Assembly (NCBI GenBank): GCA_017857875.1
Contig: JAFMCH010000004.1
Location: 1-63,067 of the forward strand
DNA from: Actinomycetota bacterium
GTDB taxonomy: Bacteria; Actinomycetota; Actinomycetes; S36-B12
Reading direction: 5' to 3'
DNA length: 63,067 nucleotides
A program made the translations under genes and the position numbers. How positions within the stretch are numbered: the stretch's first letter is position 1; each line of letters begins with the position of its first letter. This document shows, piece by piece, positions 1 to 63,067 of this stretch. Under the pieces are notes generated by a model. The model was not told where the DNA came from and searched no databases. It saw only the letters and a program-made list of their open reading frames with translations.

Positions 1-141
1 GCCTTCGGGCACCCGAGCCAGCCCAACACCGAGGTCCGCGGGAGCGGGCACGACCCGGTGAAGTTCCAGCATCGACCCGGCGCGTCGCCCTAGATCGCGA
101 ATGTCGATCACGAGGGGTTTGCGCGGGTCGGGCGTGGTCAC
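1..141 (-). CDS. YceD/DUF177 family protein, N-terminal part (runs off window)
   Basis: Manual translation from GTG at 141: VTTPDPRKPLVIDIRDLGRRAGSMLELHRVVPAPADLGVGLARVPEG, typical actinobacterial DUF177 N-terminus; GAAAGG SD upstream; usual position downstream of coaD. Confidence 0.85.
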   Translation of the reverse strand, partial: MTTPDPRKPLVIDIRDLGRRAGSMLELHRVVPAPADLGVGLARVPEG

Positions 142-314
142 GACACCTTTCGTACCTGAACCGGACGGACTCGGTCTTCTACCGGCCCGTCGATAGGATA
201 CGCCACGCCTGGTTTGACCACGGGTGAGGCATGATTCGCCGGGCAGGGACGGCGGGGAATGACTAGCCGAGACGGCGAAACGGTCCCGTGGGCCCTGGTG
301 TGCCACGATGAAGT

Positions 315-461
315 ATGTCGGTCTCACTGGAGGGCAATCCCGGTTGTTCGGCGCTCGGACACCTGTATCGAGCCGAGGCCGGTCAACGAATCTGCATCAC
401 CTGCGGACACATCGATGGCCAAGAACCGGCCGCCGATGAGGAGACAACCCCACAGCAGTGA
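315..461 (+). CDS. Putative 48-aa Cys/His metal-binding small protein (not in ORF track)
   Basis: ATG 315 to TGA 461: MSVSLEGNPGCSALGHLYRAEAGQRICITCGHIDGQEPAADEETTPQQ; C-x4-H-x10-C-x2-C-x-H; fills an otherwise empty 345-bp gap; CACGAT -10-like hexamer 5 nt before ATG. Confidence 0.55.
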   Translation: MSVSLEGNPGCSALGHLYRAEAGQRICITCGHIDGQEPAADEETTPQQ

Positions 462-487
462 CGTGGCCGATCGGCTCCGACTAGGCC

Positions 488-973
488 CTACTCAGGCAGT
501 GGCTCATCCCCGCCGCTGAACTCCTCGGGGGCCTGGTCACGGATTTTATCGCGACCGCGCTCCACCACAGTGAGTGTCTTGTTCAGCACGATTTCGAAAT
601 TGGCGAGTTTCCCATCGATGTAGTCGTCGGTTTCGCGACGCATCCGCTCGGCCTCTGCCGCGGTTTCGCGACGAATAGCTTCGGCCTCCGCAACCGCAAC
701 GAGATACACCTCATGCGTAGAGAGCATCTGCTGCTGCTCGGCGTGGGCTTGGGCAATGAGCCGCTCGTATTCCCGGCGTCCATCTTCGACGACCGCGGTG
801 CGCTCAGACAGCAGGTGGTCGGCGCGCCCGATCGATTCCGGTAGCAGGTCGTGGATCTCTTCGATGAGATCAAGAACCTGCGCACGATTGACCATGCACG
901 AAGCCGACAACGGAACTGCCTTCGCTTCTTCAACTAACTGCGCGAGTTCCTCAAGTTTCTCGTCGACGTCCAT
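488..973 (-). CDS. Conserved coiled-coil protein (DivIVA-like/ATP synthase b-like) of the coaD-yceD interval
   Basis: Helical E/A/R-rich sequence, N-terminal 'LVEEAKAVPLSASCMVNR' typical of this actinobacterial family; synteny. Confidence 0.8.
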   Translation of the reverse strand: MDVDEKLEELAQLVEEAKAVPLSASCMVNRAQVLDLIEEIHDLLPESIGRADHLLSERTAVVEDGRREYERLIAQAHAEQQQMLSTHEVYLVAVAEAEAIRRETAAEAERMRRETDDYIDGKLANFEIVLNKTLTVVERGRDKIRDQAPEEFSGGDEPLPE

Positions 974-986
974 CGAACTCCTTCAC

Positions 987-1475
987 TCAGGCCGAGGGGT
1001 TTTCGGCCAGTTTGTCAGTCAATCGTCCCAGCACGCTTTGCGGAAGCAGCCCATCAACACTCCCACCGTGGGCGGCAACCTCCTTGACGAGGCTAGAGGA
1101 CAAATAGCTGTAGAGCGGATTCGTTGAAACAAACAGCGTCTCGACTCCGGCAAGTCGATAATTCATCTGGGCCATCTGCAGCTCATAGTCAAAATCGCTG
1201 ACCGCGCGAAGACCCTTGACGATCGCTTGGACGTCGTGCGTCCGGCAGTAGTCCACCAGTAGCCCGTAGAACGAATCAACGACCACGTTATCCAGCGGCG
1301 CCACAACCTCCTGCAGCATCTCAATGCGCTCTTGCACCGTGAAAAGACTGGACTTGGTCTTGTTGATCAAAACAGCGACGATGACCTGATCTGCTACGGC
1401 TGCGGCTCGAGCAAAGACATCGATGTGGCCGTTCGTGACCGGGTCAAATGATCCGGGACATACCGCTATCCGCAT
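987..1475 (-). CDS. coaD: Phosphopantetheine adenylyltransferase
   Basis: MRIAVCPGSFDPVTNGH, KGLRAVSDFDYELQMAQMN, SSSLVKEVA; start placed at ATG 1475. Confidence 0.97.
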   Translation of the reverse strand: MRIAVCPGSFDPVTNGHIDVFARAAAVADQVIVAVLINKTKSSLFTVQERIEMLQEVVAPLDNVVVDSFYGLLVDYCRTHDVQAIVKGLRAVSDFDYELQMAQMNYRLAGVETLFVSTNPLYSYLSSSLVKEVAAHGGSVDGLLPQSVLGRLTDKLAENPSA

Positions 1476-1512
1476 GGTCGCTCCGCGTCCTTTCACCGTG
1501 AGGTGTGCCGAC

Positions 1513-2139
1513 CTAGGAACCGACACTGCCAAGCCGACCGTACCAAAGGCAGGTCTCTCCGTACGTGCGTCGATCAATGCGGGTGAATCCCCATCCGTGG
1601 TGACTAGCTTCGGGGAAAGGTGACTGGGTGTCGCGGGACTCGCGCTCGACTACCACGAGGCTGCCATCGGCGCAGCAATCCCCATCACGCAGGTCACCAA
1701 GCAGCCCCTGCAGATCAGCCGCAGCTTGCTCATACGGTGGATCCGCAATTAAGAGGTTGATCGACCTGGGGTTCGCAGCGCATTCGCCCATTGCCGCCCA
1801 GCGATAGACATCTGCGATCTTGATGTGGGCCCCGGGCAACCCAACGACGTCAATATTGGCGCGCAGGGCCCCGACCGCAGCGCGATCTCGCTCCACAAAC
1901 GTCACCGATGCTGCGCCTCGACTCAGTGCCTCGAGGCCAAGTGCACCAGAGCCGGCGAAGAGATCGAGCACACGGATATCGGCCCACGGATCACGATCAG
2001 GGTCAACTCCAGCGGCGCTGAGGTAACTGGTGATGCTTGAAAACATGGCCTCGCGCACGCGATCAGTGGTCGGCCGGGTTGCTTTGCCACGGGGGGCTTG
2101 TAGCCGTCGGCCACGAGCCGCCCCAGAAACTATCCGCAT
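1513..2139 (-). CDS. rsmD: 16S rRNA m2G966 methyltransferase
   Basis: MRIVSGAARGRRL, TRPTTDRVREAMF, VLDLFAGSGALGLEALSRGA, DPPY. Confidence 0.95.
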   Translation of the reverse strand: MRIVSGAARGRRLQAPRGKATRPTTDRVREAMFSSITSYLSAAGVDPDRDPWADIRVLDLFAGSGALGLEALSRGAASVTFVERDRAAVGALRANIDVVGLPGAHIKIADVYRWAAMGECAANPRSINLLIADPPYEQAAADLQGLLGDLRDGDCCADGSLVVVERESRDTQSPFPEASHHGWGFTRIDRRTYGETCLWYGRLGSVGS

Positions 2140-2145
2140 GACACC

Positions 2146-4380
2146 TCAGCCCTTGTGCAAGTACTCAGCACGGTCATCTCGCTGAATCGACGCGGTCAGT
2201 TCTCGCAGGGCGAGATTTCGGCTCAAGTCGGGATCACGGGCAACAAGGGATTCCGCCGCGGCGCGTGCCCGTTGAATGACCGATTCGTCACGAACTACCT
2301 CCAGGAGTCGTAGTGACGTTCGGCCACCAGATTGCGCGGCACCGAGAACATCACCTTCGCGCCGGCTCTGCAGATCAATCCGAGCAAGTTCGAAACCATC
2401 GGTCGTGGACGCAACGGCGTCAAGCCGGGCACGTGCCGGGGACTGCGCATCGACAGATGTGACCAAAATACAAAGACTGGCCGCCGCACCGCGACCCACC
2501 CGGCCCCGCAATTGATGAAGTTGTGAGATGCCAAAGCGGTCAGCATCTAGCACGATCATGATCGTGGCGGATGGCACATCCACCCCCACCTCAATGACCG
2601 TCGTAGACACGAGAACATCGAGACTGTCGGCAGCACTAGATGCAGCCGCAAAGCGCCGCATGATCTGCTCCTTATCGTCGGCTGTCATGCGCCCGTGCAA
2701 AACGCCCACACGCAGGTCCGAAAGGATCGACGTACTCAATTCATGAGCAGTCGCGACAACACTGGCGGCCATTATTTTGTCGTCGGAGTCCGTATTCGCC
2801 AGCGCGTCGAGACTGTCTTCCTCATCGACGTCTTCGGCTCCGATACGGGCACACACCACATATGCCTTGCCACCAGCCTCGACCTCTTCGCGCACACGTT
2901 GCCATGCACGTGCCACATGTCGGGGCTGCTCGATCCGCGAAATCACGTGAGTGGCAATTGGTTGGCGGCCTTTGGGGAGTTCGTCAAGAACACTCACGCT
3001 GAGATCTCCAAAAACCGTCATTGCTACGGTGCGGGGAATGGGTGTCGCCGTCATCACGAGCATGTGCGGGCGGGTTCCATCAGGCAGTGCTCGGTGTAGC
3101 ACCGCTCGCTGCTCTACGCCAAAGCGGTGTTGCTCATCAATCACAACCAAACCCAGTTCGGCGAACTGCACCGACTCCTCAAATAACGCATGTGTGCCGA
3201 TCACAATTCCTGCTTCACCGCTGACTATTGCCAAGAGCCCTTCACGTCGCTGCTTTGCCGACATTGAACCGGTCATGAGCTGAACTCCTGTGGCATTGAC
3301 AGCACCCGACAACATGCCGCCCTCGGCCAATGGGCCTAGGAGCCCGCGTATCGTCGCCGCATGTTGCTGGGCCAGCACCTCCGTCGGCGCGATCAAGGCA
3401 GCTTGACCCCCCGCATCAACGACGGCGAGCATGGCACGCAACGCGACCAGGGTTTTTCCGCTACCCACATCCCCCTGTAGCAACCGATGCATCGGATGAT
3501 TAGCCGCCAAGTCAGCAAAGATCTCGCTCCCGACGCGTTGCTGAGCTGAGGTCAAGTCAAAAGGTGACGCTTCCTCGAACTCGGTCAGCAATCCCCCGGC
3601 GACCGCGGTTCGTGGAATGGCCGTAAGGCTGCGCCACTCGGCGCGCCGTTGGGCCAACACGACCTGCAACACGAACGCCTCGTCGAACTGAAGGCGTCGC
3701 CTCGCTGCCTCCACCTCCTGCATCGACGTGGGTCGATGAATCCAGGTGAGCGCCTGTTCCACCCCGATGAGACCTTCATCTTGTTGAATATCTGCGGGTA
3801 CCGGATCGTCCACCGCACCAAGTGACTCCAGCACGTGCGAAATCGCGTTACCAATACGCCAACTCGGAACTTTTGCCGTGGCCGCATAAATCGGCACCAT
3901 CCGCGCGGTAAAAAATCGTGCTGCTTCCACCTCGTCCGGATCAGCGACACTGCCCGGCAAGATCAGCAGCCGTGGATGAGTCAGCTGTTTTGTCGACCGA
4001 AATATCGACACGGTTCCTTCAAAAAGACCACGCCGACCAGGCTGACACTGCGATTCGCGCCACTTCTGGCCGAAAAAAACCAATGTGATGTAGCCGGTGC
4101 CGTCGGTGACCACCACCTCAACCCGTTGGCCCTTGCGTTGACGCATCGGCGTGGATCGCACCGACACCACTTCAGCGAAGATCGTCACGTGTTCGCCGGG
4201 AGTCAACGCCCCAAGATCGCTCATCTCCCCCGGTGTCAGGTACCGGCGCGGATAATGACCCAGTAGATCGCCGACTGTTCGCATACCAAAACCCTCAAGC
4301 AGAATCTTGGCCGTCTTGCCCCCGACAGCAGGACCAAGCGAATCGGTGAGCGACGTTGCGCCTAGTACAGCCTCACTCAC
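2146..4380 (-). CDS. recG: ATP-dependent DNA helicase RecG
   Basis: RLLQGDVGSGKT, DEQHRFGV, MTATPIPRT, QLHQLRGRVGRG, wedge domain. Confidence 0.97.
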   Translation of the reverse strand: MSEAVLGATSLTDSLGPAVGGKTAKILLEGFGMRTVGDLLGHYPRRYLTPGEMSDLGALTPGEHVTIFAEVVSVRSTPMRQRKGQRVEVVVTDGTGYITLVFFGQKWRESQCQPGRRGLFEGTVSIFRSTKQLTHPRLLILPGSVADPDEVEAARFFTARMVPIYAATAKVPSWRIGNAISHVLESLGAVDDPVPADIQQDEGLIGVEQALTWIHRPTSMQEVEAARRRLQFDEAFVLQVVLAQRRAEWRSLTAIPRTAVAGGLLTEFEEASPFDLTSAQQRVGSEIFADLAANHPMHRLLQGDVGSGKTLVALRAMLAVVDAGGQAALIAPTEVLAQQHAATIRGLLGPLAEGGMLSGAVNATGVQLMTGSMSAKQRREGLLAIVSGEAGIVIGTHALFEESVQFAELGLVVIDEQHRFGVEQRAVLHRALPDGTRPHMLVMTATPIPRTVAMTVFGDLSVSVLDELPKGRQPIATHVISRIEQPRHVARAWQRVREEVEAGGKAYVVCARIGAEDVDEEDSLDALANTDSDDKIMAASVVATAHELSTSILSDLRVGVLHGRMTADDKEQIMRRFAAASSAADSLDVLVSTTVIEVGVDVPSATIMIVLDADRFGISQLHQLRGRVGRGAAASLCILVTSVDAQSPARARLDAVASTTDGFELARIDLQSRREGDVLGAAQSGGRTSLRLLEVVRDESVIQRARAAAESLVARDPDLSRNLALRELTASIQRDDRAEYLHKG

Positions 4381-4383
4381 TAC

Positions 4384-6057
4384 TCACTCGACCCCAATGA
4401 TCAATGGCCACAACGGCTGACCTGCCTCAATGACAGTGATGTCGATCGCCGGATAACTGCCTAGTAATTGCTCGGTCACTGTGCGTAGGAGCCGGGGCGG
4501 TACATCCTCACCGGTGAGAAACGTGACAAGTTCACCACCGGTAGACAACAGTCGGTCCAAGACTCGGTTGACGACGACTCCCTCATCAGCGCCGATTTCA
4601 ACAATGTCTCCTTCGACCACGCCGAGAATATCCCCAACCTGGCAAAGGCCGGCGCTGGTCAACGCCTGCTTTGTGGCCACGGTGATTGCCCCGTAACGCG
4701 TGGCCCGTGCCGCATCAGCCATCGCCACGACAACGTCATCAAAGACCGCGCCGGGCTCGGCTACCGCGACCGCCGCCAGTGTTTGCACAATGCTGCGCGT
4801 GGGAATGACACTTGCCCGCACGCCGCTCATTCGTGCCTGTTCAGCAGCAATTTCGGCAACGGCGATGGTGTCGCCATCACTGGGTAGAACAATCACCTCG
4901 GAGGCATCGAGACGATAAATCGCATCCAAGACTTCGCCGGTGGAGGGCCTACGGCCCGGTTGGGCCATGATCGTGGCGACACCGTTCCCGCGCAGCACCT
5001 GATCAATGCCGGGGCCGTGAGCAACCGCGAGGATTCCGCGACCCAAACGAGCAGGCGGTGACTGCAGTTCAACAGCACTCAAGAACGTTATACGCAGCCG
5101 CCGAGGTCGCACCAGATCGATGACGCGTTCGACCGCATCACCGGGATCATCGACGTGCACATGGACACTCCATAGATCGGGCCCGCCAGTGACCACCAAG
5201 GAGTCCCCCAGTGAATCTAAGACTGCCCGCAATTGATCAACCGTGCTCGCATCGGTTTCGCACACGAACATGACCTCGAAGTCACCGGTCCCGTGTTCGA
5301 GTTGCTCTTCCCTGCCAGTTTCCGTGCCGATCGGCGTCGGCAGAACTCGGCTTTGCACTTCAGGACGGTTTCGGCGCACACCTGTCACGACATCAAGCAG
5401 CGCGTCGTAGACGACCACGAGGCCCTGCGCGCCTGCGTCAACGACGCCGGCCTGGCGCAGCACCGGCAACTGTTCGGTCGTGTGTCGAAGCGCTGCATGC
5501 ATCGCGGATGAAATACCCAACAGGTGACGCAACAGGTCACCTTGATCTGGTTCGACATGTTGACTATCGACACGGACGCCTAGCGCCGCCGCGTCAGCGG
5601 CCGCTCGGGCAACCGTCAAGATCGTGCCCTCAACCGGACGCGCCACAGCCTTGTAGGCACGATCGCTGGCAGATTTCAAAGCAAGCCGGACGATGTCGAT
5701 ATCCAGGGGACTCCCGGCTGGAACATGATCAAGCGTGGACACGATGCCACGCAGAATCTCGGCGAGGATGACACCGGAATTTCCTCGAGCACCCAGCGTG
5801 GCCGCCTTGGCAACTGCCGCACCCGCTTCACCGAGGGTGACCCCACTGGGTAGGTCATCGAGTGCCTCGTAGCAGGCCTCCATCGTCAAGAACATATTTG
5901 TCCCCGTATCGCCATCAGCGATCGGAAAGACGTTGAGCGAATCAATCGCGCTGCGCGACTCCTCCAACGCGGTCATCGAAGCGGCAAGCCATGCTCGCAG
6001 CGACGACGGGTCCAAGACCGCGGCAACCGCCACCTGCCTATCGACCAAATCGGCCAT
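4384..6057 (-). CDS. DAK2-domain fusion protein (YloV/FakA-like)
   Basis: LNVFPIADGDTGTNM, GARGNSGVILAEILRG, GVVDAGAQG; between rpmB and recG; GGAGG SD before ATG 6057. Confidence 0.92.
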   Translation of the reverse strand: MADLVDRQVAVAAVLDPSSLRAWLAASMTALEESRSAIDSLNVFPIADGDTGTNMFLTMEACYEALDDLPSGVTLGEAGAAVAKAATLGARGNSGVILAEILRGIVSTLDHVPAGSPLDIDIVRLALKSASDRAYKAVARPVEGTILTVARAAADAAALGVRVDSQHVEPDQGDLLRHLLGISSAMHAALRHTTEQLPVLRQAGVVDAGAQGLVVVYDALLDVVTGVRRNRPEVQSRVLPTPIGTETGREEQLEHGTGDFEVMFVCETDASTVDQLRAVLDSLGDSLVVTGGPDLWSVHVHVDDPGDAVERVIDLVRPRRLRITFLSAVELQSPPARLGRGILAVAHGPGIDQVLRGNGVATIMAQPGRRPSTGEVLDAIYRLDASEVIVLPSDGDTIAVAEIAAEQARMSGVRASVIPTRSIVQTLAAVAVAEPGAVFDDVVVAMADAARATRYGAITVATKQALTSAGLCQVGDILGVVEGDIVEIGADEGVVVNRVLDRLLSTGGELVTFLTGEDVPPRLLRTVTEQLLGSYPAIDITVIEAGQPLWPLIIGVE

Positions 6058-6258
6058 GTCCCCTCCTCCCGGCATCCGTTCCCGCAGCTTCCCAGCCCCC
6101 TCACCGTAGCGAGGTTCTAGGGATCAGGGGTACCCGCAGTTTGGAGTGACGCCACCCACTCGGTTATCCTTGGCTCCGGCTTAGGTCGATCGACTTGGTT
6201 CTTTGCCCTTATCCGTTCATCCCGCCGCACGTGCGGCACATTATTCGAGGAGTTCACC

Positions 6259-6447
6259 GTGGCGGCCAACTGTGATGTCTGCGGCAAGGGCCCAGGTTTC
6301 GGCAACAGCATCTCTCACTCGCATCGCCGTACTCCGCGCCGCTGGAACCCCAATATCCAAACCGTGCATGCCATGGTGGGTCGTACGCCCAAACGCCTCA
6401 ATGTCTGCACCTCGTGCATCAAGGCCGGCAAGGTCACTCGCGCCTAG
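6259..6447 (+). CDS. rpmB: 50S ribosomal protein L28 (Zn-binding form)
   Basis: [30 protein letters not shown]...[11 protein letters not shown]; GAGGAG SD. Confidence 0.97.
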
Positions 6448-7061
6448 GTCAGCCGCGGATCATCCGCTGTGGGATCCTGCCCTTGATCGAGTGCATCCCA
6501 CGCCTGCGCCGCGCTAGTCGGCTGACCATCACTGATTCGCGTGCCGCCAGCACGCTCATAGCGGCGCCCCAATGCCGCCCAGCGTCGACCGCGTACCACC
6601 ACCATGATTCCGGCGACCACCACCGCTAGGCCCGATACAGCGGCCAGCAGCCACCACAGATTGCTTTGGGCGCTGATGATCTCACCGTCGTCTACGGCAG
6701 CCCTGATGAGTGCGTCGCGGCTGAAGATAAACGTCAATCCGGCCACGCCGGCGGTAGCCCCGGCCATAACCGCAACGCCGCCAACGATCACCCGGCCCCA
6801 GGTTCGAGTCGCAATGATTCCGGCCACAGCAGCCAGGGCAACCCAACCAGCCGCACCGCCGAAGCCGATCAATTCCCGTCCGGTAAACGTCTCTTGGGTC
6901 GTCGGCGACGCCTCCCCGGCAAAGACAGGCACAGTCACGGTCACCCACGTCGCGCCATAGGCCACCACACTGCCCACGGCACCAACCAGCAGCACGACCA
7001 GAGCGAAGGCATATTCGCGTCGTGAATTCCTCACTTCAACATCACCTGGAACTGCCACCAC
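6444..7061 (-). CDS. Trp biosynthesis-associated membrane protein (TIGR02234-like)
   Basis: Four hydrophobic segments, C-terminal 'W.ALGRRYER...[12 protein letters not shown]'; directly after trpE; start approximate (GTG 7061 or 7034). Confidence 0.85.
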
Positions 7062-8623
7062 TAGTCCACCTCCCCCACGTTCGCCAACGTGTTGGCAAAT
7101 GCCACCGCACGCAGCACAGCAGCAGCCTTCGATTCGCATTCGGCGTATTCACTTTCAGGATGTGAATCAGCCACGATGCCTGCTCCAGCCTGGACGATTG
7201 CGGTAGTGCCCACCAAAACCGCGGTTCGAATAGCGATGGCCGTATCTAGATCACCGGCAAAGTCGAGGTAACCCACGCATCCGCCGTATACGCCACGTTG
7301 GGCGGGTTCAAGTTCGTCGATGATGGCCATTGCGCTCGGTTTTGGTGCTCCCGACAACGTCCCGGCGGGAAAAGTTGCACGCAGGGCGTCGAACGCGGTG
7401 CGATCAGCAGCAAGATCGCCGATAACCGTGGACACCAGATGCATGACGTGCGAATACCGCTCAACCTGCATGAACTGCACGACTTCGACGCTGCCGGGCT
7501 CACACACACGACCTAGGTCATTGCGAGCCAAGTCAACGAGCATCAGATGCTCGGCCCGCTCCTTCTTGTCAGCTAGTAGATGCTCGGCCAACTCTTCGTC
7601 GCGTTCGGGACTCACACCCCGAGGTCGCGTGCCGGCGATCGGATGCACTCGACACTGCCCATCCGCGACCGTCACCAGCGCCTCGGGCGATGAGCCGACA
7701 ATGTCAAAACTCACAGTTGGGTTAAGCGGATCAGAGAACGGATCGGGCATCCGCAATAGGTACATGTAAGGACTGGGGTTTGTCGCGCGAAGTATTCGAT
7801 ACACATCAAGGGCGGATGCCGTGCAATCCACCTCAAATCTTTGCGACACAACGATTTGAAAGGCATCGCCGGCGCGAATGTGAGCTTTCGCCGCTGCTAC
7901 AGATGCCAGGTACTCAGCACGCGAGGTGCGGTGAGAGGGCATCGGCTCGGCACGGCTGTCATACACCGATACGGTCGAAGCGGCAGGTGCCTGCAAGTCG
8001 CGTTCCATGCCATCCAAACGAGCAAGGGCATCGTCATAGGCCATATCAACGCGCTCATCACTCGCGTCATAGTTAATGGCATTGGCGATCAGCAGCACGG
8101 TGCCATCGGTATGGTCCAAGACGGCTAGATCGCAGGCCAATAGAAAACCCATTTCGGGGACATCGTGCTCCTGGGGATTCGAATCGGGCACATATTCCCA
8201 GCGCCGAACGGCGTCGTATCCGATGAAGCCGACCATGCCGCCCGTGAGCGGGGGCAAGCCTGGCAATCGCGGGGTATGCAAGAGCGTGAGAACCTCGCGT
8301 AAGGCCGCGAGCGGGTCGCCCCCCGCATCAACACCAACCGGTGCGTTTCCCCACCAGTGTGCGACACCGTCAACCTCGCTCAGCATCGCTGCGCTGCGAA
8401 CGCCGACGAAACTGAAACGGCTAAATGATCGTCCTTGCTCAGCCGACTCAAACAGGAAACTACCTGCTCGTTCATGGCTCAGCTTGCGATACAGCCCGAT
8501 CGGTGTTTCGCCGTCTGCTAGCAGCCGGCGCGTTACCGGAATCACCCGCCGGCTGTCGGCTAGGTCGCGAAACTGCTCCAGGCTCGGGGCGTTGACGCCC
8601 GGTGTCGTCGGGCTTGTCGTCAT
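7061..8623 (-). CDS. trpE: Anthranilate synthase component I
   Basis: [55 protein letters not shown]. Confidence 0.97.
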
Positions 8624-9006
8624 GCCGGGTTACTCCTACCCGCAGCGCTTGCGTCCGACATACCCGCTGGCACGCGGCCTTCGAAACAAGAAACGCTCCC
8701 TGTGTGGCAGGCCGGACCCAGCTGGTCAACACTCAACAGCAACACGTCACCGTCGCAGTCGATACTGATCTCCCGGACCTGCTGCGCGTGCCCAGACGTC
8801 GCTCCCTTGACCCAATACTCTTGGCGACTGCGTGACCAATAGGTGGCTTGACCCGTGCGTTGCGTGCGCCGCAATGCCTCTGCATCCATCCAAGCCATCA
8901 TGAGTACCCGACCGGTTGCTGCGTCTTGAGCTATCACCGGAATCAAGCCGTCTGCTCCAAAAACTGGCTCGATCATCTCCATGGGTTCAGGTTCAGAGCT
9001 GCTCAT
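8620..9006 (-). CDS. hisI: Phosphoribosyl-AMP cyclohydrolase
   Basis: [35 protein letters not shown]; ATGA overlap with hisF stop. Confidence 0.95.
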
Positions 9007-9815
9007 GAACCCATTGTGGCTGGCTCGCGAACCCAATCGACATCGACCCGCACAGGGTATCCGGCCGCTCGCAGGTGTTCCTTCATTTGCGCAATGGTGA
9101 CCTGGCCGAAGTGGAAAATACTCGCGGCCAATACAGCATCGGCACCGGCCGCGACAGCGGGTGGGCCGTGCTCGGCCGCGCCTGCGCCACCGCTGGCAAT
9201 GACCGGCACGTTGACCGCTGCGCGGACTAGCTCAATGAGTTCCACATCAAAGCCGGCTTGTGTGCCATCAGCATCCATCGAGTTGAGCAGGATTTCCCCG
9301 GCACCTGCTTGAGCCCCCGAAACCGACCAGGCAACAGCGTCAATTCCCGTGCCGCGGCGTCCACCGTGGGTAGTGACCTCGAAGCCGCTTGGCGTTGCGT
9401 GTGGATCCTCGCATCGGCGTGCATCCACACTGAGCACGACACACTGCGAACCAAATCGGTCGGCGGCCTCGTTGATCAATTCAGGTCGAGCAATGGCGGC
9501 CGTATTGAGACTCACCTTGTCCGCCCCGGCCCGAAGCAGTCGGTCGAAGTCATCAACACTGCGCACTCCGCCGCCCACCGTCAACGGAATGAAGACCTGC
9601 TCGGCGGTGCGACGAACGACGTCGTACATGGTGGACCGATCAGCACTCGAAGCCGTAATGTCCAAGAAGACGAGTTCATCGACACCTTGAGCGTCATAGC
9701 GTCGCGCCAATTCCACCGGATCCCCCGCATCACGCAAGCCCGTGAAGTTGACACCTTTCACGACCCGCCCGGCATCGACATCCAGACACGCGATGACCCG
9801 TACGGCAAGGCTCAC
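9003..9815 (-). CDS. hisF: Imidazole glycerol phosphate synthase cyclase subunit
   Basis: [50 protein letters not shown]. Confidence 0.97.
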
Positions 9816-10597
9816 GGTTGCGGTGGACCCCAGAAATACAGGTCAAAGCGAGGTTCAATCGCGGCAACTGCTTCGGCCAACGTGAACGCGTTTTCATAAA
9901 GTGCCCGACCGATAATGGCACCTTCGATGCCGTGCGGAACGAGTTCGGCCAACCGATGCAAGTCTTCTAGCCGAGCGATGCCGCCTGAGGCAATGACGGG
10001 GCGATCAGTGTGCGCGCAGACTTTCTTCAGCAGGTGCAGATTGGGACCGTGCATCATGCCGTCCTTTTCCACATCTGTGACGATGTAACGCGCGCAACCA
10101 TCAGCGTCAAGCCGTGAGAGTGTCTCGAACAGGTCTCCACCTTCACTGGTCCACCCACGCGCTGCCAGCGTGTGTCCGCGAACGTCCAGCGAAACGGCAA
10201 TGCGATCTGCATGCTCGGCGATCACCGACCGCACCCACTCGGGGTTTTCCATGGCTGCCGTGCCAAGCACCACTCGGGTCGCGCCGGTGTTCAATGCCGC
10301 CCGCAATGAGTCGTCATCACGGATACCGCCGGCCACCTCAACATGAACGTCACCGCGAATTGCATGCACAACTTTGGTGAGGAGCTCATGATTGGATCCT
10401 CGTCCAAAGGCCGCATCCAGATCGACCAGGTGCACCCACGGCGCCCCCTGCTCGACCCAACCGCGAGCCGCCTGCACGGGGTCGCCGAAGTCAGTCTGCG
10501 AACCGGCCTCACCCTGAACGAGGCGAACAGCTCGTCCGTCTTGGATATCAACTGCGGGCAAGAGCGTGAATGCGGGCTTTTGCGGAGAAGGCGCCAT
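9812..10597 (-). CDS. priA: Bifunctional HisA/TrpF phosphoribosyl isomerase PriA
   Basis: [33 protein letters not shown] loop ([12 protein letters not shown]) typical of actinobacterial PriA; no trpF nearby. Confidence 0.93.
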
Positions 10598-10658
10598 GCC
10601 ATCACCCTACCGAGGAGGTCTTCTGAGGCATTGTCAAGGACTCACCTGGGGAATCGGC

Positions 10659-10988
10659 CTAGACCCGGCCGAAGGACATCACCCACACCACCGGCGCACA
10701 CAACAGACAGAACACCAGCAAAATCAGGCGGGCACCCCAACTTGGCATCAGCGGCCAGGCGATGAGACAGATCACCGCGATTCCACCGGCCATCACAGCT
10801 AACCGTCGCCTGCGACGTTGGGCGAGGAGCCCGGGAGTCGTCTTCGGCATCGACGGAACAAGCCGACGCAATGAACGCCCCCAAGCCTGGCGGCGGTCTA
10901 CCCGGGCGCGCCGCCGCGCACGTCTATTTCGTTCCTTGGCGGCCTCGCTCTCACGCAACTCCCGGCGCCGGGCCCGCTCTTTGCTCAC
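10659..10988 (-). CDS. Hypothetical Arg-rich protein with C-terminal two-helix membrane anchor
   Basis: From GTG 10988: VSKERARRRE...RRRRRLAVMAGGIAVICLIAWPLMPSWGARLILLVFCLLCAPVVWVMSFGRV; fills hisH-priA gap. Confidence 0.7.
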   Translation of the reverse strand: MSKERARRRELRESEAAKERNRRARRRARVDRRQAWGRSLRRLVPSMPKTTPGLLAQRRRRRLAVMAGGIAVICLIAWPLMPSWGARLILLVFCLLCAPVVWVMSFGRV

Positions 10989-11010
10989 CGAGTCAGTCCC
11001 GGGTGCTGGC

Positions 11011-11643
11011 TCATAATGTGCCAATCCAGTTGGCCAGGAGCACCGCACCTGCCTGCGCGGACTTTTCCGGATGAAACTGAGTGGCCCACAGCGGGCCGTT
11101 TTCGACCGCCGACACAAACGGTGCTTCGTAGGTGGTCCATGTCACAGCCGGCTGCGGTCCATAGGGATTGGGCGGTAGCACCCAATCCAAAGCGGCGTAG
11201 GAATGCACGAAGTAGAAGCGCGCGTCATGGACTCCGGCAAACATCAGCGAAGATTCCGGTGCGGACACCGTATTCCATCCCATATGCGGCACGACCCGTG
11301 CCGGCAGACGCTGCACGGTGCCGGGCCATTGGCCAAGACCCTCGGTCGTGACCTCATGTTCAACGCCCCATTCAAACAGCACCTGCATCCCCACGCAGAT
11401 TCCGAGAACTGGACGGTCTCCGGTCAACCGCTGATCAATAATCTGTGGCGCCTGAACCCCCCTGAGCCCTTCCATGCACGCGGCAAATGCGCCTACTCCA
11501 GGAACAACAAGGCCATCCGCGTTGAGCGCTGCTTGGCGATCATGCGATACCTCAACGGTGGCGCCGGCACGTTCAATGGCTCGGCTGGCTGAACGCACAT
11601 TGCCCGAGCCATAGTCCAAAACGACGACTCGCGGTTTGGTCAC
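11011..11643 (-). CDS. hisH: Imidazole glycerol phosphate synthase amidotransferase subunit
   Basis: [37 protein letters not shown]; start at 11643 (GTGA overlap) or 11655. Confidence 0.96.
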
Positions 11644-11801
11644 GCGGGGTTCCACGCATACAAAGCTCCGGCAATCAAGGACATCGCTGATAGCACGATA
11701 AAAATGATCATCGTCGTGCGTTTGCCCTGAGAGTAGAAGGAATAGGCACCACCCCCGAGGAAAGCGCCCAGACCCAACAACAGAATGGGTAGCCAGTTCA
11801 C
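11640..11801 (-). CDS. Small two-helix membrane protein of the hisB-hisH interval
   Basis: [53 protein letters not shown] (53 aa); resembles the small protein I recall at this position in Streptomyces-type his operons. Confidence 0.75.
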
Positions 11802-11814
11802 CGCTAAGGCCTCA

Positions 11815-12423
11815 CTACTCGACCGACTCACGCGATGACAACGTTCCCTTTGTGGAGGGAACACCGTGCACGCGAGGGTCAAGCGCCACTGCGTCGCGAA
11901 GGGCTCGGGCAAAGGACTTGAACTGCGCTTCTACGACGTGGTGGGCATTGCGTCCACTAATCACCCGAATGTGCAACGTGATTTGAGCCGTGGCAACAAA
12001 GGATTCGAAAATGTGTCGGGTCAAGGTGGTGTCGTAACTTCCGATCAATTCGACAATCTCGGGTTCCTCGTGCACCAGGTAGGGCCGTCCCGACAAGTCG
12101 ACAGCGCACTGGGACAAGGTTTCATCCAGCGGCACCAGGGCATCTCCGTACCGGCGTGTGCCCGCAGCATCGCCGAGGGCTTCTCGAAAAGCGGCGCCCA
12201 CGGCCAAGGACGTGTCTTCGACGGTGTGATGGGCATCTACTTCGAGGTCTCCAACGGTGCTAATACTCAAATCGAATCCACCGTGCTTGCCGAGTTGGGC
12301 CAACATGTGATCGAAAAAGGGCACACCGGTCGACACCTCGCACTGCCCCGTGCCATCCAGGTCAATCGACACGTTGACGCTGCTTTCCTTTGTCGCTCGT
12401 TCGACCCGACCCACTCGACTCAT
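11815..12423 (-). CDS. hisB: Imidazoleglycerol-phosphate dehydratase
   Basis: TGVPFFDHML, DAHHTVED, NAHHVVEAQFK, VPSTKGTL. Confidence 0.97.
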   Translation of the reverse strand: MSRVGRVERATKESSVNVSIDLDGTGQCEVSTGVPFFDHMLAQLGKHGGFDLSISTVGDLEVDAHHTVEDTSLAVGAAFREALGDAAGTRRYGDALVPLDETLSQCAVDLSGRPYLVHEEPEIVELIGSYDTTLTRHIFESFVATAQITLHIRVISGRNAHHVVEAQFKSFARALRDAVALDPRVHGVPSTKGTLSSRESVE

Positions 12424-12470
12424 GTCTGCGTCCTCACCTTCACGGTTTCATTCACCTGTCGCTACATGCC

Positions 12471-13610
12471 TCAGGTTGGCGTAGTGCCGTGGGAAATCAT
12501 GCCCGATGCTCCCCTTGCCAGAAGCAGGGCCTCGCGGAAGATCTCGTTCTGCGCAGCCGTGCCAATGCTGACACGCAACCATCCGGGCGGACCGCTCTCG
12601 CGGATAAGCACGCCGTGATCAAGCAATGCCTGCCACACAGCATGGGAATCGTCGAAGCATCCGAAGAGGATGAAGTTGGCATCGGAGTCCAACGCGGTAA
12701 ATCCGTTGTCACGCAGCCACACCAACAGTGCATCACGTTCCGTTCTCAGATCGCTGACCCGTCCGAGAAGTTCGTCGCTGTGTTCGAGGGCCACCTGCGC
12801 TATCACCTGGCTCAACTGCGAGAGGTGGTAGGGCAAGCGGACTAACTGCAATGCCTCAATCACCCGCGGATGTCCAACTGCGTATCCCAGACGTCCGCCG
12901 GCGAAGGCAAACGCCTTACTCATCGTGCGAGTCACAATCAGGTGCCGATACTTGGTGAGCAATGAAACTGCACTCGGCGTACCTTGACGACGGAACTCCG
13001 CGTACGCCTCGTCAACGACAACGATCGCGTCGGTCGCAGCGCATACTGTTTCGATAAATCGAAGTGGAACGGACGTGCCCGTCGGGTTATTGGGCGAGGT
13101 CAACACCACCAGCGACGGACGCTGATTGCCGATCGCCGAAGCGGCCTGATCAGCATCTAGCGAGAAGTTCGCTTGTCGCGCCACCTCGATGAATCCGGTG
13201 TGCGAATCCCTCGCATATTGCCCATACATGGAGTACGTAGGCGTGAATGTCAACGCGGTTCGACCTGGACCCCCGAAGGCGCTGAAGATTTGCGCCATGA
13301 CCTCGTTCGAGCCGTTGGCTGCCCACACATTGTCGGCCGATACTGCGGTATGAGACTCCCGCGTCACATAGGCCGCGAGTGCCTGTCGTAATTCCCGCGC
13401 ATCTCGATCGGGATAGCGATGAAGACTCAGCGCAGCGCTAGCTACTGCAGCCCCCATCGCCTGAGCAAGTTCCGGGGACGGCCCATAGGGATTCTCATTT
13501 GTATTGAGTCGGACCGGTACGTCGATTTGCGGTGCCCCATAGGGCGTTTCATGCAGCAGGTCATCGCGTACCGGCGGCCATTGCTCCGCCGATGCCTCAG
13601 GTATCGGCAC
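12471..13610 (-). CDS. hisC: Histidinol-phosphate aminotransferase
   Basis: [50 protein letters not shown]; start at GTG 13610 (track ORF over-extended into hisD). Confidence 0.95.
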
Positions 13611-14961
13611 GCTGCGCTCGACGAATGGTGATGGCTTCGGCGTGACCGGGAAGATCCTCCGCCCATGCCAATGCCACGACGTGATCGGCAACATCCGCGA
13701 GAGCATGCTCGTCGTAGTCAACGATATGAATACCTCGCAGGAACGTTTGCACGGACAACCCTGAGGAGTGCGTCGCCGATCCGCCAGTGGGAAGCACGTG
13801 ATTGGAGCCTGCGCAGTAGTCGCCAAGTGACACCGGCGCATAACCACCCACAAAAATTGCGCCGGCATTGCGCACTCGCATCGCAACTTCCCTTGCATCA
13901 CGGGTGTGGATTTCCAGGTGCTCTGCCGCATAGGCGTCAACGACGGCCAAGCCAGCACTGAGATCGTCCACGAGAACAATTCCGCTCTGCTTACCGTTGA
14001 GGGCCTCGGTGATGCGTTCCACATGCTTAGTCTTCGCCAGTTGCTCGCGCACTTGAGCCTCTACCGCCGTCGCGAGGCTCTCCGACGTGGTCACCAAAAC
14101 AGCCGCCGCAACGACGTCATGCTCTGCCTGGCTGATCAAATCGGCCGCAACGAAGGAGGCGTCGGCGGAATCATCAGCCAGGATCGCGACCTCGGTTGGA
14201 CCGGCTTCGCTATCAATTGCAATGACACCTTTGAGTAACCGTTTGGCCGCGGTCACCCAAATATTGCCCGGGCCGGTCACCATGTCGACCGGGTCACATC
14301 GGCGTGGCGAGCCGGCGGGGCTCGACGGATCGTCGTCTTGGTCCAGGTCCACCCCGTAGGCCAGCATCGCTACGGCCTGCGCGCCTCCGACGGAATACAC
14401 CTCATCAATGCCCAGCAGGCCGCATGTGGCCAAGATCGTCGGGTGGGGCAAATTGCCAAAGTCCCGCTGCGGCGGCGACACGACACACAAGGAGGCAACC
14501 CCGGCGATCTGCGCCGGCACCACATTCATGATGACGCTGCTGGGATAGACCGCCCGTCCGCCGGGAACATAGAGGCCCACGCGAGCCATCGGCAACCAGC
14601 GCTCGGTCACGGTTCCACCGGGGACCACGATCGTGGTTGTGTCGACGCGCCGCTGGTCGGTGTGCACCATCCGCACCCGTCGAATTGCTTCCAGTAGCGC
14701 CGCACGTACCTGGGGATCCAGCGCAGCCACGGCGTCATCAATCGCAGCAGCCGGCACCCGAAGTGAGGCTGGTCGCGCCCCATCAAAGGTTTCAGTCCAA
14801 TCCAAGACAGCAGCCGCACCACGCTGCTTCACATCAGCGACGACGGGGGCAACCTTGGTTGTGGCTTGTTCGACATCCATCGCGGCGCGCGGGAGCACCG
14901 ATTGAAGGTTTCCGGCAACCCCGCGCACGTCTACTCCTCGCAGATCTATGTGGCGCAGCAT
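13597..14961 (-). CDS. hisD: Histidinol dehydrogenase
   Basis: [55 protein letters not shown]. Confidence 0.97.
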
Positions 14962-14968
14962 GGAACAC

Positions 14969-14984
14969 AGTCTAGGTCTAGCCT
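14969..14984. promoter_or_regulatory. Back-to-back -10 hexamers for leaderless hisD (-) and LON-domain gene (+)
   Basis: TAGACT on minus strand 7 nt before hisD ATG; TAGCCT on plus strand 6 nt before GTG 14991; whole intergenic gap is 29 bp. Confidence 0.6.
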
Positions 14985-14990
14985 GGCAAC

Positions 14991-15674
14991 GTGCCGAACA
15001 GCGAGACTCCCGACCAACGAACCCTGCCGGTGTTTCCGCTGGGTTCTGTGCTCGTGCCGGGCCTGGTCATGCCCCTGCACATCTTCGAGCCTCGATATCG
15101 GCAACTGGTGGAGGATCTGCTAACACTGCCGGAGGAGGAGCGCGATTTCGTGATCGTGGCCATTCGGGACGGGCATGAGGTGGGCGCCGCGGGCATTCGA
15201 ACCCTGCATCAGGTCGGCACCGTCGCTTCATTGCGCGAGGTCGATCCCCATGATGACGGCCGATTCGACATTGTCACGGTTGGCACCGACCGGGTACACA
15301 TTGATGAGGTGATTGATGACAGCCCCTACCTGCGAGCGACCGTTTCGACCCTGCCCGAAGATCCCGGCGACGCGGCCGAATTCGTGGCACAACAGGTGCG
15401 GCAGGCCTTTGCCAGGTACCGCGGTTCGCTAGCGGGTGATGCAGATGATGACGAAGGAAGTGACCTACCCGATGATCCCGGCGTCTTGTCCTATCTCGTG
15501 GCAGCGGCGATGGTTGTTGATCTAGCCGACCGGCAAGCATTTCTTGAAGTTCCTACCGACACGCAACGCCTTCGTCAGCAGTTGCGAACACTGCGTCGCG
15601 AAGCAGCGTTGATTGCCGCTATTCCGTCTCTTCCCGCGGTCGATTTGCGCTCCGCGTCGGTGTCACTCAACTAG
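14991..15674 (+). CDS. LON peptidase substrate-binding (N-terminal) domain protein
   Basis: [39 protein letters not shown]; no ATPase or protease domain. Confidence 0.88.
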
Positions 15675-15677
15675 CCC

Positions 15678-16169
15678 ATGGCCCACCGCCCACCGAGCGC
15701 GACGCCGGCACTCCGCATCTGCGAGGCAGCCGGCATTTCCTATGAGGTACATACCTATGCTCATCAGCCCGGCATGTCTGGCTACGGCACACAGGCCGCA
15801 CAAGCCCTGGGTGTCTCCACCGACCAACTGTTTAAGACGCTGATCGTCGATGTCGATGGTGAAGCGGTCTGCGTCGTTGTACCGGTCAGTCACCAGGCAG
15901 CGATGAAAGCAATTGCCAGCGCCCACGCAGGCAAACATGCCGAACTCGTTGCTGCCTCGCGCGCTGAACGCTTGACCGGGTATGTGCTGGGCGCCGTGTC
16001 TCCACTCGGCCAACGCACGACACTGCCCACGTATCTCGATCAAAGCGCGATGAACCTGCCGACCATCTACGTGTCCGCTGGCAAACGCGGCAGGCAGGTG
16101 CAACTTGATCCGATGGATCTACACCGGTTGACGCATGCGGTCATCGCTCCGCTGACGAGCCCGTCGTGA
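15678..16169 (+). CDS. ybaK: Cys-tRNA(Pro) deacylase YbaK
   Basis: TPALRICEAAGISYEVH, LFKTL, TGYVLGAVSPLGQR, IYVSAGKRG. Confidence 0.9.
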   Translation: MAHRPPSATPALRICEAAGISYEVHTYAHQPGMSGYGTQAAQALGVSTDQLFKTLIVDVDGEAVCVVVPVSHQAAMKAIASAHAGKHAELVAASRAERLTGYVLGAVSPLGQRTTLPTYLDQSAMNLPTIYVSAGKRGRQVQLDPMDLHRLTHAVIAPLTSPS

Positions 16170-16667
16170 TCGACTCATTCCCCAGTCAATAAAACCAAAT
16201 CCGGCTAGAACGATGCTCGTTGCCAGTGGCCACAGCACCAGCACACCGGTCATGCGCAATTGCAGACCACTCGTGACTTGCTCACCATCGGCCGCCAGGG
16301 AAATCGCAGCCGATAGATCAACCGCACCCAACTGGCCACCGACCCACCACAACACGACCGCCCCAAGGACACCGGACAGTAGCGCCCACGCCACAACTGT
16401 CGGTGCCGCGGCACTCACCCGACGCTGGTGACATACGACGAGGACGATCGCGGCAACAATGACGCCCGCTATCGCGCAGAGCAACGCGGCGACGACGTCG
16501 TCGGCGATAAATCCAGACGGTTGATATTCCGCTGGGTAGGTCTGTCCGGAGTAAACATCAAGAATCACCCGGGGCGCGAGCAAGAACCACACCACACCAC
16601 CAAGTGCCCCGAGTCCTGCGCTGAGCGCCACGACGCCCGTGATGTCACGGCGACTCAGGCCAAGCAT
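16119..16667 (-). CDS. Four-helix membrane protein (DUF2567-like)
   Basis: Hydrophobic segments, GGVVWFLLAPR and FIADD motifs; directly after dnaE; family call from memory. Confidence 0.62.
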   Translation of the reverse strand: MLGLSRRDITGVVALSAGLGALGGVVWFLLAPRVILDVYSGQTYPAEYQPSGFIADDVVAALLCAIAGVIVAAIVLVVCHQRRVSAAAPTVVAWALLSGVLGAVVLWWVGGQLGAVDLSAAISLAADGEQVTSGLQLRMTGVLVLWPLATSIVLAGFGFIDWGMSRSRRARQRSDDRMRQPV

Positions 16668-19600
16668 GACGGACCCAGCAGCGCCTTGAGATCGCCATAC
16701 AGCGCCGGTGCAGGAGTCACCCGAAGTCGATCATCCAAACGCATGACGGTTGTCTTGCCCTGGGAGGTCAGGTGCAGTTGTACCTCCGTCACGCCCGGGT
16801 GTTCAGACAAGATCGCCTTGAGGCGCTCAACAATAGGCGGCGTACAGCGTGCCGCAGGCATCATCAGCCGTACGGGTCCAGCAGGAGCTTCAGATAGGTC
16901 TGGTGCCGTGATCTCCATGGCCACAAGCCGCGGCGAGTCGTCATCAGGTCGATCGATGCGTCCTCGAACAAACACGACGGCGTCTTCGGCAATCATGGTT
17001 GCGACCGCCTGGTACGTCTGCGGAAACACCATGACTTCGATCGCACCCTCAAGGTCCTCGAGGGTAACGATCGCCCAGGTCGAACCCTGCTTGGTTGTCT
17101 TGCGCGCGATGCCGGTGACCAGCCCACCGATCGTGATGATCTGGTTGTCTGGGCGCTCATCGTTGCCAATACGCGCGATTGAGCAGTCAGTTCCTGATGC
17201 CAAAACCTGCTCGAGGCCGTACAACGGGTGATCAGATACATACAGCCCCAGCATCTCTCGTTCAAAGGACAACAAAATCGCTTTGTCCCACTCGCTAATC
17301 GGGATCGAGGGGTTGAGCGACAAGCCCGAGTCGACCGCCTGATCTCCCATGCCACCAAACAAATCGAACTGCCCGACGGCCTCGGCTCGTTTGAGTTCGG
17401 TTGCCGCATCAATCATCTGCTCGTGAACGGCCATCAGGCCACGCCGAGTGTGCCCCAGACTGTCGAACGCCCCCGCCTTGATGAGGCTCTCCACCAGACG
17501 CTTATTGCACACCGAGATCTCAACCTTGTCAACGAAGTCAGTGAAGTCGGCGAAGCGACCTTTACTGGTGCGGGTGGCGATCAGCGAGTCAACAACCTGG
17601 GCCCCGACATTGCGAATTGCCGTCAAACCAAAACGAATGTCTCCGCCGCGAGGCGTGAAGTTGTTGTCGGATTCGTTGACATCGGGCGGGAGCACCTTGA
17701 TGCCCATCCGACGACACTCATTGAGATAAATCGCCATTTTGTCCTTATCATCCTGAACACTGGTCAGCAACGCTGCCATGTATTCGGGAGCAAAATTCGC
17801 CTTGAGGTATGCCGTCCAGTACGACACCAGCCCGTAGCCAGCGGTGTGGGCCTTGTTGAAGGCGTAGTCGGAAAACGGAACCAGGATCTCCCACAATTTC
17901 GTGATCGCAGATTCACCAAAGCCATTCGCTCGCATGCCATCGGCGAAAGGCACGAATTCCTGTTCGAGAATTTCCTTCTTCTTCTTGCCCATCGCGCGCC
18001 GCAGGAGGTCGGCTTTGCCCAACGAATAGCCAGCCAATTGCTGCGCTATTGCCATGACCTGTTCTTGATAAACAATCAAGCCGTAAGTGTCGCCGAGGAT
18101 TTCGGCGAGCGGCTCAGCTAATTCCGGATGGATCGGAACTACCGGCTTGCGCCCGTTCTTTCGATCGGCGTAGTCGTTGTGCGCATTGGCGCCCATCGGA
18201 CCAGGACGGTAAAGGGCGAGCACCGCCGAAATGTCTTCAAAGTTGTCTGGCTGCATCGATCGCAGCAGAGCCCGCATTGGGCCGCCATCGAGTTGGAAAA
18301 CGCCGAGGGTGTCTCCGCGACTCAGCAATTCATATGCGGCTCGATCGTCAAGGGTGAGTGTCTCCAACACGACGGTTTCACTGCGATTGGTGTCAATGTT
18401 ATCGAGACAATCGTCCAGAACCGTGAGGTTGCGCAAGCCCAAGAAATCCATTTTCAACAGGCCGAGCGATTCACACGCCCCCATGTCGAACTGGGTGATG
18501 ATGGCGCCGTCTTGATCGCGACGCCACAGCGGAATCACATCGAGGAGCGGTTCGCGGCACAAGATCACACCGGCAGCATGAACCCCAGGCTGACGCTTGA
18601 GCCCTTCGAGGCCACGAGCGGTGTCGACTACCTTCTGTACATCTGCGTCGGTTTCATAGAGGGATCGAAACTCGGTCGCTTCCTTGTAGCGGGTGTGTGT
18701 CGTGTCGAACACTCCGGCAAGCGGAATGTCTTTGCCCATCACCGCCGGTGGCAACGCCTTGGTGATCCGGTCGCCCAGAGCGTAGGGATAGCCCAGCACG
18801 CGCGCGGCATCCTTGACGGCAGCCTTGGCTTTGATGGAGCCGAATGTCACAATCTGCGCCACGCGTTCCTCACCGTATTTCTCCGTGGCGTAACGAATCA
18901 TGTCGCCGCGGCGACGCTCATCGAAGTCGATGTCGATATCAGGCATCGAAATTCGTTCGGGATTCAAGAAACGTTCGAAGAGCAACCCGTGTTCGAGAGG
19001 ATCAAGATCGGTGATGCCCAACGCATAGGCGATCATGGCGCCGGCTGCTGAGCCGCGACCAGGGCCGACTCGGATCCCACTGTCTCGTGCGTGGCGGACC
19101 AGGTCAGCGACGACCAAAAAGTACCCGGGAAAGCCCATCTGGGCGATGACCCCGAGCTCGTACTCAGCCTGAGTGCGTACGTGAGCGGGCACAACTGCGC
19201 CATAACGCTTGACCAAGCCGCGCTCGACCTCTGCGACCAGCCACGATTCCTCAGATTCGCCCTCAGGCACCGGGAATTGCGGCATGAGATCTGCGCCTTC
19301 ATTGAAGTGCACGTCACAGCGTTCAGCAATGAGCAGTGTGTTGTCGCACGCCTCGGGCAATTCCCGCCACAGATGGCGCATTTCCTCTGCTGACTTGAGA
19401 TAGAAGTCACGGGCATCGAACCTGAAACGATTTGGGTCATCCATCGTGGTGCGGGTACCGATGCACAACAGCACATCATGGGCAGCAGCATCAGCGGCGT
19501 GCACGTAATGCAGATCATTTGTGGCCAGTAAGGGCAGGTCTAGGGCCCGGGCTAGTCGCAGCAGATCATCACGAAACCGCTGCTCAATCGCTAAGCCGTG

Positions 19601-20191
19601 GTCCATCAATTCGCAGAAGTAATTGCCCTGCCCCAAAATGTCGCGCATATCGGCTGCGGTCGCCAACGCCTGGTCATATTTACCCGCCTGAAGCCACCGG
19701 TTCACTTCTCCGCTCGGGCATCCGGTGGTGCCGATGATGCCCGCACCATGGGTCTCAAGCACTTCGCGATCAAACCGAGGTTTGTGGTAGTACCCCTCAA
19801 GACTGGCCAGTGAACTGATCCGAAAAAGATTGTGCATACCTTGGGTGTTTTCAGCCAGCAGTGTCATGTGCGTGTAATTCTGCGCGCCACGACCGGCTGT
19901 GGGATCTTCTTGATTGCCCTCATCGAAGCCACCACCGAAGTCAAAGCGGCTGCGTTGGAATCGCCCCTGGGGAGCGTAGTAACCCTCCAGCCCAATGATC
20001 GGCTTGATTCCCGCCTTGGCAGCTGCCTTGTAGAAGTCAAACGCACCGAAAACGTTGCCGTGATCAGTCATGGCAATGGCCGGCATTTCCAGCCGGGCCG
20101 CCTCAGCCATGAGATCAGGCAGGCGGCTGGCCCCATCCAGCATGGAGTACTCGGTGTGCACATGTAGATGGACGAAGCCCGAGCCACTCAC
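16655..20191 (-). CDS. dnaE: DNA polymerase III alpha subunit
   Basis: FVHLHVHTEYSMLDG PHP domain, GRGSAAG, PDIDIDF, KMDFLGLRNL, YAFNKAH, OB fold; no intein seen. Confidence 0.98.
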   Translation of the reverse strand: MSGSGFVHLHVHTEYSMLDGASRLPDLMAEAARLEMPAIAMTDHGNVFGAFDFYKAAAKAGIKPIIGLEGYYAPQGRFQRSRFDFGGGFDEGNQEDPTAGRGAQNYTHMTLLAENTQGMHNLFRISSLASLEGYYHKPRFDREVLETHGAGIIGTTGCPSGEVNRWLQAGKYDQALATAADMRDILGQGNYFCELMDHGLAIEQRFRDDLLRLARALDLPLLATNDLHYVHAADAAAHDVLLCIGTRTTMDDPNRFRFDARDFYLKSAEEMRHLWRELPEACDNTLLIAERCDVHFNEGADLMPQFPVPEGESEESWLVAEVERGLVKRYGAVVPAHVRTQAEYELGVIAQMGFPGYFLVVADLVRHARDSGIRVGPGRGSAAGAMIAYALGITDLDPLEHGLLFERFLNPERISMPDIDIDFDERRRGDMIRYATEKYGEERVAQIVTFGSIKAKAAVKDAARVLGYPYALGDRITKALPPAVMGKDIPLAGVFDTTHTRYKEATEFRSLYETDADVQKVVDTARGLEGLKRQPGVHAAGVILCREPLLDVIPLWRRDQDGAIITQFDMGACESLGLLKMDFLGLRNLTVLDDCLDNIDTNRSETVVLETLTLDDRAAYELLSRGDTLGVFQLDGGPMRALLRSMQPDNFEDISAVLALYRPGPMGANAHNDYADRKNGRKPVVPIHPELAEPLAEILGDTYGLIVYQEQVMAIAQQLAGYSLGKADLLRRAMGKKKKEILEQEFVPFADGMRANGFGESAITKLWEILVPFSDYAFNKAHTAGYGLVSYWTAYLKANFAPEYMAALLTSVQDDKDKMAIYLNECRRMGIKVLPPDVNESDNNFTPRGGDIRFGLTAIRNVGAQVVDSLIATRTSKGRFADFTDFVDKVEISVCNKRLVESLIKAGAFDSLGHTRRGLMAVHEQMIDAATELKRAEAVGQFDLFGGMGDQAVDSGLSLNPSIPISEWDKAILLSFEREMLGLYVSDHPLYGLEQVLASGTDCSIARIGNDERPDNQIITIGGLVTGIARKTTKQGSTWAIVTLEDLEGAIEVMVFPQTYQAVATMIAEDAVVFVRGRIDRPDDDSPRLVAMEITAPDLSEAPAGPVRLMMPAARCTPPIVERLKAILSEHPGVTEVQLHLTSQGKTTVMRLDDRLRVTPAPALYGDLKALLGPSCLA

Positions 20192-20266
20192 CCGGCCGAT
20201 CTTAGTGGCCGGTCGAACAGGTGCTCGGGCGCGACCCGAGGTCGAATCAGGAAATCCCGACCGGCG

Positions 20267-21193
20267 CTATGGGGTGTGCAATCGTGCCAGGGCGATGACC
20301 ATGTCGCGCGGGTCGTCGCTGGTGAGCCTGACCCGCTCACCGGATGCCGGATGTGTGAAGGCCAACTCACCCGCGTGTAGGGCCTGACGGTCTAGACCCA
20401 GACGCTTCGAAAGCGTCGGGTCCGCCCCATATGTCGTATCACCCACACATGGATGCTTCATCGCTGCCATGTGAACACGAATCTGATGGGTCCGCCCGGT
20501 TTCTAGGTTAATGCGCAAGTAACTCGCATGCGGGAAGGCTTCTTGGGTGTCGTAGTGGGTAATGCTGGGGCGACCTCCGGTAACCACCGCCATGCGCCAA
20601 TCGCTCCGCGGATGACGGCCAATGGGTGCATCAATGGTGCCACTCAGGGGGTCAGGGTGACCTTGCACGAGCGCTCGATAGACCTTGTCGACGGTGCGGT
20701 CGCGGAACTGCTCCTTGAGGGCCGAATATGCTCGATCCGATTTCGCCACCATCATCAAGCCAGTGGTACCCACATCAAGGCGATGGACAATGCCCTGACG
20801 TTCGGCGGCCCCGGCGGATGCTAGTTGGTGTCCGGTCGCCAGCAAACCGCCAACCACCGTGGGCCCACTCCAACCAGGGCTTGGGTGGGCTGCGACACCT
20901 GCCGGTTTGTTGACGACAACGACCTCATCGTCTTCGAACACGATGCTCATACCTAGCACCGGCTCAGGATTAGCCAAAACAGACGGCGCCGGCTCATCAA
21001 GACTCACGTCGAGCCACTGGCCTTCATGAACGCGGTCGCCTTTAGCTGCGGCATGACCATCAAGCTCGACGGCGCCGCTGGCCACCATATCGGCAGCCTT
21101 AGTTCGCGATAGCCCCAAGAGTCGCGCCAATGCCACATCAATGCGTTCACCCGCCAGGCCTTCGGGTACCGCCAGGGATCTGGAATCAGGCAC
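20267..21193 (-). CDS. RluA-family pseudouridine synthase (RluD-like, S4 domain)
   Basis: S4 region [44 protein letters not shown]; start approximate. Confidence 0.93.
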
Positions 21194-21704
21194 GGGCACG
21201 GCCGGCAAATTCAACGCCCCGCAGCGTCAGCACAATCATCAGCACCGCCGAGCAGGTGATTGCCATGTCGGCAACGTTAAAGACAGGAAAGTTCGGCAGT
21301 GCGATGAAGTCGACGACATATCCCTGCCCGGGGCCGGGATCGCGAACAAGCCGATCAATCAAATTGCCGACCGCCCCGCCAAGCAGTCCACCCAAAGCCA
21401 CCGCCCACGCCTTGCTGCCTAGATTTCGCGATGTCCGGACGATCACGATCGCGACGACAATAGCGATCGCGGTGAAAATCCAGGTGAAGCCAGTGCCAAT
21501 ACCAAAGGCGGCACCGGTGTTTTCGGCGTACAGCAGGCGAAGCCAGGAACCTATGATCTCCACCGGCGGTTGACCCATGAGCCACTCCACCGCCATGGCC
21601 TTAGTGATCTGGTCGATAACGACAATCGCCGCCGCGACCCCCACAACCATCCACAGCAGTGGCCTCGACCGAGTGTCAGGAACAATCACCACTTCGTCGG
21701 CCAC
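21186..21704 (-). CDS. lspA: Lipoprotein signal peptidase
   Basis: [35 protein letters not shown]. Confidence 0.95.
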
Positions 21705-21726
21705 CCCAACAGGCTACGGGGTGGCC
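21699..21726 (-). terminator. 9-bp GC hairpin after dksA-like gene, containing the lspA start codon
   Basis: GGCCACCCC-GTAGCCTGTT-GGGGTGGCC; no U-tract; GTG start lies in the 3' arm. Confidence 0.5.
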
Positions 21727-21757
21727 GGGGGTTATGGCGACAACGGGAGCCGACTGA

Positions 21758-22327
21758 TCAGGCGAAGCGCCGCTCCTCGGCCTGCTTGCACGCCACACAC
21801 ATGGTGGCCCGTGGGAACGCCTGAAGGCGATACTTGCCGATCGGCTTGGCACAGGTTTCACAGATGCCATAGGTGCCATCGTCAATGCGATTAAGTGCGT
21901 GACGCACCTGCTGCAACATGGCTCGGACGTTATTGGCCAGCGACATCTCGTGCTCGCGCTCGAAGGTCTTGGTGCCGGCATCGGCTTGATCATCACCGGC
22001 ACCATCGCCTGAGTCTGCGACAAGGTCAGCGATGTCAGCCTCGGTGGCCTCGATTTCGGTTTCTAGGGCGACGCCATGGGCCAGTAGTTGCTCGCGGACG
22101 TCTGAGATTTCCGCGGCGGTCCAGGGCGACTCATCCTCGCGAACAACAAGTGAGCGTTTCTTGGCCGGAGCTGCTTTCTTGACCGGAGCCGCCTTCTTAG
22201 CAGGAACGGCCTTCTTGGCCGGAGCTGCTTTCTTGACCGGAGCCGCCTTCTTAGCAGGAACGGCCTTTTTGACCGGAGCCGCCTTCTTAGCGCCTTTTGA
22301 CGACACGCTGCGTCCTGTGCTCGCCAT
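21758..22327 (-). CDS. TraR/DksA C4 zinc-finger protein with histone-like Lys/Ala/Pro N-terminus
   Basis: GDDQADAG coiled-coil tip, GTYGICETCAKPI...ATMCVACK; KKAAP/KKAVP repeats. Confidence 0.9.
   Translation of the reverse strand: MASTGRSVSSKGAKKAAPVKKAVPAKKAAPVKKAAPAKKAVPAKKAAPVKKAAPAKKRSLVVREDESPWTAAEISDVREQLLAHGVALETEIEATEADIADLVADSGDGAGDDQADAGTKTFEREHEMSLANNVRAMLQQVRHALNRIDDGTYGICETCAKPIGKYRLQAFPRATMCVACKQAEERRFA
22158..22265. repeat. Perfect 54-bp tandem duplication (three 18-bp subunits) in dksA-like gene, plus a partial third copy to about 22294
   Basis: ttcttggccggagctgctttcttgaccggagccgccttcttagcaggaacggcc at 22158-22211 and 22212-22265. Confidence 0.9.
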
Positions 22328-22522
22328 GAGGATCCCCGATCGTCAAGCGTGGGCGAATGTGCTGCCGATCTGACCCCACATTCAGTTCGACAAGTTCGCA
22401 GGAGGCTAGAGCCCTTTTCGCGGTTACGCAAACAGGCGCGCCGTCCGATCTTGGTGCGACACGCTGCGAGCCTGTCGGCGAGATAGGCTTCGGCCCGGCC
22501 CATTTTCGCCCACGGAGGTCTT

Positions 22523-25500
22523 ATGTACCGCGCCGTTCCGGCTCATGTCGATCTGCCCCGCATGGAACACGAGGTCCTTTCCCTATGGGCGGCCGAGGGC
22601 ACTTTCCATCAATCCCTAGCCCAAAGCGAAGGCCGCCCCCTGTGGGTGTTCAACGAGGGGCCGCCCACCGCGAATGGCGCTCCTGGCACGCACCATGTGG
22701 AGGCCCGAGCCTTCAAGGACATTTTTCCGCGTTATCGCACCATGAAGGGCTATCACGTTCCGCGTAAGGCTGGCTGGGATTGCCACGGTCTCCCGGTGGA
22801 ACTTTTCGTTGAAAAGGAGCTCGGCTTTTCGGGCAAGAAGGACATCGAGGCCTACGGAATCGCTGCATTCAATGACAAATGCCGTGAGTCGGTCTTGCGC
22901 CATGTCGATGAGTTTGATGCCATGACCCATCGCATGGGCTTCTGGGTCGACACTAATGATGCCTACTGGACCATGGACGCGTCATACATCGAGAGTGTGT
23001 GGTGGTCGCTGCAGCGTATCCATGAACGCGGCCTGCTCGTCCAAGACCATCGGGTGTCACCGTATTGCCCGCGATGTGGCACCGGCCTCAGCGACCACGA
23101 GATCGCCCAGGGCTATGAAGACGTTGTCGATCCCTCAATCTTCGTGCGTTTCCCGGTCACCAGCGGCGAGTTGGCACAACGGTTCCCCGGGGTCAACCTG
23201 CTGGTGTGGACAACCACCCCCTGGACCTTGGTCAGTAACACAGCCGTTGCTGTCAACCCTCAGGCAACCTATGTGGTCGCGGGCACCGACGCCGGTGAAC
23301 TATTGGTGGTCGCCCAGGATCTGGTGGCCAGTCTGGTCGGTGCGGACGCGCAGATCCTCGCCACCTTGACCGGGGCTGAGTTGGAACGCACGCATTACCA
23401 ACCGCCTTTCGACGCCCTCGCTATCCCCGATGCTCATTACGTGGTACTCGCCGATTACGTCACGACCGACGACGGTTCCGGTCTGGTGCATCAGGCACCA
23501 GCATTCGGCGCTGACGACCTCGCCACGTGCCGGGCCTACGGACTCCCCGTGGTTAACCCGATCCGACCTGACGGCACTTTCGAACCTGGCATTGATCTTG
23601 TTGGCGAGAAATTTTTCAAGGACGCTGACCCCATCCTCGTTGCTGATCTAGATGAACGCTCGTTACTCATGCGCCAGGTGCCCTATGAGCATTCCTATCC
23701 GCACTGCTGGCGTTGCCACACGCCACTGATCTACTATGCGCAGCCTTCGTGGTACATCAAGACGACCGCGATCAAGGACGAGCTACTTGCCCAAAATGAG
23801 GGCACGAACTGGTTTCCAGAAACAATCAAATGGGGCCGCTACGGCGACTGGTTGCGCAATAACGTTGATTGGGCGCTGTCGCGGAATAGGTATTGGGGCA
23901 CTCCACTGCCTATCTGGCGATGCCCAGATGATCACCTCACCGTCATCGGTTCCCTTCATGAACTCGGCGAACTCGCCGGACAGGAACTCAGCACACTTGA
24001 TCCGCACCGCCCCTATGTCGATGACGTAACGTTTCCATGCCCGCAGTGTTCAGCCACCACCCACCGAGTTCCCGAGGTGATCGATTGCTGGTACGACTCA
24101 GGTGCCATGCCCTTCGCGCAGTGGGGGTATCCCCACCGCGGCCAGGAAACCTTTGAGTCTCGATATCCGGCGGACTACATCTGCGAGGCGATCGATCAAA
24201 CCAGAGGTTGGTTCTACACACTGATGGCTGTGGGCACCTTGGTGTTCGACGAATCCTCCTACAAGAACGTGGTCTGCCTGGGTCACATCCTCGACGAGGA
24301 CGGTCGCAAGATGAGTAAGCACGTGGGCAACGTGCTCGAACCTATTTCGTTGATGGACGAACACGGCGCCGATGCGGTGCGTTGGTTCATGCTGGCATCT
24401 GGGTCACCGTGGCAGTCGCGGCGAGTTGGCCACGGTGCCATCGCCGAGGTTGTCCGCAAGGTGTTACTCACGTACTGGAACACCGTTTCATTCCAAGCAC
24501 TGTATGCACGATCCGCCAACTGGTCCCCGGCCACCGGCGAGGTTCCGCCACCCACCGAGAGACCCGCACTAGATCGCTGGGTTCTGTCTCAAGCACACCG
24601 GTTATCTATCGAGGTCGACGATGCTTTGGCCAACTTCGATACCCAGCGCGGCGGGCGACTCATCACAACCTTTGTTGATGACCTGTCCAACTGGTACGTC
24701 AGACGCAGTCGACGGCGCTTCTGGGAGGGCGATCCAGCCGCGCTGGCGACTCTCGACGAGGCGCTTCGCATCGTCACCGCCGTCATGTCCCCCTACACCC
24801 CGTTCATCACCGAACAGGTCTGGCAACTACTCGTGCGTCCCACGCAACCTGAAGCTCCCGAATCGGTCCACCTGTCTGCCTGGCCGGAACCGCGACCGGA
24901 CCTGATTGACGAGGAATTGAGCACTCACGTGGCCCTCGTTCGTCGGATTGTCGAACTCGGACGCGCCGCTCGATCCTCGTCGCAGGTACGCACACGACAA
25001 CCGCTCGGTCGTGCTTTGGTATCTGCCGCCTCCTTCGAACAGCTCCCCACGGAGTTGGTTGCTGAGGTCGCAGCCGAACTGAATGTCGCTGAAATCAAGA
25101 GTCTGAAAGCCGAGGTGGGCGACCTCGTGGATATCTCCGTCAAAGCCAACTATCGATCCTTGGGCAAGCGTTTTGGTAAGTCAACTCCTGCTGTGGCACA
25201 GGCGATTACCGATGATCCCTCCATCGCCACGCGGCTCCAGGCCGGCGATTCAGCCAGCATCAACGTGCCCGAAATCGGGCAGATCACGGTGACGGCTGAA
25301 GATGTCATTGTCACCGAAACCCCCCGCGAGGGTTGGGCTGTGGCCAGCGCCCACGGCGAAACGGTCGCCCTTGACCTTGAAGTCACCGACCAATTGCGCC
25401 GGGCAGGTTTAGCCCGTGAGTTTGTTCGGGTCATTCAAGAGGCCCGCAAGACAGCTGATCTTGACGTCAGCGATCGCATTGAACTCAGTTGGGTGTCCAC

Positions 25501-25669
25501 TCAACCGGAACTCTCGCAGGCGATTGCCGAACACGAGGAGATGATCGCTGGCGAGGTCTTGGCGGTCGCCTTCAACGAAGGTGCCGCAACCGAGGGTCAC
25601 CTAGGCACGTCGGAGGTACTCGGATTGACCTTCTCATTGCAGGTCGTCGCTGCGGCGGACACGAACTAA
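22523..25669 (+). CDS. ileS: Isoleucyl-tRNA synthetase (type 2)
   Basis: GPPTANGAPGTHH, GWDCHGLPVE, SRNRYWGTPLP, KMSK, C-terminal ALDLEVTDQLRRAGLAREFVRVIQEARK. Confidence 0.98.
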   Translation: MYRAVPAHVDLPRMEHEVLSLWAAEGTFHQSLAQSEGRPLWVFNEGPPTANGAPGTHHVEARAFKDIFPRYRTMKGYHVPRKAGWDCHGLPVELFVEKELGFSGKKDIEAYGIAAFNDKCRESVLRHVDEFDAMTHRMGFWVDTNDAYWTMDASYIESVWWSLQRIHERGLLVQDHRVSPYCPRCGTGLSDHEIAQGYEDVVDPSIFVRFPVTSGELAQRFPGVNLLVWTTTPWTLVSNTAVAVNPQATYVVAGTDAGELLVVAQDLVASLVGADAQILATLTGAELERTHYQPPFDALAIPDAHYVVLADYVTTDDGSGLVHQAPAFGADDLATCRAYGLPVVNPIRPDGTFEPGIDLVGEKFFKDADPILVADLDERSLLMRQVPYEHSYPHCWRCHTPLIYYAQPSWYIKTTAIKDELLAQNEGTNWFPETIKWGRYGDWLRNNVDWALSRNRYWGTPLPIWRCPDDHLTVIGSLHELGELAGQELSTLDPHRPYVDDVTFPCPQCSATTHRVPEVIDCWYDSGAMPFAQWGYPHRGQETFESRYPADYICEAIDQTRGWFYTLMAVGTLVFDESSYKNVVCLGHILDEDGRKMSKHVGNVLEPISLMDEHGADAVRWFMLASGSPWQSRRVGHGAIAEVVRKVLLTYWNTVSFQALYARSANWSPATGEVPPPTERPALDRWVLSQAHRLSIEVDDALANFDTQRGGRLITTFVDDLSNWYVRRSRRRFWEGDPAALATLDEALRIVTAVMSPYTPFITEQVWQLLVRPTQPEAPESVHLSAWPEPRPDLIDEELSTHVALVRRIVELGRAARSSSQVRTRQPLGRALVSAASFEQLPTELVAEVAAELNVAEIKSLKAEVGDLVDISVKANYRSLGKRFGKSTPAVAQAITDDPSIATRLQAGDSASINVPEIGQITVTAEDVIVTETPREGWAVASAHGETVALDLEVTDQLRRAGLAREFVRVIQEARKTADLDVSDRIELSWVSTQPELSQAIAEHEEMIAGEVLAVAFNEGAATEGHLGTSEVLGLTFSLQVVAAADTN

Positions 25670-26400
25670 TCGGGCAACGCCTCCTGCACTGCCGCGGTCG
25701 CCAGAGCCTCTGGCCCCGCATCAGCAACAAGGTCCTCAGAACGGGCGGCTGCGTCGAACTGTGCGAGTTGAGTGGCAATGTGGTCGCGCAAGGTAACCCG
25801 GTAGTTCCGTTCGAATGTCCGCAATTGCCCTACCTGCTCTTCGAGCGCCCTACGTTGCTCATCAAGGTCGGCGGTCACGGCGCGGGCCTCTGCGCGGGCC
25901 TTGGACATGATTTCACCGGCCTCAGACTTGGCCACCGAGACAGTTTCCTCGGCCGTACGCTGGGCAATTTCCAGCATGGCCAACGCCTGTGTAGACACCT
26001 GCGCAGCGTCTTGCGAACGCACGAACTGCGGTGCTGGCGAGGAAAGATCAAGGCCCGACGCAGACTCATCGGCCACGACCGACCCACCAGCAGTCGGCAG
26101 GTTGTCTGCTGGCGGAGCATCGGGCTTCTCGATGACCTCAACGGCGGTCGTCGTCACCACCGGGGGCTTGGCCGACTCACCAGAAGCCGATTCGGCGCGA
26201 GCCGAGCGTTGTTCGGCGGCCAACACTCTTGATTGGGCCTGGGTCAATTGGGCCCGCAAATCATCGTTCTCACCGAGCAGTCGGGAGATTTCAGTTTCGA
26301 CAACGTCGAGAAACGCGTCGACCTCGTCCATGTCATACCCGGTGCGCATCCGCACCGTGGTGAATTGTTGTGCGTGAACGTCAGCGGGGGTCATAGCCAT
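25666..26400 (-). CDS. divIVA: DivIVA/Wag31
   Basis: MTPADVHAQQFTTVRMRTGYDMDEVDAFLD, two coiled coils, LRTFERNYRVTL. Confidence 0.92.
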   Translation of the reverse strand: MAMTPADVHAQQFTTVRMRTGYDMDEVDAFLDVVETEISRLLGENDDLRAQLTQAQSRVLAAEQRSARAESASGESAKPPVVTTTAVEVIEKPDAPPADNLPTAGGSVVADESASGLDLSSPAPQFVRSQDAAQVSTQALAMLEIAQRTAEETVSVAKSEAGEIMSKARAEARAVTADLDEQRRALEEQVGQLRTFERNYRVTLRDHIATQLAQFDAAARSEDLVADAGPEALATAAVQEALPD

Positions 26401-26436
26401 AGCGGACATCTCCTTGGTCAGCAGTGACGCAACTTC

Positions 26437-26727
26437 TTAAAAGGCGAGGGCGACGTTGATCAGGATCTGGACAGCGATGATGAGGACCAGAAACGCTAGG
26501 TCGAATTGGATGCCGCCTAGCTTGAGTGGCGGGATGATGCGACGCAGCAGCCGCAACGGCGGGTCGGTGACGCTGTAGATCGCCTCGGCGAGCAGCAAGA
26601 ACGGACCGCGGGGCCGCCAATTGCGGGCAAAAATCTGCACAAAGTCGAAAACCAGCCGCCCGATGAGTACGAGCCAGTACAACCACAGGATGGTTGCGAT
26701 CACCTGCCCGACCGCACCCACAGCCAT
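26437..26727 (-). CDS. yggT: YggT family membrane protein
   Basis: TDPPLRLLRRIIPPLKLGGIQFDLAFLVL; between sepF and divIVA. Confidence 0.92.
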   Translation of the reverse strand: MAVGAVGQVIATILWLYWLVLIGRLVFDFVQIFARNWRPRGPFLLLAEAIYSVTDPPLRLLRRIIPPLKLGGIQFDLAFLVLIIAVQILINVALAF

Positions 26728-26814
26728 CCCTGCTTTCGTTTCGATATATCCGCTCGCCGCTTCGGCGAACCCTGACCGACCTCATTTACATTTTTTCCAT
26801 CGACTCTTCGTCTA

Positions 26815-27399
26815 TCAACTCTGGTTGAAAAAACCGTTCTGCGCCAGTTGAGCTCGGGCCTCGGCAGCCACATCGACATTAACCGGCGAGAGCAGGAAGA
26901 CCTTATTTGTCACACGCTCAATCGTGCCATGTAGGCCGAAAACCAGGCCTGCGGCAAAGTCGACGATGCGCTTGGCGTCGCCATCTTCCATCTCGGTCAG
27001 GTTCATAATCACCGGCACACCTTCGCGAAACTCCTCGCCAATCCGGCGAGCATCGTTGTAGGTGTGGGGATGAATGGTCGTGATGCGATAAAGATCGACA
27101 CCGTTGGTGGGCGAAGGTGCGATTGAGCGCGCAGGCACATCGTCGAACAGTTCGCTGCTGCGCTCGCGAGTGGGGCGCTCCTCGCGGAACGTACGTACCG
27201 ACGAGGGCGGTTCAGCAACGGTCACGGAGCGATACTCTGATGCCCCAGAACGATCCGAGGTGCGCACATTGGACCGACGCTCGCGGCGCACCGGCTGTTC
27301 GTCAAGATCCGCGTCATCATCGGCATACCGATCGCGGTAACTATCGTCGTCCTCAACGAGGCCGAGATATACCGCCATTTTTCGCATCGAACCGGCCAT
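26815..27399 (-). CDS. sepF: Cell division protein SepF
   Basis: [49 protein letters not shown]. Confidence 0.95.
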
Positions 27400-27448
27400 G
27401 GCACGCCTTTCACATCAAAGCCCAGCCCACAGGGCACCTACTATCACG

Positions 27449-28183
27449 CTACCGGAGGTAGGGCCGGTCCCCCAGTATCGCGCTACCGACGCGTAGGTGT
27501 GTCGCCCCCGCGCGAATAGCGTCATCGAGATCGCCGCTCATGCCAGCGGACATCCAGGTGGCATCTGGATACGTGCTGACCACATGATCTGACAACTGCT
27601 TGAGTCGCGTGAAGGCGAGGAACGCGTCGGCACCCACCGGCGCGACACCCATGACACCGCGCAATCGCAGACTCGGCTGGGCTGCGATAAGCGAGGCCAG
27701 GTCATCGCAGCCTGCTGCCGCGATACCTCCGCGGTGGCTCGGGTCAGGTCCACAATCAGAACCGGAATCCTGGTCAGTGTCTAGCGAGACCTGAATCAGA
27801 CAATCCAGGGGGCGCTCGGGCGGCCGATCGACAGCAGATTTCGCCAAAGCGGTCACCAACCTGGCCCGGTCAACGGAGTGAACACAGTCGGCCGCTCGGG
27901 CCACGATGGCCGCCTTATTCGTCTGCAGCTGGCCGATGAAATGCCACCGCAGGTTCAATCCTTCGCATTCAGCGGCTTTGCTGGCGAGTTCCTGGGCCTT
28001 ATTTTCGCCAACGTCAACCACTCCGAGGTCGGCGAGACGACGGATATCGCTGGCTGGCCAGGTCTTTGTCACGACAACAACGGTCAGGTCGCGCGGGTCT
28101 CGATCACTCTGTGCACACACCTGCTCAATGTGGATATTCAGTTGCCGAAGTCGACCACGAAGTTGTTCGGATCGTTCCATCAA
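27449..28183 (-). CDS. yggS: PLP homeostasis protein YggS/PROSC
   Basis: VVTKTW, GENKAQE, WHFIGQLQTNK, SAGMSGD, GATHLRVGSAILG. Confidence 0.93.
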   Translation of the reverse strand: MMERSEQLRGRLRQLNIHIEQVCAQSDRDPRDLTVVVVTKTWPASDIRRLADLGVVDVGENKAQELASKAAECEGLNLRWHFIGQLQTNKAAIVARAADCVHSVDRARLVTALAKSAVDRPPERPLDCLIQVSLDTDQDSGSDCGPDPSHRGGIAAAGCDDLASLIAAQPSLRLRGVMGVAPVGADAFLAFTRLKQLSDHVVSTYPDATWMSAGMSGDLDDAIRAGATHLRVGSAILGDRPYLR

Positions 28184-28950
28184 GAGTGATCACCCATGTG
28201 GCGCTGATGGGACGCGTCGGCCCGACGCACAATCATGCCGGCCTGACGACCGGTGCGGTGCTCGCGTCGATAGGAATACAAATCGGGGTTTTCAAAAGTG
28301 CAACCACCGACCACCTCGCACCCGACGTTCCAAGCACGCAGTTGCTGAACGACCCCCGCCCGGACATCAGCCGCCGCGGTACCCTCACGCGTCACCGCCC
28401 AGGCATCTGATGCATGGGCGCAGATGTCAGCACGCACCTGCTCACCCACCTCGTAGCAGCCACCACAGATAGCCGGACCAACCCAGGCCCGGATCATGTG
28501 GCCGCTATCGGCGCCCCCGATCAATTCGCTCATGGTGGCATCAACGACTCCGCACACGACCCCGCGCCAGCCGGCATGGATCGCGGCGATATCGCCAGAA
28601 CTCGTGGCGATAAGGATGGGTACACAATCGGCTACCTGAGTCACCAGCGCGATTTCGGGTTCGCCGCACACCAGCGCATCAGCTTCAGGCGCTGAGGGCG
28701 GTGGAGTCTTGATCCGCGCCACCGTGCTGCCGTGCACCTGCACCATGGTGACCCACCTGTCTGCACTCACGCGCATCTGCTGGGCGGCACGGTGACGATT
28801 GTCCTGCACAACTTGAGCATCGTCACCGACATGCAACCCGAGGTTGGCCTCGGCGTAGGCGCCGGTGCTCAGCCCGTCGGTTCGGTCAGTGAAGGCCCAC
28901 TCGAAGTCATACGGTCCAAGCCTCTGGTGACCGCTGGCCAGCACGCCCAT
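28180..28950 (-). CDS. pgeF: Peptidoglycan editing factor PgeF (YfiH family)
   Basis: NLGLHVGDD, QVHG, ADCVP, HAGWRG, GPAICGGCYEVG, YSYRR. Confidence 0.9.
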   Translation of the reverse strand: MGVLASGHQRLGPYDFEWAFTDRTDGLSTGAYAEANLGLHVGDDAQVVQDNRHRAAQQMRVSADRWVTMVQVHGSTVARIKTPPPSAPEADALVCGEPEIALVTQVADCVPILIATSSGDIAAIHAGWRGVVCGVVDATMSELIGGADSGHMIRAWVGPAICGGCYEVGEQVRADICAHASDAWAVTREGTAAADVRAGVVQQLRAWNVGCEVVGGCTFENPDLYSYRREHRTGRQAGMIVRRADASHQRHMGDHS

Positions 28951-28957
28951 GGTGGGC

Positions 28958-30130
28958 CTACTTCAAAAAGTCCGGCACATCGAGGTCGTCATCATTGGCG
29001 TCGTCATCGAAAACGATGGTTCGCGGTGGTTGCACCGGCCGCGCGGGCGCAGGTTCAACAACCGTTGGCGTCACCGGAATCGCCGCCCGATCACCCTCTG
29101 ATTGCGATGCCGCGACGGCTGCCGCGACGGGAGTCTCATCCACAACCTTCCGGGTCACCGGCTGAGATCGACGTGTTGGCGGTGTACCCCCGTCGAAGCC
29201 AGCTGCGATCACGGTGACCCGAACTTCATCGGCCAAAGAGTCGTCGATGACCGCGCCAAAAATGATGTTCGCATCAGGATGCGCAGCGTCAGACACCATG
29301 CGAGCAGCCTCGTTAATCTCAAATAGGCCGAGATCACTTCCGCCAGAGATGCTCAGCAAAACCCCGTGTGCGCCCTCAATACTTGCCTCGAGGAGCGGTG
29401 AGGAAATTGCCCGCTCTGCAGCCTCTACCGATCGTTCATCACCGCGAGCCGTGCCGATGCCCATGAGCGCAGAACCAGCCCCTTGCATCACACTCTTGAC
29501 ATCGGCGAAGTCAAGGTTGATCAGTCCGGGTGTTGTGATGAGATCGGTGATGCCCGAAACACCCTGCAACAACACATGATCTGCCTGCCGGAATGCATCA
29601 ATGACACTAATGTTGCGGTCCGCCAGACTCAATAGCCGGTCGTTGGGGATGACAATGAGCGTATCGACCTCATCGCGCAGGCTCTCGACACCGATCTCAG
29701 CTTGGGTGGACCGCCGGCGACCTTCAAACCCAAAGGGTCGGGTCACCACGCCGATCGTCAATGCACCTAGGCCCCGGGCGATGCGCGCGACGACCGGGGC
29801 TCCACCGGTGCCGGTTCCGCCGCCTTCGCCCGCGGTCACGAAGACCATGTCGGCGCCGCGCAAGACCTCCTCGATCTCTTCGGTGTGATCTTCGGCCGCC
29901 TGACGGCCGACATCAGGATCCGCACCCGCACCAAGGCCGCGCGTCAAGTCTCGACCAATATCAAGTTTGACATCAGCATCACTCATCAACAGCGCCTGAG
30001 CGTCGGTGTTGATAGCGACGAACTCCACTCCCTTGAGCCCGACGTCAATCATGCGGTTGACCGCGTTGACACCGCCCCCGCCGATGCCAACGACCTTGAT
30101 AACGGCTAGGTAGTTCTGTGGTGCGGCCAC
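28958..30130 (-). CDS. ftsZ: Cell division protein FtsZ
   Basis: [35 protein letters not shown]-terminal [11 protein letters not shown]. Confidence 0.99.
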
Positions 30131-30190
30131 GTGCGCATCCCTTCCGCGAAGTCAGCTGCGTCCATCTGACCCGCGTCTCTTACGCATTTA

Positions 30191-30215
30191 CTTCAACCTC
30201 ACGTTAAGGTTGAAG
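30191..30215. promoter_or_regulatory. Inverted repeat upstream of ftsZ (candidate regulator site)
   Basis: CTTCAACCT-CACGTTA-AGGTTGAAG, 9-bp perfect arms, 60 bp upstream of ftsZ start; related half-site GTTGAGGTT near 30235-30243. Confidence 0.6.
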
Positions 30216-30295
30216 AAATCCATGCGTGTAACTAGTTGAGGTTAGGCTCCCGGTCGCAGCATGTGCAAGCCGCCACGCCCCAAGACCACCATCAA

Positions 30296-30652
30296 CTAAG
30301 AGGTCAGCAGCGCGGCGAGATCGGTCAGTCGCTGCGGCTCGATCGAGTACCAAGCCCAGGTCGCGCGCTGTTCGCGGCGCAAGATGCCAGCGTCGGTGAG
30401 GATCTTCAAGTGGTGACTCACGGTGGGTTGACGCAGCGACAGGGCATCGGTGAGATCGCACACGCAGGCATCGGCGGTCGGACTGGATCTGATCAACGCT
30501 AGAAGTTGGAGTCGGGCTGGGTGCGCAAGCGCCTTGACCACGCTGGCCAATTGCTCGGCGCTTTCGTCGGGGATCGGACAACTCAATCCGGCGGCGCAGC
30601 ATTCGGTGAAATCCGAACCTGTGACCGGAGCGGACTTCTGTGAGCCATTCAC
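30296..30652 (-). CDS. arsR: ArsR/SmtB family As(III)-responsive repressor
   Basis: KALAHPARLQLL, ACVCDL, QPTVSHHLKILTDAG, N-terminal CC pair; divergent from arsenic gene. Confidence 0.92.
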   Translation of the reverse strand: MNGSQKSAPVTGSDFTECCAAGLSCPIPDESAEQLASVVKALAHPARLQLLALIRSSPTADACVCDLTDALSLRQPTVSHHLKILTDAGILRREQRATWAWYSIEPQRLTDLAALLTS

Positions 30653-30683
30653 ACGCCCAGCATACCCGGGACACCGCGATTGT

Positions 30684-30712
30684 ATTGACAGATGTCGATC
30701 TAGTACTAAAGT
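30684..30712 (+). promoter_or_regulatory. ArsR-type operator overlapping -35 of the fusion-gene promoter
   Basis: Imperfect palindrome ATTGACA-GA-TGTCGAT (30684-30699) containing TTGACA; TAAAGT -10 at 30707-30712, 16-bp spacer. Confidence 0.7.
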
Positions 30713-30721
30713 TCTTAATCG

Positions 30722-31849
30722 ATGACTATCAATATTGAACCTGGCCCGGGCGATGCGGCCACGAAACGTTGGCGGCGCTTATTCGCCGAGTTCTGGGGAA
30801 CAGCGCTGTTGGTCACAGCCGTTGTTGGATCGGGCATCGCAGCAGCCAGCCTGACGACCGACGTAGGGCTGCAATTACTCATCAACGCTCTCGCAACAGT
30901 GTCGGCGCTGGGCGTGTTGATCTGGGTGCTCGGGCCCATATCTGGCGCTCACTTCAATCCCGCCGTTTCGCTGGTCGCTGCCGCGCGCCGGGAGGTGTCA
31001 CTACGCGAGGCCGCGGGCTACCTCGTCGTTCAACTCACCGGGGCCTTTCTGGGCGTTGCTCTGGCCAACGTCATGTTTGATCTACCGGCGTGGGCGGTAT
31101 CAACACAGGAGCGCTCCGGGGCGGGGTTGTGGATCGGGGAAATCGTTGCCACCGCAGGACTCTTGCTGGTCATTGGCGCCTTGACACGAACAGGACGAGC
31201 ACACCTTGGGCCCATCCTTGTTCCGGCCTGGATTGGTGCCGCCTACTTTTTTGCGTCATCCACCTCATTTGCCAATCCAGCCGTCACCTTCGGACGTGTG
31301 TTTACCGATACGTTCACGGGCATCACGCCCACCAGCGCAGTCATCTTTGTTGTTTGTCAACTAATCGGCGCAGCAATCGGTGCAGCAATGACCGAAGTGT
31401 TCTACCCGCGCAAACGTCCCGCGCCGCTGGATCTCCCTGCTCCAGTGCACGATCCTCGACCGCGCACCGTGCTCTTCGCCTGCGTTCACAACTCTGGTCG
31501 CTCCCAAATCGCTGCTGGCTTTCTGCGGGCGATGGGCGGGTCACGCTTTGTCGTGTTGTCAGCCGGATCACAGCCGGGCGACGCGGTCAACGAGGTCGCT
31601 ATCGCCGCCATGGCCGAGGTTGGACTGGACATCTCCGGGCACCCGCCACGACTGCTGACAGATACTGACGTGCGCGAAGCCGACGCGGTGGTCACCATGG
31701 GGTGCGGCGACACCTGCCCGGTTTATCCGGGCAAGACCTACCAGGACTGGCAGGTAGACGACCCCAAGGATCAGTCGCTTGAGACCGTTCGGGTCATCCG
31801 GGACGATATTCGCCGCCGTGTGGCGATGCTGATCCAACAACTTCAGTGA
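30722..31849 (+). CDS. Fusion: MIP/AqpS-type aquaglyceroporin plus LMW-PTP-fold arsenate reductase ArsC
   Basis: Single 375-aa ORF; HFNPAVS and SSTSFANPAVT NPA boxes; then FACVHNSGRSQ (CX5R), MGCGDTCP and WQVDDP. Confidence 0.92.
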   Translation: MTINIEPGPGDAATKRWRRLFAEFWGTALLVTAVVGSGIAAASLTTDVGLQLLINALATVSALGVLIWVLGPISGAHFNPAVSLVAAARREVSLREAAGYLVVQLTGAFLGVALANVMFDLPAWAVSTQERSGAGLWIGEIVATAGLLLVIGALTRTGRAHLGPILVPAWIGAAYFFASSTSFANPAVTFGRVFTDTFTGITPTSAVIFVVCQLIGAAIGAAMTEVFYPRKRPAPLDLPAPVHDPRPRTVLFACVHNSGRSQIAAGFLRAMGGSRFVVLSAGSQPGDAVNEVAIAAMAEVGLDISGHPPRLLTDTDVREADAVVTMGCGDTCPVYPGKTYQDWQVDDPKDQSLETVRVIRDDIRRRVAMLIQQLQ

Positions 31850-31871
31850 CGGTTCGGGTGGTGGAACAGCC

Positions 31872-32600
31872 TCAGGCCGTCGTCGGCACCTCGGGTGCCG
31901 ATACGTCGTAGACCGCCCAGTCACCGGGCATTAACGCCGTCAACACCGACACCTTAAGGTCCACGCTCTCCGCGCTTCCCCACCGCACGATGGCACCATC
32001 GCGCAAGACCAAGGTCACATTATTTCGTGTGGAGGCCTCAATCTGATCGGTTTCTTCCCGTAACCATTCGGGTAGTTCGGCCGCGACCGTCAGCGCTGAC
32101 GCCAACCCTGCCCCACTCGCGCGCACGAGGGGCAATTTCGCGGGGCGATTATCGCTTTCGCGCACGACCATGCCCTCTACGTCGACAAGGTCATAGCCAT
32201 CAGGCCCCGCTGCCGCTGCCACGACCAGGCGTGGAGTCACGACAAGCGCGATGGTGTCGGGCCACAGCCGCTCAACGGACACGCTGCGCACACCTGGCAA
32301 TGCCATAACTCGTGTCTCGATTTCCGCCACCGACACACTCGCGATTGAGGTACCCGGTGGAACCGCAGCGACAACTTCAACTTCTGCTGCGAGATCCAAG
32401 TCAGCTTCGGCGGCACCCACCGAGGCCACCGTCACCTGAACCTTGGACACGTTAAACCACGGTGAAAACCAAAGCAGCCAAGCCAACGCCCCAATGACCA
32501 CCATCAGGGCCGCAATGGCTCCAACAATCCAGGCCCGACGGTGTCCTCGCTGCTGATCGCGTTGGCCTGAACCTCGAAGTCTTTGCTCGGTGGCGGTCAC
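31872..32600 (-). CDS. ftsQ: Cell division protein FtsQ
   Basis: N-terminal TM, POTRA region (VRSVSVERLWPDTI), VRWGSAE, YDVSAPEVPT; after murC. Confidence 0.9.
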   Translation of the reverse strand: MTATEQRLRGSGQRDQQRGHRRAWIVGAIAALMVVIGALAWLLWFSPWFNVSKVQVTVASVGAAEADLDLAAEVEVVAAVPPGTSIASVSVAEIETRVMALPGVRSVSVERLWPDTIALVVTPRLVVAAAAGPDGYDLVDVEGMVVRESDNRPAKLPLVRASGAGLASALTVAAELPEWLREETDQIEASTRNNVTLVLRDGAIVRWGSAESVDLKVSVLTALMPGDWAVYDVSAPEVPTTA

Positions 32601-34030
32601 GGATGCAACTTTCGGATGTTGTCGACTATCTGTGTCGCCAGCATTCCCACATCTCCGGCGCCCATCGTCAAAACGAGATCACCGGGTTGCACTCGTTGCG
32701 CCACGAGCGCAGGTACCAGGGACCAGGACGGCTCAAAGACCGCCGATTCGTGACCGTGGCTTTCGACGCTGGAGGTCAAGACCGATCCGCTTGCTCCAGG
32801 AATCGCGTCTTCGCCTGCGGGGTATACCTCAAGAACGATGACATCATCGGCGGCCGCAAGCGCAGCCCCAAAATCGTCCATGAACGCCGCAGTGCGGCTG
32901 TAGCGATGGCTTTGAAAAGCAACGACGACGCGTCCGGATCCGGCGACCTCCCGCGCTGCGGCGATGGTCGCGGCAATCTCTGTCGGGTGGTGGGCGTAGT
33001 CGTCGAAGACTCGAATTGAGCCAACCTGTCCTTTGAATTCAAACCGGCGTCTCGTGCCGGTGAACGACGCCAAGCCCTCACGTAGCGCGGACTCTGGATA
33101 TCCCATCGTGACACCGGCAGCCAAGGCCGCCGTTGCATTCAGCGCATTGTGTCGACCAGGCACCTCCAGCTCGATGGAACCCAGTCGTACTCCCATCTGC
33201 ACCACATCAAAGCTCCACCCCGCTGTCCGGGTGGTGTCCCCATCTTGCCAACGTTCCATGCGGAAATCGGCATCGGCTGATGTGCCGTAGGTGACGACCC
33301 TGATGCCATCTGCTCGGGCTCGCTCACTCAACCGACGACCGCCGGTATCGTCGATGCAGATGACCGCCGTGCCGCCGCTCGCCGACGAAGCGACCAGCCC
33401 CACGAACGAAGCGAAAGCATCATCAATCGCGGCCGCATTGTGCCAATGGTCGAGATGGTCGGGTTCAACGTTGGTCACGACCGCGATATCAGGACTCAGC
33501 TGGAGAAACGAGCCATCACTTTCGTCAGCTTCGACAACGAAGTCTGGCCCCGACCCGAGGTGCGCGTTTGCGCCAGACGCTTGCAGTTCACTGCCGATGA
33601 CAAACGATGGGTCGGCACCCGCGGCCTGTAAGGCAACGGTGAGCATGGACGTTGTCGTCGTCTTACCGTGGGTGCCAGCGATAGCAACGCCTCGGCGTCC
33701 CTCCATGATGCTTGCTAGCGCCCGCGCTCGCGTCCAGGTAGGCAGCCCGCGGGCCACTGCACCGGCAAGCTCTGGATTGTCAGCTGGAATGGCTGTGGAA
33801 GCGACAACTACGCTCAGTGCCGTGCGCCCAAGATCGAGATTTCGCACATCGTGGCCGATTGCGATGTCTGCACCCAGGGCCCGTAGCGCCGCCAATCGTC
33901 GAGACTCCTTTGCATCGCTACCCGAGACACTCTTGCCCTGAGCCAACAACACCCGAGCAATGCCCGACATGCCAGCACCACCGATGCCAATCATGTGCAC
34001 ACGCAGGGATTCCTCATTCATCGACGTCAT
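32597..34030 (-). CDS. murC: UDP-N-acetylmuramate-L-alanine ligase
   Basis: HMIGIGGAGMSG, AGTHGKTTT, VEADESDGSF, DDYAHHPTEI. Confidence 0.97.
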   Translation of the reverse strand: MTSMNEESLRVHMIGIGGAGMSGIARVLLAQGKSVSGSDAKESRRLAALRALGADIAIGHDVRNLDLGRTALSVVVASTAIPADNPELAGAVARGLPTWTRARALASIMEGRRGVAIAGTHGKTTTTSMLTVALQAAGADPSFVIGSELQASGANAHLGSGPDFVVEADESDGSFLQLSPDIAVVTNVEPDHLDHWHNAAAIDDAFASFVGLVASSASGGTAVICIDDTGGRRLSERARADGIRVVTYGTSADADFRMERWQDGDTTRTAGWSFDVVQMGVRLGSIELEVPGRHNALNATAALAAGVTMGYPESALREGLASFTGTRRRFEFKGQVGSIRVFDDYAHHPTEIAATIAAAREVAGSGRVVVAFQSHRYSRTAAFMDDFGAALAAADDVIVLEVYPAGEDAIPGASGSVLTSSVESHGHESAVFEPSWSLVPALVAQRVQPGDLVLTMGAGDVGMLATQIVDNIRKLHP

Positions 34031-35148
34031 GAATGTCGGCCTAACGTGGCAGCTGCTCGCACGATGTCCGCCAGGCGCTCATCGGCATCCAAGACCCCAC
34101 AACTCCTTGCCGCACTTCCCATCTGGGCCAAACCATCCGTATCAGCCAAGATGCCTATGACCCGAGCAACGAGGTCTGTTGCATTGAGATCAGCATCGTT
34201 GACGATAACGCCCCCGCCGGCTGCAATGAGGGGCTGCGCGTTAAGGACCTGTTCGCCGTTACCGATCGGAAGAGGGACGTAGATTGCCGGTATCCCAAGT
34301 GCACTCAACTCTGCGCACGTGGTTGCACCAGCTCGGCAGACCACTAGATCAGCAGCAGCAAACGCCCGATGCATATCGTGCACGTAGGGAACGCTCACGT
34401 AGGCAGGCTCATTGCTCTGCCGCATCGGTGGCCAGGCCGACGTGAGTCCCTGACCTTGAGCACCGGTGATATGCAGTATCTGGACACCCTGCGCTGCAAA
34501 CTGTCGTTGGGCTTGCTCCATCGTTTCGTTGATGTGTCGAGCACCCAGGGAGCCCCCGAAAACCAACAGGGTTGGTGCCTGCTGTGCAAGATTGAAGTGT
34601 TCGCGCGCCGCCATAGCCATTGTTCGTCGCAACTCAGGCGAGGCGTGCGCAAGTTCGCGAATCTCCTTCCGCATAGGCATTCCGATAGTCGCGGCCTGCT
34701 TGATGCTGCCGGGAACTGCCTGGGCGACCCATTCGGTGAGTCGGGCTCCGACTCGGTTGGCAATTCCGGCATGGGCATTGGCTTCATGTACCACCAGGGG
34801 AATTCCGCGTCGACGTGCCGCGAGATAAGCGGGCAGTGCGACGTATCCGCCAAAGCCCACGACGACATCAGGTGCTTCATCGGACAGCAACTTGCTTACC
34901 GCGCGAACCGATACGCCCACACGATACGGCGCTCGCACAAGATCTGTGTTGACTCGTCGGGGCAGCGCCGTCGCCGGCACCGTCTCCAGTCGATAACCAC
35001 GCGGTGGCACTAGATCATTTTCGATCCCGCGATCCGTGCCGACAACGACGACCTCGATACCGGGGTCTTCAGCCGTTAGCGTGTCAGCAAGGGTGAGCGC
35101 CGGTTCAATGTGACCTGCTGATCCACCTGCAGCCAGCAGAACCTTCAT
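34027..35148 (-). CDS. murG: Lipid I GlcNAc transferase MurG
   Basis: AAGGSAGHIEP, GFGGYV, HEAN, FGGSLGA, CRAGATT, GNGEQ. Confidence 0.97.
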   Translation of the reverse strand: MKVLLAAGGSAGHIEPALTLADTLTAEDPGIEVVVVGTDRGIENDLVPPRGYRLETVPATALPRRVNTDLVRAPYRVGVSVRAVSKLLSDEAPDVVVGFGGYVALPAYLAARRRGIPLVVHEANAHAGIANRVGARLTEWVAQAVPGSIKQAATIGMPMRKEIRELAHASPELRRTMAMAAREHFNLAQQAPTLLVFGGSLGARHINETMEQAQRQFAAQGVQILHITGAQGQGLTSAWPPMRQSNEPAYVSVPYVHDMHRAFAAADLVVCRAGATTCAELSALGIPAIYVPLPIGNGEQVLNAQPLIAAGGGVIVNDADLNATDLVARVIGILADTDGLAQMGSAARSCGVLDADERLADIVRAAATLGRHS

Positions 35149-36332
35149 TCGACCTTGGCCCTTTCACCGTGAACGGCCAGGTCGCTGCGACCTGTGTTTC
35201 GAGCGAAAGACAGCAGGATTCCGATACTGAGTAGCAGTGGCACCAGTGACGAACCGCCGTAACTCACCAGCGGCAGGGGAACCCCTGTGATCGGCAGTAA
35301 CCCCAGAACCGCACCGATATTGACGATCGCCTGCACGATGATCCAGGTGCCGATACCGGCTGACGCCAAGCGCACGAAAGTGTCGGTTGAGGTTTGCACA
35401 AGCCTGAAGGCAACGAAAGCGAATACACCGAAGAGAACCAGGACCATCAAGGTGCCGACCAGGCCGAGCTCCTCGCCGATGACGGAGAAGATGAAGTCAG
35501 TGTGAGCCTCAGGCAGACTCCCCCACTTTTCTCGACTGGCACCCAGACCCACGCCCCACCAACCACCCGTTCCCAGCGCGTATTGACCTTGAATCAATTG
35601 CCAGCCATCGCCCAAACGATCCGAGCTGGGATCCAGCCATGACGTGAATCGGCTGAGTCGATAGGGCGCGGCCATGGTGAGTGCGGCAATCGCCCCACCG
35701 GCCAACACGCCTAACAGGACAAACAGTCGCAGCGGCGCACCGGCAGCGAAGAGGATGCCGCCGACGATGGCCGCGATGATGAGCGTGTTGCCCACGTCGC
35801 CCTCAAGAAGCACGAGAACCAGGACCAGCCCAGCGACCGGCAACAGCGGCACAAGCAGGTGTGACCAACGGTCCAGGAGGGATTCTTTGCGCGCCAACAG
35901 ATCCGCTGCCCAGAGAATAATCGCCAGTTTGGCGATTTCCGAGGGCTGCAAACGGAAAGGCCCCACGATGTCGATCCAGTTTTTCTGACCTGATACCTCC
36001 ACGCCAATGATCAAGACCGCCACCAAGAGCACCAGTGCCACAGCAAGGCTCGACCAAGCAGCCATCCGCCAGAGTCGAATCGGCATTCTGCTGGCCACGA
36101 GCAAGCCGGCCATCCCCAACATTGCGAAAAGAGCCTGACGCTGCGCGAGGGTGTAGACCGAATCATGCAGCCGCAGGCTGACAATGCTGGAGGCAGACAA
36201 CACCATCACCAGGCCAAGCGCCAAGAGCAGCACCGTGGCACCAAGGAGCAGGTGAAACAGACCCAGAGGATGCCCCGCGACATACGTCCGGGTACTCGCC
36301 GTGCTGGGCGCATCAGCGGTAGGAGCACTCAC
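35145..36332 (-). CDS. ftsW: SEDS peptidoglycan polymerase FtsW
   Basis: MVLSAS, QPSEIAK, GWQLIQG, LPEAHTDFIFSVIGEELG, TGVPLPLVSYGGSS. Confidence 0.97.
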   Translation of the reverse strand: MSAPTADAPSTASTRTYVAGHPLGLFHLLLGATVLLLALGLVMVLSASSIVSLRLHDSVYTLAQRQALFAMLGMAGLLVASRMPIRLWRMAAWSSLAVALVLLVAVLIIGVEVSGQKNWIDIVGPFRLQPSEIAKLAIILWAADLLARKESLLDRWSHLLVPLLPVAGLVLVLVLLEGDVGNTLIIAAIVGGILFAAGAPLRLFVLLGVLAGGAIAALTMAAPYRLSRFTSWLDPSSDRLGDGWQLIQGQYALGTGGWWGVGLGASREKWGSLPEAHTDFIFSVIGEELGLVGTLMVLVLFGVFAFVAFRLVQTSTDTFVRLASAGIGTWIIVQAIVNIGAVLGLLPITGVPLPLVSYGGSSLVPLLLSIGILLSFARNTGRSDLAVHGERAKVE

Positions 36333-37774
36333 GACGCCTCCGATATAACTTTTGCAACCGCTCGGGCGAACTGATCCCCTCGATCACCGTAATTCATGTA
36401 CATGTCCCACGAGGCACATGCGGGCGCCAACAGCACCGTGTCGCCCTGGCCGGCCAGCTTCCAGGCCATTCGGACGGCCTGCTCCATAGCTTGGGGTCCG
36501 GTTTGTTCGATGTCTACCACCGGCACGTCAGGAGCATGGGCGCGCAGTGCACGAGCAATCTCAGCACGATCAACGCCGATCAGCACCACCCCGGTCAACC
36601 TTGATTTGACGGCTGAGACGAGATCTTCAAATGACTGTCCTTTTGCCTGCCCGCCGGCAATCCATACGACGGAATCACATGCGCCTAGTGACGTGGCCGC
36701 GGCATGGGCGTTTGTCGCCTTGGAGTCATTAATGAACCTGATATCGCCCACACTGCCCAGTGGGGTCATGCGGTGAGGCGCCGGTTGAAAGTTGCGTAAT
36801 CCGGCACCGACAGATCCTGCCGAGACGCCGAAAGCGCGGGCCAAAGCAGCGGCGGCGAGAGCGTTCGACACATAGGCGGGTGTCTGCACCGGGACATCGG
36901 CAATCGTCGCGAGCTCCTGCGCGTGGGTGGCTCGATCATCAATGAATGCCCGATCAACAAGGACATCCTCGACTATTCCCAACATGCTCAGGCTCGGAAC
37001 ACCAAGGGTGAAACCGACGGCGCGACAACCTTCCACCACATCGGCGTCACGAACCATGGCTTCGGTGGCAACGTCATCCACGTTGTAAATACACGCAACC
37101 TGAGTGTTCCGATACACAAGTGCCTTATTGCTGCGGTACTCGTCCATGTTCTCGAAGAAGTCGAGGTGATCAGGAGCCAGGTTCAAACAGGCAGCTGCAA
37201 AAGGTGAAACGGACTCCACGAATGGCATTTGAGTCGCACTGACTTCGACCGCAATGACATCGAGGGATAAATCGCGTACCGCGTCGATGAGTGATTCCCC
37301 GACGTTGCCCGCCGCTGCCACGCGGCGCCCGTCGGCGTGCAATATCGATGCGAGCATGAGCGTTGCCGTGGTTTTGCCATTGGTGCCGGTCACGCACAGC
37401 CACGGGGCTGGACTATGGCGCGAACGCATCCGCCATGCCAATTCGAGTTCACCCCAGATAGGGATACCGGCCGAAAGTGCATCCTGAATAAGGTCAGCTC
37501 CCGGGCGGATGCCCGGTGAAACGACGAACACGTCGGTGTCCGGGTCTGGACCGTCGCTGCACTCGAGGCGAACCGTTCCGCCAAGCACCTCAACGATTTC
37601 CGCGCGATCTCGCAGCACTGGTGAATCAGCGGGGTCGATGACGGTCACCGAAGCGCCCACGTCCAGGAGGGCAGTTGCGGCGGCGTAGCCGGCGACTCCT
37701 AATCCAGCCACAACGGCCGTTATCCCCGACCAGTCGGCCTCGGCATGGGTCAGGGGTGAAAGTTCGCGGCGCAC
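36329..37774 (-). CDS. murD: UDP-MurNAc-L-Ala-D-Glu ligase
   Basis: GLGVAG, VVSPG, TGTNGKTT, AAGNVG, NDSKATN, APACASWDMY; start placed at TAGTG overlap with mraY stop. Confidence 0.96.
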   Translation of the reverse strand: MRRELSPLTHAEADWSGITAVVAGLGVAGYAAATALLDVGASVTVIDPADSPVLRDRAEIVEVLGGTVRLECSDGPDPDTDVFVVSPGIRPGADLIQDALSAGIPIWGELELAWRMRSRHSPAPWLCVTGTNGKTTATLMLASILHADGRRVAAAGNVGESLIDAVRDLSLDVIAVEVSATQMPFVESVSPFAAACLNLAPDHLDFFENMDEYRSNKALVYRNTQVACIYNVDDVATEAMVRDADVVEGCRAVGFTLGVPSLSMLGIVEDVLVDRAFIDDRATHAQELATIADVPVQTPAYVSNALAAAALARAFGVSAGSVGAGLRNFQPAPHRMTPLGSVGDIRFINDSKATNAHAAATSLGACDSVVWIAGGQAKGQSFEDLVSAVKSRLTGVVLIGVDRAEIARALRAHAPDVPVVDIEQTGPQAMEQAVRMAWKLAGQGDTVLLAPACASWDMYMNYGDRGDQFARAVAKVISEAS

Positions 37775-38841
37775 TATACGTTCACCCACTCGGTGTAGAA
37801 CATGGTCAGGCCAAGTCCGATGAACAAGCCCTGGATGATCCAGAAGCGAACAACAATCTGAATCTCCGGCCATCCCTTCATCTCAAAGTGGTGATGCAAC
37901 GGAGCCATCCGCAACAGTCGTCGGTGAAGAATGCGGTAGGAGGCAACCTGCCCGATCACTGAGAGCGAGATGAGCAGGAACAGTCCGCCAAGTGCGGCAA
38001 GCAGTAATTCAGTCCGACTAACGACAGCAAGGCCAGCGATTGCACCGCCTATGGCGAGGGATCCTGTGTCACCCATGAAAATGCGCGCCGGTGAAGTGTT
38101 GTACCAAAGGAAGGCGAAGCAGGCGCCAGCCAGCGCGGCTGCCACGACCGCGAGGTCAAGCGGTGCTGCAGTGTCGTAACACGTGGGACCACCCGTGGAA
38201 AAACAACTCTGGTTGAACTGCCAGATGCCGATGAGTATGTATGCCGCGAAAGTCATGGTTGCTGCGCCGGTTGCGAGCCCATCGAGTCCATCGGTCAAGT
38301 TGACGCCATTGGTTGTCGCAGTGACTAGGAACCAGACCCACAGCACAAAAACCACCGTGGGCAGGACGAAGCCGGTGTCGCGAACGAAGGACACTGCTGT
38401 GGACGCTGGCGTCTCCCCAGCCGCATTCGGAAACTGCAACGCCAGGACCGCGAAGGCAACCGCGACGACGGCCTGGCCGATCAACTTTGTTCGAGCACGA
38501 AGGCCGGTGGCTCGCTGCTTGAAAATCTTCAGGTAGTCGTCAGCCACACCTACGCTGGCTAGACCTAGCATCAAGAACAGGACGAGGATGGCTGACGCGG
38601 TGGGCGGCTGCCAAAACAGCAGGTGCGTCAACCCGTAGGCGACAACCACTGCTGAAACGATCGCCACGCCACCCATTGACGGCGTGCCCCGCTTACCCTC
38701 GTGCTCGGGATAAGGCTCATCCTCGGTTGATACGCGGATGGCTTGGGCGTACCCATGGCGACGCAGGAGGCGAATGAGTAGTGGCGTGGCAACGAATACG
38801 AAAAGCGCCGAGAGCAGCCCGGTTACGACGACGAGCCTCAT
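37774..38841 (-). CDS. mraY: Phospho-MurNAc-pentapeptide transferase
   Basis: GTPSMGG, DDYLK, NGVNLTDGLDGLA, FMGDTGS, MAPLHHHFE. Confidence 0.97.
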   Translation of the reverse strand: MRLVVVTGLLSALFVFVATPLLIRLLRRHGYAQAIRVSTEDEPYPEHEGKRGTPSMGGVAIVSAVVVAYGLTHLLFWQPPTASAILVLFLMLGLASVGVADDYLKIFKQRATGLRARTKLIGQAVVAVAFAVLALQFPNAAGETPASTAVSFVRDTGFVLPTVVFVLWVWFLVTATTNGVNLTDGLDGLATGAATMTFAAYILIGIWQFNQSCFSTGGPTCYDTAAPLDLAVVAAALAGACFAFLWYNTSPARIFMGDTGSLAIGGAIAGLAVVSRTELLLAALGGLFLLISLSVIGQVASYRILHRRLLRMAPLHHHFEMKGWPEIQIVVRFWIIQGLFIGLGLTMFYTEWVNV

Positions 38842-40229
38842 GAGGTACTCACTTCGCTCAAGGCCGCAGCTATCTTCTCGAAACCAAATGAGCGGGATGC
38901 CTTCACCAGCACGACGTCGCCAGGGCGGAGTTGGTCGGCCAGGATTGCGATCGCAGCGTCAACATCAGGCACCCAAGCCGCCTCGTCACCCCACGAACCC
39001 TCCAGGCAGGCACCTAGATGCAGCGGTCGCGTCAGTTCCCCCACGGAAATCAACTTGTTGATGTCCAGGCGCACGATCATGCGACCGAGGTCGTCGTGCT
39101 CGAGCGAACTGTCATCACCTAGCTCTCCCATCGGCCCCAATACTGCCCAGGTTCTACGCCCTGCACCGACAGCCACGAGCGCCTTCAACGCAGCACGCAT
39201 CGACTCTGGATTAGCGTTGTATGCGTCGTTAATGATGGTGACGCCATCCGGACGCGTCGTGACTTCCATCCGCCAGTGACTGCGCGATTGTGCGGTGTTT
39301 AGCGCCGTCACTACTTGGTCAAAATCGATACCCGCAGCCAGTGCCATTGCTGCTGCAGCACAGGCATTAGCAACCTGGTGCTCACCTGTGAGTTGAAGAT
39401 TGATCTGCCCTGATTGACCATCTGACACCAGGGTGAACTCTGGTTCGGCACGCTCATTGAGGCGCACGGATTCAGCCCGAACATCTGCTGTGGCCGATTC
39501 ACCAAACATCACGACCCGTGCCCGCGTGCGGCCGGCCAGTTCGGCCACAACGGGGTTATCGCCATGCAAGACGGCCACTCCACCGTCCGCGGCGCTGGGT
39601 AACCCATCGAGAATCTCGCCCTTGGCAAGCGCAATGGCCTCGCGCGAGCCAAGCATCCCCAGATGCGCACTGCCCACATTGATGACGGCGCCAATTGTCG
39701 GAGCACCGATCTCACACAGGTAGGCAATGTGTCCTGGGCCCCGCATACCCATCTCAAGAACAAGGAAACGAGTGTCCTGCGTGCAGTCGAGGACCGTCAG
39801 GGGCAGGCCCACTTCGGAGTTAAACGACCCTCGCGGCGCCACGGTGGGAGCGACAGACTCCAGCACCGAGGCCAGTAGATCTTTGGCGGTGGTCTTTCCG
39901 CTGGAGCCGGTGAGTGCCAGGATCGTCAGATCCGGCAGTGACCGGCGATAAGCAGCTGCCAAGTGTCCCAGTGCGGCGACCGTGTCGTCGACGATGATTG
40001 CGGGCACACCCAGTTCACGTTCGGCGAGCACCGCCACCGCGCCATCGTCAAGAACCTGCTGGGCAAACACATGGCCATCAACGTTGTCTCCGCGGATCGC
40101 AACAAATAGCGCACCGGTGACGTCCGCTCGCGAATCAATAGCGACCTTGTCAACGAGCAAAGAGCCCTCAGCCAGGTTGAGTCTGCCTCCGACTACCTCG
40201 GCGATTCGCGACAACGACCACGGGATCAT
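38838..40229 (-). CDS. murF: UDP-MurNAc-tripeptide-D-Ala-D-Ala ligase
   Basis: TGSSGKTTAKD, SFNSEVGLPLT, EMGMRGPGHI, NDAYNANPESM, VKASR. Confidence 0.97.
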   Translation of the reverse strand: MIPWSLSRIAEVVGGRLNLAEGSLLVDKVAIDSRADVTGALFVAIRGDNVDGHVFAQQVLDDGAVAVLAERELGVPAIIVDDTVAALGHLAAAYRRSLPDLTILALTGSSGKTTAKDLLASVLESVAPTVAPRGSFNSEVGLPLTVLDCTQDTRFLVLEMGMRGPGHIAYLCEIGAPTIGAVINVGSAHLGMLGSREAIALAKGEILDGLPSAADGGVAVLHGDNPVVAELAGRTRARVVMFGESATADVRAESVRLNERAEPEFTLVSDGQSGQINLQLTGEHQVANACAAAAMALAAGIDFDQVVTALNTAQSRSHWRMEVTTRPDGVTIINDAYNANPESMRAALKALVAVGAGRRTWAVLGPMGELGDDSSLEHDDLGRMIVRLDINKLISVGELTRPLHLGACLEGSWGDEAAWVPDVDAAIAILADQLRPGDVVLVKASRSFGFEKIAAALSEVSTS

Positions 40230-41755
40230 GTCGGCCCACCCGCTGCAAACCGATTGTCGATGTATTGGCGCGCCTCGTCGCGGTCGTCGAAGGGGTAGAT
40301 GACGCCCTCGATTTCCTGCCCCGCTTCATGGCCTTTGCCCAGGATCACCACGGTGTCTGCCGTATCTGCCAGTGAAATCGCTCGCCCGATGGCTTCTCGT
40401 CGATCACCGATGTTGATTACACCGGTCCTCTGTTGCGCAGTCATTTCTGTCATCATTGCCGACCGAATGTCATCTGGGTTCTCGCCACGCGGGTTGTCAT
40501 CGGTGATTATCAGCAAATCGGAATACGCCGCGGCGATTCGACCCATTTCCGGTCGCTTGGCGCGGTCTCGGTCACCACCACACCCCAGCACACAGATAAC
40601 ACGACCAGTACCTCCCAGCGACGAGAGCACGCGCTCGACTGCATCGGGTGTATGGGCGTAATCCACGATCACTGAATAGTCTTGGCCGGCGTCTATCAGT
40701 TCCATTCGACCCGGCACGCGTGCACTGCTAAACGCCGAATTTATGAGCCCATCGTCAATGCTCAGAAGATGCGCGATCGTCCACGCCAACAGCGCATTCG
40801 CGGCATTGAATTCAGCCGGCATCGCGATCGTTACCTGATGCGTTGAACCATCAGGAGACCGGATCGTCAAGTGTTGGCGACCCCGCACATCGGTCGTTCG
40901 GGCGATACATCGATAGTCAGCGTCGACCTCTGGCACGAGCGACACAGTTGTGACCGGGACCCGAGCCTCCTGAGACAGCCGTCGGCCCCACGCGTCATCA
41001 ACGGCAACAACGGCTCGGGCGCTGAATGCCGGCGTGAACAGTTTCGCCTTGGCCGAGAAGTACGCTTCCATCGTTCCGTGAAAATCCAGGTGATCTTGTG
41101 AAAGATTCGTGAAGGCGGCAATGTCAAAGCGCACGCCATCAACCCGGTTCAGTTCGAGTGCGTGACTGGACACCTCCATCGCCACCGCCACCGCACCATC
41201 ATCACGAAGGCGCGCTAGCAGTGCGTGCAGTGCCGGGGCCTCGGGAGTTGTCCGCGCCGCGGGGAAGGCCACCCCATCGAAGGAAGTTCCTGCCGTCCCA
41301 ATCACGCCGGTCGCAATCTGAGCTTTTCTTAGCGCGCTACCTACCAGGTGGGCGACGGTTGTCTTTCCGTTTGTGCCGGTAATGCCCACGGTGGTGAGTT
41401 CCCGCGACGGATAGCCATAAATCTGTGCCGATATTGCCCCGAGCACCGCTCGCGGATGCTCAGCCACCAGGGTCGGCAATCCATTCGCTGATGCCACGCC
41501 TGCTTCGTCAGTGAGGCACGCGACCGCCCCATTGCTGATGGCTTCGCTGAGGTGGAGACGTCCGTGCGTATGTTCACCGGGAAGCGCAGCGAAGAGGTCC
41601 CCGGGCCTTACTTCACGGGAATCAAGGGTGATTCCCGTGACCATCGTGCGCTCATCACCACGCACTCGCAGGATTGATTGCCGTTGCGCAATCGCGGCTA
41701 GGGAAACGGGTTGCGCTCGTGGACGAGGATCCCAACGAGAGGGCATCGACGACAC
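40226..41755 (-). CDS. murE: UDP-MurNAc-dipeptide-DAP ligase
   Basis: GITGTNGKTT, RTTPEA, MEVSSHAL, TNLSQDHLDFH, DYAHTPDA, DNPR (DAP-type), GKGHE; start approximate. Confidence 0.96.
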   Translation of the reverse strand: MSSMPSRWDPRPRAQPVSLAAIAQRQSILRVRGDERTMVTGITLDSREVRPGDLFAALPGEHTHGRLHLSEAISNGAVACLTDEAGVASANGLPTLVAEHPRAVLGAISAQIYGYPSRELTTVGITGTNGKTTVAHLVGSALRKAQIATGVIGTAGTSFDGVAFPAARTTPEAPALHALLARLRDDGAVAVAMEVSSHALELNRVDGVRFDIAAFTNLSQDHLDFHGTMEAYFSAKAKLFTPAFSARAVVAVDDAWGRRLSQEARVPVTTVSLVPEVDADYRCIARTTDVRGRQHLTIRSPDGSTHQVTIAMPAEFNAANALLAWTIAHLLSIDDGLINSAFSSARVPGRMELIDAGQDYSVIVDYAHTPDAVERVLSSLGGTGRVICVLGCGGDRDRAKRPEMGRIAAAYSDLLIITDDNPRGENPDDIRSAMMTEMTAQQRTGVINIGDRREAIGRAISLADTADTVVILGKGHEAGQEIEGVIYPFDDRDEARQYIDNRFAAGGPT

Positions 41756-41759
41756 GGCT

Positions 41760-43550
41760 CTATCCGACCTGCGCCGGTTCGACGGGTCCAGGTGCATTCT
41801 CATTGGCGGTGGACTCGGCGTCGCGCCGCCATGCCGCAGCCGTCGTCTGGGGTCCCGTGATTGGGGCAACCTGGCGCGCCTGCAGCGCGTAGGTCATGAT
41901 GTCGCGGAATACGGGACCAGCCAATTCGCCACCGAATTGCTGCACCGCAGGACGCACAAACGTGACGCCGATAACCAATTCGGGATCTTCAATCGGCGCG
42001 ATGCCGATAAACGAACTCACGGTTTCGCCATCGTAGCAACCACACTCAGGGTTGATCGCCTGTGCTGTACCGGTCTTTCCACCAACGCGGTAACCGGGGA
42101 TTCCGGCCATGGGCGCTGTACCACCGTCGACGACCACCTGTTCTAGCATCTCGCGGACCTCGCGAGCAGTTTCAGTAGAAACGACCCGCGTCCCCGGTGG
42201 AATCACGGTCGGGATGGGTTGACCTGCACTATCGGTGACTGAAGCCACGAGACGAGCAGGCAAGCGAACCCCGTCATTGGCCAAGGTTGCGAAGAAACTC
42301 GTTGCCTGGACAGCATTTACCGACAGGCCTTGTCCGAAGGTGAGCGTCGGAAACGTTGTTCCCGACCAATCCTCGCGTGCGGGTAGGAAGCCTGCCGTCT
42401 CACCCGGAAAGCCCAGGCCCGTCGGTTGCCCAACGCCAAAGCGTTGCAGGTAATCAAGCACAGCGTCTTCGCCCACCGTTTCGGCAGCCAAGATGGTGCC
42501 GATATTGCTCGACCGACTCAATACCGTTGCAAGATCCCAGTTGTAGCCATCGTGATCACTGGCATCGTGAAAAACCTTCCCGGCCCGGGTCAGTGTTGGC
42601 GGAATCTCGAACATAGTCTCCGGCCGCGCGCCACCCTCTTCCAAGACGCTGGCGATGGTGATTATCTTGCTCGTTGAGCCTGGCTCGAAGGCATCGGTGA
42701 GGGCACGGTTGCCCAAATCCGCTGCATCGGCATCGCCCGGTTCGTTAGGATCAAAAGTCGGCGCCGACGCCATCGCCAAGATGTTCCCCGTGCGCGGATC
42801 CATCACCACGATCGAACCGGATTCAGACCCCGACTCTTCAACCGCCGCAGCGATAATGCGCTGGGCGACGTATTGGATATCCCGATCAATGGTGAGCGCA
42901 ATCGTGGCGCCTGGTATCGGCTCTTCTCCCGATGTCTCTGCGGTGGGAATCGCCGGACCAGCGGCTCCACGTTCGTAGGTGATCCAACCGTCCACGCCGG
43001 CGAGCGTGTCGTTCAGCGCGTATTCGATCCCGGCGAGACCATCTCCCTCGGCGCCGACGAATCCCAAAACGTTGGCCCCCACATCGCCGGCGGGATAAAC
43101 CCTCTTCGTGGTTCGTTCGGAAAAGACACCACTGAGCCCAAGCTCATCAATGCTGCGCCAGGTCTCGGGCGACAAATTTTTCGCAACGTAGACGAATCGT
43201 CGATCGCCCTCGAGCCGCTCTGCAATATCGGACACCTGCATGCCGACGAATGGCGCTAGGGCGACAGCCGTGTCGTAGGGATCGGCGATAAGGGTTTGAT
43301 CGACAGTGATGTGACGTGCCTCAATGGTGGTGGCAAGCGGTACACCATTGGCGTCGGTAATCGAGCCCCGATCCGCCAACACCGTGACCGTTCGGGTTCG
43401 TTGGTCAACAGCCTCGGCAGCCAGCGCATCCCCGCGAAAGGCCTGCAGTTCTAGCAGGCGGCCTCCGAAGATGGTGAGGATGAACAGCGAAAACACCAGC
43501 AGCACAGCGGCTCGACGACGGGAATTACCTAGCCGCAACGTAGGCGTCAT
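41760..43550 (-). CDS. ftsI: Class B penicillin-binding protein FtsI
   Basis: RGSITD, GLAGIE, EPGSTSK (SxxK), SSN, KTGTAQ. Confidence 0.95.
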   Translation of the reverse strand: MTPTLRLGNSRRRAAVLLVFSLFILTIFGGRLLELQAFRGDALAAEAVDQRTRTVTVLADRGSITDANGVPLATTIEARHITVDQTLIADPYDTAVALAPFVGMQVSDIAERLEGDRRFVYVAKNLSPETWRSIDELGLSGVFSERTTKRVYPAGDVGANVLGFVGAEGDGLAGIEYALNDTLAGVDGWITYERGAAGPAIPTAETSGEEPIPGATIALTIDRDIQYVAQRIIAAAVEESGSESGSIVVMDPRTGNILAMASAPTFDPNEPGDADAADLGNRALTDAFEPGSTSKIITIASVLEEGGARPETMFEIPPTLTRAGKVFHDASDHDGYNWDLATVLSRSSNIGTILAAETVGEDAVLDYLQRFGVGQPTGLGFPGETAGFLPAREDWSGTTFPTLTFGQGLSVNAVQATSFFATLANDGVRLPARLVASVTDSAGQPIPTVIPPGTRVVSTETAREVREMLEQVVVDGGTAPMAGIPGYRVGGKTGTAQAINPECGCYDGETVSSFIGIAPIEDPELVIGVTFVRPAVQQFGGELAGPVFRDIMTYALQARQVAPITGPQTTAAAWRRDAESTANENAPGPVEPAQVG

Positions 43551-44158
43551 GGTTGCACATCTGGAGCCGGGTCGGCGGGGACGTTATCAGCAGTCGGAGC
43601 CTCAACAGCGAGATCATCAGTAACTAGCTCGTCAGTAACTAGCTCGTCAGTAACTAGCTCGTCAGCAACTAGCTCCTCAATAACGGGTTCCTCAGCAATC
43701 GGAGCAGGTTGAGGCACTGGGTTTCCTAAGATCGCACCATCGGTCAAGCGCAAAAAGACCGGCACATCCTGGGGCACCATGCCCAACTCGCGCGCGGCCA
43801 CTTCCACCTGGGCAGGTGCTTCGGCCAGTGCTACCTGGGCGCGAAGGGCTTGTTCTTGCTCGAGCAGTTGCGCTCGCTGCTGCTGCAAACTCGTCAACGT
43901 GAATGCCCCTTGAGCCAATGCCGTGTTGACCAGCAGCATTCCTAGCAGCCCCAACGTAAGTACGGCAAGGATGAGCACGGCAAAGTACTTCGATCGCGTC
44001 GGCAGAACACGTCGACGTGGACTAGTCCTGGGCTGCGACTTCAAGGGCGGTGCCACCACCACCGACATATGGGAACCCTGAGCGCGACGACGTCTGGTGG
44101 GCGCACGACGAGGGGATGCTTCGCGAGCGATGATGATCGTTTCGGCGGGTGTGCTCAT
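43547..44158 (-). CDS. ftsL: Cell division protein FtsL with acidic repeat tail
   Basis: Basic N-terminus, TM segment, coiled coil, ARELGMVP; between rsmH and ftsI. Confidence 0.85.
   Translation of the reverse strand: MSTPAETIIIAREASPRRAPTRRRRAQGSHMSVVVAPPLKSQPRTSPRRRVLPTRSKYFAVLILAVLTLGLLGMLLVNTALAQGAFTLTSLQQQRAQLLEQEQALRAQVALAEAPAQVEVAARELGMVPQDVPVFLRLTDGAILGNPVPQPAPIAEEPVIEELVADELVTDELVTDELVTDDLAVEAPTADNVPADPAPDVQP
43617..43676. repeat. 15-bp in-frame tandem repeat in ftsL (DELVT)
   Basis: tcagtaactagctcg three times exactly (43617-43661) plus a degenerate fourth copy. Confidence 0.92.
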
Positions 44159-45123
44159 GCTGCAATCCGCTCAACTGCGCGTACGCGCACGCTCGCAGCC
44201 CGACGATTGACGGCCACCTCATCGGCATCGGCCGTGATGGATCCTCGGACGAGATCTTTCAGCCAGGGCTGGAGGTAGTCCGGCACGATCGGAAGGCCTA
44301 CCGGCACGTCCGGATGCAGACCCGGTTGCAGTGCCTGCTTCACGATGCGGTCTTCGAGAGACTGATAGCTCATGACCACAAGGCGACCCCCGACCGCCAA
44401 TACCTCCAGTGCCGCGGGAATCGCGCGTTTGAGAACTCCTAACTCGTCATTGACTTCAATGCGCAACGCCTGGAACGTGCGCTTTGCCGGATTACCGCCG
44501 GTACGCCGGGCTGGGGCGGGTATCGCATCACGGACAAGTTCGACCAGCCGCCCACTGCGACTCCACGGAGCCTCCTCGCGCTGCTTGACGATCATTTGCG
44601 CGATGCGCCGGGCGTATCGCTCTTCGCCATACTCGCGCAGAACTCGGGTGAGTTGCGCCACCGAATAGCCGTTGAGAATGTCGGCGGCTGTGACCGAACC
44701 GGCGGGATTCATGCGCATATCTAGCGGCGCGTCCTGACTGTAGGAAAAACCTCGGTCGGTTCGATCCAACTGCATCGATGACACACCCAGGTCGAACAAG
44801 ATGCCTTGAACGTCACTGATGCCCAGGTCGGCGAGCACCTGTGGCATCTCGTCGTAGACCGCATGAACAAGCGTGACCCGTTCGCGCCAGGCTGAAAGTG
44901 TTGCGCGTGCCCGTTCTATCGCCTCGGTGTCGCGATCAATACCAACGAGGTGGCACTCAGGCGCGGCGCGAAGCACGGCGGCAGCATGCCCCCCCAAACC
45001 GAGGGTTGCGTCAACGATGACCGCCCCCGGATGCATGAGCGCAGGAGCCAGGAGGCCGACGACCCGGTCGAGTAGGACCGGAACGTGACCGAGCCCTTCG
45101 CTATCGGACGGATGGTCGGTCAT
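44155..45123 (-). CDS. rsmH: 16S rRNA m4C1402 methyltransferase
   Basis: HVPVLL, DATLGLGGH, DLGVSSMQLD, RTFQALRIEVNDEL, SYQSLEDRIVK. Confidence 0.97.
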   Translation of the reverse strand: MTDHPSDSEGLGHVPVLLDRVVGLLAPALMHPGAVIVDATLGLGGHAAAVLRAAPECHLVGIDRDTEAIERARATLSAWRERVTLVHAVYDEMPQVLADLGISDVQGILFDLGVSSMQLDRTDRGFSYSQDAPLDMRMNPAGSVTAADILNGYSVAQLTRVLREYGEERYARRIAQMIVKQREEAPWSRSGRLVELVRDAIPAPARRTGGNPAKRTFQALRIEVNDELGVLKRAIPAALEVLAVGGRLVVMSYQSLEDRIVKQALQPGLHPDVPVGLPIVPDYLQPWLKDLVRGSITADADEVAVNRRAASVRVRAVERIAA

Positions 45124-45128
45124 CGGCG

Positions 45129-45293
45129 TTATCCCCAGTGCCCTGCGATACCGGATGCGACGGCGATCACCACCGCGGTAACCACCCCTGCACCAACCGC
45201 TAGCGCGGTGCGCTGCGCACGAGGGGCGATCTGCCGCGATGAAACCTCGCGGGTGACCACATGCGCGCCGGGTGATTCGGTGATCGATGCCAC
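45129..45293 (-). CDS. Putative 54-aa single-pass membrane protein (not in ORF track)
   Basis: GTG 45293 to TAA 45129: MASITESPGAHVVTREVSSRQIAPRAQRTALAVGAGVVTAVVIAVASGIAGHWG; AAGGAAGG SD at 45304-45311; stop 5 nt before rsmH ATG. Confidence 0.65.
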   Translation of the reverse strand: MASITESPGAHVVTREVSSRQIAPRAQRTALAVGAGVVTAVVIAVASGIAGHWG

Positions 45294-45364
45294 GGTGGTG
45301 GAGCCTTCCTTGACGTATGTACCTGCACGGAACTTGACGGAACTGAACCTGGGTGTCTCAAAGC

Positions 45365-45445
45365 GGTCAGATCAGGTCCCCTCCCGCGCGTGGATCCCTC
45401 TCATGCGGCCTGGTATCGGGGAAGTGACACCAGGAGCACGCGCAC
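45365..45445 (-). ncRNA. mraW RNA motif (actinobacterial cis-regulatory RNA upstream of mraW/rsmH)
   Basis: Hairpin CCUGGUGUC-ACUUCCCC-GAUACCAGG (45409-45434) with the characteristic CUUCCCC loop; downstream GGGAGGGGACCUGA; boundaries approximate, no covariance search run. Confidence 0.78.
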
Positions 45446-45469
45446 GCGGGTGGAGACCTCATCTGAGCG

Positions 45470-45901
45470 CTAAAGAACGCCGGGAATTACCTCCTCCCGC
45501 AGATCGCTAAATCCTTCTTCCTGACCGGCGACATAGTCGGTCCATGCCGTCGAATCCCATATTTCGCAAGTATTTCCGTTACCTACGACGACGACCTCAC
45601 GATCCAAGGCCGCGTAGTCACGCAGGGCCTGGGGAACGCTGATGCGCCCTTGCCGGTCGGGCACCTCATCAGAGGCACCCGAAAACAACAACCGCAGATA
45701 GGCGCGCACGCGTGCATCCGAACGCGACGCTTCATTGAGGCGCTCGGCGTAAGACGCGAACTCCGCGGCGGGCCACACCACCACCGAGCGATCCTGGCCC
45801 TTGGTCAGGACGACCCCACCGGCCAATCCCTCGCGGAATTTCGCCGGCAGTACCAGCCGACCCTTGTCATCAAGTCGCGGAGCGTGCGTGCCCAAAAACA
45901 T
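45470..45901 (-). CDS. mraZ: Transcriptional regulator MraZ
   Basis: MFLGTHAPRLDDKGRLVLPAKFR, DRQGRISVPQALRDYAAL, EIWD. Confidence 0.97.
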   Translation of the reverse strand: MFLGTHAPRLDDKGRLVLPAKFREGLAGGVVLTKGQDRSVVVWPAAEFASYAERLNEASRSDARVRAYLRLLFSGASDEVPDRQGRISVPQALRDYAALDREVVVVGNGNTCEIWDSTAWTDYVAGQEEGFSDLREEVIPGVL

Positions 45902-45980
45902 TGCCCCGCTCCCTTCGCCTTGACACCACACGGATCACCCCTGGGCAACCACGAGCTGAGGAGGGATTTCCCCAGTTGCG

Positions 45981-46014
45981 CCACTTTAGCCCATTTTCCT
46001 CCACAATCAACCAC
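45981..46014 (-). promoter_or_regulatory. MraZ-binding direct repeats
   Basis: GTGG/GTGG/ATGG/GTGG at exact 10-bp spacing (plus strand ccac/ccat at 45981, 45991, 46001, 46011), upstream of mraZ. Confidence 0.75.
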
Positions 46015-46156
46015 TCAGGCCCAATATTTGGTCAGCATGCCCCAAAGAACGGCGCCTATTGGGACTCACTCACTCCCCGGAGTCCGGTTGAGCGTCGTTC
46101 TTGCGTTGGGAAAGCTGACCGATCTGGAGGTCAGAGCAAAGGGCCTGCGGTCTGGA

Positions 46157-47008
46157 CTATCGAGGTGGGCGCAGCCCGGATTTCCGCTCCATCAATGCAC
46201 CGATCAGCCGAGTTGCTCCCACCGGAGCAATACGCGCCAGGAAGTCACCGACATATGCCTCTGGTCCGATCAAGATGCGAGCCTTGCGTCGCTTGATTCC
46301 TCGAACAATGATTCGTGCGGCATCAGCGGGCTTCATCACGAGGAGCTTGTCGAAGATCTCCTGGCCCAGTGCCCAATCGGCCTCATTGACCGCTTGCCCC
46401 CGCCGGGCGTTGCGAGCGATCCCGGTCCGCACGCCACCTGGGTGTACCGAGGTGACGGAGATACCCCGGGGCCGCAACTCCTCGCGCAGCGCGAGACTGA
46501 ACCCACGAACGCCGAATTTGCTTGCTGAATATGCGACATTGCCTACCGGCGCGATAATTCCAAACAGTGACGAGATGTTGACAATGCGTGCGCCAGTCTG
46601 CAAATGGGGCAGAGATGCTGAAGTGACCGCCATCGTTGCGCGCAGATTGACACTCAGTAGCCAATCAACATCAGCCATCGACACCTGTTCGTACAAACCA
46701 CCAAGGGCGACCCCTGCATTGTTGATCACCAGCGTAATTCGACCGTGGCCCGAGAGCGTTTGGCTCACCAATTCTTCAGCCGCGGTTGGCTGGGATAGGT
46801 CCATGGCATGCTCAGTGATGCTGACGTTGGGAAATCTGTCACGCAGCGTTGCCACGATTGCGGTCAGGGCCGCCTGATCAACATCGACAAGCGCGAGGTC
46901 ACTGCCCTCAACTGCTAGGGCATGGGCTAACGCAGCTCCGATACCACCGGCCGCGCCCGTAATCACCGCAACCCCGCCATCAAGGTTCACCGCGCTAGCT
47001 GTCGACAT
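46157..47008 (-). CDS. Short-chain dehydrogenase/reductase
   Basis: VITGAAGGIG, NNAG, NISS, YSASK, VHPGGVRT. Confidence 0.93.
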   Translation of the reverse strand: MSTASAVNLDGGVAVITGAAGGIGAALAHALAVEGSDLALVDVDQAALTAIVATLRDRFPNVSITEHAMDLSQPTAAEELVSQTLSGHGRITLVINNAGVALGGLYEQVSMADVDWLLSVNLRATMAVTSASLPHLQTGARIVNISSLFGIIAPVGNVAYSASKFGVRGFSLALREELRPRGISVTSVHPGGVRTGIARNARRGQAVNEADWALGQEIFDKLLVMKPADAARIIVRGIKRRKARILIGPEAYVGDFLARIAPVGATRLIGALMERKSGLRPPR

Positions 47009-48464
47009 ACGACATATCCTGCCGTGCGCGAACGTGATAGGACGTTGAATCGAAGGTCTTCATCATCTCAGCGAAGGCTCGCGTTGAACCAGGCCACAAA
47101 GCAACATTGCGCCCGTGATCATCTTGGTACCACGAGTGACATCCACCCGTTTGCCACACGCTGCCCGACAGGGATCGATCAATGCGTTGCACGTAGTCAC
47201 GTTGAACCTGCTGATCCACGTCGTAAATGGCACCGGAGACGATTGCTGAAATGATGTAGTCGATTTGAGCCTCAGACATCAACACAACCGAGGAGTGACC
47301 GAGGCCGGTATTCGGCCCCTGCAATATGAACAGATTAGGAAAGCCCGATACGGCGGTCCCCCGATAGGCGGCCATTTCCGTGGCCGCCAACACCTCGGTC
47401 AAAGTGTCACCATTGATGCCACGCACCACGCTGGCGATAGGTGGATCAAGCACTTTGAATCCCGTGGCCCAGATAACGACGTCGACGATGTAATCAACAC
47501 CGTCAGCGTCCGTGACACCGGTCGCATTCATTCGGCTAAGCCCAGCGGCCAGCGTCACGTTGTCACGGCCGAGTGCCGGGTAGTAGTCATCGCTCAACAG
47601 AATTCGCTTGCAGCCCATGTCATATGTAGGGGTAACTCGCCTGCGTAACTTTTCATCAGGCACCTGTGCGCGTAAATGGCGTCTGGCGATCCTCTCGCCG
47701 GTGGCTCGCCAAAACCCCTGCTTGGTGAAAGACAACACCTGCAGGTCGCGGCTTCGCATCGTGATGCTGCGGGCGCACTGTTGAACGAGCGGAACCGATG
47801 CAAGAAGTCTTTTGTACCAATGCGGGACAGCCCTGTCGCGTCTGGGCAGAATCCACGGTGGCGTGCGCTGGAGCAACACCAATTGATCAACCACCGGAGC
47901 AATAGCGGGGACGACTTGAATCGACGAGGCTCCCGTGCCCACGACGGCAACGCGCTTACCGTCGAGGTCAAAATCATGATCCCACCGGGCCGTGTGCATG
48001 ACGGCTCCGGTGAAGTCAGCCATACCCGGAACCAGCGGCGTGAGAGGCTCAGTCAGCCCGCCGCAGGCACTGATGAGGTAGTCCGCAGTGAACGTGCCAA
48101 CGCTCGTGCTGATATTCCACACCAGTGCGGAGTCATCCCAAATCGCACTGGTCAGTTCAGTGTTTACCTGAATAGAAGAAGCTAGCCCGAACATCTCAAC
48201 GACGCGGTCCAGATAATCGCGGATCTCACGCTGCCCGGCAAATTTACGCGACCACTCAGGCCACGGGGCCACCTGCAGTTCATAGAGCCGGCTTTGCACA
48301 TCGCACGCACATCCAGGATACGTATTCGCCTGCCAGGCACCACCCACACAACCGGCACGCTCGAGGATGACCAGATCGGTCACGCCAGCCCGGCGCAGGT
48401 TGATGGCCGCCGAGATGCCCGAAAAACCGGCGCCAACGATGCACACGCGCACATGATCTGACAC
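46995..48464 (-). CDS. Flavin-containing monooxygenase (Baeyer-Villiger type)
   Basis: GAGFSG, YPGCACDV, FTGAVMHTARWD (FxGxxxHxxxW), GTGASS, ATGF. Confidence 0.92.
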   Translation of the reverse strand: MSDHVRVCIVGAGFSGISAAINLRRAGVTDLVILERAGCVGGAWQANTYPGCACDVQSRLYELQVAPWPEWSRKFAGQREIRDYLDRVVEMFGLASSIQVNTELTSAIWDDSALVWNISTSVGTFTADYLISACGGLTEPLTPLVPGMADFTGAVMHTARWDHDFDLDGKRVAVVGTGASSIQVVPAIAPVVDQLVLLQRTPPWILPRRDRAVPHWYKRLLASVPLVQQCARSITMRSRDLQVLSFTKQGFWRATGERIARRHLRAQVPDEKLRRRVTPTYDMGCKRILLSDDYYPALGRDNVTLAAGLSRMNATGVTDADGVDYIVDVVIWATGFKVLDPPIASVVRGINGDTLTEVLAATEMAAYRGTAVSGFPNLFILQGPNTGLGHSSVVLMSEAQIDYIISAIVSGAIYDVDQQVQRDYVQRIDRSLSGSVWQTGGCHSWYQDDHGRNVALWPGSTRAFAEMMKTFDSTSYHVRARQDMSYVDS

Positions 48465-48532
48465 GTCGTGACCTTAACGCCATCACCGCGTGAAAAGAAG
48501 CGCGTGCAAGGAAGGGAAACGAGGACACTTGC

Positions 48533-48569
48533 AACCTACGGTACCGTAGGTTACGCTTGCGTAGGTTAC
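48533..48569. promoter_or_regulatory. Perfect 20-bp palindromic operator plus extra half-site
   Basis: AACCTACGGTACCGTAGGTT (48533-48552); CGTAGGTTAC at 48545-48554 and again at 48560-48569; between divergent genes. Confidence 0.72.
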
Positions 48570-48588
48570 TGATGAGTAGAAAGCAGGT

Positions 48589-49515
48589 ATGTCCATGATT
48601 CCCACAAAGGCCACACTCGATGGATTCTCAATGGCTTATCAGGATTTACCTGGCGACGGCACCCCTTGGTTGTTCGTGCACGGGGTCGGCTCCAGCATGA
48701 CCACTTGGGGTGATCTCCCCCAGGCCCTCGCCGGTATCGGACGACGAGTTATTTCCGTTGACCTAATCGGCCACGGCTCATCCGAGGGCGGAAATGGCGA
48801 TTTCAGTTTGGGCGCGAATGCCTCGGCCCTACGGGATCTGCTCGATCTGCTCGAGATAGACCAGGTGCACCTCGTAGGCCACTCCTTCGGCGGTGGGGTG
48901 AGTCTCCAGTTCAGTTATCAATTTCCCGAGCGGGTCCGATCCTTGGTATTGATCTCCAGCGGTGGGCTGGGTCGCGATGTTCACGTGGGTCTCCGGGCCG
49001 CGAGCCTGCCCGGCTCCGAATGGTTCCTGCGAGCTGCCGTGAGCCCCCGCGTGGTCACCGCACTGGGCTGGTCAGCCACCGCGTTGTCCAAAGTCGGTCT
49101 ACGCCATCGAGGCATCAGCGCACGTACGTTGACGAAACTTGAGCAATTGCAGGATGAACAACGTCTCAACGGATTCGTGTGCACCGTGCGAAGTGTGGTC
49201 GGTCCGCAGGGACAACGCGTGCAGGCGCTGGACAAGCTTGGGCGCTTGCGCCCCGAAGACGTGTTGATCATCTGGGGTGATGCCGACAGCATGGTGCCGA
49301 TGGCCCACGGTGTCACGGCCCACGAACTGCTGCCCGGCAGTCACTTTGTCTGCGTTCCCGACGCCGGTCATCACCCGCACGATGATGCTCCCGACCGCGT
49401 GTACCTAGAACTCCTTGCACATCTTGGTCGAACGGAAAATGAAAGGGTCGCCCACCGAGAACCCCCGTCCCCCTACCTCGGTGAGCGACAACCACACGGT
49501 GACACACAGGTCTGA
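48589..49515 (+). CDS. Alpha/beta-fold hydrolase (esterase/lipase-like)
   Basis: VHGVG, DLIGHG, GHSFGG nucleophile elbow, IWGDAD, AGHHPH. Confidence 0.92.
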   Translation: MSMIPTKATLDGFSMAYQDLPGDGTPWLFVHGVGSSMTTWGDLPQALAGIGRRVISVDLIGHGSSEGGNGDFSLGANASALRDLLDLLEIDQVHLVGHSFGGGVSLQFSYQFPERVRSLVLISSGGLGRDVHVGLRAASLPGSEWFLRAAVSPRVVTALGWSATALSKVGLRHRGISARTLTKLEQLQDEQRLNGFVCTVRSVVGPQGQRVQALDKLGRLRPEDVLIIWGDADSMVPMAHGVTAHELLPGSHFVCVPDAGHHPHDDAPDRVYLELLAHLGRTENERVAHREPPSPYLGERQPHGDTQV

Positions 49516-49535
49516 CAACGTGAGATCGTTGGCCC

Positions 49536-50933
49536 GTGACCAACGCGCTTGCCCGACTACTTCTGCGTGGGCCAAGCGCCGATCCAGACGCCGTGGCTAT
49601 TTGCACACCCGATGGCACTGAATGGACCTACCGCCAATTGGTTGAACGGTCTGCACAACACGCACACGCATTGATGCAACAGGGTGTTGCACCCGGTGGG
49701 CGCGTGGCGGTGCAGTGTGAGAAATCAGCAGATCTGCTTGCGCTCCACCTTGGATGCATCCGGCTAGGCGCGGTATACGTGCCGCTCAATCCCGCGTACA
49801 CCGCCACCGAACTTCAGGTGATTCTCAACGACGCCACACCTGACCTGTTCATCAGCGATGGCCAGCATCACGGCGCACTCGCAGATATCTCGCCACGAGA
49901 GTTCACCGATATTGACCGATCGCCAGACGATATCGCCGCCATCTTGTACACCAGCGGCACCACAGGCACGCCCAAAGGTGTCGTCCTGAGCCAGGAGAAT
50001 CTTCGTTGGAGCACGCAGACTTTGCGCGACGCATGGGCTCTGACCAGCAGTGACACTGTGTTGCACATGCTTCCCCTTTTTCACACGCACGGACTCTTTG
50101 TTGCCGCCTATTGCGCTCTCGCAGCGGGCGCTTCAATTCAACTGCTCAACAGATTTGACACCCATCACGTCCTCGCGCAATTGCCGAATGTCACCGTGGT
50201 GATGGGTGTTCCAACTCACTATGTGCGCCTGTTGACACAACCGGAGTTGAGCCCAGATACCTGCCGCCACATCAGACTCTTCACGTGCGGATCCGCTCCT
50301 TTGCTCGCCACAACACACGAGGCCTTCTTTCGGCGTACCCATCACCGGATAGTGGAGCGGTATGGCATGACCGAAACATGCATTCTGACCTCAAATCCCA
50401 TTGACGGACCAATCAAGCCCGGCACTGTCGGTCAACCCCTACCCGGAGTCAACCTACGTGTCAGTCAAGGTGAGTCCGGTGAGATTGAGGTACAAGGCCC
50501 TAATGTGTTCAAGGGCTATTGGCAACGGCCAGATCTACATGAGGGAACTTTCACGACCGATGACTGGTTCAGGACCGGTGACCTGGGAGTCATCGATGAG
50601 GATGGCTACGTTGAGATCATCGGTCGAGCCAAAGACTTGATTATTTCCGGCGGACTAAATGTTTACCCCAAAGAAGTAGAAAGCGTGCTCAACAGCATCA
50701 TCGGTGTCGATGACTCGGCCGTCATCGGCCTACCCGATGCAGATCTGGGAGAAATGGTCACCGCGGTGGTCGTCTGCAGCGATCCAGAGCTGGGTACCGA
50801 AGACGTGAAGACTGCTGCACGACAGGCGCTCGCAGGCTACAAGACACCCCGGAGAATCCTCTTCGTAGACGAGTTGCCTCGCAACGCTCTGGGCAAGGTT
50901 CAAAAGCACCTTCTACGTGAACGATTCGGCTGA
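49536..50933 (+). CDS. Acyl-CoA synthetase, MatB/malonyl-CoA synthetase-like
   Basis: YTSGTTGTPKG, LPLFHTHGL, ERYGMTET, FRTGDLG, GRAKDLIISGG, LPRNALGKVQK. Confidence 0.88.
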   Translation: MTNALARLLLRGPSADPDAVAICTPDGTEWTYRQLVERSAQHAHALMQQGVAPGGRVAVQCEKSADLLALHLGCIRLGAVYVPLNPAYTATELQVILNDATPDLFISDGQHHGALADISPREFTDIDRSPDDIAAILYTSGTTGTPKGVVLSQENLRWSTQTLRDAWALTSSDTVLHMLPLFHTHGLFVAAYCALAAGASIQLLNRFDTHHVLAQLPNVTVVMGVPTHYVRLLTQPELSPDTCRHIRLFTCGSAPLLATTHEAFFRRTHHRIVERYGMTETCILTSNPIDGPIKPGTVGQPLPGVNLRVSQGESGEIEVQGPNVFKGYWQRPDLHEGTFTTDDWFRTGDLGVIDEDGYVEIIGRAKDLIISGGLNVYPKEVESVLNSIIGVDDSAVIGLPDADLGEMVTAVVVCSDPELGTEDVKTAARQALAGYKTPRRILFVDELPRNALGKVQKHLLRERFG

Positions 50934-50955
50934 ACTTTCCTGCTATCGTTCGCGC

Positions 50956-52833
50956 GTGATCACGGGGAATCGGATCAAGAAAAGACGCTCGGGCTTGCTC
51001 GCACTCGGGGCACTCGGGGTCGTCTTTGGTGACATTGGCACCAGTCCGCTTTATGCGTTTACCGAGGTGTTCGCCGGGGCCCACGACATCCCCGTTGTCA
51101 CCGATCGAGTGCTGGGCGTTCTCTCGCTCATCTTCTGGACGCTCACGTTAATCGTGGGGGTGAAGTACGTACTAGTCGTCATGCGCGCCGACAACGAGGG
51201 CGAGGGTGGCGTCATGGTGCTCAGTTCGCTAGCCCGAAGCCTGGTCAGACGTCAACGCGGAGCCATCATCATCATGGTGTTTGGCGTGTTAGGCGCAGCA
51301 CTGTTCTACGGCGACGGCATCATCACCCCGGCTGTGTCTGTACTGTCAGCGGTGGAGGGCCTTGAAGTCATTAATCCGGCCTTCGGCTCTCTGGTTGTGC
51401 CGATTGCCATCGCGCTACTTGTGGCGCTATTCGCCGTCCAACGATTTGGTTCCGGTCGCATGGGTTCGCTTTTCGGGCCGATCATGGCCATCTGGTTCGT
51501 CATCATCGGACTCCTCGGATTAGCCAGCGTGATGCAAAGCCCCGAGGTGCTGCAGTCAATTTCTCCCACATATGCGATTTCATTCTTCGTAGCAGAACCC
51601 CTCATCGCCTTCTTGGCCTTGGGTTCAGTCGTTCTATGCGTCACGGGAGCTGAGGCACTGTATGCAGATATGGGCCAGTTCGGCCGCTTTCCGATACGTA
51701 TCTCGTGGTTTGCGCTCGCTGCCCCAGCGTTGTACCTGAACTACCTTGGTCAGGGCGCTCTCGTACTGCGCGAGCCCAGCGCGATCGAAAACTCGTTTTA
51801 CTTACTCGTCCCCGAACTTATGCGCTGGCCCATGATCATCCTGGCAACTATGGCCACTGTTATTGCCTCACAGGCGGTGATTTCTGGGGCATTTTCGATG
51901 ACCCAGCAGGCGGTACGACTGGGCTATCTGCCTCGCATGGTAATCCGGCACACCTCAGCCACCGAACAAGGACAGGTCTATGTCCCATTCATCAACTGGA
52001 CTCTATGCATTGCCGTCATCGGACTGGTACTTGGATTTCAGGATTCCTCGAATCTGGCGTCGGCATACGGAATCGCGGTTACCGGAACGTTCGTCATCAC
52101 CACGAGCCTGATCATCGTGGTGGCACGGCATAAATGGAAGGTGTCGTGGTGGATTCTCGGCCCGGCCGGTGCCCTCTTTCTTGTCATTGACGCGACTTTC
52201 TTTGCGGCGAATCTGACTAAATTCGACCACGGTGGCTGGTTCCCGATCGCAGCAGCCGCCGTGATTTTCACCATGCTGATGGTCTGGGCCTGGGGCTCTG
52301 GGCGAGTGACCCGCCTGCTCGCTGATCAAGCCATACCGATGAACGACCTCACGACTCTTCTACATCAACCCGACATCATTGAGCTGCCGCGCACCATCGT
52401 GTACGTGACAACGCAGGATCAGATACCCCTGGCACTCACCCAACGCCTTCACCTCTACGGGGTCCGCCATGCACGCACCGTCGTTTTGCGCATGGTTACC
52501 GCCGACGTGCCACTCGTTGACGACGGTGATCGACTCGCCGTGACTCTGATCGATCGACACACCCTCGAGGCGGTTTTGACATACGGGTTCATGGAGAAAC
52601 CACACCCCACCGCCGATGTTCGGTCACTGCACAGTCAGTTCCCGTGGTTTAACAGTGACACATGCATCTATTCATTTTCGTCGGCCGTCGTCTATGTCAA
52701 CCCACGACGACACCTGTCATTTATCGCAGCCGAACTCTTCGCGATCCTGTCGCGCAATGCCGCCGATCCACAGCGGTATTTCGATCTTCCCCCCGAGCGC
52801 GTGGTCGAAGTAAGACGCCTCGTGCGAATCTAG
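50956..52833 (+). CDS. kup: KUP/HAK/KT potassium uptake transporter
   Basis: GVVFGDIGTSPLY, DNEGEGG, YGDGIITPAVSVLSAVEG, TGAEALYADMG, ASQAVISG, GQVYVP; start approximate. Confidence 0.96.
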   Translation: MITGNRIKKRRSGLLALGALGVVFGDIGTSPLYAFTEVFAGAHDIPVVTDRVLGVLSLIFWTLTLIVGVKYVLVVMRADNEGEGGVMVLSSLARSLVRRQRGAIIIMVFGVLGAALFYGDGIITPAVSVLSAVEGLEVINPAFGSLVVPIAIALLVALFAVQRFGSGRMGSLFGPIMAIWFVIIGLLGLASVMQSPEVLQSISPTYAISFFVAEPLIAFLALGSVVLCVTGAEALYADMGQFGRFPIRISWFALAAPALYLNYLGQGALVLREPSAIENSFYLLVPELMRWPMIILATMATVIASQAVISGAFSMTQQAVRLGYLPRMVIRHTSATEQGQVYVPFINWTLCIAVIGLVLGFQDSSNLASAYGIAVTGTFVITTSLIIVVARHKWKVSWWILGPAGALFLVIDATFFAANLTKFDHGGWFPIAAAAVIFTMLMVWAWGSGRVTRLLADQAIPMNDLTTLLHQPDIIELPRTIVYVTTQDQIPLALTQRLHLYGVRHARTVVLRMVTADVPLVDDGDRLAVTLIDRHTLEAVLTYGFMEKPHPTADVRSLHSQFPWFNSDTCIYSFSSAVVYVNPRRHLSFIAAELFAILSRNAADPQRYFDLPPERVVEVRRLVRI

Positions 52834-52852
52834 TGCGTGTCACACTGTTCAC

Positions 52853-53233
52853 ATGGCTTCATTACGCATCACACCACAAGAACTCCGCATCGACTTGACC
52901 ACCAAAGAACGCATCGGGGCACTTCACGGCAGTTTCGGTGTGCACTGGCGAGATGTGGTGTCGGTCGAGCCCACGAGCAATCTTTGGTCTGAGGTCCGCG
53001 GCATTCGAGCTCCTGGCACCGGGCTCCCAGGCAGCATCCTGCTCGGCACCATGCGACACAATGGCCTTAAGGATTTTTGCGCGATCTACCGCCAGCGGCC
53101 CGGGGTTGTCATCGCACTGAGCGGTGCCGGTTTTGCCCGACTCTTAATCAGTTCTCCCAGCGACCAGGTCGCAGCTGTGGTAGCAGCACATGGACGCGTC
53201 AGCGCTGGGATTTCTGCAGACGCCGGGGGGTAA
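52853..53233 (+). CDS. Conserved hypothetical protein (possible bacterial PH-like fold)
   Basis: IRAPGTGLPG..LGT and DF.A.....PGVV..L pattern seen in actinobacterial hypotheticals; leaderless -10 upstream. Confidence 0.7.
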   Translation: MASLRITPQELRIDLTTKERIGALHGSFGVHWRDVVSVEPTSNLWSEVRGIRAPGTGLPGSILLGTMRHNGLKDFCAIYRQRPGVVIALSGAGFARLLISSPSDQVAAVVAAHGRVSAGISADAGG

Positions 53234-53624
53234 GCCGTCGCGCCCGCCAATCCGACCACGCCCCTGTTGCCCAAAGCGCCCACACGACCAGAACCGGCTG
53301 GAAGAGCAATCGAATCAATCGAGCAGCGTCAGAATCCAGACCGAATGCGGATGTTCCTTGGATGAGTTGCGCGATATTTCCCGGAAAGATCAGCACGAAG
53401 AACGTCGCCACAATCCAACCCACCACTGGTCGATATCGGGACGGGGCGAGCACGAGCGCCAGGCCAAGAGCGATTTCGATTACTCCGGATACGGCAACGA
53501 TCAATTCAGGCGCGGGCATGAAGTTCGGCACCTGAGCAAGGAATTCCTCAGCACTGACGAAGTGTCCGACCCCAGCAACCATGAGCACAACACCCAGGGC
53601 CAGTCGAGCAATCATCGTGGTCAT
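53199..53624 (-). CDS. DoxX-family membrane protein
   Basis: AGVGHF, QVPNFMP, SGVIEIALG, IFPGNI, RLLFQPVL. Confidence 0.88.
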   Translation of the reverse strand: MTTMIARLALGVVLMVAGVGHFVSAEEFLAQVPNFMPAPELIVAVSGVIEIALGLALVLAPSRYRPVVGWIVATFFVLIFPGNIAQLIQGTSAFGLDSDAARLIRLLFQPVLVVWALWATGAWSDWRARRLTPRRLQKSQR

Positions 53625-53633
53625 TACACGAGC

Positions 53634-54821
53634 CTATTCGGTCAGGCTGGACCGGCTTTGACGCAGTGTGTCATCTAGCGGATCAGACGCCGTCAACTCG
53701 CTGGCAGCAGACACCCCGAGTTCTTTCATCTTGCGCGCTTGAGCCATCACTCGAGCGTCAAAGGAACCGATGAAATTGTTGTAACCCTCAATCGCGCGAC
53801 GCAGGCCGCTTTGCATGCCGTTGAGGTGACCCACAGCAGTCTCGAGTCGACTTAACATTTCGGCCCCGGCAGCTCGAATTTCCTCGGCATTATCGGCCAT
53901 GAGTTTGCGCTGGTATCCAAAGTAAATCGTGCGCAGCATCGCCAACATCGATGTTGGAGTTGCTAACACAACATTTCGAGAAAACGCTTGGGCCAATAAA
54001 TCTCCGTCGGCATCAAGCGCCGTGGCCAGTAGGGATTCAAGAGGCAGAAACATTACGACGAAGTCGGGACTTTTAGCTGACTCCCAGTAACGCTTACCAG
54101 ACAGCTCATGGGCCCTTGCCAACACATCGACGGCATGCTTCTTCAGCTCGGTAGTCGCCTGTGGTGAGTCACCGGCCTCGATCGCTCGCCAGTAGGCATC
54201 GAAGGGAAACTTCGCGTCGACGAATATTTCACCGCCACCGGGTAGATGCACGACGATGTCTGGCCGCCTGTCTGTGGACTCACCGGACCGCTGATCTTGT
54301 CGGGAAAAGTTAATTCCCTCAACCAGACCGGAGGACTCCAGCAACTGCTCAAGTTGCATCTCACCCCACTGACCACGACTCTGCGCGGTCGACATCGCCG
54401 AGACAAGTTGGCGGGTGGCGGTCTCCAGGGAGGTGTAATTGCGTTGCACACCGGTGATTTGTTCGCGCAACTGTGATGCTGCCTCGGCGCGCTTGACCTC
54501 GACCTCTTGCGCCTGACGCTTGAGCGACTCGACTGACTCCCGCAGCGGTAGTAATCGATCATCCAAGGCACTTCGGTCTGCCTGCTCTTTGTGCAGACGA
54601 TCGCGATCGGCCGTGGCGCGGGCTAACTCGGTTTGTGTTCGCGACAGTTCAGATTGAAGCGAGGCCTGCACCGATTGGCTGTCGAGGCGAGCCTGTTCTT
54701 CAACGCGACGGATCCCTTGATCGCTGCGCCGATTGGCGATGAGCCAGCCAAGGGCTCCACCAAGGACAAACGCAATAGCCGTGAGAACAACGACGCCCAG
54801 ACCGATCACGAGACCGTTCAT
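53634..54821 (-). CDS. rmuC: DNA recombination protein RmuC
   Basis: RGQWGEMQL, RPDIVVHLPGG, VDAKFP, YW...SPDFVVMFLP, ATPTSMLAMLR. Confidence 0.93.
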   Translation of the reverse strand: MNGLVIGLGVVVLTAIAFVLGGALGWLIANRRSDQGIRRVEEQARLDSQSVQASLQSELSRTQTELARATADRDRLHKEQADRSALDDRLLPLRESVESLKRQAQEVEVKRAEAASQLREQITGVQRNYTSLETATRQLVSAMSTAQSRGQWGEMQLEQLLESSGLVEGINFSRQDQRSGESTDRRPDIVVHLPGGGEIFVDAKFPFDAYWRAIEAGDSPQATTELKKHAVDVLARAHELSGKRYWESAKSPDFVVMFLPLESLLATALDADGDLLAQAFSRNVVLATPTSMLAMLRTIYFGYQRKLMADNAEEIRAAGAEMLSRLETAVGHLNGMQSGLRRAIEGYNNFIGSFDARVMAQARKMKELGVSAASELTASDPLDDTLRQSRSSLTE

Positions 54822-54915
54822 GACACCTCCTAGTCAGCAATGACGATAGCGAGATGGTCAGACATTTTCGTACGTCTGTTGGCGAAGACAGTGCCTGGCG
54901 TGGCAATCTAAGACT

Positions 54916-54956
54916 GCAGCCCCGCGTGTCTCCACCCCCGTAGACCGTGGGGCTGC
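54916..54956 (-). terminator. GC-rich hairpin just after the membrane hydrolase gene
   Basis: GCAGCCCC...GGGGCTGC 8-bp perfect arms with inner gtct/agac pairing, 4 nt past the stop; weak U-tract. Confidence 0.5.
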
Positions 54957-54960
54957 CCCA

Positions 54961-56493
54961 TTACTGCAGGGGAAAACCCGAGCCGATAATCGCCGCTAAC
55001 GGCAGCCCTTGCACCAGTGCCGGCGCTATTCGCAGGGGCGTGTGCATCGTGGCCACCGTGGCGAAGTACCCCAACACCGCAAACAGCAGCGCAATCACCG
55101 GCACCAGCAGCGTCAAGATACCTGGTGCTCCCAGCAACGACACGGCCGCGATAAGCGCCCCGGCCACGATCACCCGGTTTCCGACCAGAACTCCGATGCG
55201 TCGCAGCAAGCCCGGGCGTGAGATGAGTACTGCGTCGGCATAGAAGTACGCCACCAGCACTGCGGCGAGCACGATCGTGACCCACCAGCGCGGGCCGACG
55301 AATGCGGCTGCCGCCCAGGTCAGGCGGGTGGCACCGACCAATATGAGCGTAACCAGTAGCGCAAAGGCGATAGATGCCCAGAGGTCCCGGCCCGGTGCGG
55401 GCTGAAAGTCACGTCGGACATACGTTGGCAATATCCGCAAGCTGCCGGCGATGACAGTCGCCAAGAGTGCGAACCACGCCGCGAGATACCCGCCTACGGC
55501 CACAGGCACGATTTCAGTCCAATCGTCTGGCACCACCGCCAGCACGACTGATGCCCCAAGGGCGCCCACCGCAGTGAGTGCGAGGGCATGCCACCCTCGA
55601 ACGGTGGCCGCCAGGCCTCGCCGATTACCGCGTCCGTAGAGCACGCTGGCAAGCGGAATGACCACGATGCCCGCAGCGCCCAGCAGCAGCAACAGCCACA
55701 GCCAGGCCGGATCCACCTGCGCGTCGAAGGGCCCCTCGATGTCAAGAGCGACCCCAAGCCACGTCAACATAGCCGTGGCCGTGGAATCAGACCATACGAT
55801 CGTGATGTGCTCAACCACGGGGATCTGTTGGGCTTGGAGCCCCGTTCCAAGGGCTACGTCCCCGTACACAGGCCCAACTTCGGCCGATGGTTCGATCAGG
55901 CGCAACTGCTCACCGGCCGCATCAAGGAATCTTGCCGGCTCGTTGGCGCCGAACAGTAGTTGCAGATTTCTCGGTCGTGTACCGGAGTCAATCGCGTCGG
56001 GAAGGCTGATCGCAACCGTGCCTTGCACACCCGGAGGCTGCGTCATTGCGTACTCCGTCACCGCTCCGGCACCCATCGAGTGGCCCACCAGGCCCAGCCG
56101 GTCGGCGTCAACGCCCGGCTGCATCGCCAGCCAACCAACAACGGTGGCGAGGTCTGCCTGGAGGTTCTCCCGGTCGGTCGATGACCCCAAGGACGACGTG
56201 CTGTTGCCGTGGCCGCGCTGATCCGGCAGCGCCACGACGTATCCGGCACGGACGAGCGTGTGCGCTAGCGGCTCCATGATCACACTCGAGGCTGCGAAAC
56301 CATGCAGCATGACAACCGCCGGTCGCTGAGAACCGACACCTTCAGGTTGCAGCAGCGTGACCGGAATCCCTGCGACGTCTTGTGTGCTTCGCACCATCCC
56401 CTCGCCTGAACGCATCACGCCCATCAAGGCGACGACCGCGATAGCAACACCAACCACACTCATCACGAGGGAAATGAGTGTGCGCCGGGTCAC
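54961..56493 (-). CDS. Alpha/beta hydrolase fused to a multi-TM C-terminal domain
   Basis: N-terminal TM, LHGFAA, DQRGHG, GHSMGAG, EHITI; about 6-7 hydrophobic segments after the catalytic domain. Confidence 0.82.
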   Translation of the reverse strand: MTRRTLISLVMSVVGVAIAVVALMGVMRSGEGMVRSTQDVAGIPVTLLQPEGVGSQRPAVVMLHGFAASSVIMEPLAHTLVRAGYVVALPDQRGHGNSTSSLGSSTDRENLQADLATVVGWLAMQPGVDADRLGLVGHSMGAGAVTEYAMTQPPGVQGTVAISLPDAIDSGTRPRNLQLLFGANEPARFLDAAGEQLRLIEPSAEVGPVYGDVALGTGLQAQQIPVVEHITIVWSDSTATAMLTWLGVALDIEGPFDAQVDPAWLWLLLLLGAAGIVVIPLASVLYGRGNRRGLAATVRGWHALALTAVGALGASVVLAVVPDDWTEIVPVAVGGYLAAWFALLATVIAGSLRILPTYVRRDFQPAPGRDLWASIAFALLVTLILVGATRLTWAAAAFVGPRWWVTIVLAAVLVAYFYADAVLISRPGLLRRIGVLVGNRVIVAGALIAAVSLLGAPGILTLLVPVIALLFAVLGYFATVATMHTPLRIAPALVQGLPLAAIIGSGFPLQ

Positions 56494-56574
56494 CCCAGGA
56501 AAGGTACTCCGCAGATGACGCCCGTGCGGGTCAAAAATGTGACAAGCACGGGAACTATCTGCTCAGATGAGTCC

Positions 56575-57600
56575 ATGACCGGCTCCCTGAACAACATCTT
56601 GTTCGACGACGGCCGCAAGACAACACCGCTCAATGATGTCTGCGACCAGCTTTTCCTGGTGACCAAAGACAGCGGAAATGATCGTTTCGTCCGTTACGCA
56701 GTGCTGCTTGCACTATCAGCCGTGATCGCCACCGGCGGCATCATTGTCGATTCAACAGCCACGGTGATCGGCGCGATGATCGTGGCCCCCTTAGCGACGC
56801 CCATCCTGGCTGTGGGCCTGGCCATCACCACCGTTCGACCACGACAGGTGATCACTTCAGGAATTATTCTCGCGATCTCGGTCGCCTTCGTGGTCTTTAT
56901 CGGCATCGCACTCAACATCATCCTGCCCGCGACGGTCAACCTCGAGCAGAACTCGCAGGTGCTCTCGCGGATCTCGCCAAATCTGGTTGACCTCCTGATT
57001 GCGATCGCGACCGGGCTGGTGGGTGGCTTTGCCATCACGCGCAGCGATCTAGCCGGAGTTTTGCCTGGAGTGGCGATCGCCATCAGTCTGGTGCCACCGC
57101 TTTCCGTCGTCGGAGTCGTACTGAGCGAAGGTGGCTTTCAGCAGGCCTGGGGGGCAATGCTGCTGTTCTTGTCCAACGCCGTTGCGATGATCGGTGCCGG
57201 CGCTTTGGTTTTCACCATCGCCGGCTACAACGCGGCTGCGCGTCACTCACGCCGGATGGTCCGCCAGCCCATCCTGGTCGTCTCGGTCCTGAGCATCCTT
57301 TTGGTGGCTGTGCTTGCGGTTACGAGTCTGCAGAGCCTCGCCCAGGGCGTGTCGGTCACCAGGATCGAAAGCGCGACGAGCACCTGGCTAGCCGGCAGCA
57401 AGTACTCCCTGACCAGCGTCACCGCAGTTCCAGGCGGATTCATCATCACGATAATCGGCACAGGTGACGTACCTGATACGCGGCTGTTCTATGACAATTT
57501 CTTACCCGTACTGTGGTTCGACCCGGACATTCAGGTACGCCAACTCAGCGGCAGCGTCGAGCCTTTGCCCGAGCCGGGGCCAACACCAACGCCGAGTTAG
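56575..57600 (+). CDS. DUF389 family membrane protein
   Basis: LSAVIATGGII.DSTATVIGAMIVAPL, DLLIAIATG, LPGVAIAISLVPPL; start approximate. Confidence 0.9.
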   Translation: MTGSLNNILFDDGRKTTPLNDVCDQLFLVTKDSGNDRFVRYAVLLALSAVIATGGIIVDSTATVIGAMIVAPLATPILAVGLAITTVRPRQVITSGIILAISVAFVVFIGIALNIILPATVNLEQNSQVLSRISPNLVDLLIAIATGLVGGFAITRSDLAGVLPGVAIAISLVPPLSVVGVVLSEGGFQQAWGAMLLFLSNAVAMIGAGALVFTIAGYNAAARHSRRMVRQPILVVSVLSILLVAVLAVTSLQSLAQGVSVTRIESATSTWLAGSKYSLTSVTAVPGGFIITIIGTGDVPDTRLFYDNFLPVLWFDPDIQVRQLSGSVEPLPEPGPTPTPS

Positions 57601-58793
57601 ACCCGGCCCTTAAGCATGAAGTCCCAATACAGGCGCGGCAAACCCACCTTTTTGAACCGGTTGTAGTCGACGATTTCTTTGGTCTGATCCACACCCTTAA
57701 GCGATGGCCGCAGGTTCAGGTCGTAGTCGAACTCACACAGGAGAAGTTTCTTGCGACTGGTCGTGATCGGGCACGACGCGTAGCCGTCATAGTGACCCGA
57801 GCCGACTCCTCCCTTCAGAGTCGCCATCAGATTTTCCACGACCACAGGCGCCTGCTTGCGAATCGCCGCACCCGTCTTGGAGTTAGGCGTGTTCGTGCAG
57901 TCACCGAGCCCGAAAACCTCCGGGTACTTCGTGCTCTGCAGCGTGAACTTATCGACAGCCATGTAGCCGAAGGGGCTGTCAGCATCAACCAGCGGTGTGG
58001 CGGCGAGCCAATCTGGGGCGCTCTGGGGTGGCACCATGTGGGCGAAGTTGTAGGGCAATGTCTGAGTCTCGCCGGTTTCGTTGTTCTTAATCTCCATGGT
58101 GTGCGCTGCTGCATCTACGCTGGTGACCACCGTGTTGAGATGCACCTCAAAGCCGTAGCGCGCAGCAACGTCGACCAGCACGTCAGACCACACCTTCACG
58201 CCGAACATTCCTGGAGTCGGCAAGATCATGATCTTGCGAATGTTGTCCAGCACACCCTGCTCTCGCCAGTAATCAGCGGCGAGATACGCAATTTTCTGGG
58301 GTGCTCCAGCGCACTTGATGGGCCCAGCTGGCATGTGAAAGATAGCCGTGCCCGAGCGCGTGCGTTGCACGTTCTCCCAGGTCTTGGGGGCAAGGTAGTA
58401 GTCGTAATTTGACGACATGCCGTCATGCCCCATGGCATCAGCCAGCCCGGGAATTCCATCCCAGTTCAATTGAATACCGGCGGCGACGACGAGGCGATCG
58501 TAGGTAATGGTGTCGCCCGAGGCCAGGGCGATGGAGCATGATTCGGGGCTAATGCCCGTGACCGAGTCATGAATCCAATGCACGCCCCGCGGGATCACCC
58601 ATGACATCGGCCGCACACTTTGGGCATCGCGGGCTCTCCCACCACCCACCAGGGTCCATAGGGGTTGGTAGTAGTGCACGTCAGAGGGATCGATGACGGC
58701 CACATCGCTGGCACCAGCACGCTTGAGCCGTGCAGCAACGGTGATTCCGGCCGAACCACCGCCGATGATGACGATTTGATGATGAGTCGACAT
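57597..58793 (-). CDS. sqr: Sulfide:quinone oxidoreductase (type II-like)
   Basis: IIGGGSAG, HYYQPLWTLVGGG, KCAGAPQK and YASCP redox cysteines, FGLGD, KTGAAIRKQAP; GGAGG SD before ATG 58793. Confidence 0.9.
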   Translation of the reverse strand: MSTHHQIVIIGGGSAGITVAARLKRAGASDVAVIDPSDVHYYQPLWTLVGGGRARDAQSVRPMSWVIPRGVHWIHDSVTGISPESCSIALASGDTITYDRLVVAAGIQLNWDGIPGLADAMGHDGMSSNYDYYLAPKTWENVQRTRSGTAIFHMPAGPIKCAGAPQKIAYLAADYWREQGVLDNIRKIMILPTPGMFGVKVWSDVLVDVAARYGFEVHLNTVVTSVDAAAHTMEIKNNETGETQTLPYNFAHMVPPQSAPDWLAATPLVDADSPFGYMAVDKFTLQSTKYPEVFGLGDCTNTPNSKTGAAIRKQAPVVVENLMATLKGGVGSGHYDGYASCPITTSRKKLLLCEFDYDLNLRPSLKGVDQTKEIVDYNRFKKVGLPRLYWDFMLKGRV

Positions 58794-58863
58794 GAAGACC
58801 TCCCACGTGAGCGGATAACGACAACGAGACGATGAAAGCGAGATAAGTCTAAACCTAATTCGC

Positions 58864-58879
58864 ATACGCCCGGGGGTAT
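58864..58879. promoter_or_regulatory. CsoR/CstR/RcnR-type operator
   Basis: ATAC-GCCCGGGG-GTAT (minus strand ATACCCCCGGGCGTAT); upstream of a TAGGTT -10-like hexamer for sqr. Confidence 0.7.
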
Positions 58880-58933
58880 TCAGGCAAAGCCGAATGCCCC
58901 CGCCCAGAACTCAGGCGGGTACATACTTTGCCC

Positions 58934-59995
58934 ATGTTGCGTATGCCCGCCGAATGGGAACCTCACGAGCGCACCTGGATGGCGTGGCCCAGTGAGGGCT
59001 ACACCATGGGGGCGTCTGGCAGCCAGATGCAGGCAACCCAGATGCAGGCAACCCAGATGCAGGCAACACTGTCGGCTTGGGCATCTGTGGCCCATGGTGT
59101 CGCACAGTACGAGCCGCTGACCATGGTCGTGGACCCCACGTCAGTCGATACGGCTCGTCAATGGTTGATCGGGGGCACGAAGTACCCGATTACTTTGATG
59201 GAGACTCCGCTCGATGACGCGTGGATGCGAGATATCGGGCCGACTTTTGTGATCGACACCGATCGCGCTCACGCCGATTCAGACACCCTCACGGCGGTTA
59301 ATTGGATCTTCAACGGTTGGGGACAACAGACCTGGGCAACATGGGGGAATGACGCGCACGTAGCGCACGCGATCATCTCGCAGTTGGGATGCCCGTCATT
59401 TGATTCACCATTGGTCAATGAAGGCGGGGGCATTCACGTTGATGGTCGGGGTACCGCGTTAGTGACAGAGACGGTTCAACGAGATCCCTATCGAAACCCG
59501 GGGTGGACGCGAGCCGACATCGAGGATCACCTGCGTGAAGCGATCGGGGTCAACCGCGTGATCTGGCTACCTAGGGGCCTAACCCGAGACTACGAAACTT
59601 TTGGCACGCGTGGCCACGTCGACATCGTGGCTTGCTTTACCCCAGTGGGCTCAGTTCTGGTGCACGACCAGCAAGATCCAGGTCACCCGGACTATGCGGT
59701 CTGCCAGGTGCTTCATCAATGTCTCAAGGACAGCGGTTTAGACATCGTCACCGTCCCCGCACCCACGATCACCACGGATGACGAAGGCTTCGTCGACTAC
59801 AGCTACATTAATCATTATGTGCTTAATGGCGCCGTCCTCCTGTGCGCCTTCGATGACCCAAATGATGAAGTGGCCCAACGGATTCTCGCTCAGGTCTACC
59901 CGGATCGACACATCGAACTCATTGACGCCCGGCGCATCTTCGCCCTCGGCGGTGGCATTCACTGCATCACCCAGCAGCAACCGCGACTGATCTGA
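58934..59995 (+). CDS. aguA: Agmatine deiminase (pentein/PPAD) family protein
   Basis: RMPAEWEPHERTWMAWP, DDAWMRDIGP, NEGGGI, GHVD, SYINHY, GGGIHCITQQQP (catalytic Cys); substrate not proven. Confidence 0.9.
   Translation: MLRMPAEWEPHERTWMAWPSEGYTMGASGSQMQATQMQATQMQATLSAWASVAHGVAQYEPLTMVVDPTSVDTARQWLIGGTKYPITLMETPLDDAWMRDIGPTFVIDTDRAHADSDTLTAVNWIFNGWGQQTWATWGNDAHVAHAIISQLGCPSFDSPLVNEGGGIHVDGRGTALVTETVQRDPYRNPGWTRADIEDHLREAIGVNRVIWLPRGLTRDYETFGTRGHVDIVACFTPVGSVLVHDQQDPGHPDYAVCQVLHQCLKDSGLDIVTVPAPTITTDDEGFVDYSYINHYVLNGAVLLCAFDDPNDEVAQRILAQVYPDRHIELIDARRIFALGGGIHCITQQQPRLI
59023..59067. repeat. 15-bp in-frame tandem repeat in aguA (QMQAT)
   Basis: ccagatgcaggcaac three times exactly. Confidence 0.93.
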
Positions 59996-60741
59996 TGGCG
60001 CTCACCCCCGGCGAAGCCGACCACCTGTTGCTCTTCACCCAGTCCCAGTTAGCTCTGAGTAGACGCGCACGCGGGCTTCGCCTTAACGTGCCCGAGGCAA
60101 CCGCGCTGATCGCCCATCAAATTTGCGAATGGGCGCGCGATGGCCTGAGCCTCGACGCTGCGCGCACTCAAGCACGCACCATTCTCGGAGTCAACGACGT
60201 TCTACCCGAAGTACCCGAGATCGTCACCGAGATTCGTGTCGAAGCTCGCTTCGACGACGGTACGCGCCTGGTTGTTGTGGCCCACCCGTTCGAACCGTCG
60301 CCAACAATGGACATCGACGAAGCATCGGCTCCCCCGGCGCATGACTACCTGACTTTGCACAACATGGCCGAGACGGACATCGGCGTGACCTCACATCAGC
60401 ATCTGGCAGAGGTCAATCCGCGGATTCGCCTTGATCGATCCCGAGCTTTCGGCATGCGTCTGGCGTTGCCCGCCGGAGACACGCAGTGGCTGCGATCGGG
60501 CACAAGCGTGACCGCGCCCATTACGCCGATTGGTGGCGATCGGATTGTTATCGGCAATACCGGCCTAGTGGACGGCCCCCTTGATGATTCCCACGTGCGC
60601 GAGCGCGCATTACGCAAACTGCGCCAGTGCGGTTACCTCGATGAATCACAGGGCGAACCGATCGGGGACCTGGCTGGGGCAAATCGCGCAGTGAGCAAAA
60701 TTATGGATGACCTGCGTAAATCAAGGCAGCGGCCGCAATGA
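59995..60741 (+). CDS. ureAB: Fused urease gamma/beta-like subunit
   Basis: Gamma: RRARGLRLNVPEA..LI, VEARFDDGTRLVVV; beta: SHQHLAEVNP..RLDR..AFGMRLALPAG. Confidence 0.88.
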   Translation: MALTPGEADHLLLFTQSQLALSRRARGLRLNVPEATALIAHQICEWARDGLSLDAARTQARTILGVNDVLPEVPEIVTEIRVEARFDDGTRLVVVAHPFEPSPTMDIDEASAPPAHDYLTLHNMAETDIGVTSHQHLAEVNPRIRLDRSRAFGMRLALPAGDTQWLRSGTSVTAPITPIGGDRIVIGNTGLVDGPLDDSHVRERALRKLRQCGYLDESQGEPIGDLAGANRAVSKIMDDLRKSRQRPQ

Positions 60742-62396
60742 GCAGTTACGGACCGCGAGCCGGCGATATCGTCACACTTGGTGGCACGGGCCTGCAGCTG
60801 CACATCGACGACCGTGTCGATGATCAATACGATGAGTTTCGCGTCGGTTTCGCCAAGACAGGTCGCGACGGAATAGGGCTCAAATCCGTTGCTACACAGG
60901 ATTCCTGTGATCTGTTGTTGTCGAACGCTATCGTGCTTGATCCGATTGACGGAGTTCGCGTTGCGAGCATCGGTTTTCGAGATGGGCGAATCTGCGGCAT
61001 CGGCAAAGCAGGGAATCCGGACACCACACACGGCGTCGACATAGTCGTCGGTTCCGGCACAGTCGTCATTGACGCTGATGGCCTCATTGCCACACCGGGC
61101 GGGATCGATACCCACGTTCACAGTCTTAGCCCGCGAGTGTTTAACTCACTGATCTCCAGCGGCATTACCACCGTGATCGCCCAGGAAACCGGCCCTGTGT
61201 GGGGAGTTGGGATCGGTTCTCGCGCGCTCTTGCATCAGGCCTATCGAGCCATGGATAACTTCCCGCTCAACATTGGGATCCTGGGGCGGGGTTCCACCTC
61301 GGCCGATGTGGTCACTCGCGAGGCAATCTTGGCGCATGTGTGCGGCTTCAAAGTGCATGAAGACACCGGCACAACTTTGCGAACACTGGACACCGCATTG
61401 CGAGCAGCGGATTTTGCCGATGTTCAAGTGGCCGTGCACACCGATAGCCTCAATGAGTCGCTCTCCGTGGCCGACACAATTGCAGTGCTCGACGGACGAG
61501 TCGTTCACGCGTATCACGTCGAAGGGTGTGGCGGCGGTCATACGCCAGACGTACTGCAACTTGCCGGGCACGACAACATCTTGGCCTCATCCACTAATCC
61601 GACGTTGCCCTACGGCATCAATGCGATCGACGAACACCTCGACATGATCATGCTCACACACGGGATGAACGCGCACCGTGAGTCAGATATCCGAATCGCT
61701 CAAGCGCGAGTGCGCGCAACCACGATGGCGGCCGAAAACCAACTGCACGATCGCGGTGTTATTCCTATTACCTCTTCAGATGCCCAAGGCATGGGACGCG
61801 CCGGTGAAACCTGGTGGCGTACCTTCGCTTTGGCATCGGTACTCCGCCCCGACCCCACGGATTCAACCCGCCGGGACAATGAGCGCATCCTTCGGTACCT
61901 GGCAAAGATCACTATCAACCCGGCACTCGCACACGGACTCAGTCACGAAATCGGCCGTATCAGCGAGGGCTATCTCGGCGATATTGTTTTGTGGCAGCCC
62001 GAGCGGTTCGCCGCCACACCTCAACTCATCTTGAAAAGTGGCTTCCCCACCTGGGGTCAGACCGGAGACCCCAATGCAAGTATCGACTCCGCCGAGCCGC
62101 TGATTACGGCCGAACAATTTGGTGCCTATGCTGCCGCGCCTAGCGACCTGTCGTTCCTGCTGAGCAATGCGGTCGCCATCGCGGAGGGGCCTCCCCCCAC
62201 ACATCGCCGTGCCCTGGCCGTGCGCGGATGTCGCTCCGTTCGCAACGCCGATATGATCCGGCACGGAGAATCTGGCCCCGTCGAGGTAGTCACCTCGTTA
62301 GGAAGCAACCCGCAGCCAGTCGTACGTTGGCGCGGTGAGGAGTTAACGATGCAACCGGTCGAACACACTCCCCTGTCACGCCTGCATTTTTGGTAG
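60738..62396 (+). CDS. ureC: Urease alpha-like Ni-amidohydrolase (divergent)
   Basis: GKAGNPD, GGIDTHVH, GFKVHED, VHTDSLNE, HVEGCGGGH, STNPTLP, SSDAQGMGRAGE, RYLAKITINPALAHG. Confidence 0.9.
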   Translation: MSSYGPRAGDIVTLGGTGLQLHIDDRVDDQYDEFRVGFAKTGRDGIGLKSVATQDSCDLLLSNAIVLDPIDGVRVASIGFRDGRICGIGKAGNPDTTHGVDIVVGSGTVVIDADGLIATPGGIDTHVHSLSPRVFNSLISSGITTVIAQETGPVWGVGIGSRALLHQAYRAMDNFPLNIGILGRGSTSADVVTREAILAHVCGFKVHEDTGTTLRTLDTALRAADFADVQVAVHTDSLNESLSVADTIAVLDGRVVHAYHVEGCGGGHTPDVLQLAGHDNILASSTNPTLPYGINAIDEHLDMIMLTHGMNAHRESDIRIAQARVRATTMAAENQLHDRGVIPITSSDAQGMGRAGETWWRTFALASVLRPDPTDSTRRDNERILRYLAKITINPALAHGLSHEIGRISEGYLGDIVLWQPERFAATPQLILKSGFPTWGQTGDPNASIDSAEPLITAEQFGAYAAAPSDLSFLLSNAVAIAEGPPPTHRRALAVRGCRSVRNADMIRHGESGPVEVVTSLGSNPQPVVRWRGEELTMQPVEHTPLSRLHFW

Positions 62397-62406
62397 GCAG
62401 AACTAC

Positions 62407-63067
62407 ATGTGGGAATGGTTAGACCCTGGCCTCAGCGTCGGTGGTCTCCTCGCCGGTGTCATGGTCGGGTTAACGGGCATGGGTGGCGCCGCTCTCGTCA
62501 CGCCCATGCTTGTGCTGTTCTTCAACGTTCCCGCAGCGGCCGCGGTGAGTTCAGATGTGGTGGCTTCCGCAGTGATGAAGCCCGTCGGTGCATTCGTGCA
62601 CATCCGGCATTCCACCGTGCACTGGGGCATTGTGGGCTGGCTATCGGCAGGTTCGATACCCGGCGTCTTGATCGGCACCCTGATTTTCGCCATCGTCTCT
62701 GACACAGAGGGAGTCGAGGACACCATCCGAGTGTGGATTGGTCTTGTGTTGATCCTGGCGCTCCTGGCCATGGTGGGACGAGCCTTCGTCTCGGCGCGCG
62801 CTACCCGGCTGCGTGGACCGGCACCCATGGAAGGCACCAATGCCGCGGTCAGGATCGCACCGACGATCATTTTGGGGTTCCTAGTCGGGCTCTTAGTCGG
62901 CACGACAAGTGTCGGATCCGGCTCGCTCATCGTCACCACCATGCTCCTGCTCTATCCGTTACTTCGCCCGAGCGTTCTCGTCGGCACTGATCTAACTCAA
63001 GCAGTGCCGATGCTGGTGGTGGGCGCAATCGCGCATGCGGGGATCGGTGGCGTGGACTGGGCGGTCA
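62407..63067 (+). CDS. TauE/SafE (TSUP) sulfite/sulfonate exporter family protein, 3' truncated by window
   Basis: Manual translation from ATG 62407: MWEWLDPGLSVGGLLAGVMVGLTGMGGAALVTPML...AVSSD...MKPVG; second repeat VGTTSVGSGS; no stop before window end. Confidence 0.88.
   Translation, partial: MWEWLDPGLSVGGLLAGVMVGLTGMGGAALVTPMLVLFFNVPAAAAVSSDVVASAVMKPVGAFVHIRHSTVHWGIVGWLSAGSIPGVLIGTLIFAIVSDTEGVEDTIRVWIGLVLILALLAMVGRAFVSARATRLRGPAPMEGTNAAVRIAPTIILGFLVGLLVGTTSVGSGSLIVTTMLLLYPLLRPSVLVGTDLTQAVPMLVVGAIAHAGIGGVDWAV

What the first reader, a model, noticed from the sequence alone, without database searches (positions are those of the whole stretch)
58934..63067. Deiminase + urease-like + TauE operon: candidate undescribed guanidino-to-amine nitrogen-scavenging pathway
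Seen: four co-oriented genes, translationally coupled (TGATG at 59993-59997, ATGA at 60738-60741, 10-nt gap to the TauE gene), starting from a leaderless-type promoter (CATACT 6 nt before ATG 58934). They encode an agmatine-deiminase family enzyme, fused UreAB, UreC and a TauE exporter. No N-carbamoylputrescine amidohydrolase, putrescine transcarbamylase or carbamate kinase gene is in the window. Established: agmatine deiminases release NH3 and an N-carbamoyl (ureido) product, not urea, so a true urease has no obvious substrate from this step. Inference: the urease-like protein hydrolyses the ureido product (R-NH-CO-NH2 -> R-NH2 + carbamate), making a two-enzyme route that frees 2 N per guanidino group. 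From memory (unverified), a similar ureAB-ureC-deiminase linkage exists as the second urease locus of Streptomyces; I know of no biochemical assignment for it.
Basis: partly seen in the sequence, partly recalled or inferred. Interest (0 to 1): 0.82.

Follow-up and report, generated by a model that had tools for sequence, protein, structure and literature searches.

The report
Chaperone-less urease look-alike partnered with agmatine deiminase
A freshwater or estuarine actinobacterium couples an ordinary agmatine deiminase to a divergent two-subunit "urease" from a large branch of the family that never has nickel-chaperone genes, and this enzyme most likely removes the carbamoyl group from N-carbamoylputrescine, not from urea, which would give the urease fold a second natural substrate.

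Summary
The four co-oriented genes (PAD/AguA-type deiminase, fused UreAB, UreC, TauE) are real, and the overlaps are as described. TauE is cut by the contig end. A polyamine-type importer and a TetR regulator often accompany it.

Ninety UreC sequences without accessory genes form one clade (SH-aLRT 100), separate from the canonical ureases. No ureD/E/F/G lies in any of 84 loci, and none is in this ~97%-complete genome. All metal ligands and catalytic residues are invariant, but residues lining the urea pocket and flap are systematically replaced.

The deiminases are ordinary AguA-family enzymes. Their neighbour is either AguB or this urease-like pair, never both. The genome has no true AguB, no third transcarbamylase and no arginase-family enzyme.

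Best reading (about 0.55): the pair replaces AguB as a non-homologous N-carbamoylputrescine amidohydrolase. This is comparative inference only. No biochemistry exists in the literature I could search. The Streptomyces counterpart (SCO5525-5527) is annotated as a urease next to aguA and has no assigned function.

The parts
58934..59995 (+). AguA-type agmatine deiminase (PAD_porph family), 353 aa from ATG 58934; an alternative TTG start lies at 58928.
   Evidence: PF04371 at 328 bits. It scores below the AguA equivalog cut-off, 246 against 382 bits. It scores about 180 bits to the plant agmatine deiminases 6NIB and 1VKP. The residues Asp89, Trp91, Asp94, Trp125, Asp218, His224, Asp226, Gly361 and Cys366 are kept.
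59995..60741 (+). Fused urease gamma-beta subunit (UreAB), 248 aa; its ATG overlaps the deiminase stop codon (TGATG).
   Evidence: PF00547 and PF00699 in one protein; NF009671 'bifunctional urease subunit gamma/beta' scores 221 bits against a cut-off of 243.
60738..62396 (+). Divergent urease alpha subunit (UreC), 552 aa, the predicted catalytic subunit; its ATG overlaps the ureAB stop codon (ATGA).
   Evidence: It scores 522 bits on TIGR01792, below the cut-off of 680. All metal ligands and catalytic residues are kept while pocket and flap residues are changed. It belongs to the accessory-less clade, SH-aLRT 100. Metatranscriptome contigs at 99% identity or more hit 61494-62182.
62407..63067 (+). 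TauE/SafE (TSUP-family) membrane transporter, cut off by the contig end (about 297 aa in relatives), starting 10 nt after ureC. It is a lineage-specific accessory gene, not part of the conserved core.
   Evidence: PF01925 at 110 bits. A full-length copy follows ureC in L001 and L004. It is absent in L006 at 74% UreC identity. It recurs upstream of PAD-ureAB-ureC in the distant locus L097.

Best explanation
The locus encodes a two-step route from agmatine, or a very similar guanidino-amine, to putrescine that releases two ammonia.

Step 1 (strongly inferred): the AguA-type deiminase converts the guanidino group to a ureido group, giving N-carbamoylputrescine plus NH3.

Step 2 (inferred from comparative genomics, not shown): the UreAB/UreC complex is a urease-fold enzyme with a dinuclear metal centre. 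It assembles without UreD, UreE, UreF or UreG. It hydrolyses the N-carbamoyl group to give putrescine plus carbamate, which breaks down to CO2 and NH3. It therefore replaces the unrelated CN-hydrolase AguB.

The carbamoyl end would bind the metals as urea does. The substituted nitrogen and its aminobutyl chain would run into the channel under the remodelled flap.

The genome shows no clear route to make agmatine, and related loci carry polyamine-type importers and TetR regulators. The role is therefore most likely scavenging of external guanidino-amine nitrogen. TauE is a lineage-specific transporter of unknown direction and substrate. The metal used is unknown.
For: 1. One separate clade. All 90 accessory-less UreC sequences form one clade (SH-aLRT 100). 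Its sister is a fused-(AB) urease that has ureEFGD. All canonical ureases lie outside.

2. No maturation genes. No UreD, E, F or G is found in any of 84 loci (1.43 Mb) or in this ~97%-complete genome, and the probes hit all four canonical control loci.

3. Active centre kept, pocket changed. H134, H136, K217, H246, H272, D360, H219, D221 and H320 are invariant in 90 of 90 sequences, and R336 in 88 of 90. Positions that are invariant or nearly invariant in 31 canonical ureases are replaced: A167 to V/I/L, W222 to T/M/L, A276 to C, C319 to V/S/A (C kept in 13 of 80), H321 to G/D/A, A363 to G, G157-G158 to QE, and residues 171-173 deleted. A167, A363, G277, C319 and H320 are the documented urea contacts, and the distal urea N points into the channel under the flap (PMC7433671).

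4. Conserved linkage. Of 80 main-clade loci, 46 have PAD, 22 have a YtcJ-like Amidohydro_3 gene and 1 has both within 10 kb. All six Streptomyces-type genomes in the survey have PAD 35-145 nt downstream.

5. Complementary with AguB. None of 48 UreABC-linked PAD loci has a CN-hydrolase within 10 kb, against 7 of 19 unlinked PAD loci where one is adjacent (Fisher p = 6e-5). True AguB (TIGR03381 above cut-off) occurs in 6 of 301 genomes. In 5 of them it is adjacent to PAD. It is in none of the 9 genomes with UreABC-linked PAD.

6. The deiminases are ordinary. UreABC-linked PADs are polyphyletic and interleaved with AguB-linked ones, with at least 8 switches. Their catalytic and substrate-channel residues are identical.

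7. Genome-level co-occurrence. PAD is present in 15 of 19 genomes with this UreC clade against 24 of 282 without it (p = 9e-12).

8. No alternative enzyme in this genome. There is no true AguB: the best CN-hydrolase scores 248 bits against a cut-off of 410 and sits beside an unrelated oxidoreductase. There are only two OTCase-family genes, so no putrescine transcarbamylase. There is no arginase-family gene, so no agmatinase source of urea. There is only one Orn/Arg-decarboxylase-fold gene.

9. Polyamine context. PotD/PotF-like ABC importers and APC permeases recur in related loci.
Against: - There is no biochemical data for any member of the clade. Everything rests on gene context, phylogeny and residue patterns.
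- About a third of loci pair the enzyme with an uncharacterised Amidohydro_3 protein instead of PAD. Its role, whether an analogous deiminase or something else, is unknown.
- Four genomes with the clade have no PAD at all.
- Ureases are known for very tight substrate specificity.
- All residues needed for urea hydrolysis are intact, so urea activity cannot be excluded.
- The f21 subclade keeps W222.
- Streptomyces and this genome both carry about 250-bit AguB-like CN-hydrolase paralogues that could in principle take N-carbamoylputrescine.
- The co-occurrence counts are not phylogenetically independent.
- The trees used the quick method (LG+G4, SH-aLRT only).
- I could not measure whether the changed residues enlarge the pocket.
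Confidence: 0.55

Rival explanations
1. It is a genuine urease (urea amidohydrolase) that loads its metal without chaperones. It would sit among nitrogen-scavenging genes only because they share regulation. Urea would come from outside the cell or from another reaction.
For: All metal ligands, the carbamylated Lys, H219, D221, H320 and R336 are intact. The protein passes the NCBIfam urease-alpha subfamily model NF009686 (603 bits against a cut-off of 354). From my own knowledge, chaperone-independent ureases exist: Bacillus subtilis, and the iron urease UreA2B2 of Helicobacter mustelae, whose structure 3QGA is among the hits. The published annotation in Streptomyces is 'ureABC'.
Against: - Urea-contact and flap positions that are invariant in canonical ureases are replaced throughout the clade.
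- It scores below the urease-alpha equivalog cut-off.
- Most Streptomyces genomes in the survey keep a canonical urease with chaperones alongside this pair, which argues that the two are not redundant.
- The neighbours make ureido compounds, not urea, and no arginase-family gene recurs nearby or occurs in this genome.
- This idea does not explain the either/or pattern with AguB.
Confidence: 0.2
2. It is an N-carbamoyl or guanidino amidohydrolase for a substrate other than N-carbamoylputrescine. Candidates are carbamoylated longer polyamines, ureido products of other guanidino compounds, or the product of the Amidohydro_3 partner. Agmatine would then be only one of several feeds, or not the physiological one.
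For: The partner switches between PAD and Amidohydro_3 at least 8-10 times inside the clade, and one locus (L048) has both. Transporters vary between loci: Pot-type ABC, NCS1, APC and TauE. The loop around the residue that binds agmatine's terminal amine (Asp220) is variable. AguA homologues are reported to act on bis-guanidino-homospermidine as well (PMC13625781).
Against: The PADs are indistinguishable from AguB-linked PADs at the catalytic and channel residues, and they are phylogenetically interleaved with them. The linked binding proteins are PotD/PotF-like.
Confidence: 0.15
3. The substrate is a guanidino-sulfonate such as taurocyamine. TauE would export the sulfonate or sulfite end-product, and the divergent sqr would belong to the same sulfur-handling unit.
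For: TauE follows ureC by 10 nt, sqr is divergent upstream, and both are kept in close relatives. TauE recurs with PAD-ureAB-ureC in the distant locus L097.
Against: TauE is present in only 4 of the 96 clade loci probed and is already absent at 74% UreC identity (L006). L097 has no sqr. TauE-linked PADs show no change in the acidic channel residues expected for a cationic tail, and they resemble AguB-linked PADs. From my own knowledge, sqr and tauE are a known pair elsewhere (the staphylococcal cst operon), so they may simply flank an inserted cassette.
Confidence: 0.05
4. It is an inactive relic of a urease operon that lost its accessory genes.
For: The accessory genes are absent. One member (G014/L103) is truncated, and another (G222/L102) is split into two pieces.
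Against: Sequences from two classes at 42-99% identity keep every catalytic residue, the frames are intact and the coupling to neighbouring genes is tight. Transcripts are detected in environmental RNA.
Confidence: 0.03

Closest known systems
Streptomyces coelicolor / S. avermitilis 'ure(AB)C-only' cluster (SCO5525-SCO5526) with the adjacent AguA homologue SCO5527
   Same: It has a fused gamma-beta subunit plus an alpha subunit and no accessory genes (PMC2492869). The adjacent PAD-family gene is listed as the AguA homologue (PMC3293853). Streptomyces loci fall in the same UreC clade at 52-55% identity, with PAD directly downstream.
   Different: The gene order is ureAB-ureC-PAD-tetR with a divergent NCS1 permease, whereas here it is PAD-ureAB-ureC-tauE. 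Most Streptomyces genomes in the survey also keep a canonical chaperone-dependent urease, which this genome lacks. No function beyond 'urease' has been assigned in the literature I could search.
Canonical nickel urease UreABC with UreDEFG (Klebsiella aerogenes 2KAU/1FWJ, Sporosarcina pasteurii 4UBP)
   Same: It shares the fold and subunit domains, all six metal-site residues including the carbamylated Lys, and H219, D221, H320 and R336. It scores about 437 bits to K. aerogenes UreC.
   Different: There are no accessory genes anywhere in the genome. The pocket and flap residues are replaced: A167, W222, A276, C319, H321, A363, GG157-158 and the 171-173 deletion. It scores below the equivalog cut-off. 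It forms a separate clade. Its neighbours make ureido amines, not urea.
AguA-AguB pathway (agmatine deiminase plus N-carbamoylputrescine amidohydrolase; Pseudomonas aeruginosa, plants)
   Same: The first enzyme belongs to the same family and the predicted overall chemistry is the same: agmatine gives putrescine plus CO2 plus 2 NH3. Classical aguA-aguB pairs occur in other Actinomycetota in the survey.
   Different: The second enzyme here would be a metal-dependent, urease-fold amidohydrolase instead of a Cys-Glu-Lys CN-hydrolase. That makes it a non-homologous replacement.
Helicobacter mustelae UreA2B2 (iron urease, PDB 3QGA) and Bacillus subtilis urease
   Same: These are urease-fold enzymes that become active without dedicated accessory proteins (from my own knowledge). 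3QGA is among the hits at 431 bits.
   Different: Both are true ureases with canonical pocket residues, and neither is linked to deiminases.

Membership tests
Canonical Ni-urease system (EC 3.5.1.5) | Gamma, beta and alpha structural domains | tested here: met
   PF00547 and PF00699 are fused in one protein; PF00449 and PF01979 are in the next.
Canonical Ni-urease system (EC 3.5.1.5) | Dinuclear metal ligands (H134, H136, carbamylated K217, H246, H272, D360) and catalytic residues H219, D221, H320, R336 | tested here: met
   All are present in the window protein. Across 90 clade members they are invariant, except R336 which is kept in 88 of 90.
Canonical Ni-urease system (EC 3.5.1.5) | Conserved urea pocket and flap residues (A167, W222, A276, C319, H321, A363; the GGGTGPA motif) | tested here: not met
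   The window has I, T, C, T, G and G at these positions, and AQETGPV with a deletion beside it. The replacements hold across the clade against 31 canonical sequences.
Canonical Ni-urease system (EC 3.5.1.5) | Accessory maturation genes ureD, ureF, ureG (and ureE) | tested here: not met
   The genome has no PF01774 or PF01730 hit and only a 25-bit cobW-family hit. tblastn with canonical UreD, E, F and G finds nothing in the genome or in 84 related loci.
Canonical Ni-urease system (EC 3.5.1.5) | Passes the curated equivalog model for urease alpha (TIGR01792) | tested here: not met
   522 bits against a cut-off of 680. Only the broader subfamily model NF009686 is passed.
Canonical Ni-urease system (EC 3.5.1.5) | Hydrolyses urea; contains nickel | not testable with these tools
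   This needs an enzyme assay and metal analysis.
Agmatine deiminase AguA (EC 3.5.3.12) | Pentein fold with the catalytic Cys/His/Asp triad and guanidine-binding Asp residues | tested here: met
   PF04371 at 328 bits. The equivalents of C366, H224, D226, D94 and D218 are present.
Agmatine deiminase AguA (EC 3.5.3.12) | Agmatine channel and terminal-amine contacts (Trp91, Trp125, Asp89, Asp220 in plant AIH) | tested here: inconclusive
   W91, W125 and D89 are kept. The Asp220 loop carries an insertion: pairwise alignment gives Glu and multiple alignment gives Gly at that position. The same loop type occurs in the AguB-linked homologue L145.
Agmatine deiminase AguA (EC 3.5.3.12) | Passes the curated equivalog model TIGR03380 | tested here: not met
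   246 bits against a cut-off of 382.
Agmatine deiminase AguA (EC 3.5.3.12) | Same lineage as deiminases that sit beside AguB | tested here: met
   In the PAD tree the AguB-linked L145 falls inside the 100%-supported group that holds the window protein. UreABC-linked and AguB-linked PADs are interleaved.
N-carbamoylputrescine amidohydrolase AguB (CN-hydrolase family) | CN-hydrolase fold (PF00795) and TIGR03381 equivalog | tested here: not met
   UreAB/UreC belong to the amidohydrolase superfamily, so the claim is 'works like AguB', not membership. The genome's best CN-hydrolase scores 248 bits against a cut-off of 410 and is not linked to PAD.
Actinobacterial accessory-less ure(AB)C clade (type example SCO5525-5526) | Fused UreAB, no ureDEFG, monophyly with Streptomyces members, PAD or polyamine-type neighbours | tested here: met
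   literature.
TauE/SafE (TSUP) transporters | PF01925 membrane domain | tested here: met
   110 bits against a cut-off of 32.6. No NCBIfam model matches, and the substrate cannot be tested here.

The most novel reading that the evidence does not exclude
A whole branch of the urease family would not be urease. The branch is widespread in freshwater Nanopelagicales-like bacteria, Acidimicrobiia-like genomes, Streptomyces, Kribbella and Nonomuraea. It would instead be a self-assembling, chaperone-independent N-carbamoyl-amine amidohydrolase. That would be a third, non-homologous way from N-carbamoylputrescine to putrescine, after AguB and putrescine transcarbamylase, and the first natural non-urea substrate for the urease fold. 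It would possibly use a metal other than nickel. The uncharacterised YtcJ-like Amidohydro_3 partner would then be a second, non-pentein enzyme that makes the ureido intermediate.
Probability: 0.45. Interest if true: 0.85.

Novelty: new variant of a known kind. Interest (0 to 1): 0.72.

Why it matters
Urease is a textbook example of a highly substrate-specific nickel enzyme that depends on chaperones. Showing that a large, environmentally abundant branch works without chaperones on a substituted urea would matter in four ways:
- It would change how thousands of "urease" genes are annotated, including in urea-cycling estimates from aquatic metagenomes.
- It would add a non-homologous enzyme to polyamine and agmatine metabolism.
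- It would explain the long-noted orphan "second urease" of Streptomyces.
- It would offer a natural experiment on how the flap and pocket set urease specificity and metal loading.

The hypothesis can be tested directly with two or three recombinant proteins.

Tried and rejected
- **Guanidino-sulfonate substrate (TauE/sqr idea).** Rejected as the main reading. TauE is in only 4 of 96 loci, and TauE-linked deiminases have no distinctive substrate-tail residues.
- **Free guanidine converted to urea by the deiminase, then a true urease.** Disfavoured. The deiminase keeps the hydrophobic channel tryptophans and the acidic residues for a cationic tail, and it cannot be told apart from AguB-linked AguA.
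- **Urea supplied by a neighbouring ureohydrolase.** No arginase-family gene is in the genome, and none recurs in related loci; there were two motif hits, one probably coincidental.
- **Own-genome CN-hydrolase as a hidden AguB.** The best candidate is far below the cut-off and sits beside a luciferase-like oxidoreductase. The same ~250-bit paralogue is common in genomes without any PAD.
- **Leaderless promoter.** The consensus scan found no promoter, so this stays open.
- **Identity of the Amidohydro_3 partner.** The only PDB hits are uncharacterised proteins (3ICJ, 3IGH) and no NCBIfam model matches, so there is no assignment.
- **Literature.** Searches for a published urease-type N-carbamoylputrescine amidohydrolase or a function for SCO5525-5527 found nothing.
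- **Gene calling.** My first ORF-based gene calls in high-GC loci were noisy, with spurious antisense ORFs. I replaced them with tblastn panel searches.
- **Structure prediction.** Not run, because the tool returns no coordinates from which pocket size could be measured.

Full report
**1. What is in the sequence**

The window is a complete 63,067-bp contig (C26) of a 2.27-Mb assembly in 117 contigs, estimated 96.8% complete. The closest UreC relatives are labelled Candidatus Nanopelagicales or Actinomycetes MAGs. The locus is found in aquatic, estuary and seawater metagenomes.

Four co-oriented ORFs sit at the 3' end of the contig:

| Gene | Coordinates | Size | Family evidence |
|---|---|---|---|
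| PAD_porph deiminase | 58928/58934-59995 | 353-355 aa | PF04371, 328 bits |
| Fused UreAB | 59995-60741 | 248 aa | PF00547 + PF00699 |
| UreC | 60738-62396 | 552 aa | PF00449 + PF01979 |
| TauE/SafE transporter | 62407 to contig end | 220 aa here, ~297 aa in relatives | PF01925, 110 bits |

- A sulfide:quinone-reductase-like flavoprotein gene lies divergently upstream.
- CATACT does lie 6 nt before ATG 58934. The consensus scan finds no sigma-70 promoter there, so the leaderless start stays a guess.
- The deiminase (246 against 382 bits) and UreC (522 against 680 bits) both score below their NCBIfam equivalog cut-offs.

**2. The urease-like enzyme is intact at its catalytic centre but differs from ureases**

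I aligned the window's UreC with Klebsiella aerogenes urease.
- **Kept:** both HxH histidines, the carbamylated Lys, H246, H272 and D360, together with H219, D221, H320 and R336.
- **Changed:** GGGTGPAAG becomes AQETGPVWG with a deletion beside it. HEDWG becomes HEDTG. EGAGGGHAPD becomes EGCGGGHTPD. The flap motif CHH becomes THG. SQAMGR becomes AQGMGR.

Across 90 members of its clade the ligands and catalytic residues are invariant, apart from R336 in 88 of 90. Positions that are invariant or nearly so in 31 canonical actinobacterial ureases are replaced systematically:

| K. aerogenes position | Canonical | Orphan clade |
|---|---|---|
| 167 | A | V/I/L |
| 222 | W | T/M/L (the f21 subclade keeps W) |
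| 276 | A | C |
| 319 | C | V/S/A (C kept in 13 of 80) |
| 321 | H | G/D/A |
| 363 | A | G (also in the sister clade) |
| 157-158 | GG | QE |
| 171-173 | TPG | deleted |

According to the structure-based review of urease (PMC7433671), the backbone carbonyls of Ala170, Ala366 and Gly280 hold the urea nitrogens. In K. aerogenes numbering these are A167, A363 and G277. The distal nitrogen points into the active-site channel, next to flap residues Cys322 and His323 (C319, H320). The replaced positions are therefore the ones that would meet a substituent on that distal nitrogen. That they make room for such a substituent is my inference. I could not measure pocket geometry.

**3. No maturation machinery**
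- The genome has no UreD or UreF Pfam hit.
- The only cobW/UreG-family hit scores 25 bits inside a 527-aa frame.
- I took UreD, E, F and G sequences from four canonical actinobacterial urease clusters. With tblastn they find nothing in the genome and nothing in 84 related loci totalling 1.43 Mb. The same probes cross-hit all four control loci.

**4. A distinct clade**

I surveyed 301 genomes of the phylum. The UreC similarity scores were bimodal. Six Streptomyces-sized genomes scored 52-55% identity, and every other hit was 46% or lower.

A scan of species-representative genomes returned 80 named loci at 52-74% identity. They come from Nanopelagicales, Kribbella, Nonomuraea, Sphaerimonospora, Streptomyces, Intrasporangiaceae, Acidimicrobiales and others.

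In a tree of 123 UreC sequences (IQ-TREE quick, LG+G4):
- All 90 accessory-less sequences form one clade with SH-aLRT 100. This includes a deeper subclade from family "f21" in another class.
- Its sister is a fused-(AB) urease that does carry ureE, F, G and D (L088, L114).
- All other chaperone-linked ureases lie outside.

**5. What travels with it**

Panel tblastn on the loci gives these partners within 10 kb for the 80 main-clade loci:

| Partner | Loci |
|---|---|
| PAD deiminase | 46 |
| YtcJ-like Amidohydro_3 protein (PF07969) | 22 |
| Both | 1 |
| Neither (mostly short contigs or contigs ending at UreC) | 11 |

- The f21 subclade shows the same two partners.
- The partner switches at least 8-10 times on the tree.
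- Other recurrent neighbours are a PotA/B/C/D-type ABC importer whose binding protein is PotD/PotF-like, TetR or LacI regulators, an NCS1 permease (Streptomyces) and an APC permease (Nonomuraea).
- In Streptomyces the order is ureAB-ureC-PAD-tetR. All six survey genomes have PAD 35-145 nt downstream of ureC, and their UreD lies elsewhere beside the canonical urease.
- One Streptomyces genome (G282) has lost UreD, and its canonical ureC carries a stop codon. Its orphan pair with PAD is intact.
- TauE and sqr accompany the cassette only in the window's closest relatives (L001, L004). L006, at 74% UreC identity, has sqr but no TauE.
- TauE recurs once more, upstream of PAD-ureAB-ureC, in the distant f21 locus L097.

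**6. The deiminase is an ordinary AguA, and its partner is either AguB or this enzyme**

The window's PAD scores about 180 bits to the plant agmatine iminohydrolases. It keeps the residues described for the Medicago enzyme (PMC6447857): the Cys/His/Asp triad, the guanidine-binding Asp residues, both channel tryptophans and Asp89. Only the loop around Asp220 differs, and the same loop type occurs in an AguB-linked homologue.

- **Tree of 69 PADs.** The UreABC-linked ones are polyphyletic and interleaved with AguB-linked and unlinked ones, with at least 8 switches forced by well-supported branches.
- **Neighbours of unlinked PADs.** Among 20 PAD loci not next to a urease-like pair, 7 have an AguB-like CN-hydrolase directly adjacent. 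Among 48 UreABC-linked PAD loci, none has one within 10 kb. Fisher p = 6e-5, after excluding one locus that ends at the contig edge.
- **Whole genomes.** True AguB (TIGR03381 above cut-off) occurs in 6 of 301 genomes, in 5 of them adjacent to PAD. It occurs in none of the 9 genomes where PAD adjoins the urease-like pair.
- **Co-occurrence.** PAD is present in 15 of 19 genomes that have this UreC clade against 24 of 282 that lack it (p = 9e-12, not corrected for phylogeny).

**7. This genome's own inventory**
- **CN-hydrolases:** five hits. The best is AguB-like at 248 bits against a cut-off of 410. It sits beside a luciferase-like oxidoreductase and not near a deiminase. The same paralogue is common in genomes with no PAD.
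- **OTCase family:** two genes, on contigs C55 and C11, presumably ArgF and PyrB, so there is no extra putrescine transcarbamylase.
- **Arginase family:** none, so there is no agmatinase or other ureohydrolase to make urea.
- **Orn/Arg-decarboxylase fold:** one gene, probably LysA, so there is no obvious source of internal agmatine.

The product of the deiminase therefore has no recognised consumer other than the translationally coupled urease-like enzyme.

**8. Expression**

Short metatranscriptome contigs at 99% identity or more map to ureC in three runs from two studies, and to sqr in one run. This is weak evidence of transcription. DNA carry-over cannot be excluded, and co-transcription of the four genes is not shown.

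**9. Interpretation**

The simplest account of all this is non-orthologous displacement. In this clade, UreAB/UreC does the job of AguB.
- **Step 1 (strongly inferred):** the deiminase converts agmatine to N-carbamoylputrescine plus NH3.
- **Step 2 (inferred):** UreAB/UreC hydrolyses N-carbamoylputrescine to putrescine plus carbamate.
- **Setting:** the importers and regulators in related loci, and the lack of an agmatine-synthesis route here, point to scavenging of external guanidino-amine nitrogen.

The main rivals are these (confidences are listed separately):
- A true chaperone-independent urease.
- A related N-carbamoyl-amine substrate other than N-carbamoylputrescine. The Amidohydro_3 partner keeps this open.
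- A sulfonated substrate linked to TauE.
- An inactive relic.

**10. Relation to what is known**

The Streptomyces ure(AB)C-only cluster was noted in 2008 (PMC2492869). SCO5527 was listed as the AguA homologue in 2012 (PMC3293853). I found no paper that connects the two or assigns a function. Earlier notes of this scan on other genomes propose the same reading. They are not independent evidence, but I re-derived their central claims here.

The pathway chemistry is known. A urease-fold enzyme acting as its second step, and a chaperone-less branch of the urease family, are not. I therefore class this as a new variant of a known kind.

**11. Limits**
- All evidence is comparative.
- The trees used the quick method.
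- The survey is confined to Actinomycetota.
- Counts are not corrected for shared ancestry.
- Gene presence was scored by tblastn with a panel of probes.
- The roles of Amidohydro_3 and TauE, and the identity of the metal, remain unknown.

Noticed in passing
window 59023-59067: A perfect 15-nt tandem repeat (3 copies) inside the deiminase gene encodes (QMQAT)x3 in a surface insert. Near-identical relatives have deiminases of 348 and 358 aa, which fits one copy fewer or one copy more, so this is a variable in-frame repeat.
   Followed up: partly
window 57597-58865 (- strand): A type III sulfide:quinone-reductase-like flavoprotein lies divergent from the deiminase (218 bits to the NF049943 selenoprotein-subtype model, far below its cut-off). 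It is conserved in this position in L001, L004 and L006. The listed ORF probably starts about 24 codons too early; the Rossmann motif begins at residue 30.
   Followed up: partly
L098 (G261:C132) 1756-5139: In this distant relative the deiminase gene sits between ureAB and ureC, which is an unusually intimate arrangement.
   Followed up: no
L048 8608-14486: One operon carries tetR, ureAB, ureC, PAD and the Amidohydro_3 gene together. The two alternative partners are therefore not strictly exclusive.
   Followed up: no
G282:C1:445523-448917 and 5283224-5286046: A Streptomyces-type genome has no UreD, and its canonical ureC carries an in-frame TAG and is fragmented. Its accessory-less ureAB-ureC-PAD locus is intact.
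   Followed up: no
G000:C35:7257-9146: An AguB-like CN-hydrolase (248 bits, below cut-off) is paired with a luciferase-like (F420-type) oxidoreductase. The same ~250-bit CN-hydrolase paralogue is widespread in Actinomycetota that have no PAD gene, so it is a separate, unassigned family.
   Followed up: partly
L031, L060, L070 (about 3 kb downstream of ureC): In Nonomuraea-type loci (lacI, ureAB, ureC, Amidohydro_3, APC permease) a CN-hydrolase-like gene follows a few kb downstream. These are the only three clade loci with such a hit.
   Followed up: no
L088 / L114 (G139, G152): The sister group of the accessory-less clade is a fused-(AB) urease that has ureE, F, G and D. It resembles the ureEF(AB)CGD type described for Bradyrhizobium and Pseudomonas syringae in PMC2492869.
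   Followed up: partly

Follow-up and report, generated by a model that had tools for sequence, protein, structure and literature searches.

Canonical nickel ureases, such as those of K. aerogenes (2KAU/1FWJ) and S. pasteurii (4UBP), combine the structural proteins UreABC with the accessory proteins UreDEFG. Urease is the textbook one-substrate enzyme, and its genes serve as markers of urea use in lakes and soils. Urease structural genes also function without UreDEFG in H. mustelae, whose iron urease UreA2B2 (3QGA) has a two-gene layout like that of the locus described here, and in B. subtilis (UreABC); both enzymes have the canonical pocket sequence and a demonstrated ability to hydrolyze urea. 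The same three genes as at our locus occur in S. coelicolor, where the SCO5525-SCO5526 'ure(AB)C-only' cluster lies with SCO5527, an AguA homologue, and accessory genes are absent from the cluster (PMC2492869, PMC3293853). We found no biochemical study of any member of this group in the literature.

We analyzed a window of 63,067 nucleotides, by which we mean the whole stretch of DNA examined. The genes that concern us stand at its end:

58928–59995, + strand: AguA-like (PAD_porph) agmatine-deiminase-family gene, the first gene of the operon (PF04371, E 8e-98).
59995–60741, + strand: fused urease gamma/beta small subunit, UreAB (PF00547 and PF00699).
60738–62396, + strand: urease-alpha-like catalytic subunit, the feature under study (PF00449 and PF01979).
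62407–63067, + strand, running past the window end: TauE/SafE-family membrane protein (PF01925), beginning 10 nt 3' of ureC.

The TGA of the AguA-like gene overlaps the ATG of ureAB by one base, and the alpha gene follows the fused gamma/beta gene directly through a translationally coupled ATGA overlap (60738–60741). The alpha ORF is an intact frame of 552 amino acids that aligned over its full length with UreC of K. aerogenes (E 1e-129). It passed the NCBIfam subfamily model NF009686 ('urease subunit alpha'; 603 bits, cut-off 354), fell below the equivalog model TIGR01792 (522 bits, cut-off 680), and lay far under every cut-off of the remaining urease equivalog models. UreAB was likewise under its cut-off for NF009671 (221 bits versus 243). 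An AF2 model of the alpha ORF (pTM 0.88) was searched with Foldseek, and the best matches were ureases at TM 0.90–0.91 and 38–40% identity; the accessory-independent iron urease 3QGA was among the matches (TM ~0.9). The gene is under strong purifying selection, with dN 0.18, dS 1.9 and dN/dS ~0.09 for the pair formed with a relative at 74% identity.

Phylogenetic analysis placed the alpha ORF in a large, monophyletic actinobacterial clade of urease-like proteins apart from canonical ureases (FastTree split support 1.0, branch 0.77), where it grouped with members from Streptomyces, Kribbella and Nonomuraea. It carries the signature motifs of this clade: [FY]H[VI]EGCGGG, SSDAxGMGR, HxHxxxPR and QExGPxWGVG. 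The first of these motifs was found in more than 583 species genomes, those with the Streptomyces SCO5525/5526 type included. The S. coelicolor genes belong to the same clade: the Streptomyces loci, at 52–55% identity, share the signature motifs and fall inside the same well-supported branch. They differ in gene order, which is UreAB-UreC-PAD in dozens of Streptomyces species and PAD-UreAB-UreC here, and in the flap tip, which reads IVSVHDL in most Streptomyces loci versus IMLTHGM in ours. A canonical urease and its accessory genes exist in Streptomyces in addition, but not in the genome studied here.

The active-site segments of the alpha ORF were as follows:

61113–61136, + strand: HVHSLSPR, the metal-binding His pair H126 and H128, then the clade-specific SPR (Q141R).
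61179–61226, + strand: AQETGPVWGVGIGSRA, a rebuilt active-site loop covering G157Q, G158E, A163W and A167I.
61344–61364, + strand: GFKVHED, with the carbamylated-Lys position K205, the urea-O-binding His207, and Asp209.
61515–61541, + strand: HVEGCGGGH, with metal ligand H260 and the clade-wide Cys264 (A276C) beside the Gly whose carbonyl binds urea.
61644–61667, + strand: MIMLTHGM, the mobile-flap tip, with the catalytic His308 kept and Thr307 and Gly309 replacing Cys and His.
61773–61799, + strand: SSDAQGMGR, with metal ligand D348 and G351; S361A and A363G are clade-wide.

With H234 in the VAVHTD motif, all six metal ligands are kept (H134, H136, carbamylated K217, H246, H272 and D360 in K. 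aerogenes numbering), as an earlier note on this DNA had reported; each motif that it quoted was found at its place. Judged from these residues, the two-metal site of two His pairs, carbamylated Lys and Asp is complete. The catalytic and flap-lock residues H219, D221, H320 and R336 are present and invariant in the clade, and M364, which counts with them among the urea-contacting or catalytic side chains, is also kept; by the same reading, urease's carbonyl-O-binding His, its flap His and the lock pair of Asp and Arg are retained. The gamma and beta domains of canonical urease are present as well, although here they form one fused protein.

Around these residues the pocket differs from that of canonical ureases, whose sequence (the GTxATTCTPGxW loop with A167, EGAGGGH, SQAMGR and the flap CHH) is absent from the alpha ORF. 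In K. aerogenes numbering, C319 is replaced by Thr, H321 by Gly, A276 by Cys, A363 by Gly and ICPQ by LSPR; the MIMLTHGM, LSPR, EGCGGG and AQGMGR changes listed in the earlier note were thus all seen. That note did not mention the largest change, which is the rebuilt A167 loop: AQETGPVWGVGIGSRA replaces a canonical 20-residue stretch and is 4 residues shorter, spanning the A167 position. The carbonyl of the equivalent residue in S. pasteurii (Ala170) binds a urea nitrogen (PMC7433671). Fixed clade differences lie at or next to all three backbone carbonyls that hold urea, those of A167, G277 and A363 (contacts from PMC7433671). Changes fixed across the clade were Q141R, GGG to xQE (G157Q and G158E), the shortened A167 loop, A276C and A363G, and S361A also occurs clade-wide. 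Cys at the A276 position was found in 120/120 close homologues and in 98% of 112 clade members.

The flap, which had been proposed as the key to specificity, was the less informative region. The clade does not conserve the canonical flap Cys or the second flap His, and residue 319 among 112 members was V in 56, C in 20, S in 17, A in 16 and Thr in only 3. A canonical UreG-linked urease from the same order has Ala there, and solved structures exist for K. aerogenes C319 variants. Thr at this position is thus a local quirk at a site unconstrained within the clade, and the flap argument does not hold. Emphasis on a remodelled flap was also misplaced in that no clade member departs from the catalytic flap His or from the Asp and Arg that lock it. 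We saw no clean correlation between flap motif and type of partner gene across the clade. Some clade changes near the site add bulk (A167 to Val, Ile or Leu, and A163W) and, on sequence grounds, would not obviously open the pocket.

We searched the host genome (96.8% complete) for maturation genes, namely UreG and UreD, and neither was found above cut-off. Because UreD and UreG are missing, the alpha enzyme must load its metal unaided. UrtA, an arginase-family enzyme and AguB were also not found above cut-off in this genome. The divergent type was present in 51 of the 151 species genomes of the order, and a true urease with helpers in only 6. UreG scored above cut-off in exactly the 6 genomes with canonical ureC and, one partial match aside, in 0/40 genomes with the divergent type only. 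UrtA above cut-off occurred in the order only beside canonical ureC (two genomes), and AguB in 0/48 genomes examined. A CN-hydrolase on contig C35 was considered as a hidden AguB or PAD partner and rejected: it scored 247 bits where the cut-off is 410, adjoins an F420-dependent LLM oxidoreductase, and has orthologues across the order with or without PAD.

The AguA-like protein scored 246 bits with TIGR03380, under the cut-off of 382, and against agmatine deiminases from plants and bacteria it was ~40% alignable. Its Cys/His/Asp triad is intact, and it also keeps the guanidinium Asp, the two Trp residues of the channel and the acidic residues for holding the distal amine. Because the agmatine-binding residues are retained, the product of this deiminase would be an N-alkyl urea and not urea.

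Gene neighborhoods of related loci were mapped by tblastn. A PAD_porph or YtcJ-like amidohydrolase gene was present in 101/119 clade loci and directly adjacent in 85/119, versus 0/5 canonical urease loci. A Pot-type importer often accompanied the divergent pair and its AguA-like or YtcJ-like gene; clade neighbors are thus deiminase or amidohydrolase genes and Pot genes, and not the urea transporter and accessory genes of canonical ureases. Among the order's genomes, 37 had both PAD and divergent ureC, 14 PAD only, 14 the urease-like pair without any PAD, and 86 neither (odds ratio 16, a statistic that ignores phylogeny). Eleven of the genomes with PAD only belong to one genus with a permease-PAD-TetR arrangement. 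Because each occurs alone in 14 genomes, PAD and the urease-like pair are not obligate partners. In one Kribbella locus the order was PAD, Pot transporter, PAD, UreAB-UreC, class-III aminotransferase, alanine dehydrogenase and aldehyde dehydrogenase; the genes after UreC are a putrescine transaminase route directly behind the step proposed below.

The missing helper genes and the agmatine-type neighbor genes led us to read the alpha ORF as an N-carbamoyl-amine (N-carbamoylputrescine) amidohydrolase, working as a two-gene system with the fused gamma/beta subunit, and we give this reading, the likeliest of those considered, an even chance. The upstream AguA-like enzyme would act on agmatine, or on a closely related guanidino-amine, and yield N-carbamoylputrescine and ammonia, and the urease-like enzyme would act one step behind it. 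The ureido group would be held across the two metals, like urea in urease, with the alkyl-bearing nitrogen directed into the channel beneath the flap. Attack by the bridging hydroxide would let putrescine depart, and the leftover carbamate would yield CO2 and ammonia. Both guanidino nitrogens would then be freed as ammonia and AguB would not be needed. A363G, the shortened A167 loop, A276C, Q141R, the Gly-Gly to Gln-Glu change and the unconstrained flap tip may together be an adaptation to a substituted urea. AguB/CPA (CN-hydrolase family, TIGR03381) would by analogy share both the reaction and the place in the pathway, directly behind agmatine deiminase; its fold and mechanism are unrelated, being of the Cys-Glu-Lys nitrilase type versus a two-metal TIM-barrel amidohydrolase here. 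The alpha ORF has an amidohydrolase-superfamily barrel, and the nitrilase-superfamily fold with its Glu-Lys-Cys triad is absent from it. The broader statement, that this whole branch lacks urease function and comprises N-carbamoyl-amine amidohydrolases whose two-metal site self-assembles, perhaps without a need for nickel, we hold with slightly less than even confidence. An N-substituted urea as substrate had been suggested earlier from the flap; the outline of that suggestion is backed by the AguA-like/Pot neighborhood, the absence of UreG, UreD, UrtA and AguB, and the clade-wide pocket changes, whereas the flap argument for it fell away.

The enzyme could instead be a true urea amidohydrolase whose metal centre, of Fe, Mn, Zn or spontaneously loaded Ni, is built without UreDEFG; we consider this plausible but less likely, and the best of the alternatives. 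Urease activity without accessory proteins has precedents in the UreA2B2 enzyme of H. mustelae and in UreABC of B. subtilis. The alpha ORF also passes the 'urease subunit alpha' subfamily model and matches ureases in fold at TM 0.9, the iron urease 3QGA included, but its similarity to the iron urease does not exceed that to nickel ureases (431 vs 437 bits) and scores under the curated urease cut-off. All residues that urease uses on urea are retained (the metal ligands and H219, D221, H320, R336 and M364), which keeps plain urease activity plausible; on the other hand, the surroundings of all three urea-binding carbonyls are altered clade-wide. The guanidino-amine neighbors would then reflect shared nitrogen-scavenging regulation, or a partner amidohydrolase that releases urea. 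Gene adjacency can indeed stem from shared nitrogen regulation instead of consecutive steps, and the uncharacterized YtcJ-like amidohydrolase that is the partner at many loci could in principle split a guanidino group into amine and urea. Sequence and fold searches with that partner found the uncharacterized structures 3ICJ and 3IGH closest, with deaminases and carboxypeptidases farther away. A PAD-type deiminase with agmatine-binding residues, however, cannot produce urea, the host genome is without UrtA or an arginase-family urea producer, and in the order UrtA and UreG track canonical urease only. SCO5525-5526 have been listed among the urea-utilizing genes of Streptomyces, which speaks for urea (PMC3293853).

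It is unlikely that the substrate is another ureido or amide compound, imported by the Pot-type system or made by the YtcJ-like amidohydrolase, with N-carbamoylputrescine a minor substrate or one of several. Candidates would be other N-carbamoyl polyamines, N-carbamoyl amino acids and products of diguanidino compounds. PAD-linked and amidohydrolase-linked members are interleaved in the tree, six small freshwater genomes have an amidohydrolase-UreAB-UreC-C45 hydrolase-FAD oxidase-PotABCDD module and lack PAD altogether, three different PAD paralogues flank the pair in Kribbella loci, and flap-tip residues vary widely among clade members. Yet the pocket signature residues are invariant in both the PAD-linked and the amidohydrolase-linked contexts, which argues for one common substrate, and PAD, the sole partner with readable specificity, indicates agmatine. 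It is highly improbable that the gene is a urease relic, without activity or in decay since its accessory genes were lost: UreD and UreG are missing, and in one relative (L003/L064) the gene calls give seemingly truncated versions of ureAB and the adjacent amidohydrolase, but the frame is intact with every catalytic residue kept under strong purifying selection, translational coupling is tight, and conservation of the clade extends over more than 583 species genomes.

Members of the clade are common among the Nanopelagicales of fresh water and, in soil, among Streptomyces, Kribbella and related bacteria. If the N-carbamoylputrescine reading is true, the enzyme would be a third, non-homologous route from N-carbamoylputrescine to putrescine, after AguB and putrescine carbamoyltransferase, and would fill a missing step in agmatine and polyamine nitrogen scavenging. 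It would also show how the active site of urease can be retuned, and how it can receive its metal without chaperones. For this clade, 'urease subunit alpha' would then be a mistaken annotation in thousands of entries, and counts of urease genes in metagenomes from fresh water and soil would be mistaken too; if the divergent type is inactive on urea, ureolytic potential is overestimated in the order's abundant freshwater actinobacteria. Because the clade is present in cultivable, genetically tractable Streptomyces, the question of function is directly testable.

The TauE/SafE gene behind ureC is probably co-transcribed with it. Among the 119 clade loci, TauE follows ureC only in L004, L005 and L022, and not in L023/L062 or any other; as it is restricted to the loci of three close relatives and is not part of the module, we rejected it as a pointer to a sulfonated substrate. 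A search of the window region and seven related loci found no riboswitch or other upstream RNA element. One antisense match to 5_ureB_sRNA inside ureC (30.7 bits versus a gathering score of 40) was set aside as coding similarity to H. pylori ureB.

Residue numbering comes from an alignment of the ureC product with K. aerogenes UreC and was verified at known residues. The motifs quoted in the earlier note were all found at their expected positions. The six metal ligands were retained (H134, H136, K217, H246, H272, D360), as were H219, D221, H320 and R336. Relative to K. aerogenes UreC, the flap has Thr in place of C319 and Gly in place of H321; elsewhere, Cys replaces A276, Gly replaces A363 and LSPR replaces ICPQ. 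The largest change, absent from that note, affected a conserved canonical loop: AQETGPVWGVGIGSRA stands in its place and has four residues fewer. In the urease-urea complex, the contacts that hold urea are His222 (K. aerogenes H219) and the backbone carbonyls of Ala170 (A167), Ala366 (A363) and Gly280 (G277), and the flap lock is Asp224-His323-Arg339 (PMC7433671). Comparing these contacts and the lock with the ureC product, we concluded that the side-chain machinery is intact and that what surrounds each of the three carbonyl donors has changed. The AF2 model of the product had a pTM of 0.88.

We compared 112 distinct relatives, from Nanopelagicales genomes and from named Streptomyces, Kribbella, Nonomuraea, Sphaerimonospora, Actinocorallia and Thermoactinospora loci, with 10 canonical ureases (K. 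aerogenes, four library representatives and five UreG-linked ureases from the same order). The tree separated the divergent relatives from the canonical ureases with a split support of 1.0 and a long branch between them. Differences fixed in the clade (112 versus 10) included Q141R, G157Q, G158E, deletion of 171–173, A276C, S361A and A363G. The Cys-to-Thr flap change had been read as telling, which was not borne out. Among the 112 relatives, position 319 was most often V (56), followed by C (20), S (17), A (16) and T (3); Cys was its commonest residue among the 120 closest homologues, and one canonical urease from this order (L051) has Ala. The urease of S. xylosus has Thr at this position, the urease variant C319A keeps substantial activity, and solved structures exist for K. 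aerogenes variants C319A/S/D/Y. That is, because position 319 varies freely, a canonical urease carries Ala and C319 variants are known, the change to Thr says little. Position 321 was mostly G (60 relatives) or D (36), with A in 10, His320 was unchanged throughout the 112, and HVEGCGGGH and SSDAQGMGR were invariant among the 120 closest homologues. As judged from these alignments, what is common to the clade is a flap tip freed from constraint together with a rebuilt pocket wall.

The ureC product belongs to the accessory-less Ure(AB)C clade, whose type example is SCO5525/5526, a cluster described since 2008 as ure(AB)C genes only, without accessory genes (PMC2492869). Clade members are annotated as urease everywhere; our literature searches found no biochemical test of the clade, though the cluster was noted in 2008.

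The source genome (2.27 Mb, completeness 96.8%) includes the window as its contig C26, and its closest relatives carry the label Candidatus Nanopelagicales, which are actinobacteria of freshwater. The plus strand carries a run of four genes arranged head to tail:

58928-59995, plus strand, PAD_porph (agmatine-deiminase-family) gene
59995-60741, plus strand, fused urease gamma/beta gene (ureAB)
60738-62396, plus strand, urease-alpha-like gene (ureC)
62407-63067, plus strand, TauE/SafE-family membrane protein gene, starting 10 nt past ureC and running beyond the end of the window

The deiminase stop and ureAB start overlap by 1 base, and ureAB and ureC by an ATGA. Only three close relatives (L004, L005, L022) have the TauE/SafE gene after ureC; L023/L062 (ureC 74% identical) and the other clade loci do not. 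A divergently transcribed flavoprotein resembling type III sulfide:quinone reductase (57597-58865, minus strand; NF049943, 218 bits versus a cut-off of 525) is syntenic with the deiminase gene among the nearest relatives. Antisense within ureC (60865-61147, minus strand), the Rfam match to 5_ureB_sRNA reached only 30.7 bits (gathering score 40) and most likely reflects coding-sequence similarity to H. pylori ureB instead of an RNA gene.

Mapped onto the Medicago and Arabidopsis enzymes, the deiminase retains the Cys/His/Asp triad, the guanidinium-binding Asp, both substrate-channel Trp residues and the water-bridging Asp, and its distal-amine-binding position is acidic (Glu). By these residues it looks like a real agmatine deiminase, and on that basis it should yield an N-alkyl urea rather than urea. 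Within its gene, a perfect in-frame 15-bp tandem repeat occurs three times (59024-59068; CAGATGCAGGCAACC), encoding QMQAT each time; because the protein has 355 aa versus 340 aa in close relatives, the repeat seems to have been inserted recently, into a surface region.

We propose that the deiminase would convert agmatine to N-carbamoylputrescine, whose ureido group the urease-like enzyme would hold across two metals, as urease holds urea, with the substituted nitrogen in the distal position. In urease this position faces the channel under the flap (PMC7433671). The amine would then depart and the carbamate decay; the metal centre would presumably assemble by itself. Some of the clade's changes put bulk near the site, which argues against N-carbamoylputrescine as substrate.

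The source genome, at 96.8% completeness, contained no UreG, UreD, second ureC, UrtA or arginase-family enzyme, and no AguB above cut-off (best nitrilase-family match 247 bits versus 410). Across 151 species genomes of the order, divergent ureC occurred in 51 (523–625 bits, or split copies) and canonical ureC in 6 (857–915 bits). UreG above cut-off was found in exactly those 6; the 41 divergent-only genomes gave one partial match at a contig end and three weak matches to other GTPases. UrtA passed its cut-off in 2 genomes of the order, each time adjoining canonical ureC. True ureases that work without helper proteins are known, and every urea-handling residue is retained here, so a plain, helper-free urease is a serious, though less likely, rival. 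The ureC product differs from canonical urease in three defining features: curated score, pocket sequence and maturation genes. AguB, above cut-off in 0 of 48 genomes, is unrelated to the ureC product, which by analogy may replace it. The nitrilase-family hydrolase best matching AguB in the source genome (contig C35, 6819-10634; below cut-off) is flanked on one side by a 465-aa ORF that had no NCBIfam match at E ≤ 1e-15 and on the other by a TIGR03842 F420-dependent LLM oxidoreductase; 19 of 48 genomes have an orthologue of the hydrolase, irrespective of PAD.

Reference proteins were mapped onto 119 clade loci. A PAD_porph or YtcJ-like Amidohydro_3 gene was present in 101 (directly adjacent in 85) and in none of 5 canonical urease loci; many clade loci also had a PotABCD-like ABC importer. 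Dozens of Streptomyces species share the order UreAB-UreC-PAD, the same as SCO5525-5526-5527, which the literature calls 'urea-utilising genes' plus an aguA homologue (PMC3293853). In Kribbella sp. (L074, 5970-13659), UreAB-UreC lies among three PAD paralogues and a Pot transporter: PAD, the transporter and a second PAD lie upstream, and a class-III aminotransferase (19 nt past the pair), alanine dehydrogenase and aldehyde dehydrogenase follow downstream. These downstream genes are a putrescine transaminase route, placed right after the proposed urease-like step, and the locus looks like a complete agmatine-to-GABA cassette. Only this locus showed the full arrangement; one other showed part of it.

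Among genomes of the order, 37 had both PAD and divergent ureC, 14 PAD only, 14 the urease-like pair only and 86 neither (odds ratio 16, Fisher p 1e-12, without phylogenetic correction). Several cases count against the N-carbamoylputrescine reading: the fourteen genomes with the pair and no PAD, eleven genomes of one genus (g25) with PAD but without the urease-like gene, a solitary PAD gene amid housekeeping genes in one acI-like genome, and loci whose partner is an uncharacterised YtcJ-like protein. The one g25 locus examined (L142, 7396-10576) encodes an amino-acid permease, PAD and TetR, with no AguB nearby.

PAD-linked and amidohydrolase-linked clade members were intermixed in the tree. 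In small acI-like genomes the gene order is Amidohydro_3-UreAB-UreC-C45 hydrolase-FAD oxidase-PotABCDD. One such ten-gene run (L034, 1352-12995, genome G007) comprises the YtcJ-like amidohydrolase, UreAB, UreC, a C45-family Ntn hydrolase (AAT), the FAD oxidase (DAO), PotA, PotB, PotC and a pair of PotD paralogues. Immediately upstream of the run, a B12-type diol dehydratase is encoded together with its reactivase, and the AAT and DAO pair after ureC is kept in seven further loci. At L003 (6626-8004, on a contig shared with L064), the amidohydrolase and ureAB calls were short (213 and 141 aa), which suggests partner genes that are frameshifted or decaying beside an intact ureC.
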